A DNA stretch of 29,379 nt, taken from positions 1 through 29,379 of IMG/VR virus record IMGVR_UViG_3300029930_000010. One strand, written 5' to 3'. A model generated the notes under the pieces. That model was not told the origin of the DNA. It saw only the letters and a list, made by a program, of their open reading frames with translations, and searched no databases. A program made the position numbers and the translations under genes. Below are positions 1-29,379 of the stretch, one piece after another (within the stretch, counting starts at the first letter, position 1; each line of letters opens with the position of its first letter). This stretch comes from a virus (Duplodnaviria; Caudoviricetes).

Positions 1-318
1 AAGCCGCTTGACTACACAATTCTGTCAAACGACTTTCAGCTTGCCCCAATCCCGGATGGTGTTTATACGGTAAAGTTGTTGTACTACGCAGCGCCAGCTT
101 TTTTAAGTAGTTCAAACACATCAAACGCATTTCTGGCTAACTGTCCAGATTTGATGCTATATGGTTCATTGATTGAGGCAGAGCCTTATCTGATGAACGA
201 TGCCAGAATCAATACTTGGGGAACCATGTTTGATCGCGCTAAAAATTCTTTAACCACATCAGACCAGCAGGGTCAGTATTCTGGAGTTCCGCTGGTGATG
301 ACAACCACGGTGAGGTAA
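1..318 (+). CDS. Head-tail adaptor (tail tubular A-like) protein, 5'-truncated by the window edge
   Basis: Frame 1 is open from base 1 (KPLDYTILSNDFQLAPIPDGVYTVKLLYY...). It contains the P-D-L-x-L-Y-G-S-L-x-E-A-x-P-Y-L motif seen in podovirus adaptors and lies upstream of a nozzle-like gene. Confidence 0.7.
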   Translation, partial: KPLDYTILSNDFQLAPIPDGVYTVKLLYYAAPAFLSSSNTSNAFLANCPDLMLYGSLIEAEPYLMNDARINTWGTMFDRAKNSLTTSDQQGQYSGVPLVMTTTVR

Positions 319-320
319 AT

Positions 321-707
321 ATGTCTGAAATGTCGAACTACTTGGAAAATGCTCTTGTAAACGCAGTCCTGCGTAACACTAGCTACACCAGCCCAGCTAA
401 CGTATATCTTGCTCTGTACACCACAGACCCAACTGATGCCGATTCAGGCACAGAGGTCAGCGGAAACGCTTATGCCCGTCAAGCAATAACCTTTGGCGCT
501 CCGTCAAATGGGGTAACTACTAACAGCGCAGCAATTGAGTTCCCACAGGCGACAGGCTCATGGGGAACAGTTGCCTATGTTGGAATCCGTGACGCATCTA
601 GCGCAGGAAACCTGTTGTTTCATACCCCATTAGATGCCTCTAAGACAATTGCAACTGGTGATGTGTTTCGCGTAGCCGCAGGCTCACTTAGCGTAACTCT
701 GGCGTAA
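321..707 (+). CDS. Small virion structural/tail-associated protein (128 aa)
   Basis: GAGG RBS. The pattern 'SNYLEN...VYLALYTTDP...YARQAITF...FPQATGSWGT' is common in phage tail regions. TAATG coupling to the next gene. Confidence 0.65.
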   Translation: MSEMSNYLENALVNAVLRNTSYTSPANVYLALYTTDPTDADSGTEVSGNAYARQAITFGAPSNGVTTNSAAIEFPQATGSWGTVAYVGIRDASSAGNLLFHTPLDASKTIATGDVFRVAAGSLSVTLA

Positions 708-1294
708 TGGCTGATCTGCTGCCTCCGTGGACGATAGATTCGCTCGACCAATTAAAGTCGAGCATTGATGATCTTACGCTCACGCTTGATAGCAGCCTAT
801 ACCAGACATCAGTAACTCTTTGGGATGCCTACGGGTCTGTAAGCGCATCAGCGTCTGTTACGGCAGACGCAACAAGAGTCCAATACGCAAGTGCAGACAT
901 TCAGGCATCAGCGTCTGTTACGGCAGACGCAACAAGAGTCCAGTACGCAAGCGCATCAATTACGGCAAGCGCAACTGTATCGGCTGAAGCAAGTATTGTT
1001 ATAGACGCAAGCGCACAAATTGTTACACAAGCAACTTTTAGCGCTTTAGGTGGGATCATTGCAGATGGTTCGTGTAGCTTTGAATCAGCAGCAATAGTTA
1101 GCGCAAATGCTTATGTTGTTTATGCTGGAAACGCTAATATTTACTGCAATTCTTTAATTTCCTGCAATGCCTCAAATGGTCATAGTTGGACTGATGTTCC
1201 AGAAAATGCTAATAGCTGGAATGATGAGGTATTTACCACAAACACATGGACTACTCAATCGAATGGAAGTAACTCATGGCAACTCAACGCATAA
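707..1294 (+). CDS. Ala/Ser/Thr-rich putative structural (fibre-like) protein with internal repeats
   Basis: 20-aa repeats (ASASVTADATRVQYASA), a Trp-repeat C-terminus, and structural operon context. Confidence 0.55.
   Translation: MADLLPPWTIDSLDQLKSSIDDLTLTLDSSLYQTSVTLWDAYGSVSASASVTADATRVQYASADIQASASVTADATRVQYASASITASATVSAEASIVIDASAQIVTQATFSALGGIIADGSCSFESAAIVSANAYVVYAGNANIYCNSLISCNASNGHSWTDVPENANSWNDEVFTTNTWTTQSNGSNSWQLNA
845..955 (+). repeat. Tandem direct repeat, 60-bp period, two near-identical copies (845-895 and 905-955)
   Basis: gcatcagcgtctgttacggcagacgcaacaagagtcca(a/g)tacgcaag(t/c)gca occurs twice with 2 mismatches, in frame. Confidence 0.95.
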
Positions 1295-2724
1295 CATTTG
1301 GTGAATGGATGCCTGACCAGCCGGGGATCACAGGCGCATTGATGGACGCTAAAAATGTAGTGTCCCAAGCCGTTGGGTATGGGCCTCTACCAACCGCTGC
1401 GACATTTTCTGAGGCTGCTTCAGAAAATTTAACTACACTTGTGGCTGGGAAAACTCCAAATGGACAAACAAAGCTATTTGCTGCCGGAGCAACAAAGATA
1501 TACGATGTATCCGGCGTTGGCGCTTTAACAGATGCGTCAAAGTCTGGCGGCTACACGCCAAATGCTAACAATGACAGATTTCGTTTTACTCAATTTGGCG
1601 ATGTAATCATTGGCACTAACTTTAGTGACGCAATGCAGTCATACACGCTTGGGACATCAACAGACTTTGGTGATCTTTCGGCATCTGCTCCACTCTCAAA
1701 GTATGTGACAGTTGTTCGTGACTTTGTTGTTGCCGCATTTACTAAAGAATCAGGAACAACCTATCCAACGCGAGTCCGTTGGTCTGACATCAATGATGAG
1801 ACAAACTGGACTCCTAGCGCAACATCTCAAGCAGACCATCAAGACATCCCAGATGGCGGTCATGTCGTTGGGATTCGTGGCGGCGAATTTGGCTTGATAT
1901 TGCTTGAAAAAGCCATTTATCGAATGTCTTACATTGGTACGCCATTCGTGTTCCAGTTTGACAACATATCTCGCGGCAAGGGATGTGTTGCCGCTAGTTC
2001 AATTGCCCAAACCCAAGGCGTGACATTTTTCTTGTCGGATGACGGGTTCTATGCCTGCGATGGACAAAATGTTACGGCAATCGGCGCTGAGAAAGTAGAT
2101 CGCTGGTTTTATTCGGTAGCCGATGAAAGCGCATTTGATCTAATGAGCGCAGCAATTGATCCATTAAGAAAGTTAGTCATTTGGAACTTTAAGGACACAT
2201 TTGCACAACGTAAGCTGTTAATTTATAACTTCAAAACGCAAAAGTGGACTTATGGAGATGCAAATTCAGACTACATTTCTGATGCCTCTACCGCAGCTAC
2301 CAATCTTGAAGATTTAGACGATATTTCTGCCAGCATTGATGCCCTTGCTGTCAGCCTTGACTCTATACTTTACATGGGCGGCAAATACTTCTTGGGCGGC
2401 ACAAATGGCGCTTATGTTGTTACATACAACGGGCAACCAGCTACTGGTGAAATCATTACCGGAGACATCACGGCTGGGTATCGCTCCGTGATTACTCTTG
2501 CAAGACCGCAGGTGGACAATGGATCAGCAAGCGTAGCAACAGCAAGCCGCACATTGCTAAGTCAGGATATTGTGTTTAATACATCAGTTGCCGCAAATTC
2601 TGAAAACAGAATTTCATTGCGGTCAAATGGAAATTACCACAGGCTGAACATTACACCAACAGGCGCAAACTGGAAAACTGCTGTTGCCGTTGATATTGAT
2701 ATTATTCAGCAGGGCGTTAGATAA
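1276..2724 (+). CDS. Tail nozzle / DNA-stabilisation protein (P22 gp10 / tail tubular B-like beta-propeller)
   Basis: 482 aa, beta-rich, with 'RVRWSDIND...W', 'GCVAASSI', 'FFLSDDGFY' and 'LIYNFKTQKWTY' motifs. Lies between the adaptor and the ejection genes. Confidence 0.7.
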   Translation: MATQRITFGEWMPDQPGITGALMDAKNVVSQAVGYGPLPTAATFSEAASENLTTLVAGKTPNGQTKLFAAGATKIYDVSGVGALTDASKSGGYTPNANNDRFRFTQFGDVIIGTNFSDAMQSYTLGTSTDFGDLSASAPLSKYVTVVRDFVVAAFTKESGTTYPTRVRWSDINDETNWTPSATSQADHQDIPDGGHVVGIRGGEFGLILLEKAIYRMSYIGTPFVFQFDNISRGKGCVAASSIAQTQGVTFFLSDDGFYACDGQNVTAIGAEKVDRWFYSVADESAFDLMSAAIDPLRKLVIWNFKDTFAQRKLLIYNFKTQKWTYGDANSDYISDASTAATNLEDLDDISASIDALAVSLDSILYMGGKYFLGGTNGAYVVTYNGQPATGEIITGDITAGYRSVITLARPQVDNGSASVATASRTLLSQDIVFNTSVAANSENRISLRSNGNYHRLNITPTGANWKTAVAVDIDIIQQGVR

Positions 2725-3506
2725 TGTTTCGCGTTTTACCTGTCTTTGGCGGTGATCCAAGAGCGATCTCAGAGGTTGTTAATGGGGTTATGAACGGCAA
2801 GACCAACAATCATGGAACCGTCACGCTTAACACAGGAAACGCTACATCTACGATTATTTATGATGAGCGCATCAGCCCAGACTCAAAGATTATATTGATC
2901 CCTTGGTCTGATGCCGCTGAAGTTGATTCAGCGCCATACGGTCAATTTTCCAACAATTCAAGTCAAACAGCCCCCAGCGCAAATACCGCTGCGGTTGTTC
3001 AATGGGATACGACTGATTTATCTAATGGTGTATATCTTTCTAATACAACCAGAATAAATGTTAGAAATGCAGGAACATATAACATTATGTTTTCCTTGCA
3101 GTTGCAAAATTCTAACAATGACCATGAATATGCGGAAGTATGGTACAGGGTAAATGGCACAGATGTAGCCAATTCTGGCTCAAGGTTTGGTTTGCCGCCA
3201 AGGAAGTCAACCGGATCACCTAGTTCAGTTATTGGCTATATGAGCATATTTCTTGAATTAGACGCAAATGATTATGTTGAATTGGCTGGCGATGTGTCAA
3301 ATACAACAGTAACGCTTGAAACCTATGCGGCAGATGTTAGTGTCCCAAGGCCAGCCATCCCTGCCGCAATATTGTCAATTCAGTATATTGCTCCGATGGC
3401 TTATTCAAATGTCTATGTAAGCGACAAAAGCAAGGGGCAGGCTACCATTGCCCATTACGCCAACAGTACGGCTGACAAGACTTACGCCTATGTTGTCATC
3501 GGTTAA
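2724..3506 (+). CDS. Virion structural protein with central C1q/TNF-like beta-sandwich
   Basis: The central segment 'RINVRNAGTYNIMFSLQL...VWYRVNG...LELDANDYVEL' matches a C1q/BclA-like fold pattern. TAATG coupling. Confidence 0.55.
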   Translation: MFRVLPVFGGDPRAISEVVNGVMNGKTNNHGTVTLNTGNATSTIIYDERISPDSKIILIPWSDAAEVDSAPYGQFSNNSSQTAPSANTAAVVQWDTTDLSNGVYLSNTTRINVRNAGTYNIMFSLQLQNSNNDHEYAEVWYRVNGTDVANSGSRFGLPPRKSTGSPSSVIGYMSIFLELDANDYVELAGDVSNTTVTLETYAADVSVPRPAIPAAILSIQYIAPMAYSNVYVSDKSKGQATIAHYANSTADKTYAYVVIG

Positions 3507-3521
3507 AAACTTATTTATAAT
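3493..3521 (+). promoter_or_regulatory. Sigma70-type promoter upstream of the ejection-protein cluster
   Basis: TTGTCA (3493-3498), 17-nt spacer, TATAAT (3516-3521), at the only sizeable intergenic gap in the structural region. AGGAG RBS before 3575. Confidence 0.7.
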
Positions 3522-3574
3522 GTGTTCCAGCGGATCAACCGTCATGGAATCCAACTAACTTTTAGGAGTTAAAC

Positions 3575-4492
3575 ATGGCGGTCACAACCACCACATCCAT
3601 AGACCCAACAATCCAGCCGTTTTTAAGCTATGGCTTGGGTGAGGCGCAGCGCCTGTACCAGACGGGTGGGCCGCAATACTACCCCGGTCAAACCTACGTT
3701 TCGCCATCCCAAACCACACAAACTGGTTTGCAGGCGCTTGAGCAACGCGCAATGCAGGGTAATCCCCTACTTGGTCTTGCTCAAGGTCAATTGGTTGGAA
3801 CAATTGGCGGTCAATTCCTTGGCGGCAATCCATTCTTTCAGGGCGCATTTGCCCCTGCCGCACAAGCGGCAACGGCTCAATTCAACAAGGCAATTGGCGA
3901 TGTGACAAGTGCCGCATCTCGCGCAGGACGCTACGGCTCTGGCGCTATGGAGCGTTTGCAGGGTCAGGCATCCAATCAGCTTGCCCAGCAGCTTGCTAAC
4001 ACGGCTGGTCAATTGGCTTATCAAAATTACGCTCAGGAGCGTGGCTTGCAGCAAGCGGCAACAATGGCTGCTCCACAAATGTCTCAGGCTGACTATCAGG
4101 ACATTCAGAACCTGCTTGCCGCTGGTCAGGCGCGTGAGGGCTATACCGGACAACAACTGGCATCCGACATTGCGCGCTACAACTATATGCAGAATTTACC
4201 GCAGCAAAACCTGTCGGCTTTCTTGTCATCCGTGTACGGCAACCCGATGGCTAACCTAAAATCTGTGAGCCAAAGCGGGTATGCAGACACATCCACCCTG
4301 CAAAATGTTCTCGGTACAGCAGCAACGCTTGGCGGCTTGTATAAGAACCTTGGCGGTTCTACCGGAATAGGCAATCTATGGAATCAAGCAAGCAATTGGC
4401 TTGGTGGTAGCCCTAGTGTTCCTATATACCCAGTTAATCAAGCAAATTTAGCAGACCCATACGGATCAGGCTTGTGGTCTTGGGGAGATTAA
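3575..4492 (+). CDS. Putative DNA ejection/pilot (internal virion) protein
   Basis: 305 aa, Gln/Ala/Gly-rich and helical, no Cys, strong RBS. Position after the nozzle matches the P22 gp7 / T7 gp14 slot. Confidence 0.6.
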   Translation: MAVTTTTSIDPTIQPFLSYGLGEAQRLYQTGGPQYYPGQTYVSPSQTTQTGLQALEQRAMQGNPLLGLAQGQLVGTIGGQFLGGNPFFQGAFAPAAQAATAQFNKAIGDVTSAASRAGRYGSGAMERLQGQASNQLAQQLANTAGQLAYQNYAQERGLQQAATMAAPQMSQADYQDIQNLLAAGQAREGYTGQQLASDIARYNYMQNLPQQNLSAFLSSVYGNPMANLKSVSQSGYADTSTLQNVLGTAATLGGLYKNLGGSTGIGNLWNQASNWLGGSPSVPIYPVNQANLADPYGSGLWSWGD

Positions 4493-4495
4493 GAC

Positions 4496-5761
4496 ATGGC
4501 AGGATTACTTGATATTTTTGGTACAGGCGGCACTCAGACCTTGGGGCTGCTTGGTGGCGATATTCAGGCTGCGCGTGATGAGGCGCAGGCAAATGCTTTG
4601 TACGCACTAGCAGGCTCATTGCTGTCTGGTGGGCATCCCGGCTTGTCGATTGTAAAAGGATTGCAGCAGGGTCAACAGGCTTACAAGGAAGCAATGCTCG
4701 GCAAGATGCAGGAGCAATTGCAGGGCGTACAGGTCGAGGATTTGCTGCGTAAGCGCAAACTTGAGCAAGAGGCTCTTGCGCGTCAGCAAATGATTGATCG
4801 GGCTATTGCTAGGGCTTACATTCCCGGAACTGCTGCACAACCCGCTAAAGAAATTTATGGCGAAGACATCATGGGCCAGCAAGTGGGTGAGGGAATTATT
4901 CCTGCTGTTCCTGCTCAGGCTCCAAGGCTTGATATTCAAGCCATTGCTCCAGCGTTGATGGCAAGCCCAGAGGGGCGTAAGACACTTGGCGACTTGATGA
5001 CAGCACAGAAGGCAATGCTTGGTGAAACCGTCAAAGTTGGTGAGGGTGAAAAGGCTTACAGGATAAATCCATTAACCGGACAACCGGAATTTATCTTTAG
5101 CGGTGGAGAAAAGCCTGAAAAGCTAACTGGTATTGAAGGAAACATTGCTCATTTGCGCTTTGGCACAAATGACGTAAATAAACTTATGGCTATTCCCGGA
5201 GCCGCTGCTTACATTAAAAGAGAGGCAGAAAATCAGCGTAAGGAAAGTAAGCCAGTAATTAATCTAAATGATCCTACCGCTGTTTATAAACAACAATTAG
5301 AAACTGTTACCAAGTGGGAAAATTTCCTTTCAAGCACAAAAACAGATGAATTGGCAAATAGAGCCAATAACTTTTATCAGGCATATAACTTAGCGCAAAC
5401 TGGAAATAAATCTGCCGATGGCGCAATGATTTATAACGTTGCAAAACTGTATGACCCAACTGGAGTTGTTCAGCAGGCTGACATCAAAAATGTTGTTGGT
5501 AATAGGTCTATTCCAGAGGCTGTTAGATTTGCGGCGCAGAAAGTTACATCTGGAGGAACTTTGCTTGATTCTGAAAGAAAAAATCTTAAATCAATTATTG
5601 ATGAACTTGTTACATCTAGGCAAAAAAACATTATTCCATCACTTAACGCATATAGAGCAATTAACTCAAAACTTGGTGGCGATCCATCATTGCTAATAAA
5701 TCCATTAGAAATGATTGAAAAACCTAAATCGCTAAATGAAATTCTTGGGGGTGGACGATGA
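4496..5761 (+). CDS. Putative ejection/internal virion protein (421 aa)
   Basis: N-terminal GLL motifs and a Gln-rich coiled coil, no Cys. Second gene of the typical three-gene ejectosome slot. Confidence 0.55.
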   Translation: MAGLLDIFGTGGTQTLGLLGGDIQAARDEAQANALYALAGSLLSGGHPGLSIVKGLQQGQQAYKEAMLGKMQEQLQGVQVEDLLRKRKLEQEALARQQMIDRAIARAYIPGTAAQPAKEIYGEDIMGQQVGEGIIPAVPAQAPRLDIQAIAPALMASPEGRKTLGDLMTAQKAMLGETVKVGEGEKAYRINPLTGQPEFIFSGGEKPEKLTGIEGNIAHLRFGTNDVNKLMAIPGAAAYIKREAENQRKESKPVINLNDPTAVYKQQLETVTKWENFLSSTKTDELANRANNFYQAYNLAQTGNKSADGAMIYNVAKLYDPTGVVQQADIKNVVGNRSIPEAVRFAAQKVTSGGTLLDSERKNLKSIIDELVTSRQKNIIPSLNAYRAINSKLGGDPSLLINPLEMIEKPKSLNEILGGGR

Positions 5762-7755
5762 CTGATGCAGAAAGAATCCAAGAAGCATTAAACGCTGGTT
5801 ACAAAAAAGAGGATATTCGCGCTTGGTATCTTTCTAAAAATATCCCATTACCGAAAGAACTTGAGGTATCTGAGGCAGAAAAGATTGGCGCGGCGTTGCC
5901 TAAATCTGCAAAGTTAGGTCTTACTGCATTACAAGGCCCAACATTAGGATTTGCAGATGAATTGGCTGGTTTGATTTCAGCGCCATTACTTGCAAAACCC
6001 GGATTGCCTTTGTCAGAGGCTTATAAGCAAGGCAGAGACATTTACCGTTCTGGAGTCGAAAGTTATCAGCAAGAATATCCGATAGGCGCGCCAATGGTTC
6101 AAGCAGGCGCATCGTTGCCTTTGGGTATGCTTGGGATTGCCCAAAAAGCATTGCCAATGCTAGGCCCAATTCAAAGAGCAATTACCGCTGGCGGTGTGTC
6201 AGGTGCTATTGGCGGTGCTGGTGAAGCTGAAACGCTTGAAGAAGTGCCGCAAAAAGCAGCAATTGGGGCTACTTTAAGTTCTGTTCTTGGTGGAACAACA
6301 GAAACAGCTATGAAGATGGTACGTCCTGTCAAAAAAGCTGCCACTCAACGCGCCGCTGGAATTATTCCAGAGCAGATGCGTGAATTTGTAGATTACTCAT
6401 CTGCCGACATTGCAAGACGTAGAGTTGCTCAAGCTATGCTGCGTGATGGTGTCAGTACAGATCAAATTGCAGCAAGAATGTCAAAGCTAGGTGATGACGC
6501 TGTAATTGCTGAAGCCGCTGGCATGAATACACGCGATTTGCTAGATACAATGGCAACGTTGCCGGGGCGTACAAAAAACCTTACAGAAGAACTAATTAGA
6601 ACAAGGCAGGCAGGGCGAGGTCAAAGAATGTTTGAGGCTGCTGAAAGACAATTGTCTCCAAGTGGAGAGCGTCTTGCATCAACAATTGACGATCTAATTA
6701 AACAACGAGCCACAAACGCATCCCCGCTTTACGATCAAGTAAGAAAATTAAATATCGAACTTGACAAAGAAACTGTTGACATTCTTAATGCGGCGCAAAA
6801 ACTTGGCGCATTTGAAAACGCAAAAACAATTGCAACAGCATTACGCCAGCCGTTTACATTGTCTGACATGAAAAATGTCACGCAGGCATCAATGCCTGAT
6901 TTAGACATGGTGAAGCGTGGCATTGATGACCTAATAAGCAGTTCAAGAGCTGTTGACCAAAAGGGGAATTACACGGCATTTGGAAATGCGGTTAATAAGC
7001 TAAAAAGTGATTTGCTTGCAAAACTTGATGACGCAACAATAGACATAGAAACTGGAAGATCAATTTACAAAAGTGCGCGTGATGCGTTTGCTGGCCCATC
7101 TGCCTTAATTGATGCAGCAGAACTTGGAAGAACCATCTTCAATAAAGATTCTGCATTGATTCAAAAATCTATTAAAAACATGGGTGAATCTGAACTTGAG
7201 GCTTTCAGGATTGGCGCTTATGAAAATCTGCGATCAATTGCTGGAACGCAGTCAGGTCAGACAAGACTTTTGAATATGTGGAAAGAGCCTGCTACACAAG
7301 AAAAGTTAAAACAAATCTTTCCAAGCGAACGGGCTTACCGTGAGTTTGCATCAGACATTGCGGCAGAAGCTAGGAAAAAAGGTATTGAGACTGTTGGCAG
7401 AGGTTCACAAACTGCTGCAAGAGAAGCGCGAATGGAAGATATTGGCGCTGAAACCTTAAAAGATATGGGCGCTATTGCGGCAGCAAGTAAAACAATGGAT
7501 TTGGGTTCGTTGCTTAAACTTATTCAAGGGACAATGCAGCGCACTATTGTTCCCGAACCTGTAAGAAATGAAATTGGAAGAATTTTGTTAAGCAGGGCAT
7601 CAAGCGGTGATGAGTTAAGAGTGCTGCGCGAGGCTTTGGCTCAAATGGAGCGTCAACAAAGAGGCGCTGCTACGACTAGTGGGATTATTGGTTCTCAGTT
7701 AGGTATTCCTGCTGTTGAGCCTGTAACTGAAGCATTAAAATCACTTCTCCAGTAA
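5758..7755 (+). CDS. Putative large ejection/internal virion protein (665 aa)
   Basis: 'LQGPTLGFADEL' and Gly/Ala-rich amphipathic stretches typical of podovirus DNA-transfer proteins. ATGA-coupled, no Cys. Confidence 0.6.
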   Translation: MTDAERIQEALNAGYKKEDIRAWYLSKNIPLPKELEVSEAEKIGAALPKSAKLGLTALQGPTLGFADELAGLISAPLLAKPGLPLSEAYKQGRDIYRSGVESYQQEYPIGAPMVQAGASLPLGMLGIAQKALPMLGPIQRAITAGGVSGAIGGAGEAETLEEVPQKAAIGATLSSVLGGTTETAMKMVRPVKKAATQRAAGIIPEQMREFVDYSSADIARRRVAQAMLRDGVSTDQIAARMSKLGDDAVIAEAAGMNTRDLLDTMATLPGRTKNLTEELIRTRQAGRGQRMFEAAERQLSPSGERLASTIDDLIKQRATNASPLYDQVRKLNIELDKETVDILNAAQKLGAFENAKTIATALRQPFTLSDMKNVTQASMPDLDMVKRGIDDLISSSRAVDQKGNYTAFGNAVNKLKSDLLAKLDDATIDIETGRSIYKSARDAFAGPSALIDAAELGRTIFNKDSALIQKSIKNMGESELEAFRIGAYENLRSIAGTQSGQTRLLNMWKEPATQEKLKQIFPSERAYREFASDIAAEARKKGIETVGRGSQTAAREARMEDIGAETLKDMGAIAAASKTMDLGSLLKLIQGTMQRTIVPEPVRNEIGRILLSRASSGDELRVLREALAQMERQQRGAATTSGIIGSQLGIPAVEPVTEALKSLLQ

Positions 7756-7765
7756 GAGGTAAAAC

Positions 7766-8554
7766 ATGGCAAAAACCAAGATTTCGGAGTTTTCAGCAAC
7801 TCCCGGTAACAATACCGACATTGACGGTATTAACATTGCCGAGGGATGTGCGCCAAGTGGCATCAATGATGCCATCCGGGAGTTGATGTCTCAACTCAAG
7901 GACTTTCAAACTGGCTCTGCTGGGGATTCGTTTAATGGGCCTGTTGGTACGACAACAGCCGCTGCTGGAGCGTTTACAACCCTGTCAGCTTCAAGCACCG
8001 TAAGCGGAACAGGATTTAGCACCTATCTCGCAAGTCCTCCAGCAATTGGCGGCACGGCAGCCGCAGCAGGAAGTTTCACCACCCTAGCAGCCTCTGGAGC
8101 CTTCAGCCTCAGCGGAGATCAGGTGCAAGTTACAGAAGGCGGTACAGGCGCTTCCTCAGCCTCTGGCGCTAGAACAAATCTGGGCTTAGTGATCGGCACA
8201 GATGTTCAAGCCTACAACGCCAACAACGCAGTCACTAACACAGCACAGACATTCACCGTCAGTCAGCGCGGCACAGTCACCACCGACAATGACCTGTCTT
8301 TCGACATGAATGTGACGAACAACTTTAAATGCACCCCAACAGCAACAGGCGCTCTCACATTCACTAACATCACAGCCGGTCAAAGCGGATATGTCCTCTT
8401 AGTGAACTCAGGTGGCTATGCCATCACCGCAGCGGCAACCACAAAGGTGGGAGCAACATTCCTGTCCACGGTAAGCGCAGCAGGTACATATCTCATTAGC
8501 TACTTCACAGATGGCACGAATGTATATGTCACCGCATCAGGAGCGCTTTCGTAA
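7766..8554 (+). CDS. Tail fibre protein (virion-anchoring N-terminus)
   Basis: N-terminal 'NTDIDGINIAEGCAPSGINDAIRELM' anchor pattern, 'GGTGASSASGARTNLGL' fibre motif, Thr/Ala/Gly-rich. GAGG RBS. Confidence 0.75.
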   Translation: MAKTKISEFSATPGNNTDIDGINIAEGCAPSGINDAIRELMSQLKDFQTGSAGDSFNGPVGTTTAAAGAFTTLSASSTVSGTGFSTYLASPPAIGGTAAAAGSFTTLAASGAFSLSGDQVQVTEGGTGASSASGARTNLGLVIGTDVQAYNANNAVTNTAQTFTVSQRGTVTTDNDLSFDMNVTNNFKCTPTATGALTFTNITAGQSGYVLLVNSGGYAITAAATTKVGATFLSTVSAAGTYLISYFTDGTNVYVTASGALS

Positions 8555-10947
8555 TGAGCCTCTTAGCAAACTCCAATGCCATTGAGGCAGGCGGCTACCA
8601 GATTAGCCGTAGTGTGCGTTTGCGCTCTAGTGCGAATGCTTATTTGAATAGGACGCTGACAACACCGACAAACAACAAGATTTACACTTATAGCCTGTGG
8701 GCAAAAAGAGGTACGCTTGGCTCGGCGCAAATGTTATTGTCTGGCGGCGATGGTTCTTCAAACAATGATGCATGGTTTGGTTTTAATTCAAGCGATCAAC
8801 TTGTGTTTGCAAGTTTGACTGGAGGTGCTTATAAGATTCAAGTAAACACTTCAGCGGTTTTTCGTGATCCTAGTGCTTTTTATTCAATTGTTTTATTTGT
8901 TGACAATACGCAGGCAACTAATAGCAATGGAATAAAAATATATGTTAATGGCGTAAATCAAACATTAACATATACAACATGGGTTCAAAACGGTGGCTCT
9001 AGCATAAATACTGCCAATCCTCATTACATTGGCAGGCTTAATTATTCTGCCATTCAATACCTCGACGGATACCTCACCGAAATCAACTTCATTGACGGAC
9101 AAGCCCTAACCCCATCTAGCTTCGGAGAAACAGACACCATCACCGGCTCTTGGGTTGCAAAGAAATACACAGGAACCTATGGCACAAATGGCTTCTACTT
9201 GAACTTCAGCGACAACAGCGCAGCAACATCCACCACCATTGGCAAGGACTATTCAGGCAACGCCAACAACTGGACACCTAACAACATCAGCGTCACCGCA
9301 GGAACCACCTACGACTCCATGCTAGATGTGCCAAGCGGGAATGGCTACGCAGATGGCGGCAATGGGCGGGGGAATTACGCTACGCTGAATCCGTTGGAAA
9401 ACACAGGGAATACTTTATCTGCTGCCAATTTAACTGCAACTAGTGGATCAAACTGGTATAACACCAAATCAACTATTGGAATGCTATCTGGAAAATGGTA
9501 TTGTGAATTTGTACACACAACCGCAGTTAACTATACACAAGTTGGAGTATTTAAAACAGAGTCACCTCTTAGTACAAGCACATACTTTTCTGTTTCTGCA
9601 AATGGATGGTCATATAGTGCCGCCTTTGGCGAATTGCGTAATAACGATGTTTCGACTACTTCTGGCATATCAACAAGTGCTGTTGGAGATATAATAAATA
9701 TTGCAGTAGATGTAGATGCTGGGAAACTATGGTTTGGTAAAAACGGGACATGGTTTAACAGCGGCAATCCTGCGTCTGGAACAAATGCTGCCTATACTAA
9801 TCTTAGCGGTGGAATGTCGTTTGTTGTTGGCACTAACTCTACGGCTGTTATCAATGCCAACTTCGGTCAGCGCCCCTTCAGCTACACGCCACCGTCAGGT
9901 TTCAAGGCGCTGAACACAACCAACCTGTCTGATCCGACTGTTAAGAATGGCGGCAGTTATTTTAATTCTGTGCTTTATACGGGTAATGGAACTGGACAAA
10001 CAATAAGTACCGTTGGATTTCAGCCAGATTTAGTTTGGGTGAAGAATAGAAATGTAGCGGGTAATAACCATAATTTACAAGACAGCGTTAGAGGGTTTTC
10101 GGTTGCGCTTTCCTCTAGTACGACAAACGCAGACTCAGCGGCATCGCAAGCAGTAAGTGGCGTTACATCTACTGGATTTACCCTTGGAAACAATAGCAAC
10201 GGCTATTCTGTAAATGAAAATACCTATACCTATGTCGCATGGAACTGGAAAGCCAACGGCACAGGCGTAACCAACACCGCAGGAACCATCACCAGCACGG
10301 TGAGCGCAAACACTACGGCTGGGTTTTCGATTGCCACAACAACTGGCACAGGCGGCGCTGGAACAATTGGTCATGGGCTTGGAGCAATTCCTCAATTCAT
10401 TATGAGTTTTCGTAGGAATACTGCTGCTGACCATTATTGCTACCATCAGGCAATTGGCAATACTAATTTCTTGGTGTTAAACACTACTGCCGCTAGTGCC
10501 GCATCAGCAAATCTGTGGAACAACACAACGCCGACATCTACTGTGTTCTCTGTTGGCAATACCAACAATAATAGTGGCGATACTTATGTCCATTATATTT
10601 TTGCCGCCATCCCCGGCTATTCAGCCTTTGGCAAGTACACGGGCAATGGAAGCACGGATGGGCCATTTGTGTACTGTGGGTTTAGACCTAGATATGTTCT
10701 TTACAAGCGATCTGATAGCACTGGCGATTGGTATGTGTGGGACACGGCGCGAGATACGGTGAATGTGGCTGGTAACGGTTTGTTTCCTAACTATTCGATT
10801 GCGGAAGTCGCATACGGAACAATTCTCGACATTCTGTCTAACGGGTTCAAGCTACGCACAAACGGTGTTGTAGGAAACGCCAGCGGCGGCACATACATCT
10901 ACGCCGCATTCGCAGAAAATCCATTCAAATATTCCAACGCCCGCTGA
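8554..10947 (+). CDS. Receptor-binding tail fibre/adhesin with ConA/LamG-like and SPRY-like domains
   Basis: 797 aa. LamG-like 'YTYSLWAKR...IKIYVNG...YLDGYLTEINFIDGQAL', SPRY-like 'GKWYCE...INIAVDVDAGKLWFGKNG', and repeated YTGNG / F-x-P motifs in the C-terminal half. Confidence 0.75.
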   Translation: MSLLANSNAIEAGGYQISRSVRLRSSANAYLNRTLTTPTNNKIYTYSLWAKRGTLGSAQMLLSGGDGSSNNDAWFGFNSSDQLVFASLTGGAYKIQVNTSAVFRDPSAFYSIVLFVDNTQATNSNGIKIYVNGVNQTLTYTTWVQNGGSSINTANPHYIGRLNYSAIQYLDGYLTEINFIDGQALTPSSFGETDTITGSWVAKKYTGTYGTNGFYLNFSDNSAATSTTIGKDYSGNANNWTPNNISVTAGTTYDSMLDVPSGNGYADGGNGRGNYATLNPLENTGNTLSAANLTATSGSNWYNTKSTIGMLSGKWYCEFVHTTAVNYTQVGVFKTESPLSTSTYFSVSANGWSYSAAFGELRNNDVSTTSGISTSAVGDIINIAVDVDAGKLWFGKNGTWFNSGNPASGTNAAYTNLSGGMSFVVGTNSTAVINANFGQRPFSYTPPSGFKALNTTNLSDPTVKNGGSYFNSVLYTGNGTGQTISTVGFQPDLVWVKNRNVAGNNHNLQDSVRGFSVALSSSTTNADSAASQAVSGVTSTGFTLGNNSNGYSVNENTYTYVAWNWKANGTGVTNTAGTITSTVSANTTAGFSIATTTGTGGAGTIGHGLGAIPQFIMSFRRNTAADHYCYHQAIGNTNFLVLNTTAASAASANLWNNTTPTSTVFSVGNTNNNSGDTYVHYIFAAIPGYSAFGKYTGNGSTDGPFVYCGFRPRYVLYKRSDSTGDWYVWDTARDTVNVAGNGLFPNYSIAEVAYGTILDILSNGFKLRTNGVVGNASGGTYIYAAFAENPFKYSNAR

Positions 10948-10958
10948 TAGGAGCAACT

Positions 10959-11546
10959 ATGTATTACTCAAAAACAGAAAATAAACACATTTCCGAATAT
11001 ACCCAATTCACCTTGGGTGGCATCACATACCCACAGCAATGGCTAACTCAAGCAACGCCTGAGCAGAAGGCAGCTATTGGGCTAGAGGAAGTGGTGGTCA
11101 CAGGCAGCAGAGCAGATGACCGCTTCTACTGGGTGAGCGAAAACCTAGTAGGCGCATCCCTGTCCTACACCAACACACCTAAGCTGTTGGATGACAGGGA
11201 AGAGGTGGATGAGAATGGTCAGCCCATGTATGTCAAGGTGCTGGACAACTCAGACCCTGCCAATCCTGTGATGGTTGATAGCACAGAACGACTAGTCACC
11301 AAGGGTCTTAAATCAACCCACAAGTCGATGATTGACGCTCAGGTGTATTCCACCCTGCAACCGTCTGATTGGATGGCTGCAAGAGCGTTTGAGACAGGCA
11401 CAGAGATGGATGCTGCATGGAAGACATGGAGAGCATCTGTGCGCTCAACAGCCACAGCAGTAAAGGCAGACATTGATGCCTGCACCACGGTTGAGCAGTT
11501 GATGGACATTGTGAAGAATTGGCAAATGCCAGAGGCTCCTAAATGA
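10959..11546 (+). CDS. Tail fibre assembly chaperone-like protein
   Basis: Follows the fibres. C-terminal 'LQPSDWM...WKTWRASVR...W..P' chaperone-type pattern. AGGAG RBS. Confidence 0.6.
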   Translation: MYYSKTENKHISEYTQFTLGGITYPQQWLTQATPEQKAAIGLEEVVVTGSRADDRFYWVSENLVGASLSYTNTPKLLDDREEVDENGQPMYVKVLDNSDPANPVMVDSTERLVTKGLKSTHKSMIDAQVYSTLQPSDWMAARAFETGTEMDAAWKTWRASVRSTATAVKADIDACTTVEQLMDIVKNWQMPEAPK

Positions 11547-11743
11547 GTGATGAATCCCTAGACACAAAGTTCTCTGTGCATGAGGCAGTCTGTGCCAAGC
11601 GTTATGAGGCAATCGAGAAGCGACTCGATGATGGCAGCAAGCGCATGAGTCGCATTGAGATACTGCTTTACATCACTATTGCAGCGGTGTTTCTAGGGCC
11701 GGGCGTGGCGGCAATGTTCGTGAAGAAAGTGATTGGCATATGA
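11543..11743 (+). CDS. Small coiled-coil plus 1-TM protein (holin/antiholin-like candidate)
   Basis: 'HEAVCAKRYEAIEKRL' coiled coil followed by a hydrophobic helix. First gene of the lysis cluster. Confidence 0.5.
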   Translation: MSDESLDTKFSVHEAVCAKRYEAIEKRLDDGSKRMSRIEILLYITIAAVFLGPGVAAMFVKKVIGI

Positions 11744-12234
11744 TCGATCCGGTCAGCGCCCTGTCAGCAGTACAGTCCGCAGTTGCCCTCATCAAGAAGG
11801 CAAGCAAGACTGTTGATGATGTTGCCAGCTTGGGGCCGATGATCGGAAAGTATTTTGATGCCAAGGCCACGGCTACCAAAGCAGTCAGAGAAGCAAAGCG
11901 CAAAGGCGGCTCTAACATGGGCAAGGCAATTGAACTAGAACTTGCCATTAAAGCACAAGCTGACTTTGAGCGTGAACTGCAAGGTCTGTTCTTTGCCAGC
12001 AACAACATGGACATCTGGCAAAACATCATGAAGCGGGTGGCAGAGATGAACGCTGCCGATGCTGAAGGCGCAAAGCAAGATGCGATTGCCGAGGCAAGGC
12101 GCAAGCGGCGTGAGCAGGAACTCAACGAGATCATCCTCGGCGTTGGCATAGCGATTGTTGCTGGCATCTTCTTGGCTTGGGCTGCGTATGAAGCGATTAC
12201 CTTTTGCTCGGCGGCCACGGTTTGCGGAAGATGA
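11740..12234 (+). CDS. Membrane-anchored helical protein, unknown function
   Basis: 164 aa with a C-terminal TM helix (IILGVGIAIVAGIFLAWAAY). ATGA-coupled at both ends. Confidence 0.65.
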   Translation: MIDPVSALSAVQSAVALIKKASKTVDDVASLGPMIGKYFDAKATATKAVREAKRKGGSNMGKAIELELAIKAQADFERELQGLFFASNNMDIWQNIMKRVAEMNAADAEGAKQDAIAEARRKRREQELNEIILGVGIAIVAGIFLAWAAYEAITFCSAATVCGR

Positions 12235-12332
12235 ACAAGATCATCATTGCCTTTGGAATCGTGGTGATGGCATTGTTCTTGATAATTCTTGGTGTGATTG
12301 ATTCAATGCTGTCTGCATTTCCAAGGCGATGA
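12231..12332 (+). CDS. 33-aa single-TM microprotein (not in ORF track)
   Basis: Translates as MNKIIIAFGIVVMALFLIILGVIDSMLSAFPRR*. ATGA overlaps at both start and stop. Confidence 0.65.
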   Translation: MNKIIIAFGIVVMALFLIILGVIDSMLSAFPRR

Positions 12333-12490
12333 GCAAGTGGCTTTGCAAAGAGATTACAGACGGCTTTGCCAAGTGGTTCAAACTGTTTTGCTATGGCTGC
12401 GGTGCGATCTGGTTGCTGGACTTGTTGCCAAAGCTGCCCGATGAGTTGGCCGCCCCGATTGCTGAGAGGATTGTTGGTCTAGTGAAATGA
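12329..12490 (+). CDS. 53-aa hydrophobic/amphipathic protein (not in ORF track)
   Basis: Translates as MSKWLCKEITDGFAKWFKLFCYGCGAIWLLDLLPKLPDELAAPIAERIVGLVK*. ATGA overlaps at both ends and it fills the gap exactly. Confidence 0.65.
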   Translation: MSKWLCKEITDGFAKWFKLFCYGCGAIWLLDLLPKLPDELAAPIAERIVGLVK

Positions 12491-12687
12491 GATTCTTGCT
12501 GATTGCAACTATCCTGATCCTTGCTGGATGCGAGGATAGGTATCGTTATCCCTGTCAGAATCCCAAGAACTTCTACAAGCCGGAGTGCCAAAAGCCAGCT
12601 TGTTTGTTCAGCCAGCAATGCCCAGAGTACCTAGTTGCACCAATACTGGAGAAGCAAGTTGGACAACAACCCGCTGAAAACAAATAA
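12487..12687 (+). CDS. Small Cys-rich lipoprotein
   Basis: Signal peptide with lipobox LAG-C (MRFLLIATILILAGC) and four further Cys in the mature part. Confidence 0.8.
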   Translation: MRFLLIATILILAGCEDRYRYPCQNPKNFYKPECQKPACLFSQQCPEYLVAPILEKQVGQQPAENK

Positions 12688-13171
12688 AGACTACCTATCC
12701 CCTGACGCAATCGAGGTCAGGGTCTGGGCATTTGTGGTGGTCATGGTCACTCTTGTGCTTGTGTTCATTGTTGCCATGCTGCTGTATTCAGTCACCTTTG
12801 TGACTCAGCCAATCAAGAGCATGGCTCCTATCGACCAGGCTTACACCAAGATGCTGAATGACATCGTGCTGCTGATTGTTGGTGGCATTGGTGGCATCAT
12901 GACAAAGAGAGCGGTCAAGAGTGTGGCCGATATAGTCACACCATCACATCCACCAGTCGCACCTCAGACTGCAAGTTCACCAGCACCAGTTGCAACCGGT
13001 CAATCGTCAGCACCTGCGACACAACCATTTGGCCAGCTACCTGTTTGGGTGAACCCGCCACTAGATGAGTCGTGGACTCCTGGCCCACCGCCAACGACAC
13101 CTGTTGACTACTTACCGCCTGAACGCGATGATATTGCACAGGAGAGAGCGGCGGCAAGGAGTGAGACATGA
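12659..13171 (+). CDS. Two-TM membrane protein with Pro-rich C-terminal tail
   Basis: TM1 VWAFVVVMVTLVLVFIVAMLLYSVTFV and TM2 IVLLIVGGIGGIM. Start placed at TTG 12659, which has GGAG 7 nt upstream; the ORF track gives 12635. Confidence 0.65.
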   Translation: MDNNPLKTNKDYLSPDAIEVRVWAFVVVMVTLVLVFIVAMLLYSVTFVTQPIKSMAPIDQAYTKMLNDIVLLIVGGIGGIMTKRAVKSVADIVTPSHPPVAPQTASSPAPVATGQSSAPATQPFGQLPVWVNPPLDESWTPGPPPTTPVDYLPPERDDIAQERAAARSET

Positions 13172-13665
13172 TTGGTTTACCTAATCCATACCTCATTTTA
13201 GGCGCGATTGTGACAGCGGTCACGGTCTATTTTGTCGGCCACCACAAAGGATGGGCGCAGCGGGATGCCGAGATGCAGGCAGAGATTGCCATCAAGAATG
13301 AGGAATCGCGTCAGAAGGAACAGAAACTGACCGAGCAAATCAATCAAACCGCAAGCAAACTTTCGGAGGCCAATGATGCTATCAACCAAAAACAAACTGC
13401 TCTTAATCGCGCTATTGCTGCTGGCAGGGTGCGCCTCCCGGCCGTCAGTTGTGTACAAACCGCCCCAAGTTCCTCCCCTCCCGCCGGAAATAGGGAAGAA
13501 ACAAGAAGCGAACCTGACAGACCGACTGACCAAACTTCTGATGCCGAGCGAGCAACCCTCGCCGCCATCGCAGAAATAGTGGCGCAGGGTGACAGGAACA
13601 CACAGCAACTCAATGCTTGCATTGATGCTTATAACAATCTGCGGGAGACGCTAAATGGTAAATAG
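13168..13665 (+). CDS. Inner-membrane spanin (Rz-like)
   Basis: N-terminal TM, coiled coil, 'GRVRL' and C-terminal 'QGDRNTQQLNACIDAY' Rz-type motifs. Adjacent to the endolysin. Confidence 0.85.
   Translation: MIGLPNPYLILGAIVTAVTVYFVGHHKGWAQRDAEMQAEIAIKNEESRQKEQKLTEQINQTASKLSEANDAINQKQTALNRAIAAGRVRLPAVSCVQTAPSSSPPAGNREETRSEPDRPTDQTSDAERATLAAIAEIVAQGDRNTQQLNACIDAYNNLRETLNGK
13373..13579 (+). CDS. Outer-membrane spanin (Rz1-like lipoprotein), fully embedded in Rz in the +1 frame
   Basis: GGAGG RBS, lipobox LLLAG-C, and a Pro-rich mature region (KPPQVPPLPP). Confidence 0.85.
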   Translation: MMLSTKNKLLLIALLLLAGCASRPSVVYKPPQVPPLPPEIGKKQEANLTDRLTKLLMPSEQPSPPSQK

Positions 13666-14254
13666 TGAGCAGTTACAGCGGCTGCACATTGGCGCTGAGT
13701 GGGTTGACCCGCTGAATGAGACATTTGCCAGATTTAACATCAGCACGATCAACCAGCAGGCCGCATTTATCGGGCAATGTGGGCATGAGTGTGGGAACTT
13801 TAGGGTACTGAAAGAAAACCTAAACTACCGAGCCGCAACCCTGATGAAGCTGTGGCCTAAGAGATTTCCCACATTGGAGATTGCCAATCAGTACGCGGGT
13901 CAGCCTAGTAAGATCGCCAACAAGGTTTACTGTGATCGCATGGGCAACCGCAATGAGGCATCAGGGGATGGCGCTAGATTTATTGGCCGAGGATGTATCC
14001 AGTTGACCGGCAGCAGCAACTACTACAATGCTGGCAAGGCTTTGGGAGTTGACTTCTGGGCTGATCCAGACCTTGTGGCGACACCTAAATACGCGGCACT
14101 GACCGCAGGCTGGTTCTGGGCAACTCACAAGTGCAATGAAGTCGCTCAGAATCAGGATTGGACAAGGCTAACCAAGATCATCAACGGCGGCACTATCGGC
14201 CTCCAAGATCGCATCAAGCATACGCTCGAAGCTATTCAGGTTATATCTGCTTGA
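13655..14254 (+). CDS. Endolysin, glycoside hydrolase family 19 (chitinase-like)
   Basis: 'AAFIGQCGHEC', 'ENLNY', 'FIGRGCIQLTG..NY', 'AGWFW' and 'TKIINGG..GL.DR' GH19 motifs. Confidence 0.92.
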   Translation: MVNSEQLQRLHIGAEWVDPLNETFARFNISTINQQAAFIGQCGHECGNFRVLKENLNYRAATLMKLWPKRFPTLEIANQYAGQPSKIANKVYCDRMGNRNEASGDGARFIGRGCIQLTGSSNYYNAGKALGVDFWADPDLVATPKYAALTAGWFWATHKCNEVAQNQDWTRLTKIINGGTIGLQDRIKHTLEAIQVISA

Positions 14255-14538
14255 ACAAGATTGGCAGCAACTTGCCAGTAGTTGTGCGTTCCCTTTGCGG
14301 CCTCGTGCTGAATCATTAGCAGGTTAACGATTCGCTCACGCTCTGCCCTGACTGCAACATCTTTGGCTTCATGCAATTCACGCATCACCTCAATAACCGC
14401 CATCTCATGCTTCAGCATGATGGCTTTAATCATCTCGATGGGCGTCTCAATCATTGCCATTGCCGCCGCTTTGTTCTTGTCGGCATCGGTCTTGGCTTTG
14501 ATGATTGCCTCTTGGTGTAGCTTGGATAGGGTTTTCAT
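14236..14538 (-). CDS. Hypothetical helical protein (100 aa), last gene of the leftward operon
   Basis: AAGGAG RBS, ATGA-coupled, and an 'AVRAERERI' pattern common in phage accessory proteins. Confidence 0.6.
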   Translation of the reverse strand: MKTLSKLHQEAIIKAKTDADKNKAAAMAMIETPIEMIKAIMLKHEMAVIEVMRELHEAKDVAVRAERERIVNLLMIQHEAAKGTHNYWQVAANLVQADIT

Positions 14539-15197
14539 GTGTTCTCCTTCAATTGATAATCTTTGAAAACTGTGCCTTTGCTGGCATCACCTTTCCAACA
14601 TTCTTTGACCCAACCACGCTTGCCTGATTTGTAAGTGCGGTAATAGCCTCTGACTTGATGCCTTCTTGGGCTTGCGTGTGTGCCACCTTGAGGGTCGTTC
14701 TTCGCTTTTGGCGGCTCAATCACAATTGTGTGCCAATCAAATGTCAATGCTGACTTGCCTTTTGCCTGCCGCTTTTGATTTAAAAATGTGCGCTTTGGGG
14801 TTGCCCTGTACCCTTGCGCTTGTGCATTGATTTTGACCAACACAGCAAGCACCATACGATGTACAGGCTTTACATCATCAAGCGTTATTGCTTTGTCTTT
14901 TTGGTAAATCTTAAACCCGTCATCAGTTGCCATGTAAGCATATGGCGGGAAGTATTTGCCATGCCACATTGAACAGCCTCCAACGGTCACAGAACCTTCG
15001 CCCTTGAGCAACCATAGGGCAAAGTCTTTCCCCGCTGTATCAAGGCCAACAATCCCCGTTCTTTTGGATGGAAGGTGCATCAAAAAATCTGCTGGCACTT
15101 TCATTTCAAGAGTGCTTTGCATTTGACCAACATCAAACCAAAGGGCAGTTTCGGGTTCTGGCGCAAATCTGACAGCTTTTTGCACAAGCGGTGTCAT
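14535..15197 (-). CDS. Hypothetical phage protein with basic C-terminal 'HASPRRHQVRGYYR...WVK' motif
   Basis: 220 aa, AAGGAG RBS, ATGA-coupled. The motif recurs in phage accessory proteins and may bind nucleic acid. Confidence 0.7.
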   Translation of the reverse strand: MTPLVQKAVRFAPEPETALWFDVGQMQSTLEMKVPADFLMHLPSKRTGIVGLDTAGKDFALWLLKGEGSVTVGGCSMWHGKYFPPYAYMATDDGFKIYQKDKAITLDDVKPVHRMVLAVLVKINAQAQGYRATPKRTFLNQKRQAKGKSALTFDWHTIVIEPPKAKNDPQGGTHASPRRHQVRGYYRTYKSGKRGWVKECWKGDASKGTVFKDYQLKENT

Positions 15198-15997
15198 GTG
15201 TTCTTCTCCTTGAGTTTGGCTTCGATGGCTCGGGCAAACTCATTAAAGCCGCCGCCCTCTTGCGTATCATCAAATGCGATGTCGATGTCCTGCTGGGTCA
15301 GCCCCACCCACGGCTTGCTTGCTGATGGGGATGTGTAGAGGGGTGTCATGTAGCGCACCAAGCTGTCGTGTATGTTGGGCTTAGTCCTAGAAATTGCTGG
15401 CCTCCACTGCTGCCCACGAAGATCAGTTGGGCCGTATCTAGCTATGTCATACATCCACGCCACTGGCTGGTGTGCTTTCTGCTCTGCAAGCAAATCGCTT
15501 CGTCCTGTGCAGTATCCATTTGTGTAGTTACATTGCTTGATGAAGTGATCGGCCAACTCACGGGCGCGGTGCTTGTTGATGCCTTCGCGCACAAGGTTGC
15601 CAACAACCATATCCATCATTGACATTTCTTCTTTTGATGTTGGCAAAGTGCCCAGCACTGGTGAAGCATCCCACGCAGCCATGTAGACGGATGACGCCAT
15701 GCCTTCATAGAGGCGCTCGTCATACCCTTCTTGGGCGCATTCATCCATTGCTCTCAGCATTTCTGGCGTTGCTTTCTTTGGCACAAGTTTCCAGTCAAGC
15801 GGAATCGGCCTTGGGATTGCAGGCACATAACCACCTCCGGGTGATGCAAACCCTTCCTTCTGCTGCTGTGCTGTCTGCTCGGCCAGTGCTTCGCGGATGG
15901 CGGTGATGGCCTTGTTAAGTTCTTTCTTGTCGTAGTCGCCATACTCAGCGTTTTCCAACGCCTCCAGCGCCAACTTCAATGCTTCGTCTTTGGTCAT
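15194..15997 (-). CDS. Mosaic accessory protein (267 aa), unknown function
   Basis: A string of short modules: ALKLALEALE, WKLVPKKATPEML, QPVAW...PLYTSP, KPWVGLT...FARAIEAKLKEKNT. Confidence 0.7.
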   Translation of the reverse strand: MTKDEALKLALEALENAEYGDYDKKELNKAITAIREALAEQTAQQQKEGFASPGGGYVPAIPRPIPLDWKLVPKKATPEMLRAMDECAQEGYDERLYEGMASSVYMAAWDASPVLGTLPTSKEEMSMMDMVVGNLVREGINKHRARELADHFIKQCNYTNGYCTGRSDLLAEQKAHQPVAWMYDIARYGPTDLRGQQWRPAISRTKPNIHDSLVRYMTPLYTSPSASKPWVGLTQQDIDIAFDDTQEGGGFNEFARAIEAKLKEKNT

Positions 15998-16230
15998 GTT
16001 TTTTTCCCCTTTGCCCGACTGAATGCAATGATGTTCATTTTGAACAGAACATTATCTGCCGTGAACAATCCACCATCCCTGTCAACCTTCTTACTGGCAT
16101 TTTCAACACCGCGTTTGACATAGGCTAAATGGGTCATCCATTTGTCAAGTTCTGTCTTATCCTGATTTCGCCAATCAAAGGCATTGCCCTTTGACTTGAC
16201 GATATTTGTTCCAGGCCAATATTCAATCAT
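15994..16230 (-). CDS. Hypothetical protein (78 aa, MIEYWPGTNIVKS...)
   Basis: ATG at 16230 overlaps the TGA of the upstream gene (ATGA). Corresponds to the 3' part of track ORF 15994..16593. Confidence 0.6.
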   Translation of the reverse strand: MIEYWPGTNIVKSKGNAFDWRNQDKTELDKWMTHLAYVKRGVENASKKVDRDGGLFTADNVLFKMNIIAFSRAKGKKT

Positions 16231-16436
16231 AGAGCCACCCATAACAACATCATGATCAAAAATGCCACGACTCCCATCAAATAACAGATATTGAGCAAGT
16301 AGCGTTCGATCTGGCGCTCTCCGAGGATTACGCTCTGCCAGAATTCCTCTTCGTGGCTCATGTAATTTCTCTTTGGCGGTTCGTAGTTGAGTCCGATTTG
16401 GACTTTGCCTGTGTGATACGGTAATGACTTTTTCAT
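16227..16436 (-). CDS. Hypothetical 69-aa protein with C-terminal TM helix
   Basis: GAGG RBS, ATGA coupling at both ends, hydrophobic C-terminus. Confidence 0.65.
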   Translation of the reverse strand: MKKSLPYHTGKVQIGLNYEPPKRNYMSHEEEFWQSVILGERQIERYLLNICYLMGVVAFLIMMLLWVAL

Positions 16437-16597
16437 GCTGTTTCTTCCTCATCAGATGGAGGACTATCCAATCCAGACCGATATTCGTCAAGGATGTATT
16501 CGTTTCTTTTTTCGCGCTCAGATAAACACATCCCTTGGCACTCTCCTGTCGGGAAGTTGCATAGGTAGTATTCGCAATGTGGTTGTACTTCAATCAT
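16433..16597 (-). CDS. 54-aa Cys-rich protein with acidic tail (not in ORF track)
   Basis: Translates as MIEVQPHCEYYLCNFPTGECQGMCLSEREKRNEYILDEYRSGLDSPPSDEEETA*. The stop is ATGA-coupled to the next gene. Confidence 0.55.
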   Translation of the reverse strand: MIEVQPHCEYYLCNFPTGECQGMCLSEREKRNEYILDEYRSGLDSPPSDEEETA

Positions 16598-16868
16598 TTG
16601 TTTTTCCATTGTTAGGCAACTCTAAGCGATACTCCCATAATCCTGCCCGTACTCTACGCCGATCAACTATGTACTTACCAAAACGTTTTTTGCGTAAGTC
16701 TCTGATACGTGCACTAATTGAGGCTTCAGTTCCTCCGCAGATTCTTACTAACTCTTTAAGTTGATGCCAGTTGCCGTCAAACATGACATTCCGTACCTTG
16801 ACTAATTGTGTCCATAGCCTGTCTGTGTCTTGGTCAGGATCAAACGTTTCTCCGTTAAATAATTTCAT
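16590..16868 (-). CDS. Winged-helix/HTH DNA-binding protein
   Basis: 'WHQLKEL...GGTEASISARIRDLRK..FG.Y.VDRRR' winged-HTH pattern. Confidence 0.65.
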   Translation of the reverse strand: MKLFNGETFDPDQDTDRLWTQLVKVRNVMFDGNWHQLKELVRICGGTEASISARIRDLRKKRFGKYIVDRRRVRAGLWEYRLELPNNGKTND

Positions 16869-17038
16869 TTGTAACCCTCAATGGTTAGTTGTCTGACTCG
16901 CTCAAGAAGCATCTTGATGTCACCCTCTAATCTTCCGATTTCGGTTGCCGCTTCCTCGGCAAATCTAACAAGATTTTCACGTTTCCAACTGCCGAAATCG
17001 GCTTTTCCTCGGTAGTGAAACGGTGCAGATTCGCGCAT
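16865..17038 (-). CDS. 57-aa coiled-coil protein overlapping the Zn-ribbon gene
   Basis: Perfect TAAGGAGG RBS ahead of ATG 17038. The stop is ATGA-coupled to the 16868 gene. Confidence 0.6.
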   Translation of the reverse strand: MRESAPFHYRGKADFGSWKRENLVRFAEEAATEIGRLEGDIKMLLERVRQLTIEGYK

Positions 17039-17121
17039 TGGTAGCGCCTCCTTACCGTCCCATCCATTTTTTCCCGTGTTTCCAGAACCTGTGTCCATTT
17101 GTTGCACTCTGGGCATTTCAT
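16927..17121 (-). CDS. NrdR N-terminal-like zinc-ribbon protein (stand-alone, no ATP cone)
   Basis: MKCPEC...VLETR...RRRYQCANLHRFTTEE closely follows the NrdR Zn-ribbon pattern. ATGA-coupled start. Confidence 0.75.
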   Translation of the reverse strand: MKCPECNKWTQVLETREKMDGTVRRRYQCANLHRFTTEEKPISAVGNVKILLDLPRKRQPKSED

Positions 17122-17300
17122 TTCATTAACTTGTTTTCATTCACCAAAGAACCGCAAGTTGGGCATTGACGCTTTGCCCCGCGATAACTTCTAAGCCGAT
17201 AGATGCTCTGACGCACGATGCCAAACTTTTCTGCGGCCTTGGCTATACTCATGCCTTTTTCTACTGCGTCAAGCGCCAATGCTGTTGCGGTTTTTTTCAT
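17118..17300 (-). CDS. Small HTH protein with C-terminal CxxC
   Basis: 'GMSIAKAAEKFGIVRQSIYR' HTH plus 'CPTCG'. Start uncertain (17300 or 17351). Confidence 0.7.
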   Translation of the reverse strand: MKKTATALALDAVEKGMSIAKAAEKFGIVRQSIYRLRSYRGAKRQCPTCGSLVNENKLMK

Positions 17301-17303
17301 GTT

Positions 17304-17330
17304 AAAAAAGGGGCTGGTTGTCCAGCCCCT
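17304..17330 (-). terminator. Rho-independent terminator after the SSB gene
   Basis: Minus strand reads AGGGGCTGG-ACAA-CCAGCCCCT followed by a T-run. Confidence 0.8.
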
Positions 17331-17337
17331 GTTAAGG

Positions 17338-17907
17338 TTAGTTCCAATCATCTCCAGCGGTAGCTGTTTCAGCCACGCGCTTGGTCACGCCAAATTCATC
17401 GTGCGCTGATTGACGAGTGCCGCCCAGAGGCTCACCCTTCTTCACAAGCTGCACATTGTTGAGGCCAAATGAAACCCCACGGTTTACACCTTGGTCGTAG
17501 GCATAGGCGTTCATGCTGACACGAATGTAGTCACCAGACACGATTGAGTCGGGGTCAAACAACTCAGAGCCAGACTTGTCAATGACAGTCGGCTTGTGCT
17601 TGATAGCCTCGCACTTTGTACTCAGATACCAATGACCCTTGAACTCATCACCCATTGCGGAGCCATCTTGCTTGGTGGCGGTATCGCCATCTTTAAGAGG
17701 GTTCTTCAAGCCCTTGGGAGCGTTGCCGTTCCACTTGGCTTGAATGGCAGCTTTAGCGGCTTCCTTGATGCCAGCGATTGTTTCTGAGTCCGATTTGGGG
17801 ATCAGAATCAAAACGCTGTACTCATTCTTACCGTTCAGCTTGTTGACCTCTGGAGCCATGATTCTGGCGTAAGAAGCGCGGACAGTTCCTGTGATTACTT
17901 TACTCAT
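17338..17907 (-). CDS. ssb: Single-stranded DNA-binding protein (DUF2815 / T7 gp2.5-like)
   Basis: 'VRASYA...YSVLILIPKSD', 'PLKDGD', 'SGDY.R.S...AY..G.NRGVSFGLNNVQLVKKGEPLGG', acidic aromatic C-terminus. Confidence 0.85.
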   Translation of the reverse strand: MSKVITGTVRASYARIMAPEVNKLNGKNEYSVLILIPKSDSETIAGIKEAAKAAIQAKWNGNAPKGLKNPLKDGDTATKQDGSAMGDEFKGHWYLSTKCEAIKHKPTVIDKSGSELFDPDSIVSGDYIRVSMNAYAYDQGVNRGVSFGLNNVQLVKKGEPLGGTRQSAHDEFGVTKRVAETATAGDDWN

Positions 17908-17959
17908 TTCGTTTACTCCGTTAAGTTACGTTTTGCTGGTGACCGACCAGCGGCGGTTC

Positions 17960-17975
17960 GTGCTATTGTAGCACA
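17960..17975 (-). promoter_or_regulatory. Extended -10 promoter (TG-C-TACAAT) for ssb overlapped by the palindrome GTGCTA-N3-TAGCAC
   Basis: Minus strand reads TGTGCTACAATAGCAC in the helicase-ssb gap. A leader hairpin at 17935-17951 follows. Confidence 0.55.
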
Positions 17976-17981
17976 GAATTG

Positions 17982-19205
17982 TTAAATGATCTGATCTATC
18001 ACATTCATTTTTTTCAGCACTCCCGACAGCACCCGATGGTCAAGGCTGTTGCGGATCGTCAGGACATAGATGCTTGGGGCTTGTCCAATCTTGTTGATGT
18101 TCTCGACCCTAGAACTTGCCTGCTCAAGTGAGTTTGTCGCCCAAGTGGACTCGACAAAGATGACTGTGCTGGAGCGTGACAGGTCAATTCCCTCACCAAT
18201 TGCGCCGATATTGCCGATCATCACATCCAGCTTGCCTGCGGCAAATTCGTCAATCAGGTTGTTACGCTTACCCGCTGGCGTGTCGCCTGTGATGACCCCT
18301 ACACGGTAGTCGGACAGACCTTGCTCAAGCATGGCGACAACTTGCTTATGCCAGCACATGACCACTAGCGGTTCATCTGGCTCATCGTCTAGCTTATCCT
18401 TGATGAACTCCAAGGCCATTGGGACTTTGCGGATACCGCCCTCCTTGAGTATTTCAGCCAAGCCCTCGAACGCAAGGATCAGGTTAGGGTTTTCCACTAG
18501 AGCATCGGCATCAAACTTTTTCTCTCGGACACTCACAGGCAAGTCAAGTTCAATCAGGCTGACAACTGGCTGCTGGTATGATGTGAATACGTCATCACGT
18601 TTACGGCGCAGGACGTATGGACTCATTTTGTCTTTCAGTTCAGGCAGGTTAGATGCCCCGGAAACGTCAAGCCCCCAAGGACTTTGCCAAGCCCTTGCGT
18701 AGCGGTAGGCAAACGACAGCCAGCTACTCTTGTAGATGCCCAAGCCATGCAGGGCAGTCCAGACCTCAATCGGACGATTCGGGATAGGCGTACCCGACAG
18801 GCAATAGACATTGGGAGTGGCCTTCATCAGCTTTAGGGCGGCTTTGGTGCGCTTTGCGGTATGGTTCTTGATCCGGTGGCTCTCATCAAGAATCAGCGTC
18901 TGCCAGCCCCTTACCGCAGTCATGTATTGCAGCAGGTCATAGTTGATGATGACCACCCCGCCGACCACCATCCCCGCAGCCATGTCCCTGCCCATCACCA
19001 CGGTAGCCGTGATGCCTATGGTCTTGAACGCACGTTCCCAGACCCGTTTAGCCACCGCAGGACATACCACCAGCGCAGGCAGGTTCTGGGCTGCTGCATG
19101 GGCTGATGGTAGGGTTTTCCCTACCCTCGGAGCATCAGCCAATATGCAGCGGCGTTTGGTCAAAAGGAAGTCCTTGGCGACTTCCTGATGGGGTAGGAGG
19201 TTCAT
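17982..19205 (-). CDS. SNF2-like SF2 helicase/ATPase
   Basis: 'ILADAPRVGKT' Walker A, 'ILDESH' Walker B, 'LSGTPIPN' motif III, 'GEGIDL' motif V. Confidence 0.88.
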   Translation of the reverse strand: MNLLPHQEVAKDFLLTKRRCILADAPRVGKTLPSAHAAAQNLPALVVCPAVAKRVWERAFKTIGITATVVMGRDMAAGMVVGGVVIINYDLLQYMTAVRGWQTLILDESHRIKNHTAKRTKAALKLMKATPNVYCLSGTPIPNRPIEVWTALHGLGIYKSSWLSFAYRYARAWQSPWGLDVSGASNLPELKDKMSPYVLRRKRDDVFTSYQQPVVSLIELDLPVSVREKKFDADALVENPNLILAFEGLAEILKEGGIRKVPMALEFIKDKLDDEPDEPLVVMCWHKQVVAMLEQGLSDYRVGVITGDTPAGKRNNLIDEFAAGKLDVMIGNIGAIGEGIDLSRSSTVIFVESTWATNSLEQASSRVENINKIGQAPSIYVLTIRNSLDHRVLSGVLKKMNVIDQII

Positions 19206-20206
19206 TTGTCTTTGACTAGGCTAGGCGCAGCGCGGCTTTCGGTCACCAGCCCTGCGGGGATTTCAATGCCCAACTTCTGCACAGCACTTACTGACTTCAA
19301 CTCCCAAGCCTCACGGCGGTCTGTCAGCATGGCTTCAGCCATCTTGTGATCCGTCCACTTGGTCATGCGCCTGCCCTCTTTTAGCTTCCAGCCGGGGATT
19401 GAGTCTGGCTTTTCTTTGAGTTGCTCGACAGCCTTTTCCAGCACCGACTCAGCAAAGACTTGGCATAGCTTTGCGTCCTCAACCGTGGCAGCGCCGATGG
19501 CCTCAAATTCCGTCTTGGCAACAGTAACGGCAGCAGACCTAAGAGCAGGGCAAACAGACCTTGCTCGACAGTATTTGCAGGCATCTTCGCTTGCTGTTCT
19601 TGGGGCATCTGGCTTGGTTGCTGCGCTGGCGATGTCATAGAGTTTGTCCTTCCAATCCATTAGGTCTTGATAGTTGCAGGCCCATTGCTTCCAGCCACCG
19701 GCCTCTGGCTGATAGATGGCAAGACGCACATTGATCGTTGGCGGGGCTTTGAGGTGAATGGCTGCACCCAAGGCATAGGTCATCAGTTGCGGATTCCATT
19801 CGGGGTCAACATTGACCCGACCCGTTTTAAGGTCTGCTATGACGATTTCACCTCCCCCTGTGCCAACGTAGTCAGCCGTACCGCCAAGCGACTCATGGAT
19901 CGTTTTAAGGGCATCCGTGACGCTTAATTCAATGTACTCACGTTTAATGTTCTGGGTGAAGTCATCTAGCGCCTTGACGTAGGTCTTGGCTACCTCGACC
20001 AACTCAGGATCAGCGCCCTCCGGCAAATCACGTCCAGCCAGCAGGTGTTCGCTCAACTCATGGATGATTGTGCCCCGCATGGCTGCTGCGCTTGCTGGCT
20101 CTGGCGGCATGGCTTCTTCAGCCAAGACCGAGCCGGGGCAGAGGCTTGCACGTTGGATGCGGCTGGCGCTGATGAGCGCATGGGTTCTTGTTTCGTGCTT
20201 AGTCAT
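19202..20206 (-). CDS. Cas4-like PD-(D/E)XK exonuclease (DUF2800 family)
   Basis: 'HALISAS....LCPGS', 'GTIIHE', 'GTAD...IADLKTG', 'QLMTYALG', and C-terminal CKYCRARSVC (Fe-S ligands). GAGGTG RBS supports the 20206 start. Confidence 0.85.
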   Translation of the reverse strand: MTKHETRTHALISASRIQRASLCPGSVLAEEAMPPEPASAAAMRGTIIHELSEHLLAGRDLPEGADPELVEVAKTYVKALDDFTQNIKREYIELSVTDALKTIHESLGGTADYVGTGGGEIVIADLKTGRVNVDPEWNPQLMTYALGAAIHLKAPPTINVRLAIYQPEAGGWKQWACNYQDLMDWKDKLYDIASAATKPDAPRTASEDACKYCRARSVCPALRSAAVTVAKTEFEAIGAATVEDAKLCQVFAESVLEKAVEQLKEKPDSIPGWKLKEGRRMTKWTDHKMAEAMLTDRREAWELKSVSAVQKLGIEIPAGLVTESRAAPSLVKDK

Positions 20207-20462
20207 TTTCAAACACCTCATCAATTTTTGCGTTGAGTGCTTGAATCATCCTTGCATCGTTGTTGACGATAGTGACCAGTTCCCTGATCTTGGTTTCGAG
20301 GATGCCCTGCAAGAAGTACATACGCATGGGATCGTCTTTGGTGTAGTGGCGTGTCATTGCGTTACAGGTATCGATGATTTCTTGAGCGTTAAGCACTTTT
20401 TTCTCCGTTAAAAATTGTTCCTCAAGGCAGACTGTTTCATACCATTGCTGGTGACACATCAT
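20199..20462 (-). CDS. Hypothetical protein (87 aa; alternative GTG start at 20396)
   Basis: ATGA-coupled start at 20462. An internal TAACGGAG RBS precedes an in-frame GTG. Confidence 0.55.
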   Translation of the reverse strand: MMCHQQWYETVCLEEQFLTEKKVLNAQEIIDTCNAMTRHYTKDDPMRMYFLQGILETKIRELVTIVNNDARMIQALNAKIDEVFEND

Positions 20463-20581
20463 GCCCTCCAGATGAACAGGTCAAGTAGCAAGGTTATGAT
20501 GATAGCAGACAGCAATACCACCCGCCAAGCGATGCCGATGAAAGTCATCTCAGGCTTGAACTCAAAGATGTCGTGTTTCAT
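20459..20581 (-). CDS. 40-aa single-TM protein (not in ORF track)
   Basis: Translates as MKHDIFEFKPEMTFIGIAWRVVLLSAIIITLLLDLFIWRA*. GGAG RBS and ATGA-coupled stop. Confidence 0.7.
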   Translation of the reverse strand: MKHDIFEFKPEMTFIGIAWRVVLLSAIIITLLLDLFIWRA

Positions 20582-20607
20582 TCGTTTACTCCGTTAGTTG
20601 CGTTGAT

Positions 20608-20623
20608 GGGGGCTTGCGCCCCC
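20608..20623 (-). other. GC-rich GNRA-tetraloop hairpin between the first two early genes
   Basis: Minus strand reads GGGGGC-GCAA-GCCCCC with no U-tract. Confidence 0.6.
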
Positions 20624-20630
20624 GGTTGAG

Positions 20631-20924
20631 TTAAGCGGGGCAACCAGCCATCCACCAGCGGGCCACGGTAATAGCGCGAGCGCGATCTTCGCTGTTATCG
20701 AAAACGCAATCGCCACTCACAAAAACTTGATAGTTGCGGAGATCATCGCAATACTGCTCAACGATCACAACACGCTGACCAGCTTCGTTGGTCATGCGAC
20801 CGATGACGCGCTCACCTTGATCGGCGGGGTAATCAACTGCACCGACATCGCCACGATCAAAGCCGTCCCAGCGGCTGTTATCGGGCTGGCTTGCCAGATG
20901 TTCTTCGTATTGGTTTGTAAACAT
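20631..20924 (-). CDS. Hypothetical acidic early protein (97 aa), first gene of the leftward operon
   Basis: GGAG RBS, directly downstream of a near-consensus promoter. Confidence 0.7.
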   Translation of the reverse strand: MFTNQYEEHLASQPDNSRWDGFDRGDVGAVDYPADQGERVIGRMTNEAGQRVVIVEQYCDDLRNYQVFVSGDCVFDNSEDRARAITVARWWMAGCPA

Positions 20925-20961
20925 TTTCGTTTCTCCGTTAGTTCGTTGTTGCGATGTGGTA

Positions 20962-20989
20962 ATTGTATCAAGTTTGTGCTACCTGTCAA
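20962..20989 (-). promoter_or_regulatory. Near-consensus sigma70 promoter driving the leftward early operon
   Basis: TTGACA, 16-nt spacer, TACAAT with an extended TG. An A-rich UP-like tract lies upstream. Confidence 0.8.
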
Positions 20990-21067
20990 CATCTTTTTTC
21001 ATTGTTTTTTCTAAAATGTTTTTATGACCCCATAAGAAAAAACTATAAACTCATTGTCGCAAGGTCA

Positions 21068-21076
21068 TGCTATGCT
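21068..21076 (+). promoter_or_regulatory. Possible extended -10 promoter (TG-C-TATGCT) for the leader RNA and primase operon
   Basis: TGnTAnnnT immediately before the structured leader. No clear -35. Confidence 0.45.
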
Positions 21077-21081
21077 TATGG

Positions 21082-21191
21082 GGCGCTTGGCAGCGTTTAG
21101 CAGTAGGTTCTGATCCCAGCCCTGCCGGAACTGCTCCGGTCTGCCAACTCCCAGCCGCTACTGGGGGAGGGCTGGGTTCAGAGCCTTTTTT
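21082..21191 (+). ncRNA. C4/CI-like structured RNA (three-way junction plus U-tract) with upstream complementary target sites
   Basis: Outer stem 21105-21123/21168-21186, inner hairpins 21124-21140 and 21148-21167. ACTGCT and CTGCCAA are complementary to upstream AGCAGT and TTGGCAG. Confidence 0.65.
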
Positions 21192-21205
21192 ACAAGGACA
21201 AAAAG

Positions 21206-23356
21206 ATGCAACAAGCAACAGCGGCTCTGTCGGTTGAGGTGGTCAGCCGGATAGCGAGCGCCTGCATTAACGCAAGGTTTTGCGGGTTCAAGACGGTGAT
21301 GGGGGACGATGGGCGCTGGAGGAAGATTCCACTCAAGCCCAACGGTCAGGCGGGGATAGGTAAGACTGATGCCGAATTTATCCCTTGGAACGGTTCACTT
21401 CCATCAGGCGCATCCCATTGGGGGATCGTCATGCAGCAGCCCACCTACGACACATTTAACCAGTTCGTGCTGACGGTACTGGATATTGATACCAAGAACT
21501 CATCTGCCCCGGAGGATGTGCGTCTGTCAAGGCTAGTGGGAGCCGCCAAGAAATACGGCTTTTTGGTCGAGGACAGTCATTCCGGCAAGGGCAAGCACAT
21601 CATTTTCCTCGCAGAACCCGATGACACCTTGCCCCCCAAGGTCTATGTTAATGAGGGTCAGGAAGTCGAGATATTCGGGCACAGCGCCAGCCACGGCAAG
21701 AGCGTGATGCTCACTGGCACGAACATTGTTGGCAACGTTTTAGAGCGTTCCGGCGTGAATGTCAGGGACTTGCTGATCGAGGCTGGCATCAACCCTGACG
21801 CAAAGCCGCCTAAGCAGGAAACAGAGCGCCCGGTAAGCCATTCTAAGATGCCCCAGAGCGCCTCGGACAACATGATTAGGGCTAGGGATGCCCTGCGCTT
21901 TATAACGCTCCAGAGGGGCGATTATGACCATTGGACGCAAATCGGCATGGCGTTGCAGGCTGAGTTTGGGGATGCCGGGTTTGCGATCTATGATGAATGG
22001 TCATCTACCCAGTACGACTATGAGGGGACTGATGCCCTATCCCGCAAGTGGAAGTCATTTGACGCTGGCGGCGGTATAGGCATCGGGACGCTGTTTCATG
22101 AAGCCAAGGAGCATGGCTGGCATCCACCCGCCAGAGCGCAGATTGAGCGCACCACGGCAGAGCAGGACTTTGCCAGCTTCATTGAGCGCAATGTTGACCT
22201 TGATACCGGCGAGATTCTGCCCGACAAGGCTGATGAGGTTGCCGAGGAATTGTTCTGGAAACCGAGGGATTTGGGGCTGGGGAACCCAAAGGGCATTAAC
22301 TACCTGCTTGGGGGCTTCTTGGCTGAATCCTTTGCGGTTATTTCCGGTCAGCCGGGTATCGGCAAGACAACGGCAATGGTTCCGCTGACCTTGGCGGCTG
22401 CTGGCTTTGATCTGGGTTGCATGACCACCAAGGAACCAAGGCACATCATTTATGTGTCCGAGGACGGGGATCAGGTTATCCGCATCTTGGAGGGCATTAC
22501 CCGGTTTGAGGATGTTGATGCCAAAAATGTTGCCGAGGTATTTCACCTGATTGACGCAAAGCGGGTTACAGCCATTGATTTGGTCAAGCTGGCTCAGAAT
22601 GTCGCCCTGTGGACTATTGATGGGGTTAAGCCTTGGGTGGTGCTGGACACCGCCAGCGCCACGATGCAGCTAGAAAATGAGAACAACAACAGCGAGATCA
22701 GCGGGTTTGTTTCGATGCTGAAAGAAACCATCTATACCCAGATGGGGGCTTCTGTTGCGATCATTACCCATCAGGCAAAGGCTGATGGACGCGGTAATGA
22801 GGACGCTACCGCTAGGGGTGGCAGCGCATGGGAGGGTGATGCCACGGTCACGGCAAGCCTCTTTATGGAGGGTGATGAGAGGTTTCTTAAGCTGCGGAAA
22901 ACCCGGTACGAACCTGACTTTAGGGAGATAAAGTTATCCACAAGGTCGGAGATTATTCCTGTTGTGGACAAGTTTGGCGAGATGCAGGACTTGAATTTGC
23001 TGTGGACAATTCCAGTTGAATCTGATGCCGATGTGCGAAAAATTGAGCGAATTGAGCGCGAAAAAGAGGTGAAGTCAGACCGCATGAAGGCGCTGATTGA
23101 TGAGGCTCATACGGGCTTTTTGGCGTATGTCAGGGGCTTCAAAAACCCGGTCATCAGGGTCGGCAAGGGTGGCAGTCATGTGCCACCGGAGGGGGCAACT
23201 TTGGTGTCAATTGGTGAGTATTTGGATCAGTCAGGGATAGCTGGGATACGCAAAACCGACACCAAGAGATCGGTGCAAACTGCCCTGCTGAAGATGCTTG
23301 GCGCTGATAAGTTACAGGGCTTCTTTCCAATGACCCCAAAGGGGACATTGGAGTGA
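21206..23356 (+). CDS. Primase-helicase (Prim-Pol/AEP-like N-terminus, PriCT-2, RecA-like AAA_25 helicase)
   Basis: 'VLDIDTK' and 'SHSGKGKHI' AEP motifs, 'DYDHWTQIGMAL...DEWS...KWKSF...IGTLFHEAKEHGW' PriCT-2, Walker A GQPGIGKT, 'VVLDT', 'IITHQAK', 'ARGGSAW'. Confidence 0.88.
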   Translation: MQQATAALSVEVVSRIASACINARFCGFKTVMGDDGRWRKIPLKPNGQAGIGKTDAEFIPWNGSLPSGASHWGIVMQQPTYDTFNQFVLTVLDIDTKNSSAPEDVRLSRLVGAAKKYGFLVEDSHSGKGKHIIFLAEPDDTLPPKVYVNEGQEVEIFGHSASHGKSVMLTGTNIVGNVLERSGVNVRDLLIEAGINPDAKPPKQETERPVSHSKMPQSASDNMIRARDALRFITLQRGDYDHWTQIGMALQAEFGDAGFAIYDEWSSTQYDYEGTDALSRKWKSFDAGGGIGIGTLFHEAKEHGWHPPARAQIERTTAEQDFASFIERNVDLDTGEILPDKADEVAEELFWKPRDLGLGNPKGINYLLGGFLAESFAVISGQPGIGKTTAMVPLTLAAAGFDLGCMTTKEPRHIIYVSEDGDQVIRILEGITRFEDVDAKNVAEVFHLIDAKRVTAIDLVKLAQNVALWTIDGVKPWVVLDTASATMQLENENNNSEISGFVSMLKETIYTQMGASVAIITHQAKADGRGNEDATARGGSAWEGDATVTASLFMEGDERFLKLRKTRYEPDFREIKLSTRSEIIPVVDKFGEMQDLNLLWTIPVESDADVRKIERIEREKEVKSDRMKALIDEAHTGFLAYVRGFKNPVIRVGKGGSHVPPEGATLVSIGEYLDQSGIAGIRKTDTKRSVQTALLKMLGADKLQGFFPMTPKGTLE

Positions 23357-23462
23357 AGGGACATTGGGGGACATTGATGACGATTTCCAATGACCCCACC
23401 CCCCCCTTATGGGGGGTGGGGGTCGTTGGAAATTCAGTCTGGCGGGGTCTTTGGGGTCATTG
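23324..23462. repeat. Cluster of about 8 copies of CAATG(A/T)CCCC-like 10-mers plus a long imperfect palindrome; candidate replication origin
   Basis: Copies at 23328 and 23388 (forward) and at 23341, 23357, 23367, 23419, 23444 and 23453 (reverse). Palindrome spans 23383-23433. Confidence 0.8.
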
Positions 23463-23482
23463 AAAAAGGTTTTAGGTGATTT

Positions 23483-23773
23483 ATGGATAAATTGCTTGAG
23501 GATTGGAAGTCGTGTTTTGGGTGCGAATACTCTAAGTTAGTCGATACTAACATCATCGTTCACCGCGATAGGTGGGACAGCATGAAGCGGTCACTTGGGG
23601 TTTCGGTTTACCCAGAAATCGACAAGGCTGAACATCGTGGCAACTGGGTGGTCATTCCAGACAAGACTAGGATTTGCAGGTACGATGAAAACTGGTGTAT
23701 GCCAGACGATGTGTTTCACCATTGCCCTTGGCACGGCAAGGAACTGGTTGAGGAAGAACCGTGGTGGCAATAG
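23483..23773 (+). CDS. Hypothetical Cys/Trp-rich protein (possible metal binding)
   Basis: AGGTG RBS, CxxC near the N-terminus, C...C...HHC near the C-terminus. Confidence 0.6.
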   Translation: MDKLLEDWKSCFGCEYSKLVDTNIIVHRDRWDSMKRSLGVSVYPEIDKAEHRGNWVVIPDKTRICRYDENWCMPDDVFHHCPWHGKELVEEEPWWQ

Positions 23774-24132
23774 TTCGCAGAAAGCGCACCGAGCAAAGGG
23801 AGCAAATTAGATTTGTCCAATACATTCGGACATTTAGGCCAGACATTTTGATCGCCAGCATCCCAAACGGCGCAGGAGTTTCGAGCCATCAGCGCATAAA
23901 ATTGACGCAGGAAGGGATGCTGGCAGGGATGCCGGATTTAATCTTGCTCATGGAGGGGTCTAAAACGCTCTTTATCGAATTTAAGCGGCCTGATGGTAGG
24001 GGAGCTACCAGCGAGGTACAAAAAACGCTCCATGAGCGATTAAAGCGATTTGGGTTTGAGGTGTTTGTGGCAACAACTTGTGAGGACGCATTAGGGTTTC
24101 TACTTAGATGCTCAAATGGATTGCAAAGTTGA
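23761..24132 (+). CDS. VRR-NUC domain nuclease (putative Holliday junction/flap resolvase)
   Basis: 'E...Q', 'IPNG', 'GMPDL', 'FIEFKRPDGR..SEVQK...L...GFEV' PD-(D/E)XK VRR-NUC motifs. Confidence 0.88.
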   Translation: MVAIVRRKRTEQREQIRFVQYIRTFRPDILIASIPNGAGVSSHQRIKLTQEGMLAGMPDLILLMEGSKTLFIEFKRPDGRGATSEVQKTLHERLKRFGFEVFVATTCEDALGFLLRCSNGLQS

Positions 24133-24149
24133 AAAAGAAATGGCAAAAT
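24121..24149 (+). promoter_or_regulatory. Possible promoter for the packaging/late operon
   Basis: TTGCAA, 17-nt spacer, CAAAAT with TG at the extended position. Confidence 0.4.
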
Positions 24150-24172
24150 TCATGCGCGACAGTTGCCCTTAA

Positions 24173-24199
24173 TGGGGATGCTTGCATCCCCACTTTTTT
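24173..24199 (+). terminator. Rho-independent terminator between the replication and packaging modules
   Basis: TGGGGATG-CTTG-CATCCCCA followed by CTTTTTT. Confidence 0.8.
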
Positions 24200-24210
24200 A
24201 GGATTAAGCC

Positions 24211-24663
24211 ATGCAAGGACTACTCGGCTCGGACATTCAAATCGTTATTGCTGATTCAGCGGAGCCTGAACTTGATGCGGATGAACTTGCAAAGAACCGC
24301 GATCATGTGAAGGCGCATTGGATGTTTGGGCCGGAAAAGACTCAGCAGCCAAATACCGAGTATTGGCGCAAGATTGCAACGGTCTGGCGTATCGCACCGG
24401 ATCAGGCTCGGCGCAACCTGTGTGCAAACTGTGAATACTTTAACGACAGCCCGGATATGTTGGCTCAGATGGAGTCGATCCCCGAAGATGCCTACGATAA
24501 GGACGGCGGCGGCAGGGGCTTTTGTCAGAAGTTTGACTTTATTTGCCATAACTTGAGGACTTGTCAGGCATGGGAGCGCGCTTGCCAGCCTGAAGCTGAA
24601 GGCGAAGATTACTCAAACGGAGAAGAAGATGGGAACAACGAATCAGCATCAGATGTCGAGTAA
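24211..24663 (+). CDS. Hypothetical protein with Cys cluster (CANCEYF...GFC...C...CQAW)
   Basis: AGGA RBS, 150 aa. Cys spacing suggests metal or Fe-S binding. Confidence 0.7.
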   Translation: MQGLLGSDIQIVIADSAEPELDADELAKNRDHVKAHWMFGPEKTQQPNTEYWRKIATVWRIAPDQARRNLCANCEYFNDSPDMLAQMESIPEDAYDKDGGGRGFCQKFDFICHNLRTCQAWERACQPEAEGEDYSNGEEDGNNESASDVE

Positions 24664-24763
24664 GCAGGCTAAAAAAACCGCCGAGGAAGCGCGTAAACGC
24701 GCCGAGCAAAACGGTTGGCAGTCTATGGCCTACAAGTTTTCCAAACCGAAGGGCAAAAAATGA
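24629..24763 (+). CDS. 44-aa basic protein (not in ORF track)
   Basis: Translates as MGTTNQHQMSSKQAKKTAEEARKRAEQNGWQSMAYKFSKPKGKK*. GGAG RBS and ATGA-coupled stop. Confidence 0.55.
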   Translation: MGTTNQHQMSSKQAKKTAEEARKRAEQNGWQSMAYKFSKPKGKK

Positions 24764-24930
24764 AGATGACTAAAGCTGGCAAGGCCAAAGTCGCCACGGT
24801 CATGCACGAATTTGGCAAGGGCGAACTTCACTCAGGCAAAGGCGGCAATGTGGTCAAGAACCCAAAGCAAGCCGTTGCGATTGCAATTTCCGAGGCTGCT
24901 AAGAAAATGGGCAGGTATAAGGGCAAATGA
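24760..24930 (+). CDS. Small basic protein (DUF6496-like)
   Basis: 'KVATVMHEFGKGELHSGKGG.VVKNPKQAVAIAISEA' pattern. ATGA-coupled start at 24760. Confidence 0.7.
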   Translation: MKMTKAGKAKVATVMHEFGKGELHSGKGGNVVKNPKQAVAIAISEAAKKMGRYKGK

Positions 24931-25199
24931 TTAAGAGAGGCAAAGAATCTTTTGCTGGCTATAACCAGCCCAAACGGACTCCGAGCCATCCGACTAAGAG
25001 CCATGCTGTTTTGGCTAAATCAGGTGACGATGTAAAGCTGATCCGCTTTGGTCAGCAAGGCGTAAGCGGCTCACCAAGGCGTGAGGGTGAATCAGTAGCA
25101 GACAAGAATCGCCGGGAAAGTTTCAAGGCCCGTCATGCCGAGAATATCGCCAAGGGCAAGATGTCTGCGGCGTACTGGGCTAATAAAGTGAAGTGGTGA
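24927..25199 (+). CDS. Small basic conserved phage protein
   Basis: 'KLIRFGQQG...RRESFKARH...SAAYWANKVKW' pattern found near terminase genes in aquatic phages. Confidence 0.7.
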   Translation: MIKRGKESFAGYNQPKRTPSHPTKSHAVLAKSGDDVKLIRFGQQGVSGSPRREGESVADKNRRESFKARHAENIAKGKMSAAYWANKVKW

Positions 25200-25203
25200 G
25201 ATC

Positions 25204-27093
25204 ATGGACGGACTGCTTGGGCCATATATAGGAAATCCAAATCTTCAGCGGCAAGCTGCAAGGGCCAGAGCGTTGGCTAAGCAGAGAGATGTAAATTTAC
25301 TTGCTGATCCAAAAACATACGCAGTTGTTGAAGGTCTTTTAGGAACTCCACCAGATAAACTTGGTTTTAGTGTTTTGCATCCTAAATATCAGGAAATTAT
25401 GCAAGTTGCTGATCCTGCTTTTGCAGCAGGAACATTGCTAGGAATATCACCATTATTGGGTGCAACGCAAAAATTAAAAACAGCTAAAAATAGTTTACTA
25501 GATACATTACCAAGAGGCGAAATTTATGAAACAGCACAACAAGGGCCATTCTACCGAGTCGCTAAAAAAGGTGAAGGAGACATTGGCAGCTTTACAAAAG
25601 GAATACGGGAACAAGGACAAGAGTATTCCACCACCGACAGCGGAAGAATTGGAGGAAATGTTCCAGCAAGATTATCGAATGATGCGATCAAAGCGGAGTT
25701 AAACAATCCTAGCAATTTTGTAAGGCAATCAGCTAATCAATATACAGAATCGGCTATTGGCAAATCGTATGAAACTCCAAACATACCTGAAAGTTCGCTT
25801 GCAAAGCAATCAGGTATTGGTCGTGTATTTGAATTGGCATTAGAAGGATCGCCAGAATACAAGAAAGCTGTTTTTGATTCCTATGTTAAGCAGATGCCAG
25901 AAGTCATTGAAAAAAGCGGAGCCAAAAATTACGATGACTTAATGGAAAAAGCATATTTGCAATTGTCTAAGGAAACTGAGCAACAATTTAATAGCCTTCC
26001 GGTAAGTCTGTCTTTTCACAAAGGCGGCGAAGGACAATATGCAAGCAGCAATGAAATGTTGCAAGACATATTTGGAAATAAACATTTATATGTTTACCAA
26101 GGTGGAAATCCACACGATTTTCTAAATAAAGTTGATAAACGAACTGGCTTAAATTCAAATGAAATGTTTAGGGCAACCCATGACTTTTATGGACATGGAG
26201 TACAAGGAAACCAATTCGGGCCAAAGGGTGAAGAAGTAGCATTTGCTGTACATGGCAATATGTATTCACCATTAGCAAAAATTGCAATGACTAGCGAAAC
26301 ACGCGGTCAAAATAGTTTTGTAAATTACACGCCTATCAATGCCGATCTTAAAGCACAAATCAACAAGTTCAACGAAGAAATTTATTACGCAAAACGCAGA
26401 GGCGATGTTGACGCTGTAAATACGTTTGAAAAAGCAAAACAAGATGCTTTTCAAGGTTTTCAGTTTGCACCACAAAAATCTGTTTTGCTTCCTGCCGAAT
26501 ACACAAAAACAGACTTTCAAGGCGGTATTCCTGACTATATATCGCCATTGATAAAACCAAAAACTGGCACTACTACTGAATCAGCATTAACTCATTACAG
26601 TACACAACCAAATTTAATTGAAACAGACCCTACTAAATATGGTACTGGAATTAAAGGCGAAGAATTTGAAAGATTGTCTTATACGCCCGGAGCAGTTACT
26701 GAAAGAACATATTTTTATGCTGGAGAACCGGGGTCAATGAGGCCGGAAATGGGATTGGGGCCATATAGATATAGGGGACAATCATCAAATTTATATGATG
26801 TATCAAAAGACCCATTAAATTTTCGTACATTAGCCAGCGAGTCAAATCGTACCCCTTGGACTTCACAAGTCAATCCGGGTCTTTCAGGCGGTGGATTTAC
26901 AGATGTCGAAAGAATTGTTAAAGAGTATGGGTATGAAGGATTATTAAATCCAGATTTGTCACTACCAACTGCAATCATGTATAGGCCAACTCCAGTAAAA
27001 CTTGGTGGATTTTTACCATTTGGATTGTTACAAGACGGATTGCTTTCAGACGAAGAAAAAAGAAAAGAATTAAAAAGTTTACTAGAATACTAA
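25204..27093 (+). CDS. Large AT-rich protein; putative polyvalent-type effector (HDxxGH metallopeptidase-like plus ART-like regions)
   Basis: 629-aa open frame with 'NEMFRATHDFYGH...FGPKGEE' and C-terminal 'LTHYS...RTYFY...NLYD...YGYEG'. The function is inferred. Confidence 0.5.
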   Translation: MDGLLGPYIGNPNLQRQAARARALAKQRDVNLLADPKTYAVVEGLLGTPPDKLGFSVLHPKYQEIMQVADPAFAAGTLLGISPLLGATQKLKTAKNSLLDTLPRGEIYETAQQGPFYRVAKKGEGDIGSFTKGIREQGQEYSTTDSGRIGGNVPARLSNDAIKAELNNPSNFVRQSANQYTESAIGKSYETPNIPESSLAKQSGIGRVFELALEGSPEYKKAVFDSYVKQMPEVIEKSGAKNYDDLMEKAYLQLSKETEQQFNSLPVSLSFHKGGEGQYASSNEMLQDIFGNKHLYVYQGGNPHDFLNKVDKRTGLNSNEMFRATHDFYGHGVQGNQFGPKGEEVAFAVHGNMYSPLAKIAMTSETRGQNSFVNYTPINADLKAQINKFNEEIYYAKRRGDVDAVNTFEKAKQDAFQGFQFAPQKSVLLPAEYTKTDFQGGIPDYISPLIKPKTGTTTESALTHYSTQPNLIETDPTKYGTGIKGEEFERLSYTPGAVTERTYFYAGEPGSMRPEMGLGPYRYRGQSSNLYDVSKDPLNFRTLASESNRTPWTSQVNPGLSGGGFTDVERIVKEYGYEGLLNPDLSLPTAIMYRPTPVKLGGFLPFGLLQDGLLSDEEKRKELKSLLEY

Positions 27094-27128
27094 TGTTATT
27101 AACTTGAACAACCCAATAGGGATTCAAA

Positions 27129-27395
27129 ATGGAAGAAGTTGAACAACCAAAACCAAGGGGCGGCGCTAGAGAGGGCGCTGGTCGTCCGAAGGGTAGCCTT
27201 GACAAAGGTAATGCCCAAATCCGCGAAATGATCGTTACCGCCCTCAACAACGTTGGCGGCGTTGAGTACCTCGAAAAGAAAGCAGAGACACATCCCCAAG
27301 CGTTTTTATCGCTCATTGGCAAAGTCATGCCTACTCAGGTCACAGGCGTTGACGGTAAAGACATCAATGTTTCTATCAAATGGATGAAATCATAG
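27129..27395 (+). CDS. terS: Terminase small subunit (putative)
   Basis: 'GGAREGAGRPKGS' followed by 'GGVEYL...P.AFLSLIGKVMP.QVTG.DG'. Overlaps the terL start. Confidence 0.7.
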   Translation: MEEVEQPKPRGGAREGAGRPKGSLDKGNAQIREMIVTALNNVGGVEYLEKKAETHPQAFLSLIGKVMPTQVTGVDGKDINVSIKWMKS

Positions 27396-28642
27396 AGATA
27401 CCTTACGCTCCGAGGGATCAGCAGACTCAAATCCACGATCTGCTTGATTCAAAGCGTTTCTGCGTTGTTGTGGCCCATCGGCGTATGGGCAAGACGGTTT
27501 CAGCGATTAACCATCTCATCAAGGACGCAATCCTGAACGACAAGGAAGCACCTGTATATGCGTACATAGCCCCGACCTACGGGCAGGCAAAGCGGGTTGC
27601 TTGGGACTACCTGCTGAAGTACACCAGACCGCTTGGCGGCAAGCAGAACATCTCCGAGTTAAGGGTCGATTTCTGGGGGCGGCGCATCCAGCTTTACGGC
27701 TCAGACAATCCAGAGACATTACGGGGCCAATACTTTGATGGCGTGATTCTGGATGAGATTGGCGATCAGAACCCCAAAATCTGGACAGACATCATTCGTC
27801 CGGCACTAGCTGACAGGATGGGCTGGTGTCTGTTTATCGGCACTCCAAAGGGCCATAACCACTTCAAGGAATTGAGGGATAGGGCTAAGACGGAGGATAA
27901 CTGGGGGCTGATTGAGTTTAAGGCATCGGAAACCGGGATTGTCAACCCGCAGGAACTTGCCGCAGCTAGGAACGAAATGGGCGATGACAAGTATCGCCAA
28001 GAGTTTGAATGTTCATTTGACGCTGCAATTGAGGGGTCTTACTACGGCAAGATTCTGAATGACCTAGAAAGCCAGAACAGGTTTGGCGAGATTCCGAGGG
28101 ATGACCTATGCCGCACATTTACCGCTTGGGACTTGGGCATAGGCGACTCGACTTCAATCTGGGTAGCCCAATTGATAGGTCAGGAAATCAGGCTAATTGA
28201 TTATTACGAAAATCACGGTGTCGGGCTTGATAACTACGTCAAGTGGATTATCGACAACGACTACCAAAAAGCCACCCACATCCTGCCGCATGACGTTCAG
28301 GTGCGGGAATTGGGGTCAGGAAAGAGCAGGCTAGAGATGCTTGAATCTGCCGGATTGCAGGTCAAGGTGGCCCCAAGGATGGGGGTAGATGACGGCATCC
28401 AAGCCGTTAGGCGTATATTGCCCCGGTGCTGGTTTAAGGTTCCAAATACGGAAATTGGCTTAAATTGCCTGAAAAACTATCGCCGGGATTTTGACGAAAA
28501 CCGCAAGATATTCTATGAGCGTCCGTTGCACGATTGGTCAAGCCACGGCGCTGACGCATTTAGATACCTAGCAATTGGCTTGGATGAACATAACTCATCT
28601 TGGTCAAAACCGATTAACCAGCCTCCGAAATGGGTGATCTAA
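27380..28642 (+). CDS. terL: Terminase large subunit
   Basis: Walker A 'AHRRMGKT', Walker B 'VILDE', 'GTPKG' motif III, nuclease 'AWDLG' and 'SHGADAFRY'. Confidence 0.95.
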   Translation: MDEIIEIPYAPRDQQTQIHDLLDSKRFCVVVAHRRMGKTVSAINHLIKDAILNDKEAPVYAYIAPTYGQAKRVAWDYLLKYTRPLGGKQNISELRVDFWGRRIQLYGSDNPETLRGQYFDGVILDEIGDQNPKIWTDIIRPALADRMGWCLFIGTPKGHNHFKELRDRAKTEDNWGLIEFKASETGIVNPQELAAARNEMGDDKYRQEFECSFDAAIEGSYYGKILNDLESQNRFGEIPRDDLCRTFTAWDLGIGDSTSIWVAQLIGQEIRLIDYYENHGVGLDNYVKWIIDNDYQKATHILPHDVQVRELGSGKSRLEMLESAGLQVKVAPRMGVDDGIQAVRRILPRCWFKVPNTEIGLNCLKNYRRDFDENRKIFYERPLHDWSSHGADAFRYLAIGLDEHNSSWSKPINQPPKWVI

Positions 28643-28827
28643 TGTTCCTGATTCCACAAGGTCAAAATCCGAATCAAAAGATTGCTATGCTCGAAAAAAG
28701 GGTAGAGTATTTGGAAAAAACCCTGTTGGGCTTACAATCCGAACAAAAGCCCCGTATTGGTCGGCCTCCGAAAAAGGTGCAGAATGAGCCAAATCAGCCT
28801 GAAGTCAGCAGTACAAGCAGCGATTGA
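28642..28827 (+). CDS. Small coiled-coil protein with AT-hook-like RIGRPPK
   Basis: TAATG-coupled to terL and overlaps the portal start. Confidence 0.55.
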   Translation: MFLIPQGQNPNQKIAMLEKRVEYLEKTLLGLQSEQKPRIGRPPKKVQNEPNQPEVSSTSSD

Positions 28828-29379
28828 CGATTCCATCGGGTACGTTGAAAGCGAAACCGTTGATGCGCGGAAAACCGCGCTTCAATACTATTTGCGCCAG
28901 CCTCTAGGCAACGAGGTAGAGGGGCGCAGTCAAGTAGTCACAGGCGAGGTAGCAGAGGCCATTGACGGCGCATTGCCAGCCCTGCTGCGTATCTTTACCG
29001 GATCAGATCATGTCGTTACCGCAAATCCAACTGGCCCCGGTGACGAAGCTGGCGCAAAGCAGGCAACCGACTACCTGAACTATATCTTTCTAAAAGATAA
29101 CCCCGGCGTGACCATCATGCGGGATTGGTTCTTTGATGCCCTGCTGCAAAAGAACGGCATCGTCAAAGCCTACTGGGAGGACAAGGAAGATATTTCGAGG
29201 GAGGAATATCAGGGTCTGACCGATGACGAAATGGCGATGATGTTGCAGGACGAGGAAATCGAAGTGGTTTCCCAAGATGTTCGCCAGATTCCTGTCGTTG
29301 ACGCATCTACCGCAGACACAATCAAGGCTGCTGGCGGCGTTGTCCCGACAATCAATCTCAACGATGTCAAGGTCAAGAA
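28784..29379 (+). CDS. Portal protein, 3'-truncated by the window edge
   Basis: Open to the end of the window: MSQISLKSAVQAAIDDSIGY...ALQYYL..PLGNEVEGRSQVV...LLRIF...AKQATDYLNYIF...DALLQKNGIVKAYW, a podovirus portal pattern directly after terL. Confidence 0.9.
   Translation, partial: MSQISLKSAVQAAIDDSIGYVESETVDARKTALQYYLRQPLGNEVEGRSQVVTGEVAEAIDGALPALLRIFTGSDHVVTANPTGPGDEAGAKQATDYLNYIFLKDNPGVTIMRDWFFDALLQKNGIVKAYWEDKEDISREEYQGLTDDEMAMMLQDEEIEVVSQDVRQIPVVDASTADTIKAAGGVVPTINLNDVKVK

Follow-up and report, generated by a model that had tools for sequence, protein, structure and literature searches.

A conserved leader RNA, likely related to C4, ahead of replication-initiator genes in tailed phages

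The leader of the primase-helicase gene in a 29,379-nucleotide stretch of tailed-phage DNA (the window; IMG/VR record IMGVR_UViG_3300029930_000010, 83% complete) is a conserved, strongly covarying RNA element. Judged from its sequence, it likely works like the C4 and CI RNAs yet belongs to neither family. C4 and CI, the textbook examples of RNA immunity switches, are known from temperate phages and have separate target and antisense parts. We consider it fairly probable that the leader derives from the C4 family and acts as a self-regulating attenuator, in which pairing in cis would antiterminate and the terminated RNA would act in trans; the primase-helicase gene is the gene that it would gate. 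The features are listed below, with labels for the a and b sites that are our own, assigned by likeness to C4.

21068–21076, plus strand: predicted extended −10 promoter (TG, one base, TATGCT), seen in the sequence and missed by a consensus promoter scan.
21083–21096, plus strand: H1, the 5′ target hairpin presenting the b site, from the fold (99.4% of alignment cells paired; three of five pairs with a double change).
21087–21093, plus strand: b target site TTGGCAG, found upstream in related loci, with a compensatory variant in MW202462.1.
21099–21104, plus strand: a target site AGCAGT, which differs among phages and co-varies with the loop (23 loop variants).
21105–21123, plus strand: 5′ arm of outer stem P1, the predicted terminator stem, from the fold (15 of 17 counted pairs, in helices 3 and 4, with a double change).
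21124–21140, plus strand: a′ hairpin with the variable loop ACTGCT at 21130–21135, from the fold, sequence likeness to the C4 a′ hairpin and covariation.
21141–21147, plus strand: b′ junction strand CTGCCAA, from the fold and matching the C4 consensus.
21148–21167, plus strand: accessory hairpin P3, 3′ of b′, from the fold (three of four pairs with a double change).
21168–21186, plus strand: 3′ arm of outer stem P1, from the fold and alignment.
21186–21191, plus strand: U-tract of the predicted intrinsic terminator, six T in the sequence.
21194–21198, plus strand: Shine-Dalgarno-like AAGGA, seen in the sequence.
21206–23356, plus strand: primase-helicase gene, 716 aa (PHROG 3022 primase region, PriCT_2 and AAA_25 by domain search).

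The predicted fold of 21082–21205 consists of a small 5′ hairpin and then a three-way junction with a long closing stem and six T, reproducing the junction and T-run of the original prediction. Its energy is −58.7 kcal/mol (z −3.88), a stability equalled by none of 200 shuffles, and the minus strand of the leader folds worse, at −50.9 kcal/mol. The transcript would start at about 21082–21084, that is, with the first hairpin. The two complementarities that had been reported, TTGGCAG with CTGCCAA and AGCAGT with ACTGCT, are exact, lie at the positions given for them and run in the right antiparallel order; b/b′ and a/a′ nest, with a 5-base spacer on either side. Some details of the earlier description need adjusting. 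The small hairpin is present, with only four of the seven bases of TTGGCAG in its loop, where most of the site had been placed; ACTGCT, described as exposed, is correctly located and complementary, and its last T is paired in the predicted fold; and the outer stem is there, with one G-U pair and one T-T mismatch. In this fold a adjoins the base of outer stem P1, while a′ lies about 23 base pairs off, at the tip of its hairpin. The start codon of the primase is 20 bases past the first T of the U-tract. A simple terminator scan, which permits only 3–8-base loops, missed the stem before the U-tract.

Taken by itself, the complementarity in the window is only modestly above chance and suggestive only. 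Pairing of at least 13 bases in two blocks is reached by 76 of 58,350 genomic 23-mers in the window, by 41 of 20,000 mononucleotide shuffles and by 488 of 20,000 dinucleotide shuffles; the duplex energy of the two-block pairing is −18 kcal/mol, and the same segment pairs more strongly elsewhere in the window, at 15 or more places. A look-alike target at 20752–20770 was rejected; it is not conserved, and the gene that holds it is replaced in the metagenome relative L084. We regard the leader element as real because comparative data, rather than the single sequence, establish it.

With the primase as anchor, protein and alignment searches gave one near-identical leader, that of L084, and otherwise leaders of other types. 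The L084 primase is 98% identical and its leader near-identical to identical; its promoter flanks differ from those of the window with the −10 element kept, and its leftward gene is replaced. The exonuclease as anchor yielded no further elements. When GenBank phages were searched by BLAST with the window leader, just four weak, off-target matches came up, and three other leader variants gave none there, nor did one variant against plasmids. A first DNA pattern (a′ hairpin plus b′) matched 62 loci, nine of them with the window architecture and several of them canonical C4 RNAs. The refined pattern described the downstream half only and contained nothing of the upstream target. It matched 85 viral loci, and an upstream target hairpin with TTGGCAG was present in 67 of them; where the b′ word equals that of the window, 67 of 69 loci carry the upstream TTGGCAG. 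The remaining 18 of the 85 resemble coding noise or canonical C4. Together with the window, the 67 loci collapse to 38 distinct elements, and many of the loci are close relatives, so that the counts overstate independent events.

A looser pattern gave mostly noise, with at least four divergent members (L236, L254, L281 and L284) among the matches listed; L284 is without a clear U-tract. The GenBank member MW202462.1 (L379) was found via BLAST and not by pattern, with an equal match in MW202544.1. At this locus (L379:33654–33896) the opposite strand carries an annotated ‘hypothetical protein’ that overlies the RNA element, and the replication-protein ORF that follows is unannotated. The element occurs once per record in 18 of 18 records, with one weak second match. 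A covariance model, R1, scores members at 57–116 bits and canonical C4 at no more than 20 bits; its training set left out L284, the L379 type and several carriers, and L379 itself was not scored.

The compensatory change between a/a′ and b/b′ in homologous leaders that had been set beforehand as a test of the idea was found. There are 23 different a′ loops in the 38 elements, and each element's own a and a′ form at least five Watson–Crick pairs in 38 of 38 and at least six in 35 of 38. With the target end set by a fixed rule, cognate a/a′ combinations average 6.2 pairs and non-cognate ones 3.55, with 25 of 506 non-cognate combinations reaching six, and none of 100,000 permutations matched the observed sum. 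When the target ends were taken from the predicted fold, which cuts some sites short, the means were 5.6 and 3.3, again with 0 of 100,000. Two sets of elements with identical outer arms carry three and four different loops; a/a′ thus changes faster than the neighbouring stem. The search patterns held b′ fixed or nearly so. In MW202462.1, TTGGCGG is found with CCGCCAA, a double-sided b/b′ change that counts as one event.

For the structure as a whole we aligned 36 sequences, namely 33 of the 38 elements (five near-duplicates were left out) and three divergent members. Under the structure that we specified, 95.5% of cells are paired and 27 of 34 pairs show a double change, where the aligned sequences are related and pair changes are not counts of independent events. 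None of 500 shuffles reached the structure score, and slid controls were 35–49% paired. At least six T fall within 8 bases after outer stem P1 in all 38 elements, and a −10 hexamer lies 8–17 bases before the b site in 37 of the 38, at exactly 10 bases in 21.

The leader had been suggested to be an RNA wired directly to its primase. It does precede replication operons in general, and is not bound to this primase family: none of the 78 more distant primase homologs with upstream DNA has this element before it, 67 having a single hairpin there, nine an int-alpA type RNA and two something else. Across the members, an initiator-type gene lies within 1.3 kb downstream in 63 of 66 assessable loci, as counted by BLAST to 14 annotated representatives with three too-short loci set aside. 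The initiators are of DUF1376, Lin1244_N, DnaD-like and O-like types, with the primase-helicase in the window, and are mostly followed by primase or DnaB-like genes; the commonest context of the element is upstream of DUF1376/YdaU genes. The three exceptions have a methylase-helicase, a methyltransferase and an Ant antirepressor downstream. The last of these (L353:2975–3099, minus strand) is a member with a longer outer stem, followed by a 51-codon ORF and the antirepressor, an arrangement that echoes the gene order c4-icd-ant of phage P1, where Ant is the target of C4. Proteins of 65–79 aa are inserted between leader and initiator in many loci, for example L298:3086–3283, L318:2752–2967 (minus strand) and L320:2758–2967 (minus strand), and this family had no Pfam or PHROG match among those scanned.

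Like C4 (RF01695, clan CL00128; C4 and c4-a1b1 alignments are in the supplement of PMC2864571), the element has a three-way junction with an a′ loop and a b′ junction strand, its a′ stem and b′ strand agree with the Rfam consensus at almost every letter, a is variable and b conserved with bipartite complementarity to an upstream target, and one member precedes an Ant antirepressor. It differs from C4 in the order of its helices: all aligned members run P1, a′ hairpin, b′, accessory hairpin, P1′, and C4 runs P1, tetraloop hairpin, a′ hairpin, b′, P1′. In addition, the target is fused directly 5′ of outer stem P1, as against some 80 bases away in four canonical controls; a U-tract closes the RNA some 20 bases short of a start codon; the second downstream target that C4 has (a2/b2, at the ribosome-binding site of the controlled operon) is missing; and the element would gate replication initiators. 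A search with the Rfam C4, c4-2 and c4-a1b1 models had been proposed, and the leader matches none of them. The C4 model scores the four canonical controls at 55.8–71.2 bits and gave no match in the window (E ≤ 10), in eight members (E ≤ 0.05) or in twelve members (E ≤ 0.1). The original prediction of a C4/CI-like switch is largely supported; it holds for the core sequence kinship and the bipartite covariation, and not for membership in the C4, c4-2 or c4-a1b1 models.

Like c4-a1b1 (RF03163) and isrK (RF01394), the element presents TTGGCAG in the loop of a hairpin close to the transcript's 5′ end, with a variable site after it, and by the consensus lines H1 resembles the second hairpin of these families. 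They have two 5′ hairpins where ours has one, the first being missing, and there is here no separate terminator between the target and antisense parts; their models gave no match on members and matched the controls. Because the consensus a′ stem and b′ strand are shared, and the TTGGCAG loop is found in c4-a1b1/isrK, common descent with C4 is likely. The c4-2 (RF02944) and int-alpA (RF02996) motifs (PMC5737381) are also phage three-way-junction RNAs ahead of genes. The c4-2 model found nothing at E ≤ 10 in five records, four of them carriers (the window and three others), and the int-alpA model did not match the window element; int-alpA differs in that its loops match two downstream sites rather than upstream ones. 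None of the Rfam models detected the window or the 20 member loci scanned, a mir-1677 match being rejected as a generic long hairpin far below cut-off.

P4 CI RNA terminates transcription of replication genes via seqA and seqC (PMC4825925). The likeness to CI, in layout and context, lies in having antisense RNA and upstream target in one leader, in premature termination ahead of replication genes, which is predicted here, and in the position in a replication-operon leader (63 of 66 loci). CI has targets upstream and downstream, where our element has upstream ones only; the carriers here are 35–55 kb tailed phages mostly without integrase; and the primase has PriCT_2 and AAA_25. The alpha primase of P4 has a different domain make-up. 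Two candidates listed in PMC10690425, DNAVirus_4653 (124 nt, 43 sequences) and DNAVirus_187 (49 nt, 122 sequences), lie no more than 25 bases ahead of DUF1376/YdaU (and DUF4373) genes in tailed phages from IMG/VR. Both are marked there as not terminators, unlike what is predicted for our element, and the main text is silent on them. Compared by listed gene context only, they may be this motif or a part of it, left uninterpreted. Our literature search found no description of this one-piece arrangement; it lay outside the bulk of the subscription literature, the first studies of C4 and CI among it.

In the self-regulating attenuator that we favour, a and b of a new transcript would pair with a′ and b′, and the b/b′ helix, which encloses the 5′ arm of outer stem P1, would trap that arm of the terminator, such that the primase-helicase gene is read. 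Whatever occupies a and b would free outer stem P1 to form, leading to termination. Transcripts stopping at the U-tract would give an RNA of about 110 bases able to bind a and b of later transcripts in trans. The terminated RNA is the likely trans effector, because a′ and b′ are exposed in its fold and a is unable to reach a′ there. The outcome would be an early pulse of initiator and then shut-off, with exclusion of a second phage that has the same a site, the variable a/a′ pair setting specificity. That the leader is transcribed, that transcription ends at the multibranch stem, that the kinetic trap operates and that the RNA acts in trans are steps that we infer.

That cis pairing competes with the terminator, as was proposed, is a logic that prefix folding reproduces in all 38 elements, with a b/b′ probability of at least 0.77 just after b′ is made; in the window it is 0.91–0.97 at 21152–21160. 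Prefix folding is an equilibrium calculation and not a kinetic simulation. The full-length terminator fold is lower by 18–19 kcal/mol in the window and by 11.7–24.3 kcal/mol in members, and heuristic refolding barriers between the folds are 13–29 kcal/mol (findpath; upper bounds, with strand invasion ignored). The b/b′ probability in the window drops from 0.97 at 21156 to 0.22 at 21168, toward another non-terminator fold, with a weakening also noted over 21164–21172, and the terminator prevails from 21176. The window's alternative fold gives the 3′ arm a 6-pair hairpin ahead of the U-tract, and this small hairpin could cause termination anyway. Terminators topped by a three-way junction are atypical.

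The covariation fits cis and trans pairing alike. It and the prefix folding would be explained equally well by an attenuator working in cis only, where a/a′ and b/b′ form within one nascent transcript, transcription speed or a protein decides the outcome and the terminated RNA is a by-product. The protein might be an HTH or another early protein of the phage, or an RNA chaperone of the host; small HTH_3 proteins are found in 13 of 15 near-complete carriers, the window has its HTH at 17118–17351, and a protein might bind at the invariant b hairpin. We nevertheless hold this to be rather unlikely, given that the a/a′ letters switch among elements with identical outer arms, as a specificity determinant would, that a′ and b′ are still exposed in the terminated fold and that the known relatives act in trans.

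It seems improbable that the RNA follows the route of phages P1 and P4, in which RNase P or another nuclease would trim it to an ~87-base junction RNA (21105–21191) acting on a and b in trans, with termination indirect (Rho-dependent or at another site) or transcript stability altered, and the U-tract merely supplying the 3′ end of the RNA. According to PMC5320573, the a′ loop determines specificity in P1/P7 C4, and RNase P cleaves C4 where outer stem P1 has its 5′ foot, leaving ~77 nt; the window's outer stem P1 begins AGGT, containing the GGT reported there for C4, and with the single-stranded 5′ leader it resembles an RNase P substrate. Against this, the GGT/GGA start varies across members, the start codon only 20 bases past the U-tract leaves no untranslated stretch for Rho, and there is no downstream target.

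Translational control of the primase gene, or antisense action on other phage or host messages, appears very improbable. C4 does act at the ant ribosome-binding site (PMC12197685), and int-alpA leaders of related primases match sites beside their own start codons; the Shine-Dalgarno sequence here is, however, unpaired in both predicted folds, no second b+a site is found at a consistent place across the 38 elements (loci of 0.7–6 kb) or in the window, and the look-alike at 20752–20770 lies in a gene replaced in L084. That the leader adjoins the primase gene and has modest single-sequence statistics might suggest a DNA element (an origin or a primase single-strand initiation site) or chance, a prospect we consider negligible since G-U pairs are tolerated throughout, promoter spacing and U-tract are fixed on one strand, the initiators downstream are unrelated, the minus strand folds worse, and covariation excludes chance.

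One primase family is served by three different structured leaders. The int-alpA RNAs upstream of its homologs (L006:2883–2948, L007:2892–2957, L014, L020, and also L008–L011 and L015) pass the model cut-off in four of 17 loci scanned. Their variable loop complements two short sites that lie after the RNA and before the start codon, and across three variants the two sites change in step with the loop, which suggests that int-alpA may itself be a C4-like antisense switch at the translation start. At L012 and 66 other loci, a conserved leader about 90 bases before the primase start has a TAGAAT −10 box, an A-run, one strong hairpin and CAAC-containing repeats; it reads as a terminator on the opposite strand and has no Rfam match in those scanned. 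At L139:1941–2018 (minus strand) a sub-threshold int-alpA match (31 bits) precedes a member on the same strand by about 350 bases.

The genes of the window's record include podophage-type virion genes and a leftward block with an exonuclease, an SNF2-type helicase, an SSB and a 77-aa HTH protein at 17118–17351 (minus strand), which belongs to the leftward operon. The window had been said to hold no integrase or CI-like repressor; integrase and S24-type proteins are indeed absent among the 40 ORFs scanned, and the HTH protein qualifies the second part. A near-consensus leftward promoter (20962–20989, minus strand; 11/12, with TG) is present too; L084, whose first leftward gene is a different one, has a changed −35 there. 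A GC-rich hairpin between leftward genes (20607–20624) is the same in L084 despite differing genes on either side, and a common 11-base start-region repeat occurs at 20400, 20586 and 20930.

The carriers are 35–55 kb tailed phages, mostly without integrase. A tyrosine integrase is present in one of 45 carrier records and in one of the 15 that are at least 90% complete, and no S24 repressor peptidase, resolvase or ParA was found in 18 carrier records, including the 15 near-complete ones; the 52 annotated genes of MW202462.1 include no integrase, S24 repressor, resolvase or ParA. An HTH_3 protein is found in 15 of the 18 records (13 of the 15 near-complete), nine being over the cut-off; most of these proteins have fewer than 100 residues, and they often lie 2.5–4 kb from the element. 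The small HTH regulators in 13 of the 15 near-complete carriers weaken the case for control by RNA only, and because the carriers look non-integrating, a role in lysogen-type immunity is without direct support. Among the prokaryote genomes searched neither a host nor a prophage was found: R1 found no members in 151 genomes (25 candidates scored per genome), and the pattern occurred in 1 of 401 and 2 of 401, a rate that the reversed control equalled or exceeded, with matches that did not resemble members.

The finding bears on how phages without integrase, S24 repressor or ParA control replication. It is possible, on the doubtful side, that in a widespread group of such phages an RNA of ~110 bases serves as leader, terminator, antisense and its own target, and would keep a non-integrated carrier state or exclude superinfecting kin during lytic growth; the 6–7-base a/a′ code would then define about twenty immunity or incompatibility groups, in a module swapped before unrelated initiators. 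In this family target and antisense are compressed into one leader, predicted to be self-terminating, with its helices reordered, which means that the C4 fold tolerates permutation. Model R1 could seed an Rfam family, and the more than 20 natural a/a′ alleles form a panel for orthogonal RNA attenuators. Lying immediately upstream of replication initiators, in phages that would be classed as lytic by standard annotation, the element offers a testable answer to how such phages limit the expression of their replication genes or exclude their kin.
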